Source of the DNA: Planctomycetota bacterium
GTDB taxonomy: Bacteria; Planctomycetota; UBA8108; SXIK01
Direction: 5' to 3'
Assembly: GCA_965223265.1 (NCBI GenBank)
Contig: OZ244999.1
Location: 1,824,001-1,888,000 of the forward strand
DNA length: 64,000 bases
Both the position numbers and the translations under genes were made by a program. Positions 1-64,000 of the stretch are shown piece by piece. The first letter of the stretch is position 1. Every line of letters starts with the position of its first letter. A model generated the notes under the pieces. The model worked only from the letters and a program-made list of their open reading frames with translations. It did no database searches and had not been told where the DNA came from.

Positions 1-1
1 C

Positions 2-3000
2 GCCCTAGCGCGAGAGCGTGGGCTCGATCGGGAGATCTTGCGTTCGTGGGTGGAGTACCTGAATCTGCCGCCGCCGGGGGGAGAGTTCGCCACCTATGCC
101 CCGCGGCCGGGCCGGATTCTCTTGATGGTGGGCGACCCGAAGAGCCTGCACCCAGGCGATGCCGGCTTGACTCGATACCTGCGCGGCCGAGGACACCACG
201 TCACGCTCTACCAGCCGCGGGGTCAGACGTCCCGGCAGCAGTATGACGCTGCGATGGCGAACGACGTCGCCATCATCTCTGAGTCGATTGCCGCGACCGA
301 TGTAGAGTTCAAAGGAGAGCAGAGCCTCAAGAATGTGCCGCGTCCCATTCTCTCTTTTGAACCTTACGTGTACGACGACGCCGGCTGGACCGGCACGGAG
401 GTTTTCTGGGATTTCGGTCACACTGGCACCAGCTCCGTCGCCGGTCTGCAGCTCGACGAGCTCTCCGATTCGCTCCACGTCGCGCCCGGCGACCACCCCC
501 TCGGACTCGGGCTCAGCGACGAGGTTCGCGTCTACCACTCACCCTACAGCCTGGCGTTCGGGATTCCCGGCGCCGAGGCCGCCGTCATCGCCTCGGCGGA
601 CGCGGCGGCGAAGTACCCGGTCCAGTTTGTCTATAACCAAGGCGACCGATTGGCCGACGGCTCGGTCGCACCGGCCGCTCGCATTGCGCTTTACCTCGGG
701 CAAGCGGCCGCTGACAACCCAGACGGCAACCACCCAACGGATTGGGCGAACCTCACCTTTGCCGGACGGGCGCTGATCAACGCGGCGATTGAGTACGCCA
801 TCGATTCGCAGCGGATCCACCGACCGAGCCTCAAAGCGTTAGCGGACGTCGACCGCAGTGAGCCCTGGCGCGACGTCGACGTCACGGGGCTTCTCGCTCA
901 CCGAACGCACGACGTCGAAGGGCATGAGTTCATCGACGGCTGGGACGGTCCGGGGCATCCGAGCTTGGTCGCGAACTCCTCCCTCCAATCTGTACGCATT
1001 CCCGGCATCGTGCCGCCCCACTCGGTCATGGTCCATCCGACGCCGACGCACTTCGTGGCCGTCGGTTGGCGCAGTCCAATCAACGGCCTGGTGCGCGTCG
1101 AGGTCGCCGTAGTCGATGCACATCCCGAAGCAGGCAACGGACAGACCTGGTCGTTGAACCTGCAGCAGGGAACGGAACGTCAGCGCCTGGCTGGAGCCGC
1201 CATGGACCACGGCACGAAAGTCCGGCCGCCGCCGCTTGAGGATGTCATGGTGCGCAAGGGCGATTTCTTGTCGCTCCTGATCGGCCCCCGCGATGGCGAC
1301 TGGGCTTGCGACTCGACACGAATCAATCTGGTGGTCACCGAGACCGCGGATCCGCTGCGTTCGTGGAACCTCGCCGGCGACGTCGCCGACGATATTCATG
1401 CCGGCAATCCTCACCCCGACAGATTCGGCAATCAGCTCGTCTGGTATTTTTTCAAGGGAAAAGTTGGCGACTACGATGAGCTCGGGGCTCCGATGCCGAA
1501 TGGGTCGCTGCTGGCGAATTGGCGTGCAGCTATGCTCAAGGCAGACGGCGAGCGCGCAGACCACCTCGCTGATCGTCTGACCGAGCTTCTGACGAGCGAC
1601 GCGAAGGCAGCGGCGACCGCCTCGCCACCTGACCGTGTGCTTTACCATCAGGTGCGCGCGGCAACTTCGCCGCTGTTCAAGAAGTTCGACTACCAGACAC
1701 TTCTGACCCGCGATGATCTGCCGTTGTCGGACGCCCCCGAGAGTGACTACGGGTTGGCGACGGAGCGCTTCACGCACCATCCAGGAAAGCGCGACGAAGA
1801 CGGGTCTGAGTCGCACGCGACCCACATCGTGCTCGAGGCGCCGCATGCCATCAGGGTTCGACTTCCAGCCGACCTGATCGCGGGGCGCGACTTTGTTGTC
1901 GACGGCAGGCTTGCCCCGACGGCAATGCATGGGACGGTTCAATTGAAGGTGACGCCGGCTGAAGAATCTCCCCCCGTGGGCCTGGACCCCGACCTTGCAG
2001 TCGTGGTACGCGAGGGAAGCGTCGCCGAGCAGCGGATGCAAAAAGCTTTCGCCGACTTCCGCGGTCTCTTTCCACGCGTTATGTGCTGCCGGACCATCGT
2101 TCCACTCGATGAAGTGGTGACGCTGGTCATGTACCACCGCGAAGACGAGCCGCTGAGTCGATTGCTCTTGAGCGAGAGCGAACGAGCTCGGCTGGACCGG
2201 CTCTGGACGGAGGTGCGCTACATTAGCCAGGATGCCTTGGAGATTCAGGAGGCGTACCCGCTCTTCATGGAGTTCGCGTCACAAGTCGGAGACGTTCCCA
2301 AGTTCTCGCCGCTTCGCGAACCGATTCGCAAGCGGGCCGAGGAGTTCGCGAAATGGCTCGAGGAAACGGAGCCGATCCATCTCGAGGCGCTCATCGCGTT
2401 TGCCGAGCGCGCTTTTCGGCGCCCGCTCGACGACGCGGAGAAACGTGAGCTTCGTGACATCTATCGTGAACTGCGGGCCGCAAACGAGAGCCACGACGAG
2501 GCCTTTCGCGGCGTGCTGACTCGCATCCTCGTTGCGCCTAGCTTTCTCTACCGCATCGAGCAGCCCCGCCCCGGAGATGAGCCAGGTCGCGCGAACGACT
2601 GGGAGCTGGCGACGCGTCTGAGTTATTTCCTCTGGTCGACGATGCCGGACGAAGCTCTGAGGCAGCAGGCTGCGGCCGGTCGGTTGCAGGACCCCGAAGT
2701 GCTGGCTCGCGAAGCGCGCCGGATGTTGAGGGACTACCGAGTGCGAGGACTGGCGACAGAGTTTGCCTGCCAGTGGCTTGGTTTTCGCGACTTCGATACC
2801 TACAACGAGAAGAACGAGCGCCAATACCCGACTTTTGCCGAGCTCCGCGGCGCCATGTATGAAGAATCGGTGCGGTTCTTTGTGGATCTGTTGCAACGCG
2901 ACGGCGGAGTTTTCGAGATTATCGATGCCGACCACACCTTCCTGAACGGTGCGCTCGCTCGACACTACGGCATCGGGGGTGCCGAGGGCAGCGAAGGTGC

Positions 3001-3697
3001 GGACGATGCTGAGGGCGATACTGAGGGCGCCGTAGCTGTCGACGGTGATGCCGGCCGCTGGGTCCGCGTCGATGGAATGAAGCGCCGGTCGCGCGGCGGG
3101 GTCCTTGGCATGGCGACCATGCTCTCGAAGCAGTCCGGAGCCACTCGCACGAGCCCGATCTTGCGAGGGCATTGGGTCGTCGAGACGCTCTTGGGCGAAA
3201 GGCTCCCCGACCCACCCGCCAATGTTCCAGAACTGCCGGACGCTGTCAGCCGCGACGGTTTGACCGTGCGAGAGCTCACCGAAAAACACGTCAGCGCTGC
3301 GGAGTGCGCCGGCTGTCACTCCCGCATCGACCCCTTCGGCTTCGCGTTGGAAGCGTTTGACGCCATCGGCCGCTTCCGGGAGCGTGACTTCGTGGACAAG
3401 CCGGTCGACGCGCACGTGAAGCTTAGCGACGGAACCGAATTCGCCGGCATCAAAGGGCTGCGATCGTATCTCATGAGCAACCGCCGGAATGACTTCCTCC
3501 GACAATTCTGCCGCAAACTCTTGGGCTTTGCACTGGGGCGCTCCGTGGAGCTCTCCGACGAGCCGCTCATCGAGACCATGATCGAGGAACTCGCAAGACA
3601 CGACTTTCGTTTCTCTGCCGCAGTTGAGACAATCGTGCGCAGCCAGCAGTTTCGCTATCACCGCGGCCTGGAAGCAACGCGCGAGACGTCAGAGTGA
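2..3697 (+). CDS. DUF1592/DUF1588/DUF1595/DUF1585 (PSD-domain) planctomycete cytochrome c-type protein, 5'-partial
   Basis: Frame is open from position 2 (ALARERGLDREILRSW...). Motifs ELATRLSYFLWSTMPD, RTSPILRGHWV, CAGCH, DPFGFALEAFDAIGRFR. Adjacent to a DUF1552 gene. Confidence 0.9.
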   Translation, partial: ALARERGLDREILRSWVEYLNLPPPGGEFATYAPRPGRILLMVGDPKSLHPGDAGLTRYLRGRGHHVTLYQPRGQTSRQQYDAAMANDVAIISESIAATDVEFKGEQSLKNVPRPILSFEPYVYDDAGWTGTEVFWDFGHTGTSSVAGLQLDELSDSLHVAPGDHPLGLGLSDEVRVYHSPYSLAFGIPGAEAAVIASADAAAKYPVQFVYNQGDRLADGSVAPAARIALYLGQAAADNPDGNHPTDWANLTFAGRALINAAIEYAIDSQRIHRPSLKALADVDRSEPWRDVDVTGLLAHRTHDVEGHEFIDGWDGPGHPSLVANSSLQSVRIPGIVPPHSVMVHPTPTHFVAVGWRSPINGLVRVEVAVVDAHPEAGNGQTWSLNLQQGTERQRLAGAAMDHGTKVRPPPLEDVMVRKGDFLSLLIGPRDGDWACDSTRINLVVTETADPLRSWNLAGDVADDIHAGNPHPDRFGNQLVWYFFKGKVGDYDELGAPMPNGSLLANWRAAMLKADGERADHLADRLTELLTSDAKAAATASPPDRVLYHQVRAATSPLFKKFDYQTLLTRDDLPLSDAPESDYGLATERFTHHPGKRDEDGSESHATHIVLEAPHAIRVRLPADLIAGRDFVVDGRLAPTAMHGTVQLKVTPAEESPPVGLDPDLAVVVREGSVAEQRMQKAFADFRGLFPRVMCCRTIVPLDEVVTLVMYHREDEPLSRLLLSESERARLDRLWTEVRYISQDALEIQEAYPLFMEFASQVGDVPKFSPLREPIRKRAEEFAKWLEETEPIHLEALIAFAERAFRRPLDDAEKRELRDIYRELRAANESHDEAFRGVLTRILVAPSFLYRIEQPRPGDEPGRANDWELATRLSYFLWSTMPDEALRQQAAAGRLQDPEVLAREARRMLRDYRVRGLATEFACQWLGFRDFDTYNEKNERQYPTFAELRGAMYEESVRFFVDLLQRDGGVFEIIDADHTFLNGALARHYGIGGAEGSEGADDAEGDTEGAVAVDGDAGRWVRVDGMKRRSRGGVLGMATMLSKQSGATRTSPILRGHWVVETLLGERLPDPPANVPELPDAVSRDGLTVRELTEKHVSAAECAGCHSRIDPFGFALEAFDAIGRFRERDFVDKPVDAHVKLSDGTEFAGIKGLRSYLMSNRRNDFLRQFCRKLLGFALGRSVELSDEPLIETMIEELARHDFRFSAAVETIVRSQQFRYHRGLEATRETSE

Positions 3698-3731
3698 CAG
3701 GCGTGATTTTTGGCGTCCGCAACCACCGTGA

Positions 3732-5087
3732 GTGCAGGTCGCGAAGAATAGGAAGAACCTCAAAGTGAGAATCTCAGCCGACGACAAATACCAGATCTCG
3801 CGCCGAACGATGCTACGCGGTCTCGGGGTCAGCATGGCGCTCCCGTGGCTCGAGTCCCTTCCTGTCTGGGGCGATGAGCCCGTCGCCCGCGACCGCAGCA
3901 GTGAGCCGCCGGTGCGCATGGCTGTCCTCTTCGCTGGCAACGGCTTTCACAAAAATGAGTGGTGGGCGAAGGGGAGTGGTGCAGAGATGGAACTCGGTAA
4001 GGCGCTCCTGCCACTGAGCGCTCATCGCGAGAAACTCCTCTTCATCCGCGGCCTCTACAACGAACAGGCGCTCAAGGGAAACATCCACAGCTCTCAGACG
4101 GGGAATCTGCTTTCCGGAGCGCCTCTCGCGTCGGGTGGAAAGATTCGTTCGGGCACCAGTGTGGACCAGCTCATTGCCCAGAAGCTCGGCCACCAGACCA
4201 AAGTGCCGAGCCTTGTCCTCGGCTGTGAGAAGTCGATCGCCTCGGTGCACCGCGAGTACTCGATGCTCTACAGCTCGCACATCTCGTGGACCTCGCCCAC
4301 CACGCCGACGCCGCTTGAGATCTATCCGGCACTCGCCTTCGATCGGCTCTTCAAGGATGACACTGCGACGAAGAGTGGCCGTCGCGCCTTGGATGCCGTG
4401 CTGTCGGAGGCGAAGCGTCTGCGCCTTCGGGTCAGCTATCGCGACCGGCATAAGCTCGACGAGTATCTCAACTCGGTGCGCGAGGTCGAGGCCCGGATCG
4501 AGCGCTCCGGAAACGAGGGCCGGCTGCAAGGCTGGCGGCCCTCGTTGACGACGCCCAACATTCCGCGCCCGAAGGACGGACTGCCTCAGGACATCGACGA
4601 GCACATGCGCCTCATGTGCGACATCCTCGTGCTGGCGTTCCAGACCGACACGACGCGCATCGCAACGCTGAAGCTCAACAACGACCACTCCTCGCTACGA
4701 TTCCCGAATCTGGGGGTGGACTACATGATCCACCATCTTCTCTCCCATACCGATTCGGATGACTGGCTCAAGGTCAACCAGTTCTTCATTGAGCAGCTGG
4801 CTTACGTCGCGAGCAAGCTCGATGCGATCGAGGAGGGGGACCGCACGGCTTTGGACAACTCGATGATCTTGCTCTGCTCCAGCATGATTCACGGCAACCA
4901 CGACGCGAACCAACTGCCGGTCGCTGTGCTCGGTCGCGCCGGAGGAAAACTCAAGACCGGCCGCACGCTCGATTACCTCGACAAGCCGAACCGGAAGATG
5001 TGTAGCCTTTTCTTATCCATGATGGACAAAATGGACGTCCACCTGGACGAGTTCGGCGATTCGAAGGAGCGTCTCGCTGAGGTTTGA
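3732..5087 (+). CDS. DUF1552 (HXXSHH-type) domain protein
   Basis: Tat-like SRRTMLRGLG, SVDQLIA, LDEYLNSVREVE, LAFQTDTTR, HHLLSH, GNHD. Canonical partner of the DUF1592 gene. Confidence 0.9.
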   Translation: MQVAKNRKNLKVRISADDKYQISRRTMLRGLGVSMALPWLESLPVWGDEPVARDRSSEPPVRMAVLFAGNGFHKNEWWAKGSGAEMELGKALLPLSAHREKLLFIRGLYNEQALKGNIHSSQTGNLLSGAPLASGGKIRSGTSVDQLIAQKLGHQTKVPSLVLGCEKSIASVHREYSMLYSSHISWTSPTTPTPLEIYPALAFDRLFKDDTATKSGRRALDAVLSEAKRLRLRVSYRDRHKLDEYLNSVREVEARIERSGNEGRLQGWRPSLTTPNIPRPKDGLPQDIDEHMRLMCDILVLAFQTDTTRIATLKLNNDHSSLRFPNLGVDYMIHHLLSHTDSDDWLKVNQFFIEQLAYVASKLDAIEEGDRTALDNSMILLCSSMIHGNHDANQLPVAVLGRAGGKLKTGRTLDYLDKPNRKMCSLFLSMMDKMDVHLDEFGDSKERLAEV

Positions 5088-5450
5088 CGGGAACGGTTGC
5101 AGCCGGGGGGGCGACGCGAAGCCCTGCGCTCGCTCATATGTGTAGTGTCCGTGTGGCGAGATCGGTATGATTCGGTCGTGTGGTGGAGAGACATGCCTGG
5201 CTGCAGGCATCTTATCCGTGGCATGACCATCGAGCAGGTTATCTGACGTGCCCAGAGTTTTCCGCTCGTGGAAGATCGCTAGCGGTCTCTTGGTGCGACC
5301 GCAAGGGAGCTCGTTCCCGTCGTCGCTTTCGGGCTGGATCGAGGCGCCTTTGACTCTGGCGGGGGACGCGACCCACTACGGGTTCGTCACCTCCGGCGAG
5401 GCCGAGCCCTGAAGCAGTGGCAATCGCAAGGTCATTCGCTTGACAAGCTT

Positions 5451-5987
5451 GTGAATCGGCGCCGATTGGACGAACCTCCCCCGGAGTGGAGTGAGCCCGA
5501 CATCTATGACTACGGCGTCGAGGGGATCCTGATCGTCGAGCATGATTTACTCGTCGATCTGTTGGTGCTCAACGGGCTTCACAGTCGCGAACGGGTGCTG
5601 ATCGTATCGCTCGATCTTTATCCCACGTACCTGGTTCCTGTCGCGGCGGAGCTACTCCGCGAGCGTGAGGACTTGCCGGTGTATCTGCTGCACGACGCGA
5701 CCGCTTCCGGAGTCACCATGCTAGATCGTTTGGCGGCGACCGACACATTTCCGATCACGAACCATCCCACGATCGATTTGGGAATTACTCCCGATGACGT
5801 TCGACGACTCCGACGGCTCCGGCCCATGAAACCAAAGAGATTTGACTATGAAGCGCCGATAGATTTCTTACTCTCCGCCGAGCTCGCGAGCGGACTCGCC
5901 CAGGCGTTTTTTCATCGAGTCTCGTTGGCAAGAGTCTTAGAGGAAGACCAGGCGGACCGAGACGGCGCGGGCGGTGGGTTCGGGTAG
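5451..5987 (+). CDS. Hypothetical protein, probably N-terminally truncated remnant
   Basis: Protein-like sequence (EPDIYDYGVEGILIVE...PVYLLHDA). Frame stays open back to ~5283 with no convincing RBS/start, and upstream DNA contains stops. Confidence 0.55.
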   Translation: MNRRRLDEPPPEWSEPDIYDYGVEGILIVEHDLLVDLLVLNGLHSRERVLIVSLDLYPTYLVPVAAELLREREDLPVYLLHDATASGVTMLDRLAATDTFPITNHPTIDLGITPDDVRRLRRLRPMKPKRFDYEAPIDFLLSAELASGLAQAFFHRVSLARVLEEDQADRDGAGGGFG

Positions 5988-6092
5988 CAGGGACGCGGCT
6001 GCCTGTCCGTGTTTTATCCATTTCGCGAGAGCGAATTCCTTTCTCGTCGGGCTGTTAGCCATGGAGTCTTTCTACAAGCTGGTCAGGAGCGG

Positions 6093-7856
6093 ATGGACGC
6101 ACTTTTCGGTTTTACAGGGCCAGCAGACCTAGCCCAACGGGAGCGCATGTCAGAGGAGCTGACGCATCGCGGCCGCAGATCAGTGCTGGTTCACGAGGAC
6201 GGACCGTGTACGCTCGGGCTGCGCACGGAGCTTGATGAGCCGATGCGAGGTCGCGTCGGTTCAGGGGTGTTTCACCAAGGTTCTCAGCACGACTCCCAAG
6301 CCATCGTACTGTCCGGATTTCTCACGCATCGAGATGCCGTGCCGACGCTGGCAGATCTTCTGGATTGGTATCGCAGCGAAGGGATTTCATTCGTCGAGCG
6401 ACTACGCGGCGCGTTCGTCTTAGCGATCAGCGACGGACCACGGCTCCACCTGGCTCGAGACGCCGCGGGTGAGCGTACTGTGTACTACGCCGCGCACCGG
6501 GGCCGCCTCATTTTCGCGAGCGAGCCTAAAGCGGTCGTCGCTGCCAGCGGGTTCTCCCGGCGGCTTCGCGCTGCAGCTGTCGCTCAGTACCTGACCTTCA
6601 GCTTCGTGCCGGAAGAAGGCACGATGCTTGAAGGCGTCTACGAACTCCGGCCGGGACACGTTCTGACGTTTGACAGCCAGGAATCGACTGGCGCGCTGCG
6701 TCAGCACCGTGTCTTCCACTTCGAAGACCCAACGACCAACGGTGACATTCCTGAGACAGAATGGGTCAGCAAGTTTCGTTCGGTCTTTCAGCAAGCCGTC
6801 TCCGAGCGATTGCCTTGCCAAGAGCCGGTCGGGGTATTTCTCTCCGGCGGTCTAGATTCCAGCGTCGTTGCCGCGGAGGTCGCTCGACAGCATCGCCATG
6901 TCGTCAAGACGTATTCGATCCATTTTGGCAAGAGGTATCCACATGAGCTCGAATTCGCCGGCGCAGTGGCTCGACGATGGAGGACTGAACATGAGGAAGT
7001 CTTCGTGCGCCCGAAGGACTTCCTACCTCGCTTGCGTCAGATCGTTTGGCATTTGGATGACCCGATTGGCGATCCAATCACCGTGCCGAATTTCGAGTTG
7101 GCCAAGCACGTCTCGCGCGACGTTCGCTGGGTCTTCAACGGTGAGGGAGGAGACCCATGTTTCGGCGGGCCGAAGAATATCCCGTTGCTGCTGACGCATT
7201 GGTACGGGGGGCTAAACCGTCCGGCCACCTTTCGAGAGAAAGCCTATCTCGAGTCCTATCGCCGTTGTTATGACGACTTGAACCAACTGTTGACGCCGGA
7301 TTTTCTCAGCCAACTTGATTTTGAGGCGGATCTCGAGAATGTCGTGAAGCCTTTTTTCGCAGCGCCTCGCCCAGTCAGATTTCTCGATAAATTGGCAGCG
7401 ATCAACATTCGCCTCAAAGGCGCGCATCTGATCCTGCCAAAGGTTGAACGCATGGCTGGCGCGTGGGGCTTGGCGCCGCTCGCGCCGCTGTTTGACGAGG
7501 ACGTTCTTCGCTTCAGTTTCGAGATGCCTGCCAGCTTGAGATTGCACCGGGGCATTGAAAAAGTCGTTCTCAAGAGAGCCTACGTCGACGATCTGCCGCC
7601 GGAGGTCATCGCTCGACCCAAAAGCGGCATGCGCGTTCCTGTCCACTACTGGTTCCGCAAGGAGATGCGACGATACGCGCGAAGTATTCTGCACCCGCGT
7701 GAGGTGCGCCGCGTTGGGATCTTCAACCCGGAGCGTGTTCGTCAGCTTCTAGACTACAACATTGAAAACAGCCCCGGGCGCTATGGACTGCGTCTGTGGA
7801 TGCTCGTCACGTTCGAGATTTGGCGTCGAATCGTCCTGGAGGGCGAGAGTGTCTAA
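6093..7856 (+). CDS. Asparagine synthase (AsnB)-like ATP-dependent amide ligase lacking N-terminal catalytic Cys
   Basis: AGGAG at 6085-6089 then ATG 6093 (MDALFGFTG). Motifs LRGAF, LARD, FASEPKA, LSGGLDSS, GEGGD, RPKSG. Confidence 0.88.
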   Translation: MDALFGFTGPADLAQRERMSEELTHRGRRSVLVHEDGPCTLGLRTELDEPMRGRVGSGVFHQGSQHDSQAIVLSGFLTHRDAVPTLADLLDWYRSEGISFVERLRGAFVLAISDGPRLHLARDAAGERTVYYAAHRGRLIFASEPKAVVAASGFSRRLRAAAVAQYLTFSFVPEEGTMLEGVYELRPGHVLTFDSQESTGALRQHRVFHFEDPTTNGDIPETEWVSKFRSVFQQAVSERLPCQEPVGVFLSGGLDSSVVAAEVARQHRHVVKTYSIHFGKRYPHELEFAGAVARRWRTEHEEVFVRPKDFLPRLRQIVWHLDDPIGDPITVPNFELAKHVSRDVRWVFNGEGGDPCFGGPKNIPLLLTHWYGGLNRPATFREKAYLESYRRCYDDLNQLLTPDFLSQLDFEADLENVVKPFFAAPRPVRFLDKLAAINIRLKGAHLILPKVERMAGAWGLAPLAPLFDEDVLRFSFEMPASLRLHRGIEKVVLKRAYVDDLPPEVIARPKSGMRVPVHYWFRKEMRRYARSILHPREVRRVGIFNPERVRQLLDYNIENSPGRYGLRLWMLVTFEIWRRIVLEGESV

Positions 7857-7980
7857 CAGCGCACCAAAGTAGCAGACACGCCGCTGTGTGCCTGCCGGTG
7901 TTTCGCATCACGGCACGGGGAGCATGCCTGTTACTCTTCCAACAAGCTGCCAGTGCACACCGATGTGATTCGTTTGAGCG

Positions 7981-10900
7981 CTAGCAGGCGGGAGGCTCCG
8001 CACACGGCAGATCGTCGGGTGTCGGATCCGCTCCGCATGTCGCAGCGGGGGCGGGCAGCGGGCCGAAGCCGCGAAAGAGGTGGAGAATGAGAACCACGGC
8101 GTCGGTGAGCGTGTGGCGGCCGTCGTCGTTTGCGTCAGCCGCTGAGCCGCAGGCTGGTGGAGCGCCATCACGAAAAATGAAGTTGAGGAGCGCGATCGGG
8201 TCGGAGACGTCGACGGCACCATCGCCCGTCACATCGCCGCGCCGAAAGCGTGGCCTGTCGTCCGCCTCGTTGCGCTGATACGAGGTCACCTCGAGCCTGC
8301 GCAGGGGTTCGAAGTCGGCGTCGAGATAGGTTGCCGTGGCTTGGCCGTCACCCTCTGGCGCCGTCAGTTCAACAGCGTGCACCTGTTCAGCGATTTTGGC
8401 GACGTTCACCGGTGCGTCAAGCACGACCCAATAGCGCGGCGCAGCGTTGTGGCGAAACGCCGAATAGACGAGTTGAAAGTATTCATGGATCACTTGGTGA
8501 CTACCGCCAAGGGTTACCTCCGCGCGCACTAGGCTCGCCGGCCCGGTCTCGAACTCGCTCGAAGCCGGATCGTAGCGCTCTTCAAGCTGCAGCTGCGTAC
8601 CGTCTTCGAGCTGCGTCTCGATGCTCCAGAGAGGCAGCGACGCATAGCTGCACGAACCGTATTGAATGAGCGGCATGTCTTCGACGCGGGCGCGAAACAT
8701 CTCCGTTCCCGTTGAACGAGTGAAGAATGCTTCATCCAGCTCAGGCGAGGGGCCGATCGGTTCATCGCCCCGCGCCCGCAAGACGAGTGGCGTGACGAGT
8801 TCGATCGTCAAACTCCGATCGTCACCGAAATGAAAGTCTTGGCTGTAAGTGAAGCGATAGATGGTCTCCTCCGGTCGCGCCGCCGAGGGTGGAATCACCT
8901 GCACGCGCATCCGGCCAGGACCGACCGGGATCGCCTGCGTCTCCTCCGGACCGATGACGACCGCGTCGAAGAGGTCGACTTCGAACTCGGAGTCGAGCGT
9001 CGGTAGGGGTACTGGGCCAGCCCGGAAGCGCACGTGGCTTTTCAGCTCGTACTCCTCGCGTAGGCCACGGTTGACGCCGGCGACGGCAAAAACGCCGCAC
9101 ATTTCTGTGCCCGGAGGGATGAGCAGCTCGAACGTCGGTGTTGGTGGTGGTTTCTCTGTGAGTAGAAACGGACGTACTTGCTTGACGGCCAGAGACTCAT
9201 CCGGGAGAACCTTGAACTCCATGTCGAGGAGCACCTGATCGCGCGACACGCCTCCCAATTCGACCGCAAAGTTTTCATCGATGTGGGCCATGAGCGCGCC
9301 GAGCTCGCTGAGTTTGGCGTCAGACATGACGAATTCGCCATCCTCCACGAGAGTCGACGGCGAGGCACGAAGAATGCGCACGACCTCTCCCCCTGCAACT
9401 TCGAGGAGCGATTTTTCGGAGAGCACTCCAGGTGGTGGACTGACGACGCTCACGTCGCCCACTTGCGCCGTGATGACGTAGCGCCGATCGGCTGCGTTCG
9501 AGGGATTGCCAGTGAATGCGACGCCATTGACCTTCTCGTCGACGAAGGCCCGATTGACCAGCACCGCCATCGCAGACATCTCCTGCGGAATACCGAAGAA
9601 GTCTCGCTCCTCGTAGGCGCCAAAGTTCCACAGGCTTGACCAGACGCGCTTCAGAGCTCTCTCGATCGTACGTTCATTCTCTTGACGCTCATCGCAAAGC
9701 GATGGTCCCACATCGTCACCGTCAACTTGGTCGGCGATGCAGGCCGCCGTCGAGTCGTAGAGCCCAGCGCCGTTGAATTCGAGAGCGTCCTCGGCGTTTG
9801 AGGACGAGCGATGACGAACGCGGACGCTCCGCGGCGTACCGAGCACTTCCTCGATGCGCGCGACGATCGATTGAATGAGCACAGGATCGACGCGGCCCTC
9901 CGTCCGCATGTGCTGGCGGAGCGCGCGCAACGCTTCGACGCGCACCTGCGGATCGCTGCGAAACGCGCCGTCCGCGAAGAGCTCTAGGAGAGACTCCTCA
10001 TAGGTCACGGTCCGCCCGTCGACGATCGAGCCGATTGTGTTGGCGCGCAGAAATTCGAGATAGTGCGCAATCGGAACGGCAAAGCCGCGCTCGCGGTAAC
10101 GACTCCAATCGCCCGTCAGCACTGTTTGTAAGCGGGCAAGGTTCGATGCTTTGCCGCCGAACCGCGCTTCCGGTACGAACTCGGCCGTCGGCGCATCGAG
10201 TGCATTGATCTCTTCGAACGTTGCGAGGTGGCGAAAGTTTGGATCGATTTGAGGCTCGACTGAAATCGTGCGGCCGCGACTAGCCCAGAACTCCGTTGCC
10301 TCGTCGAGCGACGCGGCTTCGACGGTGAACGATGTTGTGTCGACGTCGAGGCGTACCAGCTGCCCGTCCCAGGACTGCAGGCGCTCGAGGGCCTGCGCGA
10401 CAAACGCATTCGGAGTGCCGCGGCGTGCCAGGCGCACGAGAAGGTGACTGAGCTCGCTCTGCGGTGCCCCAGTGATCACGCCGCCCACGATGCCGCGGAT
10501 GTCACTTGGCGCCTCATCGACGACGACGATGGTCTGCAGGCTCCACCCGCCGCTGCGGTCCGCGTCGTCAAACTCCTCGCGCGTCATGAGGCGTACACGA
10601 CCGAACGTGACACCGCGAACGTACGCCGTGTAGTCGCCACCTGACGACAACGTGTCGTCAAAGATCGGGAACCCTGGTGCGACCCAGTTCGCAGCACGCT
10701 CGCGCGCTGCGAATGTGCTCGGCGCATATCCGAGTGGGTCCGGAAGGAAAAGACCTTCTAGACGTCCGTGCAGGTCTCGTACTTCGTCGAGCGTCAACAG
10801 TTCTTGCGGGTCTGAGTTGTCAACGGCGACATCGAATCCGTAGACAACCTCTCCACTCTCGAGGCGTAGCTGCGTGATCGCTCCCGCGAAGTAGTCTCTT

Positions 10901-13413
10901 GTCGCCCGAACGGCTGTCAGTCGGTTGTATTCAGCGAGTGCCAGATTCGGGAAGCGCTCGGGAAACGCCGCCGCAAGGAATTCTTGATGCAGGCGATGGA
11001 TGCGGACGTTTTGAAACAACGTCGGCAGAAGTTCGGTGTCGTCGCCACGCGCCGGCGCGACGAACTTGGTGGCTCGCAGCCTCGCGTCCGCCGTGCGTGC
11101 GACTGATACGTTCTCAAAGTCGAGCTCAGTGCAGATCTTCTCAAGGAAGAGATCGGTGATGGGGCGCGGCGCGTTGTTTTGAAAGACGGTGACGTTCTGT
11201 CCTTGGCGGTTGCCCGTGGCGAGATCATCGTCGCCGTCGAGATCGATGTCGCCCACGGCAGAGAAGCGCGGGCCGAGCCCTGATGGCAAGACCTGTTCCT
11301 GGAGGAACGTGCCGTCGCCGCGGCCAAGTGCTAGCGCCACGGTGTCGGTCTTCTCACTCGTCGAAGCGACGTCGACGTTCCCGTCGCTGTTGGCGTCGAG
11401 GACGGTTATGTTCGTCGGTTCGTGCGTCAGAGGAAACGTCACCGCCGAGTCGAACGTGCCGTCCTCGAGCTGGAGCCACACGGCGATGTCGTTGGTGAAG
11501 TTGTTGCCCGTTGTCAAGTCAACGTTGCCGTCGCCGTTGAAGTCAGCCGCGGCGATCGAAATCGGGCGCCCTGAAACCAAGAGCATCTCCGGCGCCGAAA
11601 AGGTTCTTGCTCCCTGATTGAAGATGACCGAGACGTCTGCCGAGCCTCGGTTCGCCGTCGCTAGGTCAACGTGGCCGTCACCGTCGATGTCCGCAGCTGC
11701 GACCGAAACCGGAGAGTCCCCGACCAGATAGTTCGACTGCTCGTTGAACGTTCCGTCGCCGCCGTTGAACAAGACCGTGACGTGATCTGCGCCAGCGTTC
11801 GGCGCTAGGATTTCGGGAAAACCATCGCCGGTGACATCCGCGGTCGTTGCGCGCGGTCCAGCGCCCCGGGTCTTGTAGACGATCCGCTCTGAGAACCCTC
11901 CGTGCCCATCGTTGAAGAAGAGACTGATGCTGGCGCCGGCGTAGAATGCGAGATCGAGGTTGCCGTCCTGATCGTAGTCGCCCTTCGTCAAACTGAAAAA
12001 GAGATGGTTCCGTTGGAACAAGAACCCGCCGTCGAACGTCCCATCCCCGTGTCCTTTGAGGAATGAGAACGAGCCGTCGCCTGAGTTGGCCGTGACGATA
12101 TCCGGCAGGCCGTCGCCATCGAAATCGCCGATCGTTATGTCATGCGGCCGGGCGAACGCTCGGTATTTCGCCGGCGCGACGAGGGCGCGAACGCCGTCGT
12201 CGCTGTTCCAAGAGATCGTCAGGTGCGTCGGATTCCCGGCACCGGATATGAGATCCGGATCGCCGTCGTCGTCGAGGTCTTCGGCTGCGAACGCATCGGC
12301 TGCCACCGAGACATCTACCCGCCCCGCGAAGCTCCCGTCACCGCGATTCCATAGCACGCTGACAATGCCGGGCACGAATGCCCCGACCGCAAGGTCGACG
12401 TGGCCGTCGAGATCGAAGTCAGCACACGCGATGCGGCTTCCAGCAACGAAGTAGGTGGCCTTCTCGACGAAGTTGCCGCTAGATTCATTGATCCAGATTT
12501 TGAGAAGATTGCGTCCACCAGCGACCAAGTCGATGTCGCCGTCACCGTCGAAGTCGGCGGCGTCGGCGAATCGCAGACTGTCGCCAACTTCGATCTCGAG
12601 CGGGGCACCGAAGGCGCCGCTGCCGTCGTTCCAAAGGACGGAAAGCGTCAGGGACGTCTCGTTAGCGACGACGATATCTGTGCTGCCATCACCGTTGAGA
12701 TCGGCGACGGCGAATCGGAGCGGCTTGTCACCTACCGCATAGCCGGCGGCCTCACCGAAGTTGCCCCCGCCGCTGCCGAGAAGAACGAACATGCGGTCCT
12801 CTATGGGATTTGAAACCACCAGGTCGACATTGCCGTCGCCAGAGAGGTCGGCGATACGGATCTGGCGCGCGAAGTTCGGGAGCGGCAACGGAGCGGGCAC
12901 GGTGAAGTCGCCGGTCCCGGAGTTGACAAGGAACTGGAGGAACTCGGAGTGGACACTCACAAGGTCCACGTCGCCGTCGGAGTCGAGGTCGCCGGCAGCC
13001 AGATCGAAGACTCGGGCGTCAATGGAGAGCTGGCGGTTCGGCTCAGGATCAAGAGCACCCGGCGCTTGGCTGTAAAACAGTGCTACGTTTGATGCATCGG
13101 GCGGCAAGTCATCCGCGACCGCTAGGTCCGTCAGGCCATCGCCGTTGAAATCGCCGAGGGCGACGCCGCGCGGGGTACCTTGTGCACCGAGCGGCAGGGA
13201 TTCGCCCCCGACCGCGGACCGGAAACGCTCGCATTCGTCCGGAATCGAGTTGGCGTTACAGTCGGCGCTGGTCCCCGACGACAAATCGTCTCGGTCGGGA
13301 ATGCCGTTCAAGTTGCAGTCTGCGCGCAGCCTGGGACCGACGCAAAGCACGATCGCAAGGAGTGCTGACGCGGCGCTGACCAGAGCCTGGCCGTCGTAGC
13401 GACGCTCGATCAT
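7981..13413 (-). CDS. Secreted multidomain protein: DCN repeats, FG-GAP/VCBS repeats, phospho-His + PEP/pyruvate-binding (ATP-grasp) dikinase-like module, C-terminal dockerin
   Basis: Signal peptide; DCNxNGIPD repeats; many DxDGDGxxDL repeats; LSHLLVRLARRGTP; FGGKASNL; RSSSNAED...GAGLYDS; DMEFK...QVRP; FRRGDVTGDGAVDVSDPIALLNFIF...ADANDDG. Confidence 0.88.
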   Translation of the reverse strand: MIERRYDGQALVSAASALLAIVLCVGPRLRADCNLNGIPDRDDLSSGTSADCNANSIPDECERFRSAVGGESLPLGAQGTPRGVALGDFNGDGLTDLAVADDLPPDASNVALFYSQAPGALDPEPNRQLSIDARVFDLAAGDLDSDGDVDLVSVHSEFLQFLVNSGTGDFTVPAPLPLPNFARQIRIADLSGDGNVDLVVSNPIEDRMFVLLGSGGGNFGEAAGYAVGDKPLRFAVADLNGDGSTDIVVANETSLTLSVLWNDGSGAFGAPLEIEVGDSLRFADAADFDGDGDIDLVAGGRNLLKIWINESSGNFVEKATYFVAGSRIACADFDLDGHVDLAVGAFVPGIVSVLWNRGDGSFAGRVDVSVAADAFAAEDLDDDGDPDLISGAGNPTHLTISWNSDDGVRALVAPAKYRAFARPHDITIGDFDGDGLPDIVTANSGDGSFSFLKGHGDGTFDGGFLFQRNHLFFSLTKGDYDQDGNLDLAFYAGASISLFFNDGHGGFSERIVYKTRGAGPRATTADVTGDGFPEILAPNAGADHVTVLFNGGDGTFNEQSNYLVGDSPVSVAAADIDGDGHVDLATANRGSADVSVIFNQGARTFSAPEMLLVSGRPISIAAADFNGDGNVDLTTGNNFTNDIAVWLQLEDGTFDSAVTFPLTHEPTNITVLDANSDGNVDVASTSEKTDTVALALGRGDGTFLQEQVLPSGLGPRFSAVGDIDLDGDDDLATGNRQGQNVTVFQNNAPRPITDLFLEKICTELDFENVSVARTADARLRATKFVAPARGDDTELLPTLFQNVRIHRLHQEFLAAAFPERFPNLALAEYNRLTAVRATRDYFAGAITQLRLESGEVVYGFDVAVDNSDPQELLTLDEVRDLHGRLEGLFLPDPLGYAPSTFAARERAANWVAPGFPIFDDTLSSGGDYTAYVRGVTFGRVRLMTREEFDDADRSGGWSLQTIVVVDEAPSDIRGIVGGVITGAPQSELSHLLVRLARRGTPNAFVAQALERLQSWDGQLVRLDVDTTSFTVEAASLDEATEFWASRGRTISVEPQIDPNFRHLATFEEINALDAPTAEFVPEARFGGKASNLARLQTVLTGDWSRYRERGFAVPIAHYLEFLRANTIGSIVDGRTVTYEESLLELFADGAFRSDPQVRVEALRALRQHMRTEGRVDPVLIQSIVARIEEVLGTPRSVRVRHRSSSNAEDALEFNGAGLYDSTAACIADQVDGDDVGPSLCDERQENERTIERALKRVWSSLWNFGAYEERDFFGIPQEMSAMAVLVNRAFVDEKVNGVAFTGNPSNAADRRYVITAQVGDVSVVSPPPGVLSEKSLLEVAGGEVVRILRASPSTLVEDGEFVMSDAKLSELGALMAHIDENFAVELGGVSRDQVLLDMEFKVLPDESLAVKQVRPFLLTEKPPPTPTFELLIPPGTEMCGVFAVAGVNRGLREEYELKSHVRFRAGPVPLPTLDSEFEVDLFDAVVIGPEETQAIPVGPGRMRVQVIPPSAARPEETIYRFTYSQDFHFGDDRSLTIELVTPLVLRARGDEPIGPSPELDEAFFTRSTGTEMFRARVEDMPLIQYGSCSYASLPLWSIETQLEDGTQLQLEERYDPASSEFETGPASLVRAEVTLGGSHQVIHEYFQLVYSAFRHNAAPRYWVVLDAPVNVAKIAEQVHAVELTAPEGDGQATATYLDADFEPLRRLEVTSYQRNEADDRPRFRRGDVTGDGAVDVSDPIALLNFIFRDGAPPACGSAADANDDGRHTLTDAVVLILHLFRGFGPLPAPAATCGADPTPDDLPCAEPPAC

Positions 13414-13569
13414 TTCCGTCCGCTTCCAACGGGCTGTTGTTAAGGACCAGGCCGAATCGTTGCTCGACGGCGCGGATTCAGCGGGGGATAGAGTAGTATA
13501 TTCTTCCAGATCGCCTTTCGATTGTCACGCCTTGGCGGAAGGCACGGAGCGGAGACCGAGGAACGGACC

Positions 13570-16500
13570 ATGCACGAGCGGCTGCTTTCTCGCAACATTC
13601 AACTCATGGTGGTGAGATCGCTCGTCGTCGTGATCACCCTCATGCTCGCGGGGACGTCCAGCGCTGTGGTTCGTGCTGCCGACGTCCGTGATCAGCTCGG
13701 TCGCCTCGAGATCAAACGCGGCATCTGCGTTCTTCTTGACGTGCGTGACGGGGATTATCCTCTCCAAATCGCACGCGCGAGTGATTGCATCGTCTACGCG
13801 CAGTCGCCGCACGAAGCGATCGTCCGTGCTTTACAGAAGGCCGCTATCGACGCCGGCATGTTCGGTACCCGCGTCTACGTCGAGCGCGGCAGCCTTGACC
13901 GGATACACCTGGCCGACAACCTTGCCGACGGCGTGATTGTCAACGTCACAGAGTCCCAGCGGCTCAGCCCACTTGCCCGCAGCGAGATTCTGCGTGTGCT
14001 TCATCCGGGTGCCAAGGCGATCCTCGGCACCGAGATTCTGACGAAACCCCGTCCTGATGGTGCCGACGACTGGGGCCATCCATATCACGGACCGGACAAC
14101 AATCCGCAATCGAGAGATCAAAACGCGCGCGCACCGTTTCTCACGCAGTTTCTCAGTGAGCCGTGGTATGCGCCGATGCCGCAGATCACGGTCGCGTCTG
14201 GTGGACGCGTGTTCAAAGCGTTCGGCCACGTCGCTATGAAGAAGCGTGAGTGGCCATGGCTCAACGTGTTGGTGGCGCTCAACGGATACAATGGCACACC
14301 GCTTTGGAAGCGGCAGTTGAGTCCGGGTTTCATGTTCCATCGAAGCACGCTCGTCGCGACGCCGGAAACCGTGTACCTCGGTGACGACAAGTCGACAAAG
14401 CTACTTGACGCGCGAACGGGGGAAGTGCGCGACGAAATCGTTGTCCCGAGAGAACTCGATCCTGACGGCGTCTGGAAGTGGATGGCGCTCGAACGTGGAG
14501 TTCTGTACGCCTTAGTCGGCGCGAAAGAACGACCAGATGTTGTCCTGCGCGGACGGCGGGATGCGCCCGGTTGGCCCTGGAGTGGAATGGGGCGTGGATA
14601 CGCTCGCGAGACTCCATACGAGTGGGGATTCGGTCGGACTTTACTGGCGATCGACCTGCGAACCAAAGACGTGCTGTGGAGCCACAAATCATCGACACCG
14701 ATTGACAGTCGAGCTGTGTGCAGTACAGACGGTCGCATCTACTTCTACAGCCACCAGAGCTACTTGGCTTGCATAGACGCAGCAAGCGGTGAGATCTGTT
14801 GGCAGACCTCTGACCCAGATCTCTTGGCAGCCATCGGAGAACACGACGGCGCGCAGACACCGCCGAAAGGCTTTTCTAGTAGTGCGTACGTCAAAGCCAA
14901 CTCCCGGGGGATCTACTTCGCTGGTCCTCAGAGAACCGCGCTTGTGGCAGTGAACCCGCGGAGCGGCGAGCTGCTGTGGACGTACCCGCACGGAAACTAT
15001 CAGCTCCTCCTTCGCGACGATGGTCTCTACGCCATGGGTCGCATGGAAACCAGCAAGGTCTTCGAGTATAGCACCGGCGCTGTGTTGGCCGACCTCGAGT
15101 GCTATCGTGGCAACTGCACGCGCGCCACCGGCGGTGTCAATGACATCTATACACGCGGCTACCGCCACACTGGCACGATGCGTCTTGACCTTTCCGGGGA
15201 GAAGCCGAACGCGCGTCGACTCCCCCTCATGCGGCCAGCGTGTCAGGATGGGGTGATCATTTCGGAGGGCCACCTTTATTGGGGACCGTGGATGTGCGAC
15301 TGCAATCATTCTTTGGTTGGCGTTGTTTGTCTCTCGCCTGCAGGTGACTTCGACTTTTCTCAGCCTGCCGCTGAAGCGGAGCGACTGGAGGTCATGTCTG
15401 CGGCGAAATATAGCGAGGCCTCCGAGCCGCTGTCGAACGATTGGCCGAGCTATCGTGGTGGTCCCACTCGACTGGCAAGCACCGACGCCGACCTTACCGC
15501 GAAGAGCGAAGAGCTGTGGAGAATCGGCGGGAGGGGCGTCGAGCCGACGGCGCCAGTCGTTCAAGGATCGCTCGTTGTGTGGAGCGGACTCGACGGCATC
15601 GTGCACGGGGTCGACGTCACGACGGGCGAACGACGTTGGACCTTCGCGACTGGCGGCGCCGTGCGCTTTCCCCCGGAACTGGCGTACGGGAGCGTGTATG
15701 TCGGCTCGGGCGACGGTTGGGTCTATTCGCTCTCGCAGCAGACCGGCGAGCTGCAGTGGCGATTTCGCGCCGCACCAGCTGAGCGCAAGATTGCGGTTCA
15801 CGGCCAACTCGTCTCGACGTGGCCGGTGGGCAGCGGCGTGCTTGTCGCAGATGGAGTCGTGTATGCTGCGGCGGGTATTGCCAGTCATGACGGCACCCAC
15901 GTGTACGCACTGGATGCCCGCACAGGAAAAATTCGCTGGCAGAACAACACGTCGGGGCATCTGCTTGGAGACGACCAAGTCAGCGGCATCAGCGTGCAGG
16001 GGCACCTGTTGCTGCACGACGATCGCCTCTATCTCGCCGGCGGCAACGTGATATCTCCTGCCGTCTACGATGTCGCGAACGGGCGCTGCTTGAACGAGAT
16101 CTCCAGCGAATGGTTCGTCGATCCGGGCAACCTCACAGAGGAGTTTCCTAGCCGGCCGCACGACTCGATGTTCTTGCGCGCACCGCGTGGGCGCGAACTC
16201 TCTCTCGTCGATGGCGCTGTCCGCGTCTTCGACGAGCTCCTCTATGCGCCGCCGCAATACCAACGTGCCCGTTACTTCGGTGGCCGCTTTCTCCACGCCT
16301 CACGTGGAGATGTCGTCGTGCGTGCGGAAGCCGGGCGTGTCCTACGGCTCACGTCAGGCGAACGCGCACGTGCTCGGAGGCGGGCACGCGCCGAGCGGCC
16401 GGCGCGCAGCAGTACACTGGCTGACGAGCTCGGCGACGGCGATGTGGTCTGGTCACGCGGCGGCTTGGTTCAGCCGCTGGGGCTCGCGCTGGCTCGGAAC

Positions 16501-16896
16501 GCTGCTGTCGTCGTCGGCACGCACGGCTCCGGCGCGGCTGTATCAAACGCTCAGGTGCAGGTGCTGGGTATCGATGACGGAGAGTTGTTGTGGGACGCGA
16601 CGCTCGATGCCGAGCCGGTTGCGTGGGGGGTGGCGATTGATCGCCGAGGCTGCGTTGTGGTCACTACCGCCGACGGAGGTGTTGCTTGCTTCGGCGGAGG
16701 CGCCGCCGCGGCGACGCGGGCACCGTCGGAGGACAGAGACGGAGGCAGAGACGGAGACGGAGACAGAGACGGAGACGGAGACAGAGACGGAGACGGAGAC
16801 AGAGACGGAGACGGAGACAGAGACGGAGACGGAAACAGAGACGGAGGCAGAGACGGAGGCAGAGACGGAGACGGAAACAGAGACGGAGAGACATAG
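13570..16896 (+). CDS. PQQ-binding-like beta-propeller repeat protein with N-terminal methyltransferase-like domain
   Basis: Signal peptide; EILRVLHPG, DDWGHPYHGPDNN, WPSYRG, VYVGSGDGWVY, GELQWRFRAAP. The C-terminus runs into a microsatellite. Confidence 0.85.
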   Translation: MHERLLSRNIQLMVVRSLVVVITLMLAGTSSAVVRAADVRDQLGRLEIKRGICVLLDVRDGDYPLQIARASDCIVYAQSPHEAIVRALQKAAIDAGMFGTRVYVERGSLDRIHLADNLADGVIVNVTESQRLSPLARSEILRVLHPGAKAILGTEILTKPRPDGADDWGHPYHGPDNNPQSRDQNARAPFLTQFLSEPWYAPMPQITVASGGRVFKAFGHVAMKKREWPWLNVLVALNGYNGTPLWKRQLSPGFMFHRSTLVATPETVYLGDDKSTKLLDARTGEVRDEIVVPRELDPDGVWKWMALERGVLYALVGAKERPDVVLRGRRDAPGWPWSGMGRGYARETPYEWGFGRTLLAIDLRTKDVLWSHKSSTPIDSRAVCSTDGRIYFYSHQSYLACIDAASGEICWQTSDPDLLAAIGEHDGAQTPPKGFSSSAYVKANSRGIYFAGPQRTALVAVNPRSGELLWTYPHGNYQLLLRDDGLYAMGRMETSKVFEYSTGAVLADLECYRGNCTRATGGVNDIYTRGYRHTGTMRLDLSGEKPNARRLPLMRPACQDGVIISEGHLYWGPWMCDCNHSLVGVVCLSPAGDFDFSQPAAEAERLEVMSAAKYSEASEPLSNDWPSYRGGPTRLASTDADLTAKSEELWRIGGRGVEPTAPVVQGSLVVWSGLDGIVHGVDVTTGERRWTFATGGAVRFPPELAYGSVYVGSGDGWVYSLSQQTGELQWRFRAAPAERKIAVHGQLVSTWPVGSGVLVADGVVYAAAGIASHDGTHVYALDARTGKIRWQNNTSGHLLGDDQVSGISVQGHLLLHDDRLYLAGGNVISPAVYDVANGRCLNEISSEWFVDPGNLTEEFPSRPHDSMFLRAPRGRELSLVDGAVRVFDELLYAPPQYQRARYFGGRFLHASRGDVVVRAEAGRVLRLTSGERARARRRARAERPARSSTLADELGDGDVVWSRGGLVQPLGLALARNAAVVVGTHGSGAAVSNAQVQVLGIDDGELLWDATLDAEPVAWGVAIDRRGCVVVTTADGGVACFGGGAAAATRAPSEDRDGGRDGDGDRDGDGDRDGDGDRDGDGDRDGDGNRDGGRDGGRDGDGNRDGET
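16732..16893 (+). repeat. Hexamer-based tandem repeat (GACAGA/GACGGA; 18-bp unit) encoding a DRDGDG tail
   Basis: Direct reading: gacagagacggagacgga repeated with variants. Confidence 0.95.
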
Positions 16897-16950
16897 GCGG
16901 AGGCGCAGACGAGAAGCGGACGTACACGCTTGCGCACACCTCGATACCCG

Positions 16951-17027
16951 CACGCCCACGCCCACGCCCACGCCCACGCCCACGCAAACGCAAACGCAAA
17001 CGCAAACGCAAACGCAAACGCAAACGC
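16951..17027 (+). repeat. Compound hexanucleotide microsatellite (CACGCC)5 followed by (AACGCA)n
   Basis: Direct reading, intergenic between convergent genes. Confidence 0.95.
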
Positions 17028-17102
17028 GAACGGCTCAGACAGGGCTACGGAACCCGACGCTCACGCGTCGATGAGCCGGCACGTACAGGCACAGGCAATG
17101 AC

Positions 17103-18119
17103 CTACCGAGACGGCTGCATGCCGCCGCGAATCGCCCCTGCGGCAGTTGCGCCGTAGTTTGCCGCGAAGGCCGCGTCGAGCGGGCGACTGTTCGGCACCG
17201 CGAGCCAGATTCTCAGCAGGTGGCGGCGGAGCTCGGGGGTGTCGTGGTCGACGAACTCTTCGCGCCGGTGAAGCGTCACCCAATTGTTGAGAAACAGAAT
17301 GTCGCCGGGTTGTTGCGTAAAACTAACGTGAAATTCTGGGTTCTCGGCCAGCTTTTCGATCGCGTCAAGAGCTTCCCTTTGCACCGCGCTCATGTCAGGC
17401 AACTCCGGCATGGCGTAGGCTCGTTCGATCAGGACGCGCAGTAGGTTCGCTGCGAAGTGGTTTTCGCAAAACGAGAAGATCGGCTGTGCGCAGTAGGGGC
17501 GCTCGTTGCCGAGGTCGACGTTGTGCCGCTTGTAGTAGTAGGGCTGCATGAGGACTCGGAGGAGATCGGGCCGCGTCTCGAGGAGCTCGTTGTAAATCGA
17601 CACGGAACTGACGATTCGGTTCTCGCCGCCGGATCTCGCCTGTCTCACACAGAGAAATGAGATGACGTCGCAGCGGTCCGTGTGAAAACTGAGCCGCTTT
17701 CGCGTGTTCGGACCGCGGGCGCGCGGATCTTCTTTTGCATAGCCTTCGTCGCGAACGCTGAAGATACGCTCGCCGTTCGCGCTTTGGGAAAGCGGCGTGC
17801 CGACGTGGCGTGCGAGCCCCCAAAAAAGTGTTCGGAGTTCGGTCTCGTCATACGCTTCGATCGGCAAGCCACGGATCATCGTCGCGCCTGATCCGTGCTC
17901 GAGCGAGTGCTGGATGGCCGCCAAGCGCTCGCCGAATCGCGGCAAGGGAAAGGTCTCGGACGTTACCGCATCGAGGTCAAGTCGCTGAGTTGTGACTGCC
18001 TTCACTGCTCGAGTCAGCTCCGATACCTCTTCGGCTGCCAGAGTGTGGAGCCAATCAGCCCGTTCGAAGAGCTCAGCGCCGCGCCAAGCCGCAGAGGTTT
18101 CAAGAGGTTTCGCGTTCAT
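17103..18119 (-). CDS. TauD/TfdA family Fe(II)/2-oxoglutarate dioxygenase
   Basis: FHTDRCD (HxD), GGENRIVSS, QPGDILFLNN..LHRR, RHLLRIWL. Start reassigned to MNAKP at 18119. Confidence 0.9.
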   Translation of the reverse strand: MNAKPLETSAAWRGAELFERADWLHTLAAEEVSELTRAVKAVTTQRLDLDAVTSETFPLPRFGERLAAIQHSLEHGSGATMIRGLPIEAYDETELRTLFWGLARHVGTPLSQSANGERIFSVRDEGYAKEDPRARGPNTRKRLSFHTDRCDVISFLCVRQARSGGENRIVSSVSIYNELLETRPDLLRVLMQPYYYKRHNVDLGNERPYCAQPIFSFCENHFAANLLRVLIERAYAMPELPDMSAVQREALDAIEKLAENPEFHVSFTQQPGDILFLNNWVTLHRREEFVDHDTPELRRHLLRIWLAVPNSRPLDAAFAANYGATAAGAIRGGMQPSR

Positions 18120-18260
18120 GGCGTCTATCTTACTCGACAGGTTGTTGAACTTGAGGCCGCGCTTGGCGACATTGTTGCCACGTGATCCATTCGCGTCGCG
18201 GGCGATGACGTCTTCAGGATTGCGTACCAGTCCGCGCCACGCGGAGGAACGGAGAACAGT

Positions 18261-19169
18261 ATGACAGCTTCGCCTCGGTCTGAGTGCGTTCTTGAGCTCG
18301 ACCAACAGCGCCAGGTCGTCTCAGGTAGTGAAGAGAAGCTCGCAGCAGCGATCCGTCGCGGTGCGGATCTTCGCATCCATACCGATTTTCACTGGAACGA
18401 TCACGTCCAACCTGGGTCAGCTAACCCCGAGCTTGTTGAGGAGGTTGGCATCTTTCAGACCACCTATCTGGTGGAAGGCCATTGGGTGGCCGGCATCGTG
18501 ACGCTGCGTCAGCCACACAATCCCATGCTCGGTTTCGGTCCGCGCCCCTCCATGTCGTTCTTCATGTACAACCAAAACGGTCAGCAGGCGGTGGCGCGCC
18601 CCTATCTTGACGGTGAGCCCACGACAGGAAAGCTCGGTCCCTCGCCCGTGCGGCCTGATCCACAGGCGCCGAAGTACGAGCCGCTCGATTCTTGGGACGC
18701 CGGCACGAACGCACCCAGCGTCAACTTTGTCTGGAACTTTGAGAAGTTTCGCTTCCTGGTGCGGGACGATTGGCAGGAGGTCTATGCGTGCGGCGCGGAC
18801 GGGGCGGTGACGTCCGGGTCGCTGGCCGATCTGCGCGCGGCTTTCATCGACGGTGCTGCCGTCAAGGTCGGCATCCGTGGCCTGTGTCGCGATCTCGCGG
18901 CGGACTCCGCCGCAGCGCTCGAGCATGAGGTGTTCTTCGAAGTCGGCGTCAGTTTCTATCAGCGCGACAGCAAGGTTTTGAGCGGTGGTACGTACCCGTT
19001 CATCCGTGTGCGCCCCGGGGTGCCGATGAAGTACACCTCTGGCGGCTGGGACTTCGGCTGGGGATTCGTGCGCACCGACGGCTACGTCGAGCGTTGGCTT
19101 GTCGATCCGTACACGCTCAAGTTTGAAAAGAGCAGCGATCGCTGTGCCATGCGCTGGTTCGTTCGGTAG
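18261..19169 (+). CDS. Hypothetical protein (duplicated GSxxxLxxAxxxGA motif)
   Basis: 302-aa ORF with RBS-like GGAG; two copies of a similar motif (GSEEKLAAAIRRGAD / GSLADLRAAFIDGAA). Confidence 0.75.
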   Translation: MTASPRSECVLELDQQRQVVSGSEEKLAAAIRRGADLRIHTDFHWNDHVQPGSANPELVEEVGIFQTTYLVEGHWVAGIVTLRQPHNPMLGFGPRPSMSFFMYNQNGQQAVARPYLDGEPTTGKLGPSPVRPDPQAPKYEPLDSWDAGTNAPSVNFVWNFEKFRFLVRDDWQEVYACGADGAVTSGSLADLRAAFIDGAAVKVGIRGLCRDLAADSAAALEHEVFFEVGVSFYQRDSKVLSGGTYPFIRVRPGVPMKYTSGGWDFGWGFVRTDGYVERWLVDPYTLKFEKSSDRCAMRWFVR

Positions 19170-19205
19170 TGATCCCTCGAGGACGAAAAGGACGCGATGA
19201 ATTTA

Positions 19206-19233
19206 TTGACATATCGAGATATCACGATATATT
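19206..19233 (+). promoter_or_regulatory. Sigma70-type promoter (TTGACA-16-TATATT) overlapped by palindromic operator ATATCG-N8-CGATAT
   Basis: ttgacatatcgagatatcacgatatatt directly upstream of the ArsR ATG at 19240. Confidence 0.8.
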
Positions 19234-19239
19234 TACCTT

Positions 19240-19617
19240 ATGAGATCAACGAAGACCGGAAACAAGTCCGTTAGAGCCAGGAGCGCTAAAGCACGGCCGA
19301 AGCGAAGAAAGGCGGTGCGCCCGACGCTTGACTGGGACGCCCTGACCCGAGCTGCCGAGTGCCTGAAGGTGCTAGCTCATCCGGCGCGCCTGCGTATGGT
19401 GCAGATGCTCTTAGGTGGCCGTTACAGCGTTGGGGAGCTTGCCGAAGCTTGTGCCATTCAGAGCCATATGGCGTCCGAGCACCTTCGACTCCTTCAGCGG
19501 TGCGGCTTTCTGGGCAGTGAGCGTCAGGGGAAAAACACTTTCTACAGCGTGGCCGAACCACACCTCGAGAGCCTGATGGCTTGCATCGAAAACCGTTTCG
19601 GCGGCAACAGCCCGTGA
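19240..19617 (+). CDS. ArsR/SmtB family transcriptional regulator (probable persulfide sensor)
   Basis: LKVLAHPARL, VGELAE, SEHLRLL, RQGKNTFYS; four Cys; heads a sulfur operon. Confidence 0.92.
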   Translation: MRSTKTGNKSVRARSAKARPKRRKAVRPTLDWDALTRAAECLKVLAHPARLRMVQMLLGGRYSVGELAEACAIQSHMASEHLRLLQRCGFLGSERQGKNTFYSVAEPHLESLMACIENRFGGNSP

Positions 19618-19639
19618 ACACCAGTTCCGTTTTTTCTAA

Positions 19640-19659
19640 ATATCGTCATCTCTCGATCT
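19640..19659 (+). promoter_or_regulatory. Second operator copy ATATCG-N8-CGATCT
   Basis: atatcgtcatctctcgatct between arsR and the rhodanese gene; same geometry as 19211-19230. Confidence 0.7.
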
Positions 19660-19699
19660 TTTGGACTCATTCTGTGGAACGTTCCTGTGGAGCACATCT

Positions 19700-20254
19700 A
19701 TGACACAGCCTACGATCACTCCAGCGGAGCTTTACCGATTGCGAAGCGAGGGCGAACCCGTCGAGTTGATCGACGTTCGAACGCCTGCCGAGTTTCGTGA
19801 GGTGCATGTCGAGTTCGCGCGCAATGTCCCGCTTGATCAGGTCACACGCGTCGCGACTGCGCCGAGCGAGCACGGATCTCCCAATTCTCTCTACATCATC
19901 TGTAAGAGTGGCAGTCGGGCGCGCCGCGCGGCCGAGAAACTCACTCATGCCGGTTCGGAGCGAACTGTCGTGGTCGAAGGCGGCACCGAAGCCTGGGTCG
20001 ATGCGGGTCTTCCCGTCCGACGCGGCAAGAAAGCGATCTCGCTTGAGAGGCAGGTGAGGATCGCCGCCGGCTCACTTGTTGTGCTGGGTGTTGTACTTGC
20101 CGCGACCATGCACCCATACTTCGTCGCGCTGGCGGGCTTCGTCGGTGCCGGCCTCATCTTTGCAGGCGTGACCGACACCTGTGGCATGGGGATGGTGCTG
20201 GCAAGGATGCCCTGGAATCGAGCGTCGAAGGAGGCTAAGGCATGTTCGAACTGA
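19700..20254 (+). CDS. Rhodanese-domain + DUF2892 membrane protein (YgaP-like sulfurtransferase)
   Basis: LIDVRTPAEF, ICKSGSRA, EGGTEAW, SLERQVRIAAG, AGVTDTCGM..LARMPWN. Confidence 0.92.
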   Translation: MTQPTITPAELYRLRSEGEPVELIDVRTPAEFREVHVEFARNVPLDQVTRVATAPSEHGSPNSLYIICKSGSRARRAAEKLTHAGSERTVVVEGGTEAWVDAGLPVRRGKKAISLERQVRIAAGSLVVLGVVLAATMHPYFVALAGFVGAGLIFAGVTDTCGMGMVLARMPWNRASKEAKACSN

Positions 20255-21081
20255 GCGTCCTTTTCGGACTGCTCGTGGGGCTTTCGCTCGGGGTGACTGG
20301 TGGCGGCGGATCCATTTTTGCCGTGCCGCTTCTGGTCTACGGCCTCTCGACGACGCCACGCGAAGCCGTCGGCATGTCACTGGTCATCGTTGGCGTGACG
20401 GCCTTCGTCGGATTCCTTCAAAGACTGCGGCAGGGCGAGGTCGAGGCGCGCGCGGGAATCATCTTTGCTCTCTTTGGAACGCTCGGGGCACCGGTGGGGG
20501 CGTTGATTGGTGGGCAGGTGCCCGCGACGGTACTTCTTCTTTTCTTCTCGCTCTTCATGGTCGCCGTCGCGTTTCGAATGTGGCGAGGGGCAACCGCTCT
20601 GCGTAGCCGCTGCGGTGCCACCGACGACCTGCGACCCGCGAACGTGGGCGAGAGCGAGCAGAGCGGTCGATCTTTGTGTGAACGCGACGGTGCCGGTCGT
20701 CTACTCCTGTCGCTGCGATGCATCGTCGTGCTTGGACTTGTCGGCTTACTCACGGGAGTACTCTCCGGGCTTTTTGGCGTCGGTGGGGGACTCTTCATCG
20801 TTCCCGCACTGGTCTTTTTCACACACATGAACATTCGGCGCGCGGTCGCAACATCCCTCTTCGTGATCGCGCTGATTAGTCTTTCAGGTGTCGTGTCCTA
20901 CGTCTCTGCGGGTGGCATATTGAATTCGGTGGTAGCACTCCTCTTCTCGCTCGGCGGGATCGTGGGGCTCTTCCTTGGGGCGAATCTCTCTCGCAGAGTC
21001 TCAGGGCCGACGCTGCAGCGAGGGTTTGCTGCTGCCATGGTCGTCGTTGCTGGATGCACTGCGGCCGGGGCTATCGTTTGA
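20242..21081 (+). CDS. Sulfite exporter TauE/SafE family protein
   Basis: GVTGGGGSIFAVPLL, SGLFGVGGG..IVPAL, AVATSL; hydrophobic. Confidence 0.92.
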   Translation: MFELSVLFGLLVGLSLGVTGGGGSIFAVPLLVYGLSTTPREAVGMSLVIVGVTAFVGFLQRLRQGEVEARAGIIFALFGTLGAPVGALIGGQVPATVLLLFFSLFMVAVAFRMWRGATALRSRCGATDDLRPANVGESEQSGRSLCERDGAGRLLLSLRCIVVLGLVGLLTGVLSGLFGVGGGLFIVPALVFFTHMNIRRAVATSLFVIALISLSGVVSYVSAGGILNSVVALLFSLGGIVGLFLGANLSRRVSGPTLQRGFAAAMVVVAGCTAAGAIV

Positions 21082-21117
21082 GCCGACGCGTACACCGAAC
21101 ATCGGGAGGACGCACTC

Positions 21118-22533
21118 GTGTACTTTTATCAGCGCTTCATTCCTGGTCTCGCGATTTACTCCTACCTCGTTGCCGACGAACGCACCAAGGAAGCCGCCGT
21201 CATCGACCCCACACGCGATGTTGATGCGTTTCTCACACTCGCTCGAAATGAAGGTTTCCACTTGCGCCACGCGCTGGAAACCCACGTGCATGCAGACTTC
21301 GTCAGTGGCGCAGCTGAGCTGAAGCAGCGCCTTGGCGATGATTTCACAGTCCACGCCTCTTCCTTGGGCGGTCCAGAGTGGAGTCCGGCGTACGCGGATC
21401 ACCACATCGGCGACGGGGATGAGGTCTCGCTGGGCTCCGTCGTCCTGCAGGCCATTCACACCCCAGGGCACACCCCCGAGCATGTGTCGTGGGCGCTCTA
21501 TGACTCTAGCCGCAGCCGCGACACCCCATGGCTTGTCTTCACCGGCGACTTTCTCTTCGTCGGCGATGTCGGCCGCCCTGATCTTCTCGGTGAAGAGGCG
21601 CGAAAGAGACTCGCTTCACAGCTCTATCACAGCGTTTTTGAGAGACTCCCAGCTCTTCCTGACTTCACGGAGATCTTTCCCACGCATGGTGCGGGATCTC
21701 TTTGCGGCAAGGCGATTGGGTCGCGTAGCTCGTCGACGGTCGGCTTTGAGCGGCGCTACAACGTGGCGCTAGAAAAGAGAGCCGAAGAGGCATGGATTGC
21801 TGCTCTTCTGGGTGGCATGCCGATCGCGCCTCCCTACTTTCGTCGCATGAAGCGAGTCAACGCTGCCGGTCCACGCATCCTCGGACTTGAACTGCCGGGG
21901 CAGCGGCGTTTCTCCGCGCGAGAGGTGAACGAGCGCACGTGCGAGGACTGCCTCATCGTCGACACGCGAAGTCAGGAGGCCTTCGCTTCGGCACATATTC
22001 CGGGTGCCATCAATATTCCGATGGGGCCGAATCTACCGACGTGGGCTGGCTGGGTCTTACCCTATGATCGGCCGACGCTGCTGGTCCTCGATGATCCGTC
22101 GGACATGCCGCAGGTGACGACTCATCTCATCCGTGTGGGATTCGACGACGTCGCCGGCTGCCTTGAAGATGGAATGCTTGCGTGGGAGACGCAGGGCTTC
22201 GAGCTTGCTCACCTCGATACGGTTTCTGTGCATGATCTGTCGTCGCAGCTCAAGAGTTCGACGGCGCCGCCTTTCGTTCTCGACGTTCGAACCGAGGGCG
22301 AGTGGACTTCAGGGCACATCGAAGGCGCCCAACACATTCACGGCGGTCTGCTTCAGGAGCGTTTTGACGTCGTGCCTAAAGATCGCTCGATCGCAGTTGT
22401 CTGCGGTAGCGGCTACCGCGCCTCGATTGCTGCCTCGTTCCTGAAACGTGAAGGGTACGAGGACGTCTCGAATGTGCTTGGCGGCATGAGCGCATGGACC
22501 TCTGCAGGCTTAGAAACCGTGACGGACGAGTGA
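21118..22533 (+). CDS. MBL-fold persulfide dioxygenase fused to two rhodanese domains
   Basis: ETHVHADFVSG, HTPGHTPEH, FTGDFLFVGDVGRPDL, HGAGSLCGK, C-terminal CGSGYRAS. Confidence 0.93.
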   Translation: MYFYQRFIPGLAIYSYLVADERTKEAAVIDPTRDVDAFLTLARNEGFHLRHALETHVHADFVSGAAELKQRLGDDFTVHASSLGGPEWSPAYADHHIGDGDEVSLGSVVLQAIHTPGHTPEHVSWALYDSSRSRDTPWLVFTGDFLFVGDVGRPDLLGEEARKRLASQLYHSVFERLPALPDFTEIFPTHGAGSLCGKAIGSRSSSTVGFERRYNVALEKRAEEAWIAALLGGMPIAPPYFRRMKRVNAAGPRILGLELPGQRRFSAREVNERTCEDCLIVDTRSQEAFASAHIPGAINIPMGPNLPTWAGWVLPYDRPTLLVLDDPSDMPQVTTHLIRVGFDDVAGCLEDGMLAWETQGFELAHLDTVSVHDLSSQLKSSTAPPFVLDVRTEGEWTSGHIEGAQHIHGGLLQERFDVVPKDRSIAVVCGSGYRASIAASFLKREGYEDVSNVLGGMSAWTSAGLETVTDE

Positions 22534-22567
22534 TGCACCCAGAGGTCTGCAGTCAGTGGAGGCTAGC

Positions 22568-23164
22568 ATGATCGTCGATCGTTTCAGCTCCGCGGAGTCC
22601 GAGTCGACACGAAGGCTACGAATGTTCGTGGCAGCGCTCGAGAAGAGCGTAGCACGCTCTAAGGATGCCCAGACGATCACCGCGGACGTAAGGGATGTCC
22701 TGCTCGACACCGTTCGGGACCGAGAGTTTGTCTTGCCACGACGATTTCAGCGGCCCGTGCCGAGCGGATACGCGCGCCGGCTTCTGCACCGCAGTGAACG
22801 TCTCCACTACTCGGTCGTCGCGATGGTCTGGGCGCCGGGGCAGGGGACGCCGCTCCACGATCACGCGGGTATGTGGTGCGTGGAAGCGGTGGCGTGCGGA
22901 GAAGTCGATGTTACGCAGTATGAGCGCACGCAAGTTCGGGGGACTCGTTACCGATTCGAGCGCACCGGCGTGGAGCGCGCCGGCGTCGGCCAGGCGGGCC
23001 TCCTGATCCCACCGCGGGAGTATCATACGATCGCGAACCCGGGGCTTGTGCCGGCGATTACGCTGCACGTGTATGCTGGAGAGATGGAGAGCTGCAGTAT
23101 TTACCTGCCGTACGACGACGGGTGGTACCGCCGCCAGGACCGAGTGCTCTCCTACGATGACTAG
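22568..23164 (+). CDS. Cysteine dioxygenase family protein
   Basis: YARRLL, MVWAPGQGTPLHDHAG, EYHTIAN, TLHVY. Confidence 0.9.
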   Translation: MIVDRFSSAESESTRRLRMFVAALEKSVARSKDAQTITADVRDVLLDTVRDREFVLPRRFQRPVPSGYARRLLHRSERLHYSVVAMVWAPGQGTPLHDHAGMWCVEAVACGEVDVTQYERTQVRGTRYRFERTGVERAGVGQAGLLIPPREYHTIANPGLVPAITLHVYAGEMESCSIYLPYDDGWYRRQDRVLSYDD

Positions 23165-23206
23165 CAACCGCGTCGGCACTGGTGGCAAGAAGGCAGAATG
23201 CTGCTC

Positions 23207-23731
23207 CTATGTCCTCCACGCATCGAGGCGGCGTCCACAGAGTTCACGCGTGGCGCCTGGAAGTTGTGTCTCCGCGAGCCTCTCGATCAGGGTTGCGCTC
23301 TCAGCCAGTCCGTGACCGATAAGACCCGCGACGAAGCGGAGATCCTTCTCGCGTCCGGCGACCAACTTGCTGATCGCCAAGTCGTGAACCTCTAAGCACC
23401 AGGCGGTTGCGCCGCCCGTTGATTCGCTCCGCAGAGGTATGAGCCTCTCTTCCCAGCCCGCCGGCAGAGTCGCGGTGTCCGGTCCCACCCCATGTCCGTA
23501 GTATCCGAAGGTCTCCTCGAACGTCGAACGTTCTCCGATCGCTCCGTCGATCAGGATGCTGTCTTCTGGCTTGTTCCGGGGGTAGAGGTCCACTTCCATC
23601 GACGTGACCAGTTCCGTGGGTGCATCCGGAAACGCTGCGAGGAGCGCTTGGCTGCCGATGACGATGAACTCGTCGTGGAGGGTGATCGCGCTTGCAGCCC
23701 GGATGACGTGTTCAAGTTCCGATCGTTTCAT
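23207..23731 (-). CDS. DUF6036 family nucleotidyltransferase (putative toxin)
   Basis: LEHVIRAA, VIGSQALL, SMEVDL, IDGAIGE.S.F..TFGYYGHGV, LPAGWEERL, DLAISKLVAGREKD. Confidence 0.85.
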   Translation of the reverse strand: MKRSELEHVIRAASAITLHDEFIVIGSQALLAAFPDAPTELVTSMEVDLYPRNKPEDSILIDGAIGERSTFEETFGYYGHGVGPDTATLPAGWEERLIPLRSESTGGATAWCLEVHDLAISKLVAGREKDLRFVAGLIGHGLAESATLIERLAETQLPGATRELCGRRLDAWRT

Positions 23732-24071
23732 ACAGGTCGAAGATCTCCTTTCGCTGTGCCGGGGAGAGGACGCCGGCAAATGGCGCTGTTTGGCGAAGGC
23801 GCCTACCTTCTTCGCTCTCTTCGACAAGGATACTCAGGACTTCGTCCACAGATTTTTGGGCGAGGATTTCTTCCCATTCCTCGAACGCTCGCGGCCAGTC
23901 GGATCGTCGCTTCTTCTGGCGTTCCAAGTAGTCGGCTGCTTTTCGAATGAGCAGTGGATCACTGCGGATCCCCGCTGCGATCGCTTGCGCCAGGGCCAAA
24001 CTGCGCGCGTCAACCCACGCGTGCGAGCGCTTGTGAGGGGCTGGGGGGCGTCTTCTAGGGCTGGTGCTCAT
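23712..24071 (-). CDS. Small hypothetical protein overlapping the DUF6036 gene (putative antitoxin)
   Basis: RSLALAQAIA..IRSDP, EWEEIL, RRLRQTAPFAGVLSPAQR; 20-bp overlap with the downstream gene. Confidence 0.75.
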   Translation of the reverse strand: MSTSPRRRPPAPHKRSHAWVDARSLALAQAIAAGIRSDPLLIRKAADYLERQKKRRSDWPRAFEEWEEILAQKSVDEVLSILVEESEEGRRLRQTAPFAGVLSPAQRKEIFDLYETIGT

Positions 24072-24103
24072 ACGGTATTCTATGATGTCTGATTCCACTT
24101 CCT

Positions 24104-27100
24104 CTACCGTCTTGCGGGCGGTGCTTTTTGCTGCAGCAAGTAGCCGAGGAGGTGGTTGAAATCATCGCGGGTAACGACCTCCACGAAGTTTGATGGCATG
24201 GGTGAGGTCGTCAAAACTTCACGCAGGGCGATCTCGCTCTTGGGAATGCGCTCCTCCTTGCCGTCAGCTTTGACCAGCGTTAGAACGCTACCGCCATCGT
24301 CGCGCGCAAGGCCGCTGTAGCTGACACCGCTTTTGAGCACGACCAAGGACGCTCGGAACGCCTGGTCGATGTTGCGATTCGGGTCGAGGATGTCCTCCAG
24401 GAGACGATCGAGGCCACGTATGCCGACGCCATCCAGCTGTGGCGCCGACCTGCCCCCCTTTCCGGCGATGCTGTGGCACGGCGCGCAGTGTTTCGCAAAG
24501 ACCTCGGCGCCGCGAACGACGTCTGGCTTGGATTCTCCGAAGGAGCTCCGGCGTGAATCCACCAGCTCCTGGAACTCTGCGATCGGATCTGGGAGTTCGG
24601 CGAGCATGGGCGGGATGATGTCGTTGAGGCCCTTCATGCCGAGGCGCTCGAGTTGTGGCTGCAAACCGCGCGTGAGAAGAAGCTGCGGCGATGCACGGCC
24701 GCTGACCAGCTCCGCGATCAACAGCTCTCCCCCCTCAAGCGAGCGTGCTAGGTAGTCGCGGATGCGCTTGCCGAGATTGAGCGGCACGATGCTCAACGCG
24801 CGCGCGAGAATCTTGTTTGCCGTCTGTTGCCGAAGGTTGCCGAGCAGCGACACCGCTCGCTCTCGCAGTCGGTCGTTTTCGCTACCATCAAAGAGAAGGG
24901 ACTCGAGTTCTGGTAGGGCAGCGGTTGTGTCGAAGCGAAAGAGAGTCTCGTAGGCGGCGGCGCGAACTCCGTCGCTGCGGTCTCGGTCGCGTGCGAGTCG
25001 TCGCACTTGATCCTGCAAGTTCGTCAGACGAAAGTTCGTCGTCAGTGTCAACCCGCTTGAAATCCTGGTGTCGTCGGTAGAACTCAGTGCGGCGCTGGCG
25101 AGCGGTGCGACCAGCTGCAGAATCTCTGCGCTGGCCGTCAACTCGCGTTCGCGAATGGCCTGCCCGACAATCGCTAACTGGGCACTCGCGTCGCCGTCGA
25201 CCCCGCGTTGTTTGTTGATCCAAGCGACGAGTTGCGGCAGCGCGTTCGGCTCCAGGTAACGCGCGAGGTAGGGAACGTACAGAGCTTCACGCTGTGGCGC
25301 TAGCTTGCCGGCGGCGGCTGCGGTGGACACGTGAGTCAACAAATAGGCGGCTGACTCGGGCGTGTGGACACCGAAAATGACATCCAGAATCGCCTCGGTG
25401 TCATCCGCAGACAGCGAACCGGCTGCGAGCGTTGCCCATGAGGATGCGAGGCGGAGCTGCTCGCGCAGCGCCACACGAGTGGTGTGAAGGAGAATGACGT
25501 CGCTCACCGGAACCGTTTCGATGAAATCGATCAATGTTCTTGCATGGTCATTCCGTGGGTGTTCGGTGAGCGCCTGCACTGCTGCGTTTTGCACAACGCC
25601 GTCATCGTCGCTGAGACCTTGCAGGAGCAGCGCACGCTCGCCCTCCCGAAGCGCGGGGCGTGCTGCGAGGATCTGTAGCACGTGTACACGCACGCGTGGA
25701 TCCGGGTGCGCGCTCGCTCGCCGAAGCAGCTCGCGCTCGAGCCGCCCCAAGTGCTCGAGACACCAGAGCGCATGGGCGACCTGGAGCGGTGACCTACCGG
25801 TCTCAATCCCGCGACGTGTGACGCGAAGGAGCTCCGGGGTGGAGGCTGCTCCATGGTGCTCGATCAATTGAAGCTGAGCAGCCTTGCGCATGACCAGGTT
25901 CGGATCTCCCAGCGTCTTGATGAGGTCGGGAATCGTCGCCTTCGTCACATCGGTTGATTGCCTGTCGATGTGCTGACGTCCTGCGTCGTTCGGCCGATAG
26001 ATGACGCGCCAGATCCTACCGCGCTCGCGATCGCGTCCGGGATGCGTCAGAGGAGCCTCGTAGTGACCGATGATGCGGTTGTAAAAATCGGCGATGTAGA
26101 GCGCCCCTTCCGGACCTAGCTCGAGGTCGACAGGCCGGAACCATTCGTCGTCGCTCGTGAGGAGGTCAGGGCGGTGGTGCACTTCATACGTCGCCCCACG
26201 ACGCTCGAGGCGGTCGCACTCGATGCGGTAGGTCACCGGGTTGCCCGTGAAGACAACGTCCTTGTATTCGGGTGGGAACTGATTGGCGTCGTAGTACACG
26301 ATTCCAGAGATGCCCGTTGAGCTGTGTTCGTGGGCGCAGACGTCGGGCCCGAATCCTAGTCCGTCGTGCGGATCACCGAAGCGCGGATAGGAGGCGCCGC
26401 GGATCAGCTGGTAGATGGGGCGTGTGTGGCAATCCGTCGAGAACAAACTCCCGTAGCTATCAAAGGCGAGCCCGAACGGGTTGACCTGGCCGTGCGTGTG
26501 TAGCTCTAACCGTGTCCCGTCAGGCCGAAAACGGACGGTATTGCCGCTGACGACGTCGGTGCTCCAGTCTCCTGTCCCTGTGACGTGTGAACGATTGGCG
26601 AAACCGTGGCAGGCGTAGATCCAGCCGTCGAGGCCGACAGTGAAGGCGTTGACAAGACCGTGCGTATCGACCTGGCCGAAACCACGGTAGAGTTCCACGC
26701 GCTCGTCTTCGCGATCGTCTCCGTCGTGGTCGAGAAGCTTGTAGATCTTGGGAATGCTGAAAACGACCGCGCCGCCGTGGATTGGCACGACGCCAATCGG
26801 AATGACGAGGTCGTCGGCGAAGGTCTTCACTCGGTCGGCGCGGCCGTCGCCGTCGTGATCTTCGAGAATCGTGATGCGATCGCGAGACTTTCGACCGTTC
26901 TCCTCGACCGCGAACGGGTATTCGATCGTGTTGGAGACCCAGAGGCGGCCGCGGCGATCGAAGCTGAGGTTGAGCGGCTTGTAGATCTGCGGCTCAGCAA
27001 CGACGAGTTGGATCTCGAATCCTGGCGGCAACCGGAAGCTCTTCAGCTCTTCGGCCGGCGAGCGAGGTTCGGTGTTGCCGATGTAACCTTCGTAGAGGCT

Positions 27101-27187
27101 GTCATCGGCGCTGGTCATTTCGGTCGCGGTGACAAACACCCAAGCGATCACGGCGACGGCGATGGTGACGACCTCGTGTCGTTTCAG
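24104..27187 (-). CDS. PVC-type heme-binding CxxCH protein (membrane-bound dehydrogenase domain, HEAT repeats, cytochrome c)
   Basis: LPPGFEIQLVVAEP, FDRRGRLWV, WFRPVDLELGPEGALYIADFYN, CAPCH, SPMP. Start inferred at CTG after AAGGAG. Confidence 0.9.
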   Translation of the reverse strand: MKRHEVVTIAVAVIAWVFVTATEMTSADDSLYEGYIGNTEPRSPAEELKSFRLPPGFEIQLVVAEPQIYKPLNLSFDRRGRLWVSNTIEYPFAVEENGRKSRDRITILEDHDGDGRADRVKTFADDLVIPIGVVPIHGGAVVFSIPKIYKLLDHDGDDREDERVELYRGFGQVDTHGLVNAFTVGLDGWIYACHGFANRSHVTGTGDWSTDVVSGNTVRFRPDGTRLELHTHGQVNPFGLAFDSYGSLFSTDCHTRPIYQLIRGASYPRFGDPHDGLGFGPDVCAHEHSSTGISGIVYYDANQFPPEYKDVVFTGNPVTYRIECDRLERRGATYEVHHRPDLLTSDDEWFRPVDLELGPEGALYIADFYNRIIGHYEAPLTHPGRDRERGRIWRVIYRPNDAGRQHIDRQSTDVTKATIPDLIKTLGDPNLVMRKAAQLQLIEHHGAASTPELLRVTRRGIETGRSPLQVAHALWCLEHLGRLERELLRRASAHPDPRVRVHVLQILAARPALREGERALLLQGLSDDDGVVQNAAVQALTEHPRNDHARTLIDFIETVPVSDVILLHTTRVALREQLRLASSWATLAAGSLSADDTEAILDVIFGVHTPESAAYLLTHVSTAAAAGKLAPQREALYVPYLARYLEPNALPQLVAWINKQRGVDGDASAQLAIVGQAIRERELTASAEILQLVAPLASAALSSTDDTRISSGLTLTTNFRLTNLQDQVRRLARDRDRSDGVRAAAYETLFRFDTTAALPELESLLFDGSENDRLRERAVSLLGNLRQQTANKILARALSIVPLNLGKRIRDYLARSLEGGELLIAELVSGRASPQLLLTRGLQPQLERLGMKGLNDIIPPMLAELPDPIAEFQELVDSRRSSFGESKPDVVRGAEVFAKHCAPCHSIAGKGGRSAPQLDGVGIRGLDRLLEDILDPNRNIDQAFRASLVVLKSGVSYSGLARDDGGSVLTLVKADGKEERIPKSEIALREVLTTSPMPSNFVEVVTRDDFNHLLGYLLQQKAPPARR

Positions 27188-27269
27188 CGGTCTCGAGCTC
27201 CTTTGCGTCCTGCGAGTAGAGGAGACGATTGTACTCGATGGTACGCTCGAGGTCTTGGGAACGCCTACT

Positions 27270-30200
27270 TCAACGACAACCAGTAGGCGCAGCGCAGCCG
27301 AGACGCCGATCGAGCGTCGGTTCGCCGCGGCCGCAGGCTGGGTAGGGGGCCACTGGCGGCGGTGCGGAACCGAAGAGGTGATTGAGCAGCGCCAGTGGAT
27401 CTGAAATGTCGACGCCGTCGTCGCCGTTGACGTTCGTGGAGGCGACACAGTTTGGGGAAGTGTTTCCTTGGAACATCCAAATCAACATGCAAAGCGCGTC
27501 CGCGATGTCGACGCCACCGTCGTCGTTACAGTCGCCGCGAAGAAACATCGGCGCGAGATGTGTTTCGCAGGGTACCGACAAGCTGGCGCGAAAAGTTTGA
27601 GACATTATAGTGCCGCCGCTCGCCGGGTCGATCAGACGCACGAGAATCTGGTCGATTTCCGCCGCGCCGTCGCTGACGGTGAAGGTCGCTGTCGCCGTCC
27701 CGGTTCCCTGGAGGTAGAGCTGCGACGTCCGCGCCTCAACCGTCAACGAGCTCGCCCTCCAGTCCGCGACTGGTGCAGCGACGATCTGCACAGGTGCCGG
27801 CGCGTTTTCGAACTTCACTGAGACTGTGACGCTTTCGCCGTATTCGATGCAATCGGTGGCTGCAGTGCTCATCGTGAGCTGCGACAGGGTCGCGTCGCAA
27901 ACGTCCCCAATACCGTCTCCATCGACGTCTTCTTGGCGGGCGTTGGCGACGAACGGGCAGTTGTCTTCGGAATCGCAGACACCGTCCGCATCGCTGTCGC
28001 CACCATCGTTTGCGCACGCGCCAGCGTCAATCGCTTCGCCCAGTCGCCACAACCGAAGAACGAGTTCGCCTGTCGCGGAGTGGACGTCGCCACTCACGTA
28101 GTCGCCCTCGGCGGAGTTCGTGGGGAGTGCCGTGAGATCGACTCGTCGCGGCGCGCGATGGGTCGGCGCGCCTTCGGTGGTGTTCAGCTCGAATGCGCGC
28201 TCGGCCCACCCGAGGTTTTCGACCACGCCCGATTCGGCGTCTGTTCTCCAGCTCGACACTCGGAGCTGACCGAGAGTGTCGACCGTGGCGCTGATGGCGA
28301 CAGTGCTGGTGACGCGGTCGAGGGCGAACGTCCGCACCTTCACGCCGTTCAAGGTGGCTGCGGCGCGAAAGTCCGGCGTGAAGAGCTTGCGATAGCCGTA
28401 GTCGAACAAGCGGTATGCGTCGCCGCTGCGGTCGTCCGACTGCTGCAGCGCCACGTTGAGCGTGCGGCCGAGCCGTGTCGTCTGCATCACCAGACAATTG
28501 GTGCAAAACGGCGCACCTTCGAACCCCGGAACCGTGACGCCGAGGAGGCCGTTCTTCCAGCCTTCGACACCGGGATAGCTTGCAAAGCCGCGATCGAGGC
28601 TCCAGCACTTGACAGGCTCTACAGCGCCAACCGCCAGATCGAGGTCGGTGCACTCACACGCGGAGTAGTCGCTCGGACCGGTGGTTTCACGTACGAGGCT
28701 GTACTGCCATGCAGACCGCCACAGCGTCACTTGATCTTGCGGCGTGGTCACAACCCCAGCTGCCGGGTGGCTGTAAGCCGTGTCGCTGAGACCGAGGAGC
28801 GACGCCTTGCGGTTCATGAGGCCGACGAAGGCTTCCTTCTTATCGCCTTCGTGTCCGTACGCCTGGGCTACGTGCTCTGCTATCGCCACCGAAGCGCGGT
28901 TTCCCGAGGGACGCATCATCCCGTAGAGGAGCGTCTCCAGCGTCACGCAGTCTCCCTCCTCGAGGAGAGGGCTCATCTTGCTGCCGCCCGCAGCGGCGGC
29001 GACTGCACTGATCTCGACGTTGTCCGCGAGGCTGAGCCCGAGCGCCGGGTCTTCCAGCGCCTCCGCCGTGAGCAACAACGTCATGACTTTGGCGACGCTC
29101 GCCGCGTGCACGCTCGCCGGTTCGCCAGGAGGCATTTCGAGGAACATCTCGCCGGCACGGACGCCGTGCTGCGACTCGGTGAGCCCGTCCGTCAGGATCG
29201 CACGGACGCGTCGACGCACGCCTTGAAACCAATGCTGTGTGCCGGAGCTGCGCAGACCGGCGCCGCTGGCAGCCGCGTAGATCACCCGGATGGAGCCGAC
29301 GTCCACACGCTCCTTGAGATCCTGTTTCGGCGCGCTCACCACGAGGTCATCGATGCCGTCGCCGTTGAGGTCTCCAGCAGCCGAGTTTCGACCGAAGTGG
29401 GCGTTCAGCTCACGGTTGTCACTCCAGGCGTAGACGAATTGCACGCCTGTCGCAGCCAATCCCGTCTCCGCTGCATAGATCACATGCACCGCGCCGATCG
29501 GAACCCCGCTGCCGCTGGGTTCACTCGGCGACCCGGCCACCAGGTCGCATCTGCCGTCGCCGTTGAAGTCGCCGCTCGTCAGGCTCCAGCCGAAGAAGTC
29601 GGAGTCTTCGCTTGGATCCTTGCCGAGTTCGTCCTCGCTCCACAGTTGGCTGTTGGTTGCGAACAGTCCTCCGGCGAAGCCGTAGAGCACGTGGACGACG
29701 CCGACGTTGGCGGCGTTCAAGTCCTCGAATCGCTCGTTGGGGACACCGATGGCGAGATCGTCGCGAGCGTCACCGTTGAAGTCTCCAGCTGTGAGACTGA
29801 GCGCGAAGCGGTCGTTTGCTTCAGCCACTTCGTCGATGCCGGCGCTGTCCTGATGGAAGACTCGGTCGTTGTCGGCGGAGAGGCCGAACGCTGACCCGTA
29901 CACGATGTGCACCGCGCCGGCGTCGGTCGCACCGGTGGCCTCGATGTCTTCTCGTGGCATGCCAACAGCCAGATCCCCGAAGCCGTCACCATTGAAATCG
30001 CCGGAGGCCAATGAATCGCCGTAGTTGTCGCCGTTCTCCGCTTTCGGCGCCATGCCGCTGACGTCAGCATGAAGGAGAAAGCTCCCAGCCGACACCAGGC
30101 CAGCTGCAGATCCATAGACGATCTGGACGGCGCCAGCGTTCGCGGCGGCGCCGATGTTCGCTCCCGGTATACCCATGGCGAGGTCGTGAAAGCCGTCACC

Positions 30201-31721
30201 GTCGAAATCATTCGCCGTCAGGGAGAGGCCGAACCGATCCGACGTCTCAGCCGCTGCCTCTATGCCGTCAGAGTTGCGGTACCACAGTTGACTGCCGGTG
30301 CCCTGGAGACCGCCGTCAGGATTGCCGTTGAGCACGTGGACAACCCCGGCGTCGATGACGCCGTCGACGTCCTCACGTGGGGCACTGACGGCGAGATCGC
30401 GAATACCGTCGCCGTTAAAGTCCGCCGCGACGAGCGCGTGACCGAACTCGTCGCCAGGCTCTGAAGCGCCTTGGACACCGGGACTCGCTTGACTCCAAGC
30501 CTGGTCTTCCTTCGAGCCTATGAGCCCGCGCGGCGAGGATCCGTAGATCACATCGACCATTCCACGAGCTTCGCTGTCGCCTGAAATTCCGACCGCTACG
30601 TCCTCGACGTTGTCACCGTCGAAATCCGCGATGGCCACTGACGATCCGTAGTAGGAGAAATCGGCACCGTTCTCCGCGCGCGAATCGGTCAGGGCCGGGT
30701 CGTCCAGGCGGATGCCAAAGTGGGCCAAGGGCCCAGCCGCGATGTCCGTTAAGTCAACTTGATCTTTGAGATGGTCGCTGAGCTGAAGCGAGGTGGGCGC
30801 CTTCGCATCGGTGCCTTGCCACGCCTGCCAGGAGACGAGCTTGGCAAGGCCGACGTCACGCACCGCCGTGACAAATCCCCGCCGACTCAACGGCGCGGCG
30901 GCGAACTGCTCAACCTGTTCGGCGACCTCAACGCTGCCGCGCAGGTCTTTCCCCGTGCTAGTGCTACTGACTTGCACGATTTCGCCGTTGGCTGTCGTCT
31001 CGATCTGCAGCGACGCCAGGAGGCCGTTTTCGGTGCGGTAGGTGAGAATCCACGTTCCGGGAACGCCGAGGTGTGTGACTTCGAGATCCCCGTCGAAAGC
31101 GTCGTCCGCCTCGAGCTCGAGGGTGAAATCGTTGACGGTGGACAAGCTTGGAGGCTGTGTCGTGACGCGGAGGAGAATCGCCCGCACGTGGGTCTCACCA
31201 TCGGTGCCGATTCCAGCGACGGGGACAAGAACGTTGTACATTGGGGTGATCAGCTGCGGCGTTCGTTCGGACGCGATCGCGTAGTCTCGGACGAGCAGAT
31301 CTGTGCTTGCGGCATCATCGAGCTGCGTGAGCTCGCCGTCCCTTCCCAGTGCGAACAGATCGAGAACGAGCGACTCGTCCTCAGATATGCGACCGAAAAG
31401 GAAGGGAGAGACAGTCGTCGGGCGACCGTGGCGGAGGGCATGCAGCCGTAAGTAGGCGCCTGCGGCCGGCGACGACTCGTCGAGAGCAACCGGTTCGAGA
31501 GCGAGTCCGGCGAGCGTCCAGCTTGTGACGACGTATTCTTCACCGGAACCGACTGCGGTGACGATGTGAGGTGCAACCGAGCCTTGAGGCATTCCCCCGA
31601 GGTGCGTAACGTCGACCTCCTCGACTTCGCCGAGGGCGGGGACGCAACAGAAACACAGGATGCTCGCCAGGAGCTGTCGAATCGGCGGCAACGGAAAACG
31701 GCGCGAGGGTGCGGAATTCAT
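27270..31721 (-). CDS. Secreted FG-GAP repeat protein with D-Ala-D-Ala carboxypeptidase (peptidase S11) domain, TSP3 repeat and dockerin
   Basis: Signal peptide; GDFNGDG..DLA.G repeats; ASVAKVMT (SxxK), SGN (SxN), KNG (KTG-like); DNCPFVAN..Q.D.DGDGIGDVCD; FLRGDCNDDGGVDIAD. Confidence 0.88.
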   Translation of the reverse strand: MNSAPSRRFPLPPIRQLLASILCFCCVPALGEVEEVDVTHLGGMPQGSVAPHIVTAVGSGEEYVVTSWTLAGLALEPVALDESSPAAGAYLRLHALRHGRPTTVSPFLFGRISEDESLVLDLFALGRDGELTQLDDAASTDLLVRDYAIASERTPQLITPMYNVLVPVAGIGTDGETHVRAILLRVTTQPPSLSTVNDFTLELEADDAFDGDLEVTHLGVPGTWILTYRTENGLLASLQIETTANGEIVQVSSTSTGKDLRGSVEVAEQVEQFAAAPLSRRGFVTAVRDVGLAKLVSWQAWQGTDAKAPTSLQLSDHLKDQVDLTDIAAGPLAHFGIRLDDPALTDSRAENGADFSYYGSSVAIADFDGDNVEDVAVGISGDSEARGMVDVIYGSSPRGLIGSKEDQAWSQASPGVQGASEPGDEFGHALVAADFNGDGIRDLAVSAPREDVDGVIDAGVVHVLNGNPDGGLQGTGSQLWYRNSDGIEAAAETSDRFGLSLTANDFDGDGFHDLAMGIPGANIGAAANAGAVQIVYGSAAGLVSAGSFLLHADVSGMAPKAENGDNYGDSLASGDFNGDGFGDLAVGMPREDIEATGATDAGAVHIVYGSAFGLSADNDRVFHQDSAGIDEVAEANDRFALSLTAGDFNGDARDDLAIGVPNERFEDLNAANVGVVHVLYGFAGGLFATNSQLWSEDELGKDPSEDSDFFGWSLTSGDFNGDGRCDLVAGSPSEPSGSGVPIGAVHVIYAAETGLAATGVQFVYAWSDNRELNAHFGRNSAAGDLNGDGIDDLVVSAPKQDLKERVDVGSIRVIYAAASGAGLRSSGTQHWFQGVRRRVRAILTDGLTESQHGVRAGEMFLEMPPGEPASVHAASVAKVMTLLLTAEALEDPALGLSLADNVEISAVAAAAGGSKMSPLLEEGDCVTLETLLYGMMRPSGNRASVAIAEHVAQAYGHEGDKKEAFVGLMNRKASLLGLSDTAYSHPAAGVVTTPQDQVTLWRSAWQYSLVRETTGPSDYSACECTDLDLAVGAVEPVKCWSLDRGFASYPGVEGWKNGLLGVTVPGFEGAPFCTNCLVMQTTRLGRTLNVALQQSDDRSGDAYRLFDYGYRKLFTPDFRAAATLNGVKVRTFALDRVTSTVAISATVDTLGQLRVSSWRTDAESGVVENLGWAERAFELNTTEGAPTHRAPRRVDLTALPTNSAEGDYVSGDVHSATGELVLRLWRLGEAIDAGACANDGGDSDADGVCDSEDNCPFVANARQEDVDGDGIGDVCDATLSQLTMSTAATDCIEYGESVTVSVKFENAPAPVQIVAAPVADWRASSLTVEARTSQLYLQGTGTATATFTVSDGAAEIDQILVRLIDPASGGTIMSQTFRASLSVPCETHLAPMFLRGDCNDDGGVDIADALCMLIWMFQGNTSPNCVASTNVNGDDGVDISDPLALLNHLFGSAPPPVAPYPACGRGEPTLDRRLGCAAPTGCR

Positions 31722-32189
31722 TGTGACTGAGACTCCCTTTGTGCTTGTGCTGTGGCCCGGATCGGCTGACGGGGCCACAAGGGAATCGGGGGGTCGGAGA
31801 TTCTTGATGGTTCATGCTTTCGGCCGCTGTTAGCGTCATTTCGGCGGCACAGGTGCGTCCCACGCCCCCAAAGCTTGGCTGCCTCGTCGAGAAGACAGGG
31901 CTTTGTCGCTCGAGGGGCGCGCTCGCCGGGGCCATGCACGCGCACGCGCCAGGCGCCCAACGTCGTAGCGAGAGCAACGTTGGAGAGATGTAGGTGTGGA
32001 GCGCGCGCTCGGTTTCTTGTCCTCGGGGGCGCATTGTCCTATCATCGGGAGTCAACGATCCGGTTGGAGGCGCACGCACGCCTCCGGCGTCGCGTCGAAC
32101 GTGAGATGTGGCGCGATCGGGCCCGCGCTGCAGCATACGGCGACTGCAGCGCGGCGGCGGTGATCTGGAACCGCTCTTGCACACGCCGC

Positions 32190-32410
32190 GAAAGGAGGTG
32201 GTCCTTGTCACAAGACTTGACGGTGATTCGCGAGGTGGTGACCTCCTGATTTGACACGAAATCTTTCGGTGTCATCCCCCTGAAGGTCGTTGGACCTCAG
32301 ATAGCCCTCGGACGGGCTATCTGCTTTCTCTGCTCAGGAGGAACCAGGCACCACCGAAGCCCCGATGGACCGTGCCATCACCGGCGGAGACCCATCGGGG
32401 CTTTTTTTTT
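32190..32410 (+). ncRNA. Candidate structured small RNA / sORF transcript (extended SD, 14-aa sORF 32205-32249, several hairpins, terminator)
   Basis: GAAAGGAGGTGGTCC at 32190-32204, TTG start 32205, ACCTCCT at 32241-32247, hairpins at 32252-32274, 32284-32297 and 32298-32323, + strand terminator 32357-32410. Both flanking genes are on the - strand. Confidence 0.55.
32357..32410 (+). terminator. Intrinsic terminator
   Basis: Stem aagccccgatgg/ccatcggggctt running into a T9 tract at 32402-32410. Confidence 0.75.
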
Positions 32411-32520
32411 GCCCTGACGATAGCGACTCTCGCCGCAGGCCACGACTCTCAGGCGTGGGGAGGCAGTCGCTCCTGACTGACGCGCAGCGCGCACGACCGA
32501 TCGCTGGGCTCGTCCTCGTC

Positions 32521-32757
32521 TTAGAATAACGTATACATAAACGATCCGAGCGGCGTGCTGTGAAGAATGATGAGTAGTCCAAGGAGAAGCAGCACGATGA
32601 CGATGGGGGCTAACCACCACCTCTTGTTGGTGATGAGAAAGTCGTAGAACTCCGCGACGATGCCTACCGACTCCGCCTCGGCCTGGCGGGCGAATTCGTC
32701 CGCGCTGGACGAAGCGTTCGGCTGTTGGTTTTGGCGGGTTGAGTCGTCCGATTTCAT
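32521..32757 (-). CDS. DUF5989 (SxtK-like) small membrane protein
   Basis: EFYDFL..NKRWWLAPI..VLLLLGLL...FMYTLF. Confidence 0.85.
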   Translation of the reverse strand: MKSDDSTRQNQQPNASSSADEFARQAEAESVGIVAEFYDFLITNKRWWLAPIVIVLLLLGLLIILHSTPLGSFMYTLF

Positions 32758-32776
32758 TTAGGTGCCAGCGGGGGTA

Positions 32777-33181
32777 TCAGAATTGCTTGAAGTATCGCGA
32801 CTTGCTTGCGGCGGCCGCGCGTGGCGTCCAATAGGAGTCTTCCCCAGTCATGCCTCTGTGCAGCGGATCTCGTCCACAGAGGCGCATCAAAAAGCCAACG
32901 GGCACGACGACGAGGTAGAACACAGAGCCAAGCAGGACCTGTGTCAGCGTCCAGCCGATGGGGAACGTCAAGTAGGTCCAGCCAAGGTAGATCGGGCGCC
33001 GTAGGGGCGGGACAAATGCAAAGAGGGGCGCCACAACCGCAGCGCTGGTCCAAGCGACCTTGCCCGCTGTCGCGTTCACCTGCCAGTAGAGCACGGCGCC
33101 AAGTGCGGCAAAGAACACGACGAAGGCGATGCCGAATAGTCGCAGCTCCCTCGGTGACGGGTTCTTGTTGATCTCGATCAT
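32777..33181 (-). CDS. SxtJ family membrane protein
   Basis: RELRLFG, P.Y.GW....PIGW, FYLVVVPVG..MR..GRDPL, SYW, Y.KQF. Confidence 0.88.
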   Translation of the reverse strand: MIEINKNPSPRELRLFGIAFVVFFAALGAVLYWQVNATAGKVAWTSAAVVAPLFAFVPPLRRPIYLGWTYLTFPIGWTLTQVLLGSVFYLVVVPVGFLMRLCGRDPLHRGMTGEDSYWTPRAAAASKSRYFKQF

Positions 33182-33193
33182 AGCAGGATTTCT

Positions 33194-35032
33194 TCAATCA
33201 AGAGAGAACTGAGCTAGATAGGCGTCCGTGTCGATGGGGGGCGCGTTTTTCTGTTCCGTTTTGAGAACAAGGCAGCGCTCCAGCACGAGGGCGTCCATGT
33301 TTGTCGCCATGAAGCAATGATAGGCCTCTTCAGGGGTGCAGACAATCGGTTCGCCGCGGACGTTGAAGCTCGTGTTGATGAGAACAGGGCAGTTTGTCCT
33401 TTTTTCGAAGCTTTTGAGAAGGCGGTAGTAGCGTCCATGCCGGCGTTTATCCACGGTCTGAACGCGTGCGGAGTAGTCGACATGCGTTGTCGCTGGGATC
33501 TCGGATCTGCTGACGTGGAGACGGTCGAACCCACTTGGCTGTTGTGTCCCGTCGACGCACTCTGTTCGTTTGGCATTGCTCACCGCTGCGACAAGGAGCA
33601 TGTATGGACTCTCGCTCGCCTCGGGTAGGTCGAAGAATTCGCCGGCACGCTCGGCAAGCACCGACGGCGCGAACGGACGAAACGACTCGCGGAATTTGAT
33701 CTTCCGGTTCATCACAGACTGCATCTTCGCGCTGCGTGCGTCACCCAAGATGCTCCGTCCCCCGAGCGCTCGCGGGCCAAACTCCATGCGCCCTTGCATC
33801 CAGCCGACGACGCTCTCGTCGGCGAGCAGCTCTGCCACGCGGTCGCAGAGGGACTCGTCGTCGTCAAAGCAGTGGTACTCCGCGCCAGCCTTGTCTAGGA
33901 AGCGCTTCACCGTGGCATCATCGAATCCGGGACCGAGATAGGATCCCTGCTGCGCGTCGCCGACTTGGAGGACTCGCGGTTGGTCGAGTAGTTGATGCCA
34001 GATGAACAGCGCAACACCAAGTGCACCGCCTGCGTCACCCGCAGCAGGTTGAATCCAGATGTCGTCCAAGTCGAGCTCGTCCAGCAGACGGCCGTTGCCA
34101 ACGCAGTTGAGTGCCACGCCGCCAGCAAGACAGAGTCGCTTCATGCCTGTCTCTGCGAGTACGTGGCGCGCCGCTCGCAGCATGATTTCTTCGGTGACTT
34201 TTTGGATCGACGCCGCGATGTCCATATCGCGCTGCGTGATCGCGGACTCCGGCTTTCGCGGCGGGCCACCGAAGAGGCGATGGAATTTGCGGCTCGTCAT
34301 CGTCAACCCTTGACAGTAGTTGAAGTATGACATGTCCATGTGCAGCGATCCGTCCGGCTTCAAGTCGATCAGCTTTTCGAGGATAAGTTCGGCGTATCTG
34401 GGTTCTCCATAGGGCGCTAGGCCCATGAGCTTGTACTCCCCTGAGTTCACCTTGAAGCCGGTGTAGGCTGTGAACGCCGAGTAGAGGAGACCTACCGAGT
34501 GGGGAAACCTGAGTTCGTGCGTCAGGTGGATACTATGCCCGCGGCCGATGCCATAGCTCGCGGTGGCCCATTCGCCGACACCGTCGAGTGTCAAAATCGC
34601 AGCCTCCTCGAACGGTGATGGAAAGAAAGCGCTCGCCGCGTGAGATTCGTGGTGCTCGGCGAAGACGTAGCGTTTCTTGAACCCACCGCCGAGCCCCTTC
34701 CTCAGTTCTCGCGGCAGATGGAGCTTTTGTTTCAACCACAGCGGCATGGCGCGGCGAAACGAGCGCCAACCGACGGGAACGAATGACAGGTAGGTCTCGA
34801 GCAGGCGCTCGAACTTTAGAAACGGTTTGTCGTAAAAACCGACGTAGTCGAGATCCTGTGCTTCCAGACCGGCTTCGCCGAGACAGTAGGAGATGGCTTC
34901 GACGGGGAATCTGTGGTCGTGTTTGGTACGCGAAAAACGCTCTTCTTGCGCCGCAGCGACGATCTCACCGTCGACGATCAGCGCCGCGGCGGAGTCGTGA
35001 TAGAACGCAGAAATACCTAGAATTGCACTCAT
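33194..35032 (-). CDS. O-carbamoyltransferase (NodU/CmcH, SxtI-like)
   Basis: ILGISAFYHDSAAAL, EHHESHAASAF, GEYKLMGLAPYG, AGGVALNC, EFGPRALG, KFRESFRPFAP, NTSFNVRGEPIV. Confidence 0.95.
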   Translation of the reverse strand: MSAILGISAFYHDSAAALIVDGEIVAAAQEERFSRTKHDHRFPVEAISYCLGEAGLEAQDLDYVGFYDKPFLKFERLLETYLSFVPVGWRSFRRAMPLWLKQKLHLPRELRKGLGGGFKKRYVFAEHHESHAASAFFPSPFEEAAILTLDGVGEWATASYGIGRGHSIHLTHELRFPHSVGLLYSAFTAYTGFKVNSGEYKLMGLAPYGEPRYAELILEKLIDLKPDGSLHMDMSYFNYCQGLTMTSRKFHRLFGGPPRKPESAITQRDMDIAASIQKVTEEIMLRAARHVLAETGMKRLCLAGGVALNCVGNGRLLDELDLDDIWIQPAAGDAGGALGVALFIWHQLLDQPRVLQVGDAQQGSYLGPGFDDATVKRFLDKAGAEYHCFDDDESLCDRVAELLADESVVGWMQGRMEFGPRALGGRSILGDARSAKMQSVMNRKIKFRESFRPFAPSVLAERAGEFFDLPEASESPYMLLVAAVSNAKRTECVDGTQQPSGFDRLHVSRSEIPATTHVDYSARVQTVDKRRHGRYYRLLKSFEKRTNCPVLINTSFNVRGEPIVCTPEEAYHCFMATNMDALVLERCLVLKTEQKNAPPIDTDAYLAQFSLD

Positions 35033-35086
35033 GTGGGAGAGGCATCTCGCAGGGTGTGATCGGCGCGAGGTCGCGGACTCGTTCCA

Positions 35087-35248
35087 ACAGCCCGTTGAAA
35101 AAGTCATTCGGCCGAGGAAACTGGTCTCTTCACGCCCAGCTCGACCGCGTCAATACTCGAAAATCCCGAAGATTGCCTGCGTTTGCCGCGGCCGATCTGG
35201 ACGCGAAGAGACCAGTTTTCGGCTCGAAGCACTTTTTCAACGGGCTGT
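35087..35248 (+). mobile_element. MITE (non-autonomous, ~160 bp, 18-bp terminal inverted repeats)
   Basis: acagcccgttgaaaaagt ... actttttcaacgggctgt; closely similar copy at 44097-44263. Confidence 0.85.
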
Positions 35249-35432
35249 CAAGCTTACTGTCGCGGCGGCGCCGGTCGCAAGCGGGCAGCTTACATGGTTC
35301 GGCGACGAGGGCGTGTCGCTGGCTCGGAGCGGCGAAAGAGCCGCTTGTGACCAGCCTTCAGCTCGGCGATGATGGCGAACGGTCCATGGTGGGCCTTCGC
35401 TCTTGATCAAACGCCTGACGAAAGGGTTTCTC

Positions 35433-36272
35433 ATGCCGCGACCGCTTCACGAATCGAGCGCCGATGGGTGCGAGGCCTGCGACGAACGTGGCGACAAGAG
35501 TTGTGTGACGCGGCGGGAATTCGCCCAGTCTGCGGCCCGGTCGATTCTCACTTTGACTCTGTTTGAGACGCTGTGCCAATACGACGCTTTCGGTGTCCGT
35601 CGAAGTGTCCTTGGCGCATCTGGGCAGACCCTCGGCATCGACTGCGTCAGGGAGCTGGACGCGATGAGCCGCGACGTGAAAGCAGATCGCATCAAGCAAA
35701 CCGAGTGGCAAAAGAAGGCGCAGGAAGTGCTGGCGCGGGTCGATTTGCGAGACCTCCTGCGTTGTGTCGACTTCGAGCAGCTACGTCGCCGTGTCAAGTT
35801 GAAGGAGCGCGGGGCGCGTAGCCTACGGTTTGAGCTTCGGGGGATCGACGAGCCGGAAAGAAAGCTCGCGTTCGGGCGACAGATTTTCGCACTCAAGAAG
35901 GGGCGGTCCGTCGTCCCACATGGCCACAACAACATGGCGACGGCGTTCTTGGTTCTCGAGGGTGAGCTGCATGGCCGGCACTATGATCGAGTCGTCGACG
36001 AAGACGCCTCTGTCTTGATTCGGCCCACCATAGACCGCAAGTTCGGCCCCGGGCAGTACTCCACGGTCTCTGACTACCGAGACAACGTCCACTGGTTCAA
36101 GGCGACGAGCGACCGAGCTTTCATCTTTAACATTCATGTCCTCGGCGTCGATCCGGACGACAACAAAGACACCAGGCGAGTCTATCTCGACCCAGCCGGG
36201 GAGAAGGTGCGCGACGGTCTCATTCGTGCGCGCCGCATCAACTATCGCGAGGCGCACGCTCTCTACGGCTGA
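35433..36272 (+). CDS. Tat-signal cupin-fold protein (thiol dioxygenase-like)
   Basis: TRREF twin-arginine motif; VVPHGHNNM..AFLVLEG and NVHWF metal-binding cupin motifs. Confidence 0.7.
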   Translation: MPRPLHESSADGCEACDERGDKSCVTRREFAQSAARSILTLTLFETLCQYDAFGVRRSVLGASGQTLGIDCVRELDAMSRDVKADRIKQTEWQKKAQEVLARVDLRDLLRCVDFEQLRRRVKLKERGARSLRFELRGIDEPERKLAFGRQIFALKKGRSVVPHGHNNMATAFLVLEGELHGRHYDRVVDEDASVLIRPTIDRKFGPGQYSTVSDYRDNVHWFKATSDRAFIFNIHVLGVDPDDNKDTRRVYLDPAGEKVRDGLIRARRINYREAHALYG

Positions 36273-36289
36273 GGGCCGCGAGTTCCGAT

Positions 36290-37342
36290 TCAGCAAGCGT
36301 TTTGCTGACGCCAGATCTCCAATTGTGGCGCCAGAGAGTCGGGGCTTGCCGTGCCGGTCGTGCCGATCTGCTGCACGGTCAACGAGGCGACGAGGTTGCC
36401 AACAACCGCTGCCTCCGGGAGCGTCGCGCCGCAGGAGAGCGCGAGCACCGTTCCGGCGGTAGCGCTGTCGCCCGCTCCCGTTGGGTCAATCTCGCCGTCG
36501 ACTCGGACACCCGGCACGCGTGTCCAATCGGGGTCGCTAACGATCATGCCGTCAGCGCCGAGGGTGACAACGATGGGGGCCTCGTTGCGTTCCCGTAGGG
36601 CGCGGGCCGCACCTTCGATGTCTGAACCTGAGACCGCCGATCCCGGCGTGGGATTCTCTTCCCCGACAACTTCGAACTCATTCGGCTTGACGATCACTCG
36701 GTGATATTCACCGATGCGTCTCCGGCTGTCGGCCCAAAAAATCACGCCCGGAGATCGTTTGGCATGGGCGATCACAGCGTCGCGGACAGCCGCTGTCATC
36801 GCGCCGCAGTCTCGCTCCTCGACTTGATCCATAACGACAAGAGCGTCGATGTTGCTGATCAGGTCTGTGAGGGAGGTGATGATCTTCTCAGCAATTTCCG
36901 GCGGAGTGGCGGTCCGATTCTTGGTGTCGTAGCGCGAATGCTCTGCCGCCAAGGTCGGGTCGCCCAGGTTACGGGGCTTGAGATAGGTCGGCGTGTGGCG
37001 CGCGGCGGCGACGTGAAGGTGGTCAGTCGAGCATCCGACGCGCGCCAGAGCCTGTCGCAGGTCGAACCCCTCGCCGTCGTCACCGCTGAAGCCGACCGCG
37101 TGCAGCGTGCCGGCACGGAGCGCTGACAGATTCGACACGACCGTTCCGGCAGCGCCCGGGCTCGTCCGAACGTTGACGACCTGGTGGCATGGCTTCCCTG
37201 TCTCGACGCTCACCTCCTCAAGCTGGGTGTCGATCTCAAGATACTTGTCGAGGAAGAAGTCCCCGACGACGGCGATGCGTCGCGTCGGGAACTGAGCCAC
37301 GAGCTGTTCGAGACGCTCGTGCGAGAGAGCCGCTGTCTTCAT
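36290..37342 (-). CDS. PfkB family carbohydrate kinase (RfaE/HldE kinase-like)
   Basis: IAVVGDFFLDKY, SPGAAGTV..NL, KPNEFE, VTLGADG, DPTGAGDSA. Confidence 0.9.
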   Translation of the reverse strand: MKTAALSHERLEQLVAQFPTRRIAVVGDFFLDKYLEIDTQLEEVSVETGKPCHQVVNVRTSPGAAGTVVSNLSALRAGTLHAVGFSGDDGEGFDLRQALARVGCSTDHLHVAAARHTPTYLKPRNLGDPTLAAEHSRYDTKNRTATPPEIAEKIITSLTDLISNIDALVVMDQVEERDCGAMTAAVRDAVIAHAKRSPGVIFWADSRRRIGEYHRVIVKPNEFEVVGEENPTPGSAVSGSDIEGAARALRERNEAPIVVTLGADGMIVSDPDWTRVPGVRVDGEIDPTGAGDSATAGTVLALSCGATLPEAAVVGNLVASLTVQQIGTTGTASPDSLAPQLEIWRQQNAC

Positions 37343-37512
37343 CAGTGCTAGAGTCCCAGATTGGCTTTCGGTTGTGGTTCGTCGAGGGGGTTTCTTGTCG
37401 CCGAGGACGCGGCCGATTTCAAGCACCTGCCCTCTCCGAAGATCGTCTTCGCACCATGGGCCTGAGGCCCTAAGTCATTACTAAAGAATTGGTTACAATC
37501 CAACCGCAGCTT

Positions 37513-37534
37513 CTTAACATATTCTTCACAAATT
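37513..37534 (+). promoter_or_regulatory. Pho-box-like 11-bp direct repeat
   Basis: cttaacatatt-cttcacaaatt in an AT-rich tract upstream of the Na/Pi cotransporter. Confidence 0.5.
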
Positions 37535-37651
37535 ACCTTTGCCCAGCGGAGGGGTTTTTGTAAGCTCGCGTCGACTGCCGTCGACTCAGGGTAGCGCGTG
37601 TTCGACACCTGTACCGCGGCGGGATCGAATGACCCCCGGAGGTACGGGTTC

Positions 37652-39349
37652 ATGGATGTGCAAGTGGCGACGATGATCTTTACGGTCGTCGGCGGACTCG
37701 GGATCTTTCTCCTCGGCATGCGCAACATGTCCGACGGCCTGCAGAATATCGCCGGGCCATCGCTGCGCCGTATGATCAGCCTGGTGACGGACAATCGCCT
37801 CATGGCGGTCGGGGTTGGGACCATGGTGACGTGCTTGGTGCAGTCGAGCTCCATCACGACCGTCATGGCGGTGGGTTTCGTCAACAGCGAGATCATGGCT
37901 CTCCAGCAAGCGATGGGAGTCATCCTTGGGGCCAACATCGGCACCACGATCACTGGTTGGATTCTCGTCCTCAAAATCGGTAAGTACGGCCTGCCGATTT
38001 TGGGAGCCGCCGCGTTTTTCGTTCTCTTCAGCCGGCGCGAGAAGGTTCGTTACTTCGCCATGGCGTTCATGGGCATCGGCATGGTCTTCTTCGGCCTCGA
38101 GCTCATGAAGGATGGGTTCAAGCCGATCCGCGGCATGCCGGCATTCGAGGCATGGTTTCATCAGTTCTCCGCCGACAGCTATTTGGGTGTCTTGCAGTGC
38201 GCTCTCGTCGGGTGTGTTCTGACGGTTATCGTGCAGTCATCGTCGGCAACGCTTGGGATCACCATAGCGCTTGCTTTCAGCGGAGTGCTCACGTTCGAAA
38301 CCGCAGCGGCACTCGTTCTCGGGGAGAACATCGGCACAACGATCACCGCTTTTCTCGCCTCCATCGGCGCTACCGCCAATGCGCGCCGTTCTGCGTACTT
38401 CCACGTCATATTCAACTTAATCGGAGTGTTTTGGATCACTGCGGTGTTCTCGCTTTACCTCCCCATCATCCGTCTCATCGTTAGCGTCGTCAGTGGAATT
38501 GACGATATCGGTCAGATGGTCCTCAACGACCAAGGAGAAGAATCGTACCCGCACACGACGATGGGGATTGCCACGGTGCACACCGTCTTCAACGTCATCA
38601 ACGTCTGTCTATTTCTGCCGTTTCTCTCCTACTTCGCCACCTTCCTTGAACGACGTGTGCAAGACACGGTGAGGAAGGAGAAGAGACAACTCACGCATCT
38701 GGATTTCCAGATGTACGACACCCCGTTCGCAGCGATCGAGCAGAGCCGCGTTGAGCTGGTGAAAATGCGCGGCGCAGCCCGTGAAATGCTTGACGATCTG
38801 GCGATCTCGGTAAAGGATCCGTCTGACACCGCGGCATCGGCAAAGGTCTTTAACGCCGAAGAACGTCTCGACGTGGTGCAGAAGGAGGTCACCATGTTCC
38901 TGACTGAAGTCCTTGGGGAGCACATAGGCCATGAGCTCGCGGAGGACGCGAAGGAGCAGATTCGGCTTTCGGACGAGTACGAGTCGGTGAGCGACTATGT
39001 GACCCAGATCCTCAAGCTCCACCTGCGGCTCCGAGATGCGAATCTGGGATTCGACGATACGCAGCAGACCGAGATTGCCAAACTTCACGAGGACGTCGCC
39101 GCATTCTTCGATCAGGTGACCAGGAACGGCGCGAACGACGCATCGAGGGCGGCGCTCGAGGCTGCCATCGCTGCGGCCGAGAAGATCGATGACCACGTCC
39201 GCCGGCTTCGCTCGCTCCACTGGGACCGCTTGTCGCAGGCCGAGTCCGTACCGCTCATCAGCACAACTTACTCGGATGTGATTCATTCCTACCGGAAGGT
39301 CAAGGAGCACCTCGTCAATGTCGCCGAGGTTCGGGCAGGGCTCAAATAG
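37652..39349 (+). CDS. Na/Pi cotransporter family protein with PhoU-like C-terminus
   Basis: GGLGIFLLGM, VQSSS (x2), GANIGTT, GENIGTT, helical C-terminus. Confidence 0.93.
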   Translation: MDVQVATMIFTVVGGLGIFLLGMRNMSDGLQNIAGPSLRRMISLVTDNRLMAVGVGTMVTCLVQSSSITTVMAVGFVNSEIMALQQAMGVILGANIGTTITGWILVLKIGKYGLPILGAAAFFVLFSRREKVRYFAMAFMGIGMVFFGLELMKDGFKPIRGMPAFEAWFHQFSADSYLGVLQCALVGCVLTVIVQSSSATLGITIALAFSGVLTFETAAALVLGENIGTTITAFLASIGATANARRSAYFHVIFNLIGVFWITAVFSLYLPIIRLIVSVVSGIDDIGQMVLNDQGEESYPHTTMGIATVHTVFNVINVCLFLPFLSYFATFLERRVQDTVRKEKRQLTHLDFQMYDTPFAAIEQSRVELVKMRGAAREMLDDLAISVKDPSDTAASAKVFNAEERLDVVQKEVTMFLTEVLGEHIGHELAEDAKEQIRLSDEYESVSDYVTQILKLHLRLRDANLGFDDTQQTEIAKLHEDVAAFFDQVTRNGANDASRAALEAAIAAAEKIDDHVRRLRSLHWDRLSQAESVPLISTTYSDVIHSYRKVKEHLVNVAEVRAGLK

Positions 39350-39580
39350 GCGTTTCACGCCGTCGCTCCAGGAGTCGTGGAGACACGCCGTCGGGTGACC
39401 AAGGTGCTGTTTTTTGCGGCAGATGCACGTCGTCGTTTGACGATTGAAGCCGTAGGCAGAAACCGCGACAATTGTCCCGGACGCCACGTTTCGGCCGCTT
39501 TTCGCTGGCGAGATCCGCACCGGGCATCCGCGTCAGCCTACGAGGCTGATTGATTCGCGTGCCTTGGCTCCGAGGAAACC

Positions 39581-40705
39581 ATGGACAAGATCACGTTCTC
39601 TCCTAGCCCGAAGCCAACGCTCGGAGTTGAGCTCGAGTTGGCACTCGTGGACGCCGAGTCCATGGCTCTGTCGAGCTCGATCGAGGATGTCCTCGGACGT
39701 TTGCCGCCTGGATATGAAGCGAGCATCAAGCCAGAGCTCATGCAGTGCTACCTCGAAATCAACACCGACGTGTGTGACTCAGTCGCCGAGGTTGAGGTCG
39801 ATCTCCGCAGTAAGATCGAGATCGTCGAGGCCGTGACAGACGACCTCGGCCTGCGCCTGTACTGGACTGGAACCCATCCGTTTTCACTCTGGGAGGACCA
39901 AGAGGTCAGCCCCAGCGACCGATACGCCCGACTCCTGACGATCCTTCAAGATATGGGGCGCCAGCTCGTCACGTTCGGTCTCCACGTTCACGTTGGCGTC
40001 GGCTCAGGCGACAAGGCGATCATGATCTGTGACCGCATCATGCGTCATCTGCCGACGCTCTTGGCGCTCAGCTGCAACAGTCCGTGGTGGAACAACCGAG
40101 TCACTGGACTGAAATCGCACCGTTCGAAGATCATGGAGGCCTTGCCGACTGCGGGTCTGCCGACTCTGATGCGCAACTGGAGTGAGTACGTGTGGTTGAT
40201 CAATCACCTGGTCGAGACGGGGTTCATCAACACGATCCGTGAAATCTGGTGGGACGTGAGGCCGCACCACAACTTCGGTACCGTGGAGGTGCGCGTTTGT
40301 GACATGCCGGGGAATCTCGAGGAGACGTTGGCGATCGTGTCGCTCGCTCATGCGCTCGTCCAGGCTCTCTCCGACGACATCGATCGCGGCGCGTACCAGC
40401 ACGACTGCCACCCGATGATGGTGCGCCAAAACAAATGGCGCGCGGCGCGCTACGGGATCGATGCGCGGCTTGTCGATTCCTTCACGTTCGAGCGTTCCCC
40501 GGCACGCAACGTCGTCGAAAAGCTCGTCGACGAACTGCAGCCGACCGCTGCTCGCCTCGGCTCCCTTGAGTATCTGGAGACCGTACGCAACATGATCAAG
40601 GCGCCATGCGGGGCCGACCGCCAGCTGGAGATCCTCCGCAAGACTGGCGATCCGCGTGAGGTCGTGCGCCAGTTGACCGAAGCGTCGCGTCTGTCCAAGC
40701 GCTAG
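39581..40705 (+). CDS. ybdK: Carboxylate-amine ligase / glutamate-cysteine ligase family 2
   Basis: TLGVELELALVD, EINTDVC, GTHPF, FGLHVHVG, WWDVRPH..FGTVEVRVCD, NKWRAARYG. Confidence 0.92.
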   Translation: MDKITFSPSPKPTLGVELELALVDAESMALSSSIEDVLGRLPPGYEASIKPELMQCYLEINTDVCDSVAEVEVDLRSKIEIVEAVTDDLGLRLYWTGTHPFSLWEDQEVSPSDRYARLLTILQDMGRQLVTFGLHVHVGVGSGDKAIMICDRIMRHLPTLLALSCNSPWWNNRVTGLKSHRSKIMEALPTAGLPTLMRNWSEYVWLINHLVETGFINTIREIWWDVRPHHNFGTVEVRVCDMPGNLEETLAIVSLAHALVQALSDDIDRGAYQHDCHPMMVRQNKWRAARYGIDARLVDSFTFERSPARNVVEKLVDELQPTAARLGSLEYLETVRNMIKAPCGADRQLEILRKTGDPREVVRQLTEASRLSKR

Positions 40706-40708
40706 CCG

Positions 40709-41611
40709 CTATCCTGCTTCGATGAATCCATCTCCAACCATCACACTCGACCCACCAACCCAGGTGGCGACAGTGACTCCGTCTCGCTTCTCGGCGCGCA
40801 CTTCAAGGACGCTCGGACGACCCATCTCGACGCCTTGAGCCATGCGCCAACGAAAAGCGCCGTGGGTAGATTCGTTGTAGTGACACAGGAGCCCACCAAG
40901 GGCGCAGCTCGCGCTGCCGGTCGCGGGGTCTTCCGGTATTCCGTGGAGCGGCGCAAACATGCGCCCGCGGACATCAAATTCATCGTCGCTACGAACATAT
41001 GCGAACACCGCAGGAGGCAGACCTTCGGCGGCCAGAGCTTCGAACTCACCCGCGTTAGGACGCGCGCGTTCGAGAGCGGCTCGATCTCGCAGTTCGGTGA
41101 ATAGAAAACCGAGGCCCACGGAGGCGATCTGCGGAGGATGCGTGTGTGCGACGATGTCGTCGGGTTCGAGTGACAGCACGGCGACGAGGGACTCCGTCGC
41201 AACCGGCTGCCCGATCGTCAGGCGGGCAGGGGCCGAAAGTTCGCACCAGAGGTCCTCACCCGCGCGTTTTCGAATCGACACCGCTACGAGTCCAGCCTTC
41301 TCTGCGAAAGTGACCGTTGCCGTCGAGGCGATCGGTCCAAGCTCACCGGTGGCAGCGAGAACGAAAGCAGTGCCGATACTCGGGTGCCCGGCGAACGGGA
41401 CCTCCGCAGTCGGAGTGAAGATGCGAACTGTTCGGTGTTGCTGCTTTTGCGTCGGCGGGAAGACGAACGTGGTCTCCGGCAGGTTGAACTCCCGGGCGAT
41501 TTGCTGCATTTGCCGATCGGCAAGGCCACGCGCCTCCGGAAGTACCGCCAGCTGGTTGCCGCCGAAGCGTGTGTCGGTGAAGACGTCGCACAGATGGTAT
41601 CGGTAGCGCAT
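40709..41611 (-). CDS. PhzF family epimerase-like protein
   Basis: DVFT...GGNQLAV, FNLPETTF, EVPFAGHP, EDPATGSA, QGVEMGRPS. Confidence 0.93.
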   Translation of the reverse strand: MRYRYHLCDVFTDTRFGGNQLAVLPEARGLADRQMQQIAREFNLPETTFVFPPTQKQQHRTVRIFTPTAEVPFAGHPSIGTAFVLAATGELGPIASTATVTFAEKAGLVAVSIRKRAGEDLWCELSAPARLTIGQPVATESLVAVLSLEPDDIVAHTHPPQIASVGLGFLFTELRDRAALERARPNAGEFEALAAEGLPPAVFAYVRSDDEFDVRGRMFAPLHGIPEDPATGSASCALGGLLCHYNESTHGAFRWRMAQGVEMGRPSVLEVRAEKRDGVTVATWVGGSSVMVGDGFIEAG

Positions 41612-41636
41612 GAGCTGGGGCGTGAGTTGAAAGCGT

Positions 41637-41969
41637 CTAGTGCTGCGCGCTCGCTGCTGAAAACACGTGGAGAACGACCACGCCTGCGATGATGAGCGCC
41701 ATCCCAAGGACGCCGGGCGCGTCGATTCGTTCGCCATAGAGCAGGAAGCCAAGCACGGTGATGAGGACGATGCCAATGCCGCTCCAGACAGCATAGACGA
41801 CGCCGACGTGCAGATGCTGAATGCAGCGCGACAGGAAGTAGAACGCGCACGCATAGCCAATGACGACGATGACGCTCGGCACTGGACGCGAGAACGACTG
41901 CGATGCTTTGAGCGCGGTGGTCGCGATCACTTCGGCAACGATAGCGAATGCGAGATAGAGATAGGGCAT
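41637..41969 (-). CDS. SMR/DMT small multidrug efflux transporter
   Basis: AIVAEVIATTALK, YAVWSGIG, LIIAGVV; 110 aa. Confidence 0.93.
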   Translation of the reverse strand: MPYLYLAFAIVAEVIATTALKASQSFSRPVPSVIVVIGYACAFYFLSRCIQHLHVGVVYAVWSGIGIVLITVLGFLLYGERIDAPGVLGMALIIAGVVVLHVFSAASAQH

Positions 41970-42421
41970 GTTCTTTTCAGCTCTTTGAGCGGTGTGCGTC
42001 TCACAAAGTAGCAGGCACACTCCTGTGTGCCGTCCGATCTTGTGACCGTGACCGTAAGTTGCGACGGCCGTCTTAGGCCAAACTCAAGGTTTAAGATCGC
42101 GCCAGACTTGTGTGACAGCCGGAATAGCAGCCGGCGACACCAGGTGTCGAGTTCTTCAACGGTGGTGTACATACCGCCTGAAAACGAGTTCATCGGCATC
42201 GCCGTTCGCCTTCAAGCCGCTCGAAATTGTGAACGACTTGATCCTGGAAATCCACTCGCGATCGCTTCCCGTCGAGGGCGATGTTCACAAGCCGTGTCGT
42301 TCTTTCTAAAATTGGGTCGCTTCTGGGGACGACGTCGGTGTCCGACAGCGCCGCAGCCCCCGTTGGACGCCACCACCTGGCGCGAACAAAGTCAGCCACG
42401 ATGATGATGCAGAAGGGACAC

Positions 42422-43294
42422 ATGCCAGAGCAGAATCAGCACGATCGACCCATTGGAGTGATCGGGCTCGGCCTTCTCGGGACCGCGCTTGCGGAGCGGC
42501 TCTTGGGCGGCGGGTTTCGCGTGGCCGTCTACAACCGTACGCGGGAAAAGGCAGACCCGCTGGTAGCCCGCGGCGCGACATGGTCGGACAATCCACTCCA
42601 AGAGTGCGACCGCATCGTCGTGAGTCTTTACACATCCGAAGTTGTTGACGAAGTTTTGAACGCTCTTGGTTCGGCTCTACGTCCAGGGCAAATCATTGTC
42701 GACACGACGACCGGCAACCCCCGACAAACCGAGGCATTCGGCCGGCGTCTCGCAGAGCGCAGCGTGGACTATCTCGAGACGCCGATTGCGGCGTCCAGCG
42801 AGCAGACGCGTCGCGGTGAAGCCGTTGCAATTGTCGCGGGACGACGTGAGGCGTTCGATGCAGTGAGCGATATTTTCGACGCCACCGTCGCTAAGCGTTT
42901 CTTTGTCGGCACGTGGGGGAACGCGGCCCGCATGAAGCTCGTCAACAATTTGATCCTTGGACTCAACCGGGTAGCGCTTGGCGAAGGGTTGGCATTCGCG
43001 CAGGCTATTGGATTGTCCAAGGCCGACGCTCTCGAGGTCCTCAAGCAAGGAAACGCGTATTCCGTCGTCATGGACGTCAAGGGGCGCAAGATGGTGGAGG
43101 GTGATTTCTCGACGCAGGCCAAGCTATCTCAGCACCTCAAAGACGTCCGCTTGATCCTGGACGAGGCGGCCTCCGGGGAGGTGGATCTCCCCGTCTCGCG
43201 GCTGCACCGTCAACTCCTCGAGAGCCTTGAGGCGGCAGGGCTGGGTGAGGCGGACAACAGTGCGATCATCCGCGCCTTCGAAAAGAGCGTCTGA
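42422..43294 (+). CDS. NAD(P)-dependent oxidoreductase (3-hydroxyisobutyrate dehydrogenase family)
   Basis: GVIGLGLLG, YNRTREKA, MKLVNN, KDVRLI. Confidence 0.9.
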   Translation: MPEQNQHDRPIGVIGLGLLGTALAERLLGGGFRVAVYNRTREKADPLVARGATWSDNPLQECDRIVVSLYTSEVVDEVLNALGSALRPGQIIVDTTTGNPRQTEAFGRRLAERSVDYLETPIAASSEQTRRGEAVAIVAGRREAFDAVSDIFDATVAKRFFVGTWGNAARMKLVNNLILGLNRVALGEGLAFAQAIGLSKADALEVLKQGNAYSVVMDVKGRKMVEGDFSTQAKLSQHLKDVRLILDEAASGEVDLPVSRLHRQLLESLEAAGLGEADNSAIIRAFEKSV

Positions 43295-43378
43295 CGTTGT
43301 TCAAGAAGGCGACGCGGTAAGTCGCAGCGACGATCGCGGTGGGCGAGTTTTCCTCAGCGATCGCGACAAGCCGCCATG

Positions 43379-43933
43379 TCACTGGGTGCGCGCCGCAAGT
43401 TCTGCCGTCAACGCTTTCAGCCACGCCGCGCACTCGCGCTTGAATCGGCAGCAAAAGAGGTTGCCGTCGATCACCAGAGGTTCGGCGACGTAGATCGCGC
43501 CGGCAAGTTCCGCGTCGAGCTGGCAGCGCGGAATGGTGGTGATGCGGCGACCGCGGATGACGTCTGCCGCAGCGAGGATTTCGATCCCGTGACAGATCGA
43601 AGCGACCAGCTTTTCGTGCTCGAAGAAGTGACGCGTGATCGCGATGAGGTCTTGGTCGTAGCGCAGGAACTCGGGCGCTCGGCCGCCGGGAAGGACCAAG
43701 GCGGCGTACTCTTTCGGGTCAACATCCGCGAAAGCGACATCGGAGTCGAGCTTGTAGCCTGGCGTTTCGACCGTAATATCCCAGTCCGGTTCATGGTGGT
43801 GCTGGACGAGATGGTACGTTCGCTTTTTGGGTGCCGCCTTCACCACCTCATGCTCCTCGCTCAAGCGGTAGAGCGGAACCATGGTGTCAATGACTTCAGC
43901 GCCATCGCCAATGACGAGGAGAACTTTGGCCAT
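43379..43933 (-). CDS. DJ-1/PfpI family protein
   Basis: GDGAEVID, LPGGRAPEFLR, SICHG. Confidence 0.92.
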   Translation of the reverse strand: MAKVLLVIGDGAEVIDTMVPLYRLSEEHEVVKAAPKKRTYHLVQHHHEPDWDITVETPGYKLDSDVAFADVDPKEYAALVLPGGRAPEFLRYDQDLIAITRHFFEHEKLVASICHGIEILAAADVIRGRRITTIPRCQLDAELAGAIYVAEPLVIDGNLFCCRFKRECAAWLKALTAELAARTQ

Positions 43934-43937
43934 CTAA

Positions 43938-44096
43938 GCAGCCTGCCTGAAAAAGTCATTCGGCCGAGAAGCCGGCCTCTTCGCACCCAGCTCGACCGCG
44001 TCAATACTCGTCGTATACCTTATTGAAGAGGGCTCGGAGATTACCTGCGTTTGCCGCGGCCGATCTGGACGCGAAATGGCCAAACTCGAGGCTAGC
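43938..44096 (+). mobile_element. MITE copy, long variant, right end missing
   Basis: gcagcctgcctgaaaaagtcattcggccgag... homologous to 35087-35248, with an extra internal segment; abuts the next copy. Confidence 0.75.
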
Positions 44097-44263
44097 CTAG
44101 CAGCCCGTTGAAAAAGTCATTCGGCCGAGAAACTGGCCTCTTCACGCCCAGATCGAGCGCGGCGAGCCTCGAAAATCTCGGAGATTACCTACGTTCGCCG
44201 CGGTCGATCTGGACGCGAAGCGACCAGTTTTCGACTCGAAGCACTTTTTCAACAGGCTGCTAG
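44097..44263 (+). mobile_element. MITE copy bounded by CTAG at both ends
   Basis: ctagcagcccgttgaaaaagt ... actttttcaacaggctgctag. Confidence 0.85.
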
Positions 44264-45666
44264 AGGAAGTAGTCGGGCTCGCCCAACTCACGGGCTTCGA
44301 TCGCGTCGAGTTTGGCCGGGTCTTCGATCAGCTGCTCTAACCACCAGTTCACGTGGTTGTAGAGACATGTAACCTCTCGGCACTCGTGGGTCGCGTTGAA
44401 TGACTTGATCAGACCCGCAGTTCGTCCGCGCGTGTTCGCGTAGCTCGAGTCGTCGGCGTACGCTTCTTTCGTACCGACGAAGCCGTGTGGCTGATTGCGA
44501 TACACCGGACAGTTGTACATTCCAAGTGGACTCAGGACCTGGCGAAAGAACTGCATGTGGCAGGTGTTCGGCTGCTCGGTGTAGTTCTTGTAGCTGCGGT
44601 TCTCGAGCACTTTCAGATTCGTCGCTTCGTAGACACTGAACTCATCGGTCGACAGGCTTTTCGCGTCGTCGACGGCGCGGCGGATGCGTGCGATGATCGA
44701 GTCGAAGTGGTGATTCTTTTCGCTGAGGTCGACGATTTCGGCGTTGTTGTCCGGCGCTCGCGTTAGGAACGGCTTGTACGAAATGTAGTCAAACTTGTAT
44801 TTGCGTGCGCGTTCGGCACCGAGGCGAATCTCATGGATGTTCTCGACGATCTTGGTGTCGTTAATGAACGCGCCTTTCCACGTGATGATGAACGAAAAGC
44901 CGATCTTGAAGGGGCGGGGGACAGATTTGACGGCTTGAACGCCTTCGCAAATCTCGTCGAGCGTGATTTCCCGCTTCGGCTTGTGCATCGCCTGAAAAAC
45001 TTCGTCACTCCCAGAATCGAGCGAGAGGCGCACCCAGTCCGTCTCTTCGAGGCAATCGGCCACGGCGGCGATCTTGTCCATTCCGGAGCCATTCGAGACG
45101 ACGGAGACCTGGAGGCCGAGGTCCTTCATGAAACGGATAGTTTCTTCGAACTTCGGGTAGATGGTCGGCTCGCCGCCGCCGATGACGATCACCGATTTGA
45201 GACCGCTCTTCGCCATCAGCTCGAGGCTGTCGAGGAGCTTTTGATGTGTGTACTTGATCGGCTGATTCAGGATGTCCATGTCGACGCAGTGGTCGCATGC
45301 GTAGTTGCAAGCCGTGGTAATGTCGAGGTTGATCGACACGGGCGCGAAGTTGGGCACCTTGTCGAGATCGGTGATCGTCGACTCGGCGAGCACGTCGCCG
45401 CGAGCTTTGGCACGAAGGGCGGACTGCCACCTGACGTAATCTTTGACCCTCGGGAGGATGTCGGGTTGGCAAAGCTTCGAGGCGAAGTCGTGGATACGCG
45501 ACAGCTCGACGTGTCGCTCTCCGCCCGTAGGTGATTGGGGAGCCTCGTCGTCCAAGTCGCTCGTCCGTGATTCGGCGATGCCGCTGAGTCGGCCGCCGCT
45601 GCCGCCGTTTCGACGCACTGAGACCGCACCTTCCTCGAGTACCTTGAGCGGAATGATCTTGTTCAT
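44260..45666 (-). CDS. Radical SAM protein with C-terminal Cys-containing (SPASM/twitch-like) region
   Basis: CNYACDHC, GGGEPT, SNG, WVRLSLD, C-terminal CH...NCP...CREVTCLY. Confidence 0.92.
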   Translation of the reverse strand: MNKIIPLKVLEEGAVSVRRNGGSGGRLSGIAESRTSDLDDEAPQSPTGGERHVELSRIHDFASKLCQPDILPRVKDYVRWQSALRAKARGDVLAESTITDLDKVPNFAPVSINLDITTACNYACDHCVDMDILNQPIKYTHQKLLDSLELMAKSGLKSVIVIGGGEPTIYPKFEETIRFMKDLGLQVSVVSNGSGMDKIAAVADCLEETDWVRLSLDSGSDEVFQAMHKPKREITLDEICEGVQAVKSVPRPFKIGFSFIITWKGAFINDTKIVENIHEIRLGAERARKYKFDYISYKPFLTRAPDNNAEIVDLSEKNHHFDSIIARIRRAVDDAKSLSTDEFSVYEATNLKVLENRSYKNYTEQPNTCHMQFFRQVLSPLGMYNCPVYRNQPHGFVGTKEAYADDSSYANTRGRTAGLIKSFNATHECREVTCLYNHVNWWLEQLIEDPAKLDAIEARELGEPDYFL

Positions 45667-45858
45667 AACGTATCCTTTCGCGGCCGCTTGGCGACCGGCG
45701 CCCTCCTCTGTCACTTCTCTTCTTCTCTCGCTTATCGCGTGTAGACGAGACCTACGCGCTGTTTCGGATCAGCAGTAAAACGTTTGGCTCCTTCTGTGAG
45801 GGGTCGTGGTTTCGACTTGCGGCGTGAACTCCGTCCGTGGATCTCCCTGTGTTCTCCT

Positions 45859-46803
45859 CTAGGGAGACGGACGTACGGCCTCCAGTAGATGTTCAAGCGC
45901 CGTCATAGATTCTGACAGTGCCCTAACGTCTGTCCGGCGGCCGTGGTTGACCGCAGCGATGAATTCCTTCACGAGCGACTGTAAAGGGTCCTCGACTCGA
46001 ATGATTCGTGACTCTGCCTCAAAGTGGATCTCGTAGCGCGGCAACACGATGCGGCGATCGACTCGTTTGCCGTTGATCGCGTAGGACGCAGGTCGTGGCG
46101 GGCTCTCCGTGGTTGTCAGTCGCAGGTCGACGATCGTTGATCCCAGGTCATGCTGGTAGACGAAATGTAAACATAATCCGCGACCGTCTTCATGCAAATA
46201 TTTTGTTCGGGCGTCGACGACGTTCCCATAACCTAACAACGCCTGAAGCATGCTGACGGTGTGAGGGGCTGCGTCGAGGACCATCTCGCGCCCGGTCGAG
46301 ATCGGCCCCATGTGCATCTCGAACGTCCGTACTGATTTCGAACGCTCGCCTGGGTAGAGCTCGTGGAAGGCCGATAAAGTTTGAGGCCACTGCGTCAGCA
46401 GGCAAAGGTAGAGGTCAGCTCCGGCGAATTCCTCGACGAGCTGCGACGTCAAGTCGCGGTCGGGCGCCGCGGAATCCCACCAGAATGGTTTTTCGCACAA
46501 GCAGTGACAACCTGCTCGCGCGCATTCTTCGACGTGCGCGCGGTGAAGCGTGTACGGTGAACAAACGGCAACGACGTCAGGGTGGGTCGAACGGAGGGCG
46601 TGGCGCACATCCGCAAACGACTGACATTTGATTCCGCTCGAGTTGGCGAGCTCGGCTTGAGCGAAATCTGCCGTGCGTTGTGTGCTCCCCACAATGCCAA
46701 CAATCTCGGCTCCGGCGGCTGCAAAGGCCTGCGCCACGAAGGCACCAAGTCCCTGCCGCCGTCGTCGCGCACCGATGACCACTACTCGCATCGCGCTGGT
46801 CAT
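45859..46803 (-). CDS. Gfo/Idh/MocA family oxidoreductase
   Basis: PDVVAVCSPYTLH, HCLCEKP, DAAPH. Confidence 0.85.
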   Translation of the reverse strand: MTSAMRVVVIGARRRRQGLGAFVAQAFAAAGAEIVGIVGSTQRTADFAQAELANSSGIKCQSFADVRHALRSTHPDVVAVCSPYTLHRAHVEECARAGCHCLCEKPFWWDSAAPDRDLTSQLVEEFAGADLYLCLLTQWPQTLSAFHELYPGERSKSVRTFEMHMGPISTGREMVLDAAPHTVSMLQALLGYGNVVDARTKYLHEDGRGLCLHFVYQHDLGSTIVDLRLTTTESPPRPASYAINGKRVDRRIVLPRYEIHFEAESRIIRVEDPLQSLVKEFIAAVNHGRRTDVRALSESMTALEHLLEAVRPSP

Positions 46804-46948
46804 CTTCGGTAAGCCTCCGATTTGGCCATTTCGCGTCGAGCCTGCTGGCAGCGGCAGGGAGCGCGAGGCAGGTGCGCGCGTAAAGAATTCGAACACTCCA
46901 GTGTCGCGCGTGGTGCATCCCCGCCGGGGGGCGCGGCAGTTGTTGCCG

Positions 46949-47695
46949 TCACGTGACGAGCGTATCCCGCACCATACGGTATCCGAGCAAGAAGATGCCA
47001 GCATCGACGATTGCGTGGCTTAGCCAAGGGGCATAGAGCGAGCGGCTGCGATGGTAGCTCCATGCCCAGAAAGCACCTCCAATACACACGGCGGCGGAGA
47101 AGACGTAGCTGAACGGCGACGACCACCCGAAGTACGTGGCAAGAACGATCACGTGGTGCGCGGTGAAGCCAACACTAGAGACCACGACGGCAGTGGGGAG
47201 TTTGGTGAGCGTTCTTAACCGTGCAAAGACAAACCAGCGCCAGTAGTACTCTTCGAGAAGCGAGTGGAAGAGAGAGTAAAAAACCCCGAGGGCGGCGAAT
47301 TTTGTCACGGAGTCGATCCCCAACTCCGCGATCTTGCGGGGAACTTCCGCTTCCGGGCGTGCAAAGAGTTCTGTGCCGCGGAGACAGAGTTGGTGGAGTG
47401 CCAGCATGACGAGAACAACGCCGACGCCGAAGATGAGACCGATGCCCATGCCGCGGCTGCTTGGCGCTGTCACGCGCAGTCGTTCGCGCGCGACGAAACC
47501 CACCCACAGGGCTGGAAAACCGAATTGTACGATCTTACCCACGGCGTAGGTCGACTGCTGCAGCGCCGCCGACTCTCCCGCCAGAGCCACGAAGTACGCG
47601 TACGTGAGGATCGAAGGAAAAACCAAGGCGAACAGGACGGCGGCCCACTCGCGACGGCTCGGGAAAGTCTGCTCCGCTGCTGGACGTGTGTTCAT
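46949..47695 (-). CDS. CPBP (CAAX/Abi) family intramembrane metalloprotease
   Basis: EEYYWR, FTAHH, WLSHAIVD. Confidence 0.9.
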   Translation of the reverse strand: MNTRPAAEQTFPSRREWAAVLFALVFPSILTYAYFVALAGESAALQQSTYAVGKIVQFGFPALWVGFVARERLRVTAPSSRGMGIGLIFGVGVVLVMLALHQLCLRGTELFARPEAEVPRKIAELGIDSVTKFAALGVFYSLFHSLLEEYYWRWFVFARLRTLTKLPTAVVVSSVGFTAHHVIVLATYFGWSSPFSYVFSAAVCIGGAFWAWSYHRSRSLYAPWLSHAIVDAGIFLLGYRMVRDTLVT

Positions 47696-48122
47696 CCTTT
47701 GCGTTCTCTTTGCTCCGCTCCTCCACTCAGTCGAGACGCACCGTCAGCGCGTCCACGCACCCGTTCGCTCTCTTGCCGCACGACAAACATAGCCTGAACG
47801 GATAGCCGGCAACAACTCTAGCAGTTCTTGCGCGCGCAGCGGCGCCGCGAGCGATATGATGGGGTGAGAGCCTGACCCGAGTCGACGCGCCAGCCAATCG
47901 GTTCGCTGCGTACCGAGGGTTCCGCTCTGACGATGGCTCCAGCGTCCACAGTTTTGGCCGTTGTTTAGCGAACTCTTTGCCATGTGTATGGATTACGCAA
48001 GGTCCTTGATGGCAAAAGGTTAGGTTTTTGTTGATTTTATAGGCCCGATGCACTTTAATCGCTGGTTCAAGTTTACCGGGCGTTCACATTTCGCAAGCAA
48101 TTCTCCAGTTGAGGGGATTCCC

Positions 48123-48752
48123 ATGAAGAGTTTGACTGCTCTCGCTGTTTTCTCTTTGTCTCTCTTGTACACGGCAGGCGCGTGCGCCGAACCGATGAAG
48201 GTCACGCTCGATCTGACCGGCGTGCTCAACAACGACGCTGGTGTTGACACCGCGGGGATCGAGAAGTTCGGCACCATTACGTTCATGGACGACGGCAACG
48301 GTGGGGTCGATGTTTGGGTCGAGACCACGGTCGGTTCGAAGATCCAGGCGGTCTACTTGAATGCCAAGGATGGCGTCTCACCGGACCTGACGCTGTCCCC
48401 GGGCGGAAACGTTGACTTCGACGGCATTCCGAATGGCAATTCGCTCGGTCAGAAGTTCGATCTCGGCTGGGACAAGCTCAAAGCCGGCAACTCGTTCCAC
48501 GCCAACATCTCTGGCGACGACATCAGCGTCAGCGATTTCATCACCAAAGGCGGCGGAACGATCTATGCTGCCGTCAAAATCGCTGGCATCGACCCGGGCG
48601 ACAAGTCCATGTGGGTGGGCGCCGTTCCTGAGCCCGCCAGCTTGGTGCTTCTCGGCGGCGGTTTGCTCTCGCTGGCAGGGTTGTCCCGAGTCAGGCGGAG
48701 GCAGCGTTCACAGCCCACCGCGGAAGAAGAGAATCCAGCGGCGGCGAAGTAG
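48123..48752 (+). CDS. PEP-CTERM sorting domain protein
   Basis: Signal peptide; VPEPASLVLLGGGLLSLAGLSRVRRR. Confidence 0.9.
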   Translation: MKSLTALAVFSLSLLYTAGACAEPMKVTLDLTGVLNNDAGVDTAGIEKFGTITFMDDGNGGVDVWVETTVGSKIQAVYLNAKDGVSPDLTLSPGGNVDFDGIPNGNSLGQKFDLGWDKLKAGNSFHANISGDDISVSDFITKGGGTIYAAVKIAGIDPGDKSMWVGAVPEPASLVLLGGGLLSLAGLSRVRRRQRSQPTAEEENPAAAK

Positions 48753-48778
48753 TTCGCCTGAGACCGCAATGAAACTGA

Positions 48779-48815
48779 GGCGCGACTTCCTCCGGAGGCC
48801 GCGCCCTTTTCTTTT
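48779..48815 (+). terminator. Probable intrinsic terminator
   Basis: Imperfect stem ggcgcgacttcc/ggaggccgcgcc followed by cttttctttt. Confidence 0.55.
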
Positions 48816-49184
48816 GTGGGGAAACTTTGGCCGTGCGGCGGAATTCGTCACCGCGGCCTGATAGCCGCCGTTGTTGTTAGCGTCGTCAATGCGAACGCCA
48901 GAGAGAGCTTGAGACCGGAGGGCGTCAGGATCGTCCTTCGACGGCCAGCCGACGGCGCGGGTGGCGGTAGAATTCCCGTCAAAGTTGTGGACTAATGATC
49001 GCGGGCGACGGGCCTCGGGGGGGAAGGCTGTCGTCTGCCCCCGGGCGAGGCCGGATGGTCTGGCTGCCGCTCTTCGTTGTCCTGCTCCCGCCGTCTTTGC
49101 CACATGTGCGTCGCCTCAAGCGGTGGCGCGGCCTACCGATTCGGTCCCACGAAGTGAGATCGCCAGTTGTTGCGGAGAACTTTC

Positions 49185-51761
49185 ATGGTGTTTCCCCGTC
49201 GTCCGGATGTCGCGATTCTTGTAGGCATCGCAACGATTTGTTTGCTCACGGCCACCACCACTTTTGGGAACGATCGCGCTGCACAGCCGCCGCGCACCGC
49301 ACTGCGTCCGGACCTCCTGCACCAACCCGGACTCTTGAAGGCTGAGTACATCTTCCACCAACCCCCTTTTCCTCATTGCCACGCGTCGACGATCGCGGAG
49401 ACGCGGTTGGGCCTCGTTTGCGCTTGGTTTGGCGGCACGGATGAGGGGGAGCCAGACGTCGGGATTTGGTTCTCACGGCAGCTTGGCCCCGACTGGACTC
49501 CACCTGTGGAACTAGCCAACGGTATTGTCCGCGACGGGGAACGGCATCCGTGTTGGAACCCGGTTCTCTTCTTCACACCGGGTGGGAAGTTGTTGCTCTT
49601 CTACAAGATCGGACCGGACCCTGACTCGTGGTGGGGGATGTTGGTTGAGTCTGACGATCACGGCACGACTTGGAACGCGCCTCGTCGTCTACCCCACGAC
49701 GTCTTCGGGCCGATTCGAGCCAAGCCGGTATTGCTCCCGGACGGCCGACTTCTTTGCGGATCGAGCACGGAAGATCAGGGATGGCGGGTGCACGTCGAGT
49801 GGACCGCCGATTTCGGTCACGCCTGGGGGCGTTCAGGCGCGCTGAACGACGGCAAGGAGTTCGCCGCGATTCAGCCGACCATTCTCACGCACACCGATGC
49901 GCGCCTGCAGATCCTCTGCCGCAGCGACGACAATCTTCGCCAGGCTTGGTCGAGCGACGGTGGCCATACCTGGACGAGGCTTGAGAAATCGACGCTGCCG
50001 AACCCGAGTGCAGGGATCGATGCGGTCAATCTGAAGGACGGTCGAAAGCTTCTCGTCTATAACCACTCCACGCGGCGAAGTGGCGGACGATCCAAATTGA
50101 ATGTGGCGCTTTCGGAAGACGGCCAGACCTGGCTAGCGGCGCTGAAACTCGAGGACGTCACACTCGATGACGGAAGCGGCGCCCACGGCGGGTATCCCGC
50201 GGCGATTCAAGCGAGCGACGGTCTTGTGCACGTGACGTATACCGGCTGGCGAAGCCAGCGGATTCATCACGTCGTGATCGACCCGAAACAACTTCAGGCG
50301 CGGCCAATGAACGACGATGGATCGTGGCCGGAGCCGACCCCGGACTACCTCGGCATCGTGAAGACCTATGCGGAGGTGCTGCTCGAAAACGGCCGCGACA
50401 CGTACGGCGCTGTCCATTCGCCGCTGGTAGCCGTCACTCTTCAGCGGCAGACGCGAAAGCTCCACGACGAATCCGGGCGCAAGGCTCTGTGGAATATCCG
50501 CCTCGACGACTGGGAAAACTGGGGCATTCGAAACTCCGACCGCATCTATTCCGGCGCCAACCCGATGCGGGATCAGAACCTTTATCAAGTGCTCTATGCG
50601 CTCACGGCCATCACGGGTGACGAGCACTATGCGCGTGAGGCGAATCGCACGCTTCGATGGTTCTTCGAGAACTGTCAAAGCCCGACGACCGGGCTTTTGG
50701 CGTGGGGCGAACATCTCGGCTGGGATTTCTTCGACGAGGTTCCGGTCGCCAAGCGAAAGGGCGATGGGATTCACGAATTCGCTCGGCCCTGGGTGTTGTG
50801 GGAGCGTTCCTTCGAGCTGGCGCCGTCGGCGTGCAAGCGATATGCACGAGGTCTTTGGGAGCATCAGATCGCCGACCACAAGACGGGGGACTTTTCTCGT
50901 CATGCGATGTGGGGACGGCACGATGTGGCTGTTGGCGATGGATATCCTCGCCACGGCGGGTTTTACATCACTACGTGGTCGGAAGCCTACGCGCGGTCCA
51001 AAGAGCCGGTTTTTCTCCAGGCCATTGACAAGCTCGTCGATCACTACAACCGCACAAGCCATCCACGAACGGGAGCGATTTCGTGCTGCACGCGCCCCGA
51101 GCGCGTCAGCATCATCTGGCCGGAGAGCAACCTCTCGCTCGCCGTCGACCTGTGGGACGCCGCAGCAAGAGTGCCGGTCGATCTGGCAGAGAAGATGCGG
51201 GCGCGAGCGCGCAAGACTGACGAGATTTACCTGAGCCTGGCTCACGACTTTAGCCCCGAAGGAAAAGGCTTCGTCTGCGGTGCGAACGCGGCAACTCTCG
51301 AGCGTAAGATCGACGGCGGCTGGACGGATAGTGATCTTTGGGCTACGAGCTACGGCAAGCCTACGGATGCACAGATCGTCCTTCTCTGCCATCTCCGCTA
51401 TCAGCAAACGAAGGACGAGCGATACAAGAGGCTGATACTTGCCTGCGCGTCGCGATACCTCAGTGGACCACCGCGGCGCCAAAGTGGACTTCACCCAATG
51501 ACTCTCGGGCACGTGATCAAGCTGATGCTGGTGGCTGAAGATCTTACGGGGGATAAAGCATTTCTTCGGCAGGCTCATCGATACGCTCGCATGGCCGTGC
51601 GGCTCTTCTTGCGTGATCAGCCGCTGCCGAGAGCCACATCGAAGTATCCGCACTACGAGGCCGTCAGCGGTGGAGACACACTCATGATGGCGTTCCTGGA
51701 GTTGTGGCTTCGTCAACACGACCCCAGTCACACCCTCAACTTGGTCTTCAGCGATCGGTGA
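49185..51761 (+). CDS. Sialidase-like (BNR repeat) domain fused to a helical lyase-like C-terminal domain
   Basis: CHASTIAE, WFGGTDEG, Asp-boxes SDDHGTTW/SSDGGHTW/SEDGQTW; second half begins YLGIVKTYAEVLLENGRDTYG. Confidence 0.82.
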   Translation: MVFPRRPDVAILVGIATICLLTATTTFGNDRAAQPPRTALRPDLLHQPGLLKAEYIFHQPPFPHCHASTIAETRLGLVCAWFGGTDEGEPDVGIWFSRQLGPDWTPPVELANGIVRDGERHPCWNPVLFFTPGGKLLLFYKIGPDPDSWWGMLVESDDHGTTWNAPRRLPHDVFGPIRAKPVLLPDGRLLCGSSTEDQGWRVHVEWTADFGHAWGRSGALNDGKEFAAIQPTILTHTDARLQILCRSDDNLRQAWSSDGGHTWTRLEKSTLPNPSAGIDAVNLKDGRKLLVYNHSTRRSGGRSKLNVALSEDGQTWLAALKLEDVTLDDGSGAHGGYPAAIQASDGLVHVTYTGWRSQRIHHVVIDPKQLQARPMNDDGSWPEPTPDYLGIVKTYAEVLLENGRDTYGAVHSPLVAVTLQRQTRKLHDESGRKALWNIRLDDWENWGIRNSDRIYSGANPMRDQNLYQVLYALTAITGDEHYAREANRTLRWFFENCQSPTTGLLAWGEHLGWDFFDEVPVAKRKGDGIHEFARPWVLWERSFELAPSACKRYARGLWEHQIADHKTGDFSRHAMWGRHDVAVGDGYPRHGGFYITTWSEAYARSKEPVFLQAIDKLVDHYNRTSHPRTGAISCCTRPERVSIIWPESNLSLAVDLWDAAARVPVDLAEKMRARARKTDEIYLSLAHDFSPEGKGFVCGANAATLERKIDGGWTDSDLWATSYGKPTDAQIVLLCHLRYQQTKDERYKRLILACASRYLSGPPRRQSGLHPMTLGHVIKLMLVAEDLTGDKAFLRQAHRYARMAVRLFLRDQPLPRATSKYPHYEAVSGGDTLMMAFLELWLRQHDPSHTLNLVFSDR

Positions 51762-51854
51762 GGTGAGTCGGTCCCCGTGGCATGAGAACGTCTCACGAAG
51801 TGTGGTCGGGCCTTGAAAGCGAAGAGGCGGCGATCGTTGTTGCGACGGCGAAAC

Positions 51855-51975
51855 CTTGCTGTCTGCTTGATTTCCGCGGCTCCGGACGGCTCCGGACGGC
51901 TCCGCTTCGCCGCCAAAACGCAGACAGGCGAGAGGATCGGCCTTCTCATGTCGCCGACAGCGACTTGAGAAGGCC
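51855..51975. repeat. Intergenic palindromic (REP-like) structure
   Basis: tgtctgc/gcagaca arms enclosing tandem cggctccgga; hairpin ggccttctca...tgagaaggcc at 51939-51975. Confidence 0.5.
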
Positions 51976-52127
51976 AGCTGTAGCAGCGACACTGTTTGCG
52001 ACGGCTCGAAGGTCGTCGACGCCGTCGAGCCGTTCTCGCCGGCGAACGCGAGAGACTGCCTGGTAGCAAGCGGTTGTTCATCGGTCGTCGGCGCACGACG
52101 CGATGCGGCACATGGAAGGAGACGATC

Positions 52128-53162
52128 ATGCTCAACGACAGCCATCGGACCGCGTTGACTCTACTGCTGGCGCTGGTGCTGAACCTTCCGTTGTCCGCGG
52201 CGGAACACCAGTTTCTGTGGCAGACCAACTCCGCCGGCGATGACGTGCATGTCATCGACACGGCGGAGAACAAGGTCGTCCGTCGCATCGTTGTTGGCTC
52301 CCAGCCCCATGGCATCGCGGCGCCCGACGACGCGAGTGTCGTGTTCGTGTCCATCGAAGCCTTCGCGCAAAAGAGCGGTGAGCTGATTTGGATTGACCCG
52401 GTGACCTACGAGATCCCTCACCGCCTGCCGATCGGGCCGAAGCCGAATCACCTCGCATGCACTCCTGACGGTGAGTGGGTCTATGTGCCTTGTAATGACG
52501 AGAATTACTGGGTGATCAACGCGAACACTCGTCGTGTCGTCAAAAAAATCCATACGGGCGGTCGACCGCACAACACGACTGCTTCACGCGACGGTCGCTG
52601 GATGTATCTGTCGCCGATCGGTCGGCACCATGTCACGATAGTCGACGTCGAGGCGGGGCATGAAGTCGTCGGTAAACTGCCGTTTTCCGATTCCGTTAGG
52701 CCACCTGCACTCTCGGCGGACAACAAACGGTTTTTTCAGAACGTCGACGGGTTGATCGGGTTCGAGGTGGCGGACATTCCTGCACGCAAGCTCGTGGCAC
52801 GCGTCGAACACAAGATTCCCTCCGGCTACGAGGGGAAGAAGAGTCGCTGCCACGGACTGGCGATTCGACCCGATCAGAAAGAAATCTGGTCCTGCAATGT
52901 CGAGCATCGCACTGTGCATGTGCATGACATCACAAAGCCGAACTACCCTGAGGTGGCGGCCGTTCGGATGATTGGGCGTATCTATTGGCTCTGTTTTTCT
53001 CCAGACAGTCGCTACGCCTATGTGGCCGTGCGCAGCGAGAAAAAAGTTTGCGTCGTCGATACCGCAACGAAAGAGATCGTGACTCACGTTGGCGTCGGCG
53101 AAGTACCCAAGCGGAACCTGGTCATCACGCTTCGCCAGCCGGCGAAAGCGGCGTCCCGATGA
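52128..53162 (+). CDS. YncE/YVTN-type beta-propeller protein
   Basis: Signal peptide; TNSAGDDVHVID, PHGIA, PHN, HGLAIRPD repeats. Confidence 0.85.
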   Translation: MLNDSHRTALTLLLALVLNLPLSAAEHQFLWQTNSAGDDVHVIDTAENKVVRRIVVGSQPHGIAAPDDASVVFVSIEAFAQKSGELIWIDPVTYEIPHRLPIGPKPNHLACTPDGEWVYVPCNDENYWVINANTRRVVKKIHTGGRPHNTTASRDGRWMYLSPIGRHHVTIVDVEAGHEVVGKLPFSDSVRPPALSADNKRFFQNVDGLIGFEVADIPARKLVARVEHKIPSGYEGKKSRCHGLAIRPDQKEIWSCNVEHRTVHVHDITKPNYPEVAAVRMIGRIYWLCFSPDSRYAYVAVRSEKKVCVVDTATKEIVTHVGVGEVPKRNLVITLRQPAKAASR

Positions 53163-53656
53163 ATTTACGCTCGTGTTTCGTTCGCGCCGTTAGTTGCGTT
53201 TCCGTTGCGCTGAGCTGCGTGAGCGGTTGTGACGGAAATGGCAGCTCAGCGAAACTCTACCTTGAGCTCGGACGGGCGCGGTATGAAACTAGCTGCGCGG
53301 CGTGTCATGCGGCGGACGGTGGTGGGCGACCAGGGGTGGCGTCGCCCCTGGCTGGCTCGGAGTGGGTCACCGCAGACGAGGGCATTCTCATCCGTATCGC
53401 GCTTCATGGCGTCCGCGGCGAAATTGTGGTGAAGGGCAAGACGTACAACCTTGAGATGCCTGGCTTTCATACCGTGTTTGGGGATCAGGATCTCGCCGCG
53501 ATTCTCTCCTACGTGCGGCAGGCTTGGGGGAACCGCGCCGAGCCCATTGAGCCGGCGACCGTGGCTCAACTCCGCAGCGCCTTCCAGGGGCGCGGGGATT
53601 CATGGACGGCGGCGGAGCTCATGCGGCTCGACCCGGCGGCGTTCAACGCGCCTTAG
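53159..53656 (+). CDS. Cytochrome c (probable lipoprotein)
   Basis: ATGA overlap with the upstream gene; VSGC lipobox-like; CAACH; MPGF; SYVRQAWGN. Confidence 0.9.
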   Translation: MNLRSCFVRAVSCVSVALSCVSGCDGNGSSAKLYLELGRARYETSCAACHAADGGGRPGVASPLAGSEWVTADEGILIRIALHGVRGEIVVKGKTYNLEMPGFHTVFGDQDLAAILSYVRQAWGNRAEPIEPATVAQLRSAFQGRGDSWTAAELMRLDPAAFNAP

Positions 53657-53739
53657 CTGCCGCCGGCCAGGGTCGCCGGCTGAGCTCGATTTCGACGGGT
53701 TGGCGGCCTTGTTGGATTTCGGCAACGCTCCCCGGTCGT

Positions 53740-55002
53740 CTATCCCTTCGTGCCGACCGCGTAGAGAAACGTGTCACTGCGAAGGTAAAGACGGTCGTGG
53801 GCTACAATTGGGCTGGCGTTGAACGTGCTCTTGTCGTTGAGTTGGTTGTGAGCGATCTGCTCGAACTGCGGTGACGCGCGAAGAACGAACGTGCCGCTTT
53901 TGCGCGTGACGATGAACACTTTGCCGTCAGCGAAAGTCGCCGACGCGTAGGGTTGGCCTTCGAAATCGCGCTCATGGACGATCTCGCCGTCGGCGAGACG
54001 CAAGCAATAGGCTCTCTTGTTGCGATCGCTGACCCAGTACATGTGGCCGTTGTGAATGACGGGGGAGGAAACGTTGGCCCCTGCCTTCGCTTCCCAGAGC
54101 CGGTGCGAGTCTGTAACATTGCCGCGGCCTCCTGTCCGCACCGCGATGGCGCGAGAAGCGCGCCCCCCGATCACATAAACAACACCGTCGTGGGACACGA
54201 CGCTGGGGCAAACGTAATCTTGGATTCCTTCGCAGTGCCAAAGTTCCTTTCCGGAGCGGGGGTCGAACGCTAGTAGCTTGCCTTGAATGCTGACAACGAG
54301 TTCCGCGCGGCCCTTCCCGTTTTTCACCACGTGTGGGGTGTTCCACGACTGTTTCATGCCGCTGGCGCGCCACGCCTCCTCGCCGGAGGATTTGTGGAAT
54401 GCAATCAGGGCGCCGCTTTCGACGCTGGCGTTGACGATGACTAAATCGTCGTAGAGCACGGGCGAGGTTCCGCACCCCCACGGGTGGGTGTTCTCCCCCG
54501 TCGCGGCACGCCAGACTTGGTTGCCTTCGAGATCGAATTTGAACAAGCCACTCTTGCCAAAGTAGACGTAGACGTGCTTGCCATCAGTGGCCGGCGTGGC
54601 AGCCGCGTAGCCGTGATCGCGCACGGTCTCGGCCTCCGGGAGCGATGGCTCAACGACGGTCTCCCACTCGATCGCTGCGTCCTTGCGATTGACGCAAACT
54701 ACGTGAAGTTTTAGATCTTCCATCTTGCCGAACTTTTTCGGATACGTGCCGTATCCGCTATAGCACGTCAAGTAGAGACGGTCGCCGAGCGCAATCGGGC
54801 TCGACGCGCCGCGACCGGGGAGCTTCAGTTTCCACACGAGATTCTGCGTGTCGCTCCAGTGACTCGGGATCCCCGTGGCTTCAGCGACACCCAGGCCGCC
54901 GGGACCTCGGAATTGGGGCCAGTCCTTGGCGACGAGCTTCGTCGGCTGCAGCGCCGGGGCGACAAACACTAGTAGACACAAGATGAGGATCCGATGGGGC
55001 AC
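53740..55002 (-). CDS. PQQ-binding-like beta-propeller repeat protein
   Basis: AGGAG then GTG; signal peptide; DWPQFRGP, GASSPI, TPATDG, ASPIV...LYLRS. Confidence 0.9.
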   Translation of the reverse strand: MPHRILILCLLVFVAPALQPTKLVAKDWPQFRGPGGLGVAEATGIPSHWSDTQNLVWKLKLPGRGASSPIALGDRLYLTCYSGYGTYPKKFGKMEDLKLHVVCVNRKDAAIEWETVVEPSLPEAETVRDHGYAAATPATDGKHVYVYFGKSGLFKFDLEGNQVWRAATGENTHPWGCGTSPVLYDDLVIVNASVESGALIAFHKSSGEEAWRASGMKQSWNTPHVVKNGKGRAELVVSIQGKLLAFDPRSGKELWHCEGIQDYVCPSVVSHDGVVYVIGGRASRAIAVRTGGRGNVTDSHRLWEAKAGANVSSPVIHNGHMYWVSDRNKRAYCLRLADGEIVHERDFEGQPYASATFADGKVFIVTRKSGTFVLRASPQFEQIAHNQLNDKSTFNASPIVAHDRLYLRSDTFLYAVGTKG

Positions 55003-55417
55003 GACGCTGACTCTCCTGATAGCTTTGAAACGTTGAAGACCGACCGAGCCACATGATAACAGGGCCGGGGGGGGGCGGAAAAGTTCCCATAATGACCTCG
55101 CTCCGCGCGTGGTGAGGGCACGCGGTGCGGCTCGGCGGCAGCGACGCGACCGCCGGCGGCGCCGAAACGTGCCTGGATGTCGATCAGGCGCATCCCCCTG
55201 GCCAGGCGCGCCTACGGATTCGCCGATGGTGTGATAATGCTGCACAATTCGGGCGGAGAAAAAAAAACTCACGGGATTCTTGGCGCCAGATACTGGAGAA
55301 CTGAGCTCACACTCTCTACAATCACCGCTTCTTGCTCTCCAGCAGTGTCGGAGGGCGATTCTCATTGCTCTGGGCTTGACTCTCGGAGCACCACGATTCC
55401 ATGAGGAGCACCGAGAC

Positions 55418-55699
55418 TTGGTTCAGAAGCTTTACGTTGGAAATCTTCCCTTCAGCGCGACGGAGGGAGACGTGCGGGAGCTTTTTGCTCAGCACGGTGA
55501 AGTCATCTCTGTGAGTTTGATTTCTGATCGCGAGACAGGTCGTCCGCGCGGTTTTGGTTTTGTCGAGATGGAAAGCTCAGCAGCGAGCGCAGCAATCGAG
55601 GCGCTCAATGGGGCAGAACTCGATGGCCGAGCCCTCAAAGTGAACGAGGCGCGGGAACGAGGCGGCGGCGGCGGCGGCGGCGGTGGACGGAGATACTGA
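55418..55699 (+). CDS. RRM RNA-binding protein with Gly-rich tail
   Basis: GAGGAG then TTG; KLYVGNL (RNP2), RGFGFVEM (RNP1), VNEARER, poly-Gly. Confidence 0.95.
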
Positions 55700-55727
55700 C
55701 GCCCCGAGAGCTTAGAATTCAAAGAGT

Positions 55728-55776
55728 CTCAGCGTATGGGCCCGCTTCTGAGAGGGAGCTGGCGCCATACGCTGAG
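55728..55776 (+). terminator. Hairpin downstream of the RRM gene
   Basis: 12-bp stem ctcagcgtatgg/ccatacgctgag; no long U tract. Confidence 0.5.
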
Positions 55777-55926
55777 TTGATTAACGGAGCGTGCCTGGGA
55801 GGGCCACCAGCATGTGGCTGCGTCAGTGAGGGCTGACCGATTCACGGTTGGCTCAAGCTGTCGCCGAAAACATCCCAGCCGAACACTCTGTCGGCGCGCG
55901 CGTCTCGGCCTCGACTGTGCTGCGAT

Positions 55927-57153
55927 GTGAACGCCAGAGACCGAGAGACAACGAGTACGTCAAGCATGAGGCGGACAGCAACGGTGCGCGGAGAGACGAT
56001 ACGTCAACAGACTACGAGGCTTCCTTCGGACGCCGCGACGGCGGATGTGAAGGACGCTAAACAACGACTCGATTCGAGTTCTAAATCGAGCGCAGACCAT
56101 ATCGACGCGATGGTGGTCGGCGACGATGAACTTCGCGACGGCCGCCGCCTGGTGCGTGAAACGCGCCCGTTCGCCCGCGAGCGACGCTGGCAGAGTTGGT
56201 GGTGTACGCTTTCTTCCCTTGCCGCCTTCTGTGCTGCGATCGCGGTGGTTTGCCTCGACATTTCCTGGTGGATCCGAGTCCCTCTCAGCGTCGTGATCGG
56301 ACTTTTGCATGTCCGACTCTTTGTCATCCACCACGATTTTCTGCATGGCACGATTCTGGAGCACTCACCTTTGGCGACGACACTGTTTCGCCTGTATGGG
56401 CTCTTCGCGTTGTCGCCCGCAAGCGTCTGGAAAGCCACTCATGACCACCACCATTTGAACAATTCGCGCAAGTTTGGTGTCGACAGCGTTGGCTCGTTCC
56501 CCGTCATGTCGACCGACGAGTTTCGCGCTGCCACCCGACGGGAGCGTTTGGTCTACACGATCTCGCGTCATCCCCTGACGATCGCTTTCGGCTACCTGAC
56601 GGTGTTTCTCTGGAGCTTGTGCATCCGTCCGTTTTTGACGAATCCGCGTCGGCACCTTGACGGTGGAATTGCCGCCCTCTTTCACATCGGCCTGGTCGCG
56701 GTGCTGGGGTACTTCCGGCCGGACATCATGGTGCTTGTGTTCATCATTCCGTACACGATCGCGTGCGCCTTGGGAGCCTACCTGTTCTATGCCCAACACA
56801 CCTTTCCCGGCGCCAAATTGAGGGTCGAGGACGAATGGGATTACGTCTTCGCCGCCCTCCGCTCGTCCAGCCTCATCAAGATGAATCCGGTGATGCAGTG
56901 GTTCACTGCGAATATCGGATACCATCACATTCATCACCTGAATGCTCACATCCCCTTCTATCGGCTGCCAGAAGCCATGCACGCGTTTAAGGAGCTGCAG
57001 TCGCCAACGACTACGTCGCTCCGACCCGGCGACATTGCCCAGTGCTTACGGTTGAACCTCTGGGACCCTGAAAAGGACAGCTTCGTCAGTTTCGCTGAGG
57101 AACGGGAGGCTCGGACTCAGGCTCAAGCGGCCGGGCAGTCGACGGAGGACTGA
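55927..57153 (+). CDS. Fatty acid desaturase (true start probably 56047 or 56110)
   Basis: His boxes HHDFLH, HDHHH and HHIHH. Confidence 0.92.
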   Translation: MNARDRETTSTSSMRRTATVRGETIRQQTTRLPSDAATADVKDAKQRLDSSSKSSADHIDAMVVGDDELRDGRRLVRETRPFARERRWQSWWCTLSSLAAFCAAIAVVCLDISWWIRVPLSVVIGLLHVRLFVIHHDFLHGTILEHSPLATTLFRLYGLFALSPASVWKATHDHHHLNNSRKFGVDSVGSFPVMSTDEFRAATRRERLVYTISRHPLTIAFGYLTVFLWSLCIRPFLTNPRRHLDGGIAALFHIGLVAVLGYFRPDIMVLVFIIPYTIACALGAYLFYAQHTFPGAKLRVEDEWDYVFAALRSSSLIKMNPVMQWFTANIGYHHIHHLNAHIPFYRLPEAMHAFKELQSPTTTSLRPGDIAQCLRLNLWDPEKDSFVSFAEEREARTQAQAAGQSTED

Positions 57154-57208
57154 GCCGCCGCCGTATCCGTATCCGCGTCGAGTGTTTCCGGCTTGTGCTC
57201 GATTGGAA

Positions 57209-57934
57209 CTACGTCGTAGGCTCCGCAGTCGCGCTTTCTGTGAGATGTGAGACAAGGAGCTCTACAGTCGGGTGTTCGCGAAGCCGTTCGTGTTCGCTGC
57301 GCACGAAGATCACTAGCTCTCTTTCCTCCTCGAGCGAGAGGTGAATTCCCGTCAGTTCTGCCGCTTGTTCCCCGCGGCACTTGAGCTTGATCCACGTGTC
57401 GCAGCAGCTGTCGAGCTCGACCAGGCTCCGATACTCGAACACGTCGTGCATCGACGGTGAAGCATCCGCGTACTTCGAAAGCTGGAGCAGTTCCGTGCCG
57501 TAGCGGTTCGAGTAGCGGATGTGTCCCGCTGAGTATTCGAACACACCCAATGACAGCGGCGCTGGGCGTGGCTGGGCGCCAAGCACCGAATCTACCGCTG
57601 ACACCGCCGTGTCTGAGGTCAGGGGTTTTTGCAGAACGGCTGAGACGCCGAGGCGATCAATCGCTGCGGTGGTCTTGGGGTCCGTGTTGGCGTCTGTGAC
57701 GACGGCTCGTGTGTCGGGTTGGATCGACCGCAACGCGCTGATTGCCTCGAGGGTCGTGATTCTGCCGTGCGTGCCAGCGTCCGCGAAGATTACGTTGGGC
57801 CTGAATGCAACTGCGATTCTGATGGCATGACTAGGGTCGCCCGTCAGCTGAATCGTGTGTCCCTGCGCCTGCAGGGCGAGTCCGAGCTGCATCGATCGCA
57901 GACTATCGGTGTGAATGCAGAGGATGCGAGCCAT
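57209..57934 (-). CDS. Atypical response regulator (receiver domain + PAS-like C-terminus)
   Basis: ARILCIHTD, PNVIFAD, AVVT, VLQKP; acidic pocket degenerate. Confidence 0.75.
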   Translation of the reverse strand: MARILCIHTDSLRSMQLGLALQAQGHTIQLTGDPSHAIRIAVAFRPNVIFADAGTHGRITTLEAISALRSIQPDTRAVVTDANTDPKTTAAIDRLGVSAVLQKPLTSDTAVSAVDSVLGAQPRPAPLSLGVFEYSAGHIRYSNRYGTELLQLSKYADASPSMHDVFEYRSLVELDSCCDTWIKLKCRGEQAAELTGIHLSLEEERELVIFVRSEHERLREHPTVELLVSHLTESATAEPTT

Positions 57935-58555
57935 TCGTTTTCCTTTGCGAAGATGGGCCTGCCCGGACGCTTCTCCCGCCGCGAAGCGAATCGATGGAAT
58001 CATGTTGGCCTTTGGCGGCCTGGCGACTAGATATATCGGTGCCCACTTCGGTCTTCGTTGAACGGATTCTGATGGTTTGTAACTGGTCCACGAGTAAGCG
58101 TTTGTGGATTGTTTGTTGTTTGTACAGTGCGGGTGAGTGTGTGCCTGCCCGGACTACTCGCGACGTGAGTCCGCTGCGGGCCACGCGTTGGTCTTGTCGT
58201 TGGTTGATCCAGCTCGAAGGTAGCGGCCGGTAACGAGGTGAAGGAGTAGACTTGAAGGAGGAGCGTTGACCTCGAGATTGGCTATTTCGCGTCGAGCCTG
58301 GGAACCCCAGGAGCGTCGAGGCCAAGGAGTGACTCGGGCGCGATCCGCTCGGGATGGCGAGGGACCGGCGCAGGCATCGGCGCTTCTAACCTAACGCTAG
58401 GGTTCTCTCGAGGCCGGACAGAAGTTTTTGAACACGCACAAGTGCCCTCAGGGTAAAAAAGTCGAGAAGGCCTGTGAGCCCCGGCAAACTCGTCCGGCGA
58501 GGCCGACGCGAAATGGCAAAACTCGAGTAGTCGAGCTGTCGCGCGGAGTTTTGGC

Positions 58556-60826
58556 ATGCGATTCATTCGGAACGTCGTTCTTAGTCTTGTGTGTTTCGGC
58601 GCCGCACCGGCGGTGTTGGCGGATTTTGTTCGTGGTGACGCCAACCGCGATGGGGTGGTCAACGTGTCTGATGCGGTCACGCAACTGCTTGCACTCTTTC
58701 GCCGCGACGTGTCGCTGACCTGCGCCGACGCCGCCGACGCCAACGACGACGGAGTGTTCGATCTCGCTGACGCCCAGACGACACTCCTTTTTCTCTTCTC
58801 CGGCCGGGGCGAGATCCCGTACCCGGGTGCGGTGCGACCAGGTCCTGATTTGTCTTGCGATCAGCTCGATTGCAGCGATGCGCGAGTCACCACTCCGGCC
58901 ATCGTGATCAGTGAGATCAACTACGCTCCGCGGGGAAGTGATCGCCGGCGAGAGTTCGTCGAGCTCTACAACCGCACGGAGATCGATATTGACGTGGGAG
59001 GCTACTCGTTTTCGCGTGGCATCGACTTGAAGTTTCCCGCTGACACCGTCGTGCCAGCGCAGTCGTTTCTTGTCGTTTTGGCGTTCCCGGATGCCTTTCG
59101 GTGGCCGAGTCTTGATGCGATGAAGATCGGTCCCTACGCGGGGACACTCGCCGATGGCGGCGAACGATTGACTTTGATGGACGGTGACTGCTTGGTTGAA
59201 ACGGTACGCTACGACGATCGACCGCCATGGCCGATTGGTGCCGACGGCTACGGCCCGTCGCTCGAGCGCATCGACTACACTGCGCCGGCAGATGATTTTC
59301 ACTCATGGCGCACGTCATTTCGGCAGACCGGTCCCGCACTCGGGGGTACGCCCGGGCTGCCCAACACGACTCTGGGAACGCCCACCCATCCGACGATCGT
59401 GTCTGCTTCTCTCGAGCCGGATCAGCCACGCTCGAGCGATTCTGTCTTCGTCACAGTTGAGCTCGATGCGGCGCCGGAGACTCTGCGCATGGCCAGCCTG
59501 CGGTGGGAGGTTGCAACGGACGAGTTGAGTGCAGTGCAAAGTACCGTCATGCAACCGCTCGTGGGTGCGTCGACGAACTCGGAAACGACAACGCTCACAG
59601 CCACTCTCCCGCCTGTCCCTTCGCAGAGGATGGTACGTTTTCACCTCGTCGTCGAAATGACCAGCGGCGAAACGATTACCCTGCCGCACCCGGCGGATCA
59701 AGGACCGTTCATCAGCTATTTTGTCTACGACGATGAGGTCTCTTCGGAGTTGCCCATCCTCTGGCTTTTTCCGCGGCTTGAGACCGGACTGATCGACGAG
59801 ATAAGACTTGGGGTGAGTGGTGCAGCCGCGAAGGAGCTCGACGATGGATTCCCTCAAGTCTTCGATGGTGCCAATGTGCGCCGAAGAATGTCGACTCTAA
59901 ACCAGAACAACGGCCACAACGTCACCTTTCTCAAAAACTCGGAGTTTCGAGGCGATCGCACGATCAACCTGATTCCTTCGCAAGGGGGACTGTCCGGACC
60001 CGTTGAAGCACATGCCGAGGAGCTTGCTCTCGCGACGTTTCACGATCTCGGCGCGCTCGCGCCATGGTCCGAGTGGTTTCGGGTGATCGATTACACAGCG
60101 GCGGATGCGAGCGAGCGTCACGTGCAGCGCATCGTGATTGAACAAGTCAACAGGCGATTCTTGGCGCTGAATGGCCTTGACGATGGAGGAGATCTCTTCA
60201 AGCTCGATCGTACCGCGTTTCAGAAGCGTACAAATCCGCACACCGGCGACACAGCGCTCAACGACTTTATCCGCGAATTGACGGTGGACGATGCCGAGCA
60301 GGTGCGCGCCGCGGTTTTAAGGGGGATCGACGTCGAAAACGTGTGCCTCTATTCGACGGCAGTTGTCCTCCTGGGGCATTGGGACACATACACGAACAAC
60401 ATGTTTGTGTACAACGACCTCACCGATGGCGCGCGCTGGAAGGTCATTCCGTGGGACCTCGATCACACATTTCGTTGCGTCGAGCTGCCGGTTACATATC
60501 CCATCGAATTTACAGGCCCGTGCGTTGGGAGAGACTCGCCCACACCCCTCGTGCGCGCCCATCACCTACAACCAGACTTCGATCGAGCCTTTAGGGATCT
60601 TCTTCGGCACCACATTTCGCCAGGTGGGGAGTTTTCGATGGCGGTGATGGAGACGAAGATCGCAAGCCGCCAAACACTCCTCCTCCGCGACCTTGAGCTT
60701 TTGGAGGGCTTCAGAGGTCGTGAGCTTTCCGAACGGCGTGAGGCGATCGTGAGTTCTTCGGATTTTTTGCGAAACTTCGTGACGGCGCGGATCGCTTTTC
60801 TGCTGGCCGAGCTTGACGGCGAGTGA
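58556..60826 (+). CDS. Secreted dockerin + lamin-tail domain + CotH kinase family protein
   Basis: FVRGDANRDGVVNVSDA; VISEINYAP, EFVELYN, WPIGADGYGPSLE; E.LA, WDTYTNN, W.VIPWDLDHTF. Confidence 0.88.
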   Translation: MRFIRNVVLSLVCFGAAPAVLADFVRGDANRDGVVNVSDAVTQLLALFRRDVSLTCADAADANDDGVFDLADAQTTLLFLFSGRGEIPYPGAVRPGPDLSCDQLDCSDARVTTPAIVISEINYAPRGSDRRREFVELYNRTEIDIDVGGYSFSRGIDLKFPADTVVPAQSFLVVLAFPDAFRWPSLDAMKIGPYAGTLADGGERLTLMDGDCLVETVRYDDRPPWPIGADGYGPSLERIDYTAPADDFHSWRTSFRQTGPALGGTPGLPNTTLGTPTHPTIVSASLEPDQPRSSDSVFVTVELDAAPETLRMASLRWEVATDELSAVQSTVMQPLVGASTNSETTTLTATLPPVPSQRMVRFHLVVEMTSGETITLPHPADQGPFISYFVYDDEVSSELPILWLFPRLETGLIDEIRLGVSGAAAKELDDGFPQVFDGANVRRRMSTLNQNNGHNVTFLKNSEFRGDRTINLIPSQGGLSGPVEAHAEELALATFHDLGALAPWSEWFRVIDYTAADASERHVQRIVIEQVNRRFLALNGLDDGGDLFKLDRTAFQKRTNPHTGDTALNDFIRELTVDDAEQVRAAVLRGIDVENVCLYSTAVVLLGHWDTYTNNMFVYNDLTDGARWKVIPWDLDHTFRCVELPVTYPIEFTGPCVGRDSPTPLVRAHHLQPDFDRAFRDLLRHHISPGGEFSMAVMETKIASRQTLLLRDLELLEGFRGRELSERREAIVSSSDFLRNFVTARIAFLLAELDGE

Positions 60827-60855
60827 TTCGGCGGTAGCCGAGGCAGGAGTGAGAT

Positions 60856-62166
60856 CTATCCATCGATGGCGAATTCCGCCAAATAGATGGCTGTCATCAC
60901 GCGACCGTCTGCACCGCGCTCGTGGCTTGAGTAGTACGAGATCAACGCTTGGCCCGGACTAGTCCGAACGAAACCGGGATATGAGTTGTCGCCGCCGCTC
61001 GGGAGCTCCGCGAACTCGACCAAGCGATCGTTCTGCAGCCAATAGAATGAGGTCACCGGGTCGCCGGACACGATCTTTCGTCCGCCGACGACATAATGTT
61101 CACCCCACTTCACGAGCAGTGGGCCGCCGATGTAGCGGTCAAGATCGGTTCGCTCAAACACCGTGTACGGCGGCCGTGCACGCACGACTTGAGCGTTACG
61201 CCGGCCACCGCTGCGTGAAACCGCGAGGAGGGCGTCGTTGGATTCGAAGACGAATGCTGTCTCATCGCCGAACGCTGTCTGAAACAGCCCGACCTTGCGC
61301 CAGACGATGCCGTCGTCGCTTTCGAGGAGTGCAGACTCGACGAGCGGATCCCGCTCCGCTCGCGTCGACGTCGCAGCGAAGTGTCGTTTTCTTCGGCCAC
61401 ATAGGTAAGCTTTGCCACCATGCGCGGCCGCACGCCAAATGTAGTGGCCGTACGTTCCCTCGAGGAGGACTGGGCTCTCCCAGCGTTCACCATCCGAGGT
61501 TCGTGCCGCGTACCCGAGGTGCTGATTCATGTCGTATCGCGCGGGCGACTCCGAGCCGCAGTACCATGTTCCCGTGTAGACAAAAAGCTCGGCGCGAAAG
61601 ATCAGAAAATGCGGATCGCGTGTGTCACGCCGGGGCACTCGAAAACGATGTACCTGCCGCCAGTTTCTGGTGTCGCCGCTTGTCAAAACGATGATCGACG
61701 ACGTCGGGTGGACGCCATGGCCGTCGGGGCAGCTGCGGAACGTCAAGTAATAGCGATTTCGAAATCGGCAGAGGTCGGTGAATGCGTTGTGTTCACCATT
61801 GTGAAACGCTTGTCGGAGGTTCCGTACCTTGACGGCGGGCAGATTCGCGGCCTGCGTCGGGCTCCCGAGTGCGGGACATGAAAGGAGCAAGGCCACAACG
61901 CCTACATTGAGTGACGGCAAGAAACGTCGTCGGATCAGCAGGTCGCACGCCGTCTGTGACGCTTGAATCGCGTCGGCAATGCTCGCCTGTGGTCGTGAAG
62001 CACGCTCCGCCTGCAGATGGGTTCGCAAAACGCCGCTATTGGCGCCTTCTTGCCGGGTCTCGCTCGTCAGCTGTTGTCGGCGCTGGGGCGGAAGAACGTC
62101 CGACAGGCTTCTACTTGTCGATCGTCCGCGGGACTGTCGGCTCTCGGCTTGCATGGTGTCGCGCAT
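60856..62166 (-). CDS. Sialidase-like beta-propeller protein (start uncertain, probably further downstream)
   Basis: HNAFTDLCRF, DTRDPH, SDDGIVW, LPSGGDNSYPG, ISYYSSH. Confidence 0.78.
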   Translation of the reverse strand: MRDTMQAESRQSRGRSTSRSLSDVLPPQRRQQLTSETRQEGANSGVLRTHLQAERASRPQASIADAIQASQTACDLLIRRRFLPSLNVGVVALLLSCPALGSPTQAANLPAVKVRNLRQAFHNGEHNAFTDLCRFRNRYYLTFRSCPDGHGVHPTSSIIVLTSGDTRNWRQVHRFRVPRRDTRDPHFLIFRAELFVYTGTWYCGSESPARYDMNQHLGYAARTSDGERWESPVLLEGTYGHYIWRAAAHGGKAYLCGRRKRHFAATSTRAERDPLVESALLESDDGIVWRKVGLFQTAFGDETAFVFESNDALLAVSRSGGRRNAQVVRARPPYTVFERTDLDRYIGGPLLVKWGEHYVVGGRKIVSGDPVTSFYWLQNDRLVEFAELPSGGDNSYPGFVRTSPGQALISYYSSHERGADGRVMTAIYLAEFAIDG

Positions 62167-62178
62167 CGTTCACCTCCG

Positions 62179-62265
62179 ATCCGAGCCCTCTTCCATTCGG
62201 CAAGGCTCGCCGCGGCTGAGCTGGACGTGAGGTGCCCGGATTCTCAGCCGAACAACTTTTTCAAC
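62179..62265 (-). mobile_element. Degenerate half copy of the MITE (long variant)
   Basis: Reverse complement gttgaaaaagttgttcggctgagaa...gaagagggctcgga aligns by eye with the copy at 43938. Confidence 0.65.
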
Positions 62266-62374
62266 CGAACCGAAAAAGCGGTGTGTGTCGTTGATTCGCC
62301 AGACAGTATAGCATGTGTCTACAGTGCTGTGTGTCATGCCGCGTCAACCAATCGAGCGAATCGGAGAAATCGCT

Positions 62375-64000
62375 ATGTTCGCCTTGAGTCGAGTGCATCG
62401 TCACATCATCAGCATCTCGTTAGTCGCGGCCTGTATGGTGTGGAATGTCACGAGTGTAGCTGCGCAGGAGAAACTTGCTGATCCTCTCACGCCGCTTTTT
62501 GAACCGGCGATTCGTCCAGCGATCAACGTTCTTCTCGAAGACTCTTACACCCGTCGCACGTATCCAAGAACCAAGTTTCCGCTTCGTGCGTCGCAGTTCG
62601 CGCAGTTTAGACGCCAGGTCATTGGTCGTTTAGAAGAATCTCTAGATCTCGGAGATTGGACCGTGCGCCATCCGGACGGTAAGAAGAACGCGCTCGCTGG
62701 AAAATTTCGCGATCAGGTTCTAGCTGCGATCACGCACGACGGAATTCGCATGGAGGTTCACGCGGTCGAGCTCGTGGATACTGGTCTTGTCGTGCCGATG
62801 GTGATTTGCCTCCCTGACGGCGAAGGCGTGCACCCCGGAGTTTGTGTCTTCTCCGGGCATACACGCCACGGCCTTCGCGAACTCGTTCTCGACCTGAACA
62901 GCTATCAACGAGGGCTCGCTACACGCTTGGCGAAAGCGGGATTCGTCGCCATCGCTGTCGAAAAGATCGACAGCGGGTATCTTTCTCGAGACGGAGTCGC
63001 GGGGTCGGATGAGGAAGCTCTCGCTTCCCTGCTTCTCGGCACGGCGAGACCAACGCGAGCGCATCAGCTCATGGCTTGTGTCGCCGCGAGCGAGATTCTC
63101 GCTATGCATCCACGCGTGCGAGAAGATCGGATTGGTGCGGCGGGCGTCTCTTTGGGTGGCTGGCTCAGCATCCAGACCGCGCTCTTGACGCAGCGCATTC
63201 GCGCCGTTGCAGACTTCGGTGTGAAGACTCGGCTCCTACCTGATCCTTCGACAGAGGATTTCAAAGGTGTCGGTGATATCTGCCACGTGCTGCCTGGCTT
63301 GTTCGCTCTTGGTGACCGCGATCTCCTACCTCTAGCTTATGCACCGCGTCCGCTGCTAGCCGGGCATGGTCGCCTTGACGTCGGGTCGGAACGGGATGGA
63401 CCGCGATACTTTCGTGAGGTGTTGCGATCCCAGTATGAGGCTCTTGGGCGAGCCCATCTTTTCGAATACGCGGTACATGAACGCGGCGACGTGATGCCTG
63501 TAGAGCTCGTCGTCGATTATCTAAGGCGGCGTCTCGTGAACGATGTGGAGAGTGTCTCCGAGTCCGTCGGGCATCTTCAGGGAGAGATGTCCGGTGAGGT
63601 TTCTGCAACCAGTGTTATTTTGCAGTCGCGTTTGACGACTCAAGCAGTTTCAGCTACTGGCGACGCGCCCGGAGTTTCTGGTGCGGCGCGTTTCGAGTAT
63701 GCGACCAATCCCGACTTCAGCGCATCGTTCTTCACCGACTGGCTGCAGGCGACGGCCCAGGGTGATGGAGTCGTCAAAACCAAGGTGCACGGGCTCGAGC
63801 CGGGGAGCCGCTACTACTACCGTCTTCACTACGGCCTCGACAAGCAGCAGACAGAAGCCGGACCGACTCGATCATTTCGCACCCACTTTCCCGCGAAAAC
63901 TGTCGCAAGCCACAGCTTTGTCGTCGTCACGGGAATGAACTACCACTACTTTCACTTTGGTCTAGGGAAACGACGTCCGTACTCTGGGCCCGACCGAGAC
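62375..64000 (+). CDS. Alpha/beta hydrolase fused to alkaline phosphatase D (PhoD)-like domain, 3'-partial; missing from the ORF track
   Basis: GGAG then ATG 62375, open to the window end; signal peptide; IGAAGVSLGG nucleophile elbow, APRPLL; then QGEMSGEVSATSVILQSRL, GLEPGSRYYYR, FVVVTGMNY. Confidence 0.85.
   Translation, partial: MFALSRVHRHIISISLVAACMVWNVTSVAAQEKLADPLTPLFEPAIRPAINVLLEDSYTRRTYPRTKFPLRASQFAQFRRQVIGRLEESLDLGDWTVRHPDGKKNALAGKFRDQVLAAITHDGIRMEVHAVELVDTGLVVPMVICLPDGEGVHPGVCVFSGHTRHGLRELVLDLNSYQRGLATRLAKAGFVAIAVEKIDSGYLSRDGVAGSDEEALASLLLGTARPTRAHQLMACVAASEILAMHPRVREDRIGAAGVSLGGWLSIQTALLTQRIRAVADFGVKTRLLPDPSTEDFKGVGDICHVLPGLFALGDRDLLPLAYAPRPLLAGHGRLDVGSERDGPRYFREVLRSQYEALGRAHLFEYAVHERGDVMPVELVVDYLRRRLVNDVESVSESVGHLQGEMSGEVSATSVILQSRLTTQAVSATGDAPGVSGAARFEYATNPDFSASFFTDWLQATAQGDGVVKTKVHGLEPGSRYYYRLHYGLDKQQTEAGPTRSFRTHFPAKTVASHSFVVVTGMNYHYFHFGLGKRRPYSGPDRD

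What the first reader, a model, noticed from the sequence alone, without database searches (positions are those of the whole stretch)
32190..32410. Orphan structured RNA with a 15-nt anti-16S tract, a 14-codon sORF and a switchable anti-SD
Seen: GAAAGGAGGTGGTCC (32190-32204) matches the complement of the typical 16S 3' end (GAAAGGAGGTGATCC) at 14/15, and the mismatch can wobble-pair. TTG follows immediately, giving MSQDLTVIREVVTS* (32205-32249). ACCTCCT at 32241-32247 can pair either with the SD or with the local GAGGT (32232-32236), which are mutually exclusive folds. Three hairpins, a second AGGAGG (32336-32341) and a + strand terminator with T9 follow. Both neighbouring genes are on the - strand, so the terminator implies an unannotated + transcript. 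Inference: a stand-alone ribosome-binding RNA or regulated micropeptide (30S-sequestering RNA, translation sensor or type I TA-like mRNA). I cannot assign it to a known family.
Basis: partly seen in the sequence, partly recalled or inferred. Interest (0 to 1): 0.8.

Follow-up and report, generated by a model that had tools for sequence, protein, structure and literature searches.

The report
Ribosome-docking mini-mRNA with super Shine-Dalgarno
This is a real, stand-alone gene for a roughly 360-base structured RNA that carries a 15-base match to the ribosome's own RNA tail and a 14-codon mini-gene, and it belongs to a little-studied, function-unknown class of ribosome-binding small mRNAs that turns out to be spread over many bacterial phyla.

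Summary
GAAAGGAGGTGGTCC (32190-32204) complements this genome's own 16S 3' tail at 14/15 plus one G.U. The 15-mer occurs nowhere else in the 9.18-Mb genome except antisense to the 16S gene.

It lies in a promoter-to-terminator unit (about 32052-32410, + strand) that a profile built from other phyla finds as the top genome hit (E = 3e-20).

An exact-pattern scan found 110 relatives, labelled Binatia, Methylomirabilota, Myxococcota, Planctomycetota and others. Two of 16 scanned pass Rfam RF02471 (Ms_IGR-5, an expressed but uncharacterised actinobacterial sRNA). The window itself does not.

All 64 non-redundant non-actinobacterial relatives keep an in-frame start behind the tract. Sixty-three of them, and 23 of 23 actinobacterial ones, have a stop exactly five codons after an invariant GAG, using TAG, TGA and TAA.

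The ORF's GGUGGUG pairs with a downstream CACCACC box, with compensatory changes.

The closest known kind is rreB/rreR of alpha-proteobacteria: small mRNAs with a 17-nt anti-16S ribosome-binding site that bind 30S tightly, are weakly translated and have no known function.

Verdict: a new variant of that kind, with an extra 140-nt 5' domain. The output of the system remains unknown. No RNA-seq data were available.

The parts
32017..32045 (+). Promoter: -35 TTGTCC (32017-32022), 17-nt spacer, -10 TATCAT (32040-32045). The inferred transcription start is near 32052.
   Evidence: It is the only sigma-70-like site found in 31500-33000. It aligns with a conserved TTGACA-N17-TAnnnT in 13 relatives of the same order and in other phyla. 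The start site is inferred, not measured.
32054..32189 (+). 5' domain (about 136 nt): P1 32059-32065/32115-32121; H1 32066-32085 (loop CACGCA); H2 32087-32114; H3 32123-32154 (loop with CGGCG); H4 32156-32175 (loop GAUCUGGA).
   Evidence: On alignment A1 (62 sequences), the 23 pairs of P1+H1+H3+H4 are 86.7% paired versus 31.9-55.1% when slid. The covariation score is 0.382 versus 0.054-0.148, and 0 of 500 shuffles reach it. P1 is the weakest (75.3%). H2 comes from the single-sequence fold only. This domain is absent from the actinobacterial members.
32190..32204 (+). Extended Shine-Dalgarno tract GAAAGGAGGTGGTCC, the complement of the 16S 3' tail.
   Evidence: Predicted duplex with the genome's own 16S tail is -28.8 kcal/mol over 15 pairs. 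AAGGAGGTG[GA]TC is present in all relatives (partly by search design for the 110 pattern hits, but also in the CM-found actinobacterial set).
32205..32249 (+). 14-codon ORF, TTG start and TGA stop: (M)SQDLTVIREVVTS.
   Evidence: An in-frame ATG/GTG/TTG lies 3-14 nt after the SD core in 64 of 64 non-actinobacterial representatives, against 4 and 0 of 64 in the other two frames. The stop falls exactly 5 codons after GAG in 63 of 64, plus 23 of 23 actinobacterial sequences. All three stop codons are used.
32232..32240 (+). Invariant GAGGUG (an internal SD-like hexamer, 9 nt before the stop) and the 5' strand GGUGGUG (32234-32240) of the long-range helix.
   Evidence: In some searches, 7 of 7 pairs with the box form in 102 of 118 sequences and 6 of 7 in the other 16. 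Compensatory variants are GGTGGCG:CGCCACC (3), GGTGACG:CGTCACC (2), GGTGATG:CGTCACC (4) and GGTGGTA:TACCACC (1).
32242..32249 (+). ORF end plus stop, CCUCCUGA. It is anti-SD-like and pairs with 32334-32341.
   Evidence: The helix is in the minimum-energy folds. Energies are -15.0 kcal/mol against SD2 versus -12.7 against the true SD.
32253..32323 (+). Three clade-specific hairpins (32253-32274, 32281-32299, 32298-32323) in the variable spacer.
   Evidence: Folds. This spacer varies from 38 to 164 nt and is not alignable between clades.
32334..32356 (+). UCAGGAGG (32334-32341, the 'second AGGAGG') and the conserved box CCAGGCACCACCG (32344-32356). CACCACC 32349-32355 is the 3' strand of the long-range helix.
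   Evidence: ORF 3' half x 32330-32358 gives -25.2 kcal/mol. The box is the best-conserved element outside the SD/ORF. GGGAGGA is present in many clades but not all.
32360..32410 (+). Terminator: stem CCCCGAUGG/CCAUCGGGG (32360-32368/32392-32400) enclosing an inner hairpin whose loop holds AUCACC, followed by T9 (32402-32410).
   Evidence: In 53 representatives the longest complementary run of the stem averages 11.1 with a sequence's own partner versus 7.9 with partners swapped between sequences.

Best explanation
Window 32052-32410 (+) is a stand-alone gene for a structured small mRNA of the 'rre' kind (rreB/rreR of alpha-proteobacteria). It is also a remote relative of the Rfam family Ms_IGR-5 (RF02471). 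Its ribosome-binding site is a 15-nt complement of the single-stranded 3' tail of 16S rRNA, and a TTG start of a 14-codon ORF follows it directly.

Proposed mechanism. The RNA docks on the 30S subunit through an unusually long SD/anti-SD helix. By analogy with rreB, this gives tight 30S binding but poor escape into elongation. The ORF's last five codons and its stop are locked in a bipartite helix with 32334-32355 (UCAGGAGG plus the CACCACC box). A ribosome that does elongate must melt this helix and so frees the box. The RNA's conformation, translation and decay are therefore decided at the ribosome, which makes it a ribosome-gated RNA switch or sensor of ribosome availability.

Shown here by comparison: the gene boundaries, the homology, conservation of the ORF frame, start and stop, the long-range helix, and the 5'-domain hairpins.

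Inferred: 30S binding, actual translation, and any regulatory output. The output itself (the peptide, the freed box, or 30S occupancy) is unknown.
For: 1. It is a real and unique locus. The tract occurs once outside the rDNA in 9.18 Mb, and the fold has z = -5.07.
2. Homology. A profile of 36 RNAs from other phyla (no Planctomycetota, no Actinomycetota) hits window 32184-32409 with E = 3.2e-20 over HMM positions 3-196, as the top hit in the whole genome. The same profile hits 21 of 24 actinobacterial RF02471 matches at E < 0.03. RF02471 itself scores 48.4 and 47.1 bits (cut-off 45) on 2 of 16 non-actinobacterial loci scanned.
3. Stand-alone. The promoter and terminator are conserved. Neighbours differ between relatives and are convergent or divergent.
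4. ORF. In-frame start in 64 of 64 against 4 and 0 of 64 in the other frames. Stop 5 codons after GAG in 86 of 87 sequences, with TAG 71, TGA 10 and TAA 6.
5. Long-range helix with compensatory changes, which is longer in Actinomycetota.
6. Energetics.
7. Experimental analogue. rreB has a 17-nt complement of the 16S 3' end that ends on the first base of a GTG start, and a 14-aa ORF. It co-sediments with 30S, is weakly translated, and shows start-codon-dependent turnover (PMC5711450: abstract and sections 13, 14, 18, 19 read). In this family, 39 of 64 representatives have GTG 7 nt after GGAGG, so the complement AGAAAGGAGGTGATCCAG ends on the G of GTG.
8. Ms_IGR-5 is expressed in M. smegmatis and S. 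lividans (passages read).
Against: 1. There are no expression data for this organism, and no ribosome-binding or translation data for any member of this family outside rreB.
2. The window misses the Rfam cut-off for RF02471 altogether. An actinobacteria-only profile sees it only at E = 0.26.
3. Sequence homology to rreB/rreR could not be tested because no alpha-proteobacterial sequence was in reach. The link to rre therefore rests on shared hallmarks.
4. The window's tract is 15 nt with a wobble and a TTG start, shorter than the 16-17 nt used to define rre genes.
5. Ten of 23 actinobacterial members lack an ATG/GTG/TTG in frame, so translation may not be universal.
6. Overexpressing rreB had no growth effect (PMC5711450, Discussion), so simple ribosome titration is unlikely.
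7. Single-sequence minimum-energy folds of the window do not contain the GGUGGUG:CACCACC helix. They pair the box with the H4 region instead.
Confidence: 0.55

Rival explanations
1. The RNA is simply the mRNA of a functional micropeptide (x4-5-T-V-I-[CSR]-E-V-V-[TA]-S). The peptide is the effector, and the RNA structure only tunes its synthesis.
For: The frame, start and stop are conserved. The C-terminal motif TVI[CS]EVV[AT][SP] is shared by 110 of 114 pattern hits, although V-I-x-E-V was imposed by the pattern. Ile and Ser codons vary synonymously among relatives (ATT/ATA/ATC, AGC/AGT).
Against: The peptide is not conserved across the family: actinobacterial members read x5-T-[RC]-E-V-A-[AV]-x. 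Where the codon after E-V changes (V to A, T or M), the distant box changes in step, so the constraint there is on the RNA. The N-terminal 4-6 residues are free. Synthetic RreB and RreR were unstructured and unrelated in sequence (PMC5711450, sections 13 and 18). Ten of 23 actinobacterial members have no canonical start.
Confidence: 0.12
2. The RNA acts as a trans antisense to the 3' minor domain of 16S rRNA (tail plus helix 45), for example on immature or damaged 30S subunits. The ORF signals would then be secondary.
For: After the 18-nt tail complement, the RNAs match the antisense of helix 45 in register and in the host's own type. For non-actinobacterial RNAs against the GGGGAA-type h45, runs of 6 or more occur in 27 of 64, 7 or more in 21, and 9 or more in 13 at shift 0, versus 0-1 at each of 12 other shifts and 1 of 64 against the actinobacterial type. 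Four of 23 actinobacterial RNAs have runs of 9 or more against the CCGGAA type, and none against the other type. The family profile also hits the antisense of the genome's own 16S 3' end (E = 0.0042).
Against: The window itself has only the 15-nt tail complement. Most actinobacterial members (19 of 23) lack the h45 match. Helix 45 is a closed hairpin in mature 30S (textbook knowledge, not tested here). The same bases are the first codons of a conserved frame. The match could also be a relic of origin from rDNA.
Confidence: 0.13
3. It is a dual-function, trans-acting base-pairing sRNA. The conserved box CCAGGCACCACCG is a seed for target mRNAs and is exposed only when the mini-ORF is translated.
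For: The box is the best-conserved single element outside the SD/ORF and is masked by the ORF. Ms_IGR-5 was recovered with a heterologous Hfq (title and context of the 2013 study as cited; that paper itself is not held). There are precedents for leader-peptide RNAs acting in trans, such as rnTrpL/peTrpL (abstracts seen in the listing).
Against: No targets were sought or found here. The box covaries with the ORF, which is explained by intramolecular pairing alone. Most host phyla have no known Hfq-type sRNA biology (my recollection).
Confidence: 0.12
4. It is a leader-peptide transcription attenuator or another cis-regulator of a downstream gene.
For: It has the leader-like layout of SD, short ORF, alternative helices and a terminator. 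In one relative (L013) a Dus gene follows on the same strand.
Against: In the window the next genes downstream are convergent. Neighbours are not conserved among relatives. The unit has its own conserved promoter.
Confidence: 0.03
5. It is a type I toxin-antitoxin-like mRNA.
For: It has a short ORF in a highly structured mRNA with a sequestered ribosome-binding site.
Against: The 14-aa peptide is too short to span a membrane. No antisense partner is apparent. It is single-copy and chromosomal, with a vertical-looking distribution within clades.
Confidence: 0.01

Closest known systems
rreB / rreR small mRNAs of alpha-proteobacteria (Hahn et al., RNA Biol 14:1353, PMC5711450; abstract and sections 13, 14, 18, 19 read)
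   Same: Both are stand-alone small mRNAs with their own promoter and terminator. The ribosome-binding site complements the whole single-stranded 3' tail of 16S (17 nt in rreB; 15 nt here; 18 nt in most relatives) and abuts or includes the first base of a non-ATG start. The ORF is 14 codons (rreB 14, rreR 18). The peptide is not conserved between clades, the genomic context is not conserved between orders, and the function is unknown.
   Different: This RNA is about 360 nt rather than 165 nt. It has a roughly 136-nt structured 5' domain upstream of the SD, a TTG start, and a wobble in the tract. The ORF's 3' half pairs with a distant conserved box. It occurs in Planctomycetota, whereas rre genes were reported only from four alpha-proteobacterial orders. 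Sequence homology to rreB was not testable here. 30S binding is shown for rreB only.
Rfam RF02471, Ms_IGR-5 (Actinobacteria sRNA; ncMSMEG15794c)
   Same: It shares the SD tract, the mini-ORF ending E-V-x-x-x-stop, the GGUG...CACC long-range complementarity and the terminal stem with an inner hairpin. The two are linked by profile searches and by two non-actinobacterial loci that pass the Rfam cut-off. Ms_IGR-5 is expressed, NAD-capped and uncharacterised.
   Different: The window does not reach the Rfam score (no hit at E <= 10). Actinobacterial RNAs start about 8 nt before the SD and have no 5' domain. Their ORF lacks the V-I codons. Rfam's consensus structure pairs the SD's 3' part with the ORF and leaves the CACC box unpaired. 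None of the papers I could read describes an ORF or the anti-16S tract for Ms_IGR-5; the original 2013 paper is not held.
Attenuator-derived sRNA rnTrpL with leader peptide peTrpL (Sinorhizobium; abstracts seen in the listing only)
   Same: It is a short, terminated RNA carrying a roughly 14-codon ORF, in which both ribosome occupancy and RNA structure matter.
   Different: rnTrpL is released from the 5' end of trpE(G), and its ORF senses Trp codons. Here there is no downstream gene, and there is no run of codons for one amino acid.
Extended SD of rpsU (bS21) in Flavobacteriales (PMC9976891; start of the abstract seen in the listing only)
   Same: An unusually long SD is used as a probe for the availability of the 16S 3' tail.
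   Different: There it controls a normal protein gene. Here the long SD heads a mini-ORF in a dedicated RNA.

Membership tests
Rfam RF02471 (Ms_IGR-5) | Covariance-model score at or above the gathering cut-off (45 bits) | tested here: not met
   No RF02471 match in the window at gathering or at E <= 10. The own-genome search gives only an unrelated 12.2-bit hit elsewhere.
Rfam RF02471 (Ms_IGR-5) | Homology to members through intermediates | tested here: met
   A profile of 36 non-actinobacterial, non-planctomycete RNAs hits the window at E = 3.2e-20 and 21 of 24 RF02471 matches at E < 0.03. L064 and L044 of that group score 48.4 and 47.1 bits with RF02471.
Rfam RF02471 (Ms_IGR-5) | Architecture: SD tract near the 5' end, mini-ORF, hairpin at the stop, unpaired or boxed CACC element, terminal long stem | tested here: inconclusive
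   The SD, ORF, box and terminal stem are present. However, the window has about 136 nt upstream of the SD and no hairpin at the stop.
rre small mRNAs (rreB/rreR) | Stand-alone small mRNA with its own promoter and terminator | tested here: met
   The transcript itself is not observed.
rre small mRNAs (rreB/rreR) | At least 16-17 nt of complementarity to the 16S 3' end, extending the SD on both sides | tested here: inconclusive
   Window: 15 nt, of which 14 are Watson-Crick plus 1 G.U. Relatives: the 18-nt AGAAAGGAGGTGATCCAG is identical in most of the 64 representatives.
rre small mRNAs (rreB/rreR) | The complementarity ends on the first base of the start codon (GTG), followed by an ORF of 14-18 codons | tested here: inconclusive
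   Window: TTG begins directly after the tract, but its T is not complementary; the ORF is 14 codons. Family: GTG 7 nt after GGAGG in 39 of 64.
rre small mRNAs (rreB/rreR) | Tight association with 30S subunits, weak translation, start-codon-dependent decay | not testable with these tools
   Known for rreB only (PMC5711450). Predicted duplex here is -28.8 kcal/mol.
rre small mRNAs (rreB/rreR) | Sequence similarity to rreB or rreR | not tested
tmRNA | tRNA-like domain plus a tag ORF without SD or start codon | tested here: not met
   ARAGORN finds the genome's one tmRNA at C1:1023522-1023874, not here. This ORF has an SD and a start codon.
6S RNA | Rfam RF00013 match / long irregular hairpin with a central bubble | tested here: not met
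   No RF00013 match in the genome at E <= 1. The conserved structure here is multi-branched.
Leader-peptide attenuator | A regulated gene downstream on the same strand | tested here: not met
   Downstream genes are convergent in the window. Neighbours vary in relatives.

The most novel reading that the evidence does not exclude
The family is a trans-acting RNA aimed at the whole 3'-terminal ~40 nt of 16S rRNA (tail plus the 5' strand of helix 45) and co-evolves with the host's helix-45 sequence. It would probe or act on 30S subunits whose helix 45 is still open (immature, unmethylated or damaged). In that role it would be a dedicated 'test mRNA' or checkpoint RNA of small-subunit biogenesis and quality control, conserved from Actinomycetota to Planctomycetota. 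The mini-ORF would serve as the test translation.
Probability: 0.1. Interest if true: 0.9.

Novelty: new variant of a known kind. Interest (0 to 1): 0.62.

Why it matters
Small mRNAs whose ribosome-binding site covers the entire 16S tail (rre genes) are known from one experimental paper, only in alpha-proteobacteria, and without a function. Ms_IGR-5 is an expressed but uncharacterised actinobacterial sRNA.

This window shows that the same design exists in Planctomycetota. Through its relatives, the design runs through records labelled Binatia, Methylomirabilota, Myxococcota and Limnocylindria, and joins Ms_IGR-5. Common to these is an anti-16S tract, a mini-ORF with a stop at a fixed distance from an invariant GAGGUG, and a helix tying the ORF to a CACC box.

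Conservation of this kind across phyla argues for a basic, ribosome-linked role. It also offers tractable models (M. smegmatis, Streptomyces) for an open question: what are these RNAs for?

Tried and rejected
- Expression: the look-up of sequencing runs listed no RNA holder (4 runs of one study hold the DNA).
- Rfam: no gathering hit in the window. The weak hits (gabT 27.8 bits on the - strand, asX2, sar, CC2171 and others) are chance or terminator-like.
- tmRNA, 6S, T-box, attenuator and type I TA readings were rejected.
- A second ORF starting at the ATG in the terminator (32365-32529, 54 aa) was rejected. It runs through the T9 terminator and lies 23 nt after AGGAGG.
- Hairpin at the stop codon (GGCCU-CCU-AGGCC in other clades): in fixed register it pairs no better with its own partner than with swapped partners (4.02 versus 3.90 of 5). 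It is absent in the window clade, so I do not claim it.
- Naive longest-run test of the ORF/box helix in 24 actinobacterial RNAs: own partner 7.38 versus swapped 6.97, which does not discriminate. The support there is from individual compensated pairs read.
- RNAalifold on the 5' domain gave a poor consensus (-11.16 kcal/mol, 18 pairs). I used my own structure and the slide and shuffle controls instead.
- Plasmid collection search with a relative's RNA found no match at E <= 0.01.
- Earlier findings of the scan: nothing by sequence or by words.
- Literature: the peptide strings are not in print in the library. Searches for Ms_IGR-5, MSMEG_5794/5795, RF02471 and ncRv names gave no functional study. 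The first 15 rows of the rreB/rreR search listing (1,105 papers, nearly all unrelated acronyms) show no follow-up on rreB. The original Ms_IGR-5 paper (2013) is not held.
- Conserved synteny: none. Five of the 10 flanking ORFs tested had no Pfam family.
Full report
**1. Observation**

The tract GAAAGGAGGTGGTCC sits at 32190-32204 and is followed at once by TTG. The frame 32205-32249 reads (M/L)SQDLTVIREVVTS*.

The genome's single detected 16S gene ends ...GGATCACCTCCTTTCT. The tract is therefore its complement at 14 of 15 positions, and the odd position is a G.U pair.

In the 9.18-Mb genome the 15-mer (with R at the wobble) occurs twice on both strands, against 0.038 expected. One copy is this locus and the other is the antisense of the 16S gene itself.

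ACCTCCT (32241-32247), GAGGT (32232-32236), AGGAGG (32336-32341), three hairpins and a T9 run (32402-32410) are all present. The region folds far better than shuffles (z = -5.07; 0 of 200 shuffles fold as well).

The flanking genes are all on the - strand:
- to the left, a 1502-aa FG-GAP/Peptidase_S11 protein;
- to the right, a DUF5989 gene, an unknown 147-aa gene and a carbamoyltransferase gene.

**2. It is a gene with its own promoter and terminator**

blastn found relatives in 13 of 40 other genomes of the class. All lie in two families of the window's own order (f2 12 of 14; f1 1 of 3; f3 0 of 3; other families of the class 0 of 20).

Their alignment shows a conserved TTGACA-N17-TAnnnT promoter. 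In the window this is TTGTCC/TATCAT at 32017-32045, the only sigma-70-like site in 31500-33000. The inferred start is near 32052, and the RNA runs to the T9 run, about 360 nt.

The T9 terminator was not listed by the consensus scan because its stem encloses another hairpin. Its stem nevertheless covaries: across 53 representatives the mean longest complementary run is 11.1 with a sequence's own partner against 7.9 with partners swapped between sequences.

Neighbouring genes differ between relatives: Aminotran_5 convergent, Dus, adh_short and Sulfatase, and 5 of the 10 ORFs tested had no Pfam family. I therefore read it as a stand-alone unit and not a leader of a neighbouring gene.

**3. The family is wide**

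An exact pattern taken from the SD and ORF core found 6 of 401 genomes sampled across the phylum, all in the window's order, with 0 hits for the reversed control pattern.

The same pattern found 114 stretches in the collection of one genome per species.
- Four are chance hits (L057, L077, L095, L126).
- The other 110 carry a 13-16-codon ORF ending ...VI[CS]EVV[AT][SP]*. V-I-x-E-V was imposed by the pattern; the start, the tail and the stop were not.

By depositor labels the 110 are:

| Label | Count |
|---|---|
| Binatia/Binatota | 43 |
| 'Deltaproteobacteria' | 16 |
| unlabelled | 14 |
| Planctomycetota | 13 |
| Rokubacteria/Methylomirabilota | 12 |
| Myxococcota-type | 4 |
| 'Enterobacteriaceae' (probably mislabelled) | 4 |
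| Thermodesulfobacteriota | 3 |
| Limnocylindria | 1 |

In the class of one Binatia genome the exact pattern is in 12 of 41 genomes. In a phylum-wide sample around it, the pattern is only in the centre genome itself (1 of 51). These are lower bounds, because the pattern is exact and the genomes are mostly MAGs.

For the structural work I dropped 6 loci cut by contig ends, then added the window and 13 loci from relatives. This gave 118 sequences in 64 clusters at 93% identity. Typical length is 296-372 nt, and a few reach 468 nt through inserts.

**4. Link to a known Rfam family**

Rfam has no gathering hit in the window, and no RF02471 hit even at E <= 10.

Among 16 relatives from other phyla, however, two pass RF02471 (Ms_IGR-5, cut-off 45 bits): L064 at 48.4 bits and L044 at 47.1 bits. 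The match covers the SD-to-terminator part.

RF02471 matched 36 of 121 genomes sampled from Actinomycetota, 17 of them above the cut-off. Four of the 36 are unpublished genomes whose sequences I did not use.

A sequence profile built from 36 RNAs that are neither planctomycete nor actinobacterial gave these results:
- it finds window 32184-32409 as the top hit of the whole genome (E = 3.2e-20, HMM positions 3-196);
- it finds 21 of the 24 actinobacterial matches examined at E < 0.03, seven of them below 1e-7.

An actinobacteria-only profile sees the window only weakly (E = 0.26). The window is therefore a remote relative, joined through intermediates, and not a member by Rfam's own test.

Ms_IGR-5 is a Northern-validated, NAD-capped, 'yet uncharacterized' sRNA of M. 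smegmatis, and it is RNA-seq validated in S. lividans (passages read in 10.1101/2021.12.14.472595, PMC8079986 and PMC10454040).

**5. Anatomy shared by the family**

(a) *The SD tract.* Most relatives carry AGAAAGGAGGTGATCCAG, 18 nt of complement that runs to the very 3' end of 16S.

(b) *The mini-ORF*.
- In 64 of 64 non-actinobacterial representatives, an ATG/GTG/TTG lies 3-14 nt after GGAGG in the frame of the conserved part, with no intervening stop.
- The other two frames have such a codon in 4 and 0 of 64.
- The stop falls exactly five codons after an invariant GAG in 63 of 64 of these and in 23 of 23 actinobacterial RNAs.
- All three stop codons are used (TAG 71, TGA 10, TAA 6).
- In Actinomycetota only 13 of 23 have a canonical start; several of the rest have CTG.

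(c) *A long-range helix.* GGUGGUG of the ORF (window 32234-32240) pairs with CACCACC of a conserved box (window 32349-32355).
- Seven of 7 pairs form in 102 of 118 sequences and 6 of 7 in the other 16.
- Compensated variants are GGUGGCG:CGCCACC, GGUGACG:CGUCACC, GGUGAUG:CGUCACC and GGUGGUA:UACCACC. The register was chosen as the best of six offsets, so the paired counts lean slightly upward.
- In Actinomycetota the helix is longer, for example GGUGGCUGC:GCAGCCACC and GGUGACUGCG:CGCAGUCACC. My crude swap test there did not discriminate.
- Rfam's consensus structure does not contain this helix.

(d) *A terminal stem* enclosing a hairpin whose loop carries (A)UCACC.

(e) *A 5' domain*, outside Actinomycetota only. 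It is 119-175 nt long and has covarying hairpins. Actinobacterial RNAs start about 8 nt before the SD.

**6. The window's own fold**

This helix is in the minimum-energy folds. Together with GGUGGUG:CACCACC it makes a bipartite helix predicted at -25.2 kcal/mol.

Predicted duplex energies in the window:

| Pairing | kcal/mol |
|---|---|
| SD tract with the 16S tail | -28.8 |
| ORF 3' half with 32330-32358 (bipartite helix) | -25.2 |
| ORF end with UCAGGAGG (32334-32341) | -15.0 |
| ORF end with the true SD | -12.7 |

So the anti-SD-like ORF end is more likely held by the downstream decoy than by the SD.

The three hairpins lie in a spacer that is not alignable between clades. GGGAGGA is present in many clades but not all.

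**7. Closest known kind and mechanism**

A full-text search found Hahn et al. (PMC5711450; abstract and sections 13, 14, 18 and 19 read).
- rreB of Bradyrhizobium is a 165-nt stand-alone mRNA with a 14-aa ORF.
- It has a 17-nt perfect complement of the 16S 3' end that ends on the first base of its GTG start.
- It is stabilised when the start codon is removed.
- Its overexpression has no growth effect, and its function is 'elusive'.
- Analogues (rreR and others) were found only in four alpha-proteobacterial orders.

The family described here has the same hallmark. In 39 of 64 representatives GTG follows GGAGG by 7 nt, so the 18-nt complement ends on its G.

I therefore read the window RNA as an rre-type, 30S-docking small mRNA whose translation and fate are decided at the ribosome. 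It has an added twist that is conserved across phyla: elongation must melt the helix that ties the ORF to the CACC box.
- Shown here: the comparative facts above.
- Inferred: 30S binding, translation, and any downstream effect.

**8. An unexplained extra**

Beyond the tail complement, many relatives match the antisense of helix 45 of 16S in register and in the host's own helix-45 type.
- Non-actinobacterial RNAs against the GGGGAA type at shift 0: runs of 6 or more in 27 of 64, and 9 or more in 13.
- The same RNAs at each of twelve other shifts: 0-1.
- The same RNAs against the actinobacterial type: 1 of 64.
- Actinobacterial RNAs against the CCGGAA type: runs of 9 or more in 4 of 23.
- Actinobacterial RNAs against the other type: none.

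The window itself lacks this match. It may be a relic of an origin from rDNA, or it may point to pairing with an open helix 45. It is the basis of the novel reading.

**9. Limits**

- There are no RNA data for this organism.
- Homology to rreB/rreR could not be tested, because no alpha-proteobacterial sequence was in reach and the figures and supplements of the paper are not held.
- The 2013 paper that defined Ms_IGR-5 is not held.
- The distribution counts are lower bounds from an exact pattern.
- Taxon names are depositor labels.

Noticed in passing
window 32114-32166 (- strand): Weak Rfam match to gabT RNA (27.8 bits, cut-off 45, E = 0.02). It is the H3 hairpin of the 5' domain read on the opposite strand, and most likely chance.
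   Followed up: partly
window 32203-32219: After the tract, CCTTGTCACAAGACTT resembles the antisense of the 16S stretch AAGTCGTAACAAGG, which lies just 5' of helix 45, as if helix 45 were skipped. This was seen by eye only and may be chance. Relatives instead match the antisense of helix 45 itself.
   Followed up: partly
whole genome G000: No Rfam 6S RNA (RF00013) match at E <= 1 in this 9.18-Mb genome. The same search rang in only 5 of the 14 control genomes, so this says little.
   Followed up: no
L053, L060, L062, L080: Four MAG contigs labelled 'uncultured Enterobacteriaceae' carry an RNA of the Binatia type (peptides VALTNMVISEVVAS and VAISNKVICEVVAS). The labels are probably wrong.
   Followed up: no
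window 27270-31778 (- strand): A 1502-aa protein that combines six FG-GAP repeats, a D-Ala-D-Ala carboxypeptidase (Peptidase_S11) domain and a thrombospondin type 3 repeat. It is transcribed divergently from the RNA gene.
   Followed up: no
window 32521-35107 (- strand): Three genes with overlapping stop and start codons: carbamoyltransferase (637 aa), an unknown 147-aa protein and DUF5989 (78 aa). They are convergent on the RNA's terminator.
   Followed up: no
G444:C126:9255-9458 and G444:C17:3902-4104: One actinobacterial genome has two RF02471 matches (43.9 and 41.1 bits). Everywhere else the RNA is single-copy.
   Followed up: no
L016 (G011:C236:6187-6220): A second, 34-nt partial match (91%) to the ORF's 3' half in a relative that also has a full copy elsewhere. 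It may be a fragment or a second target-like site.
   Followed up: no
relatives of the Binatia 'GTG ACG ...' type, e.g. L051, L043: The hairpin just before the CACC box repeats CCCUACGGGG, nearly the same string as the helix-45-antisense segment in the ORF's first codons. This is an internal repeat, seen by eye only.
   Followed up: no
control genomes: RF02471 'rings' weakly (E <= 1) in Caulobacter vibrioides, an order in which rre analogues were reported (PMC5711450). No coordinates are given for control genomes, so I could not look.
   Followed up: no
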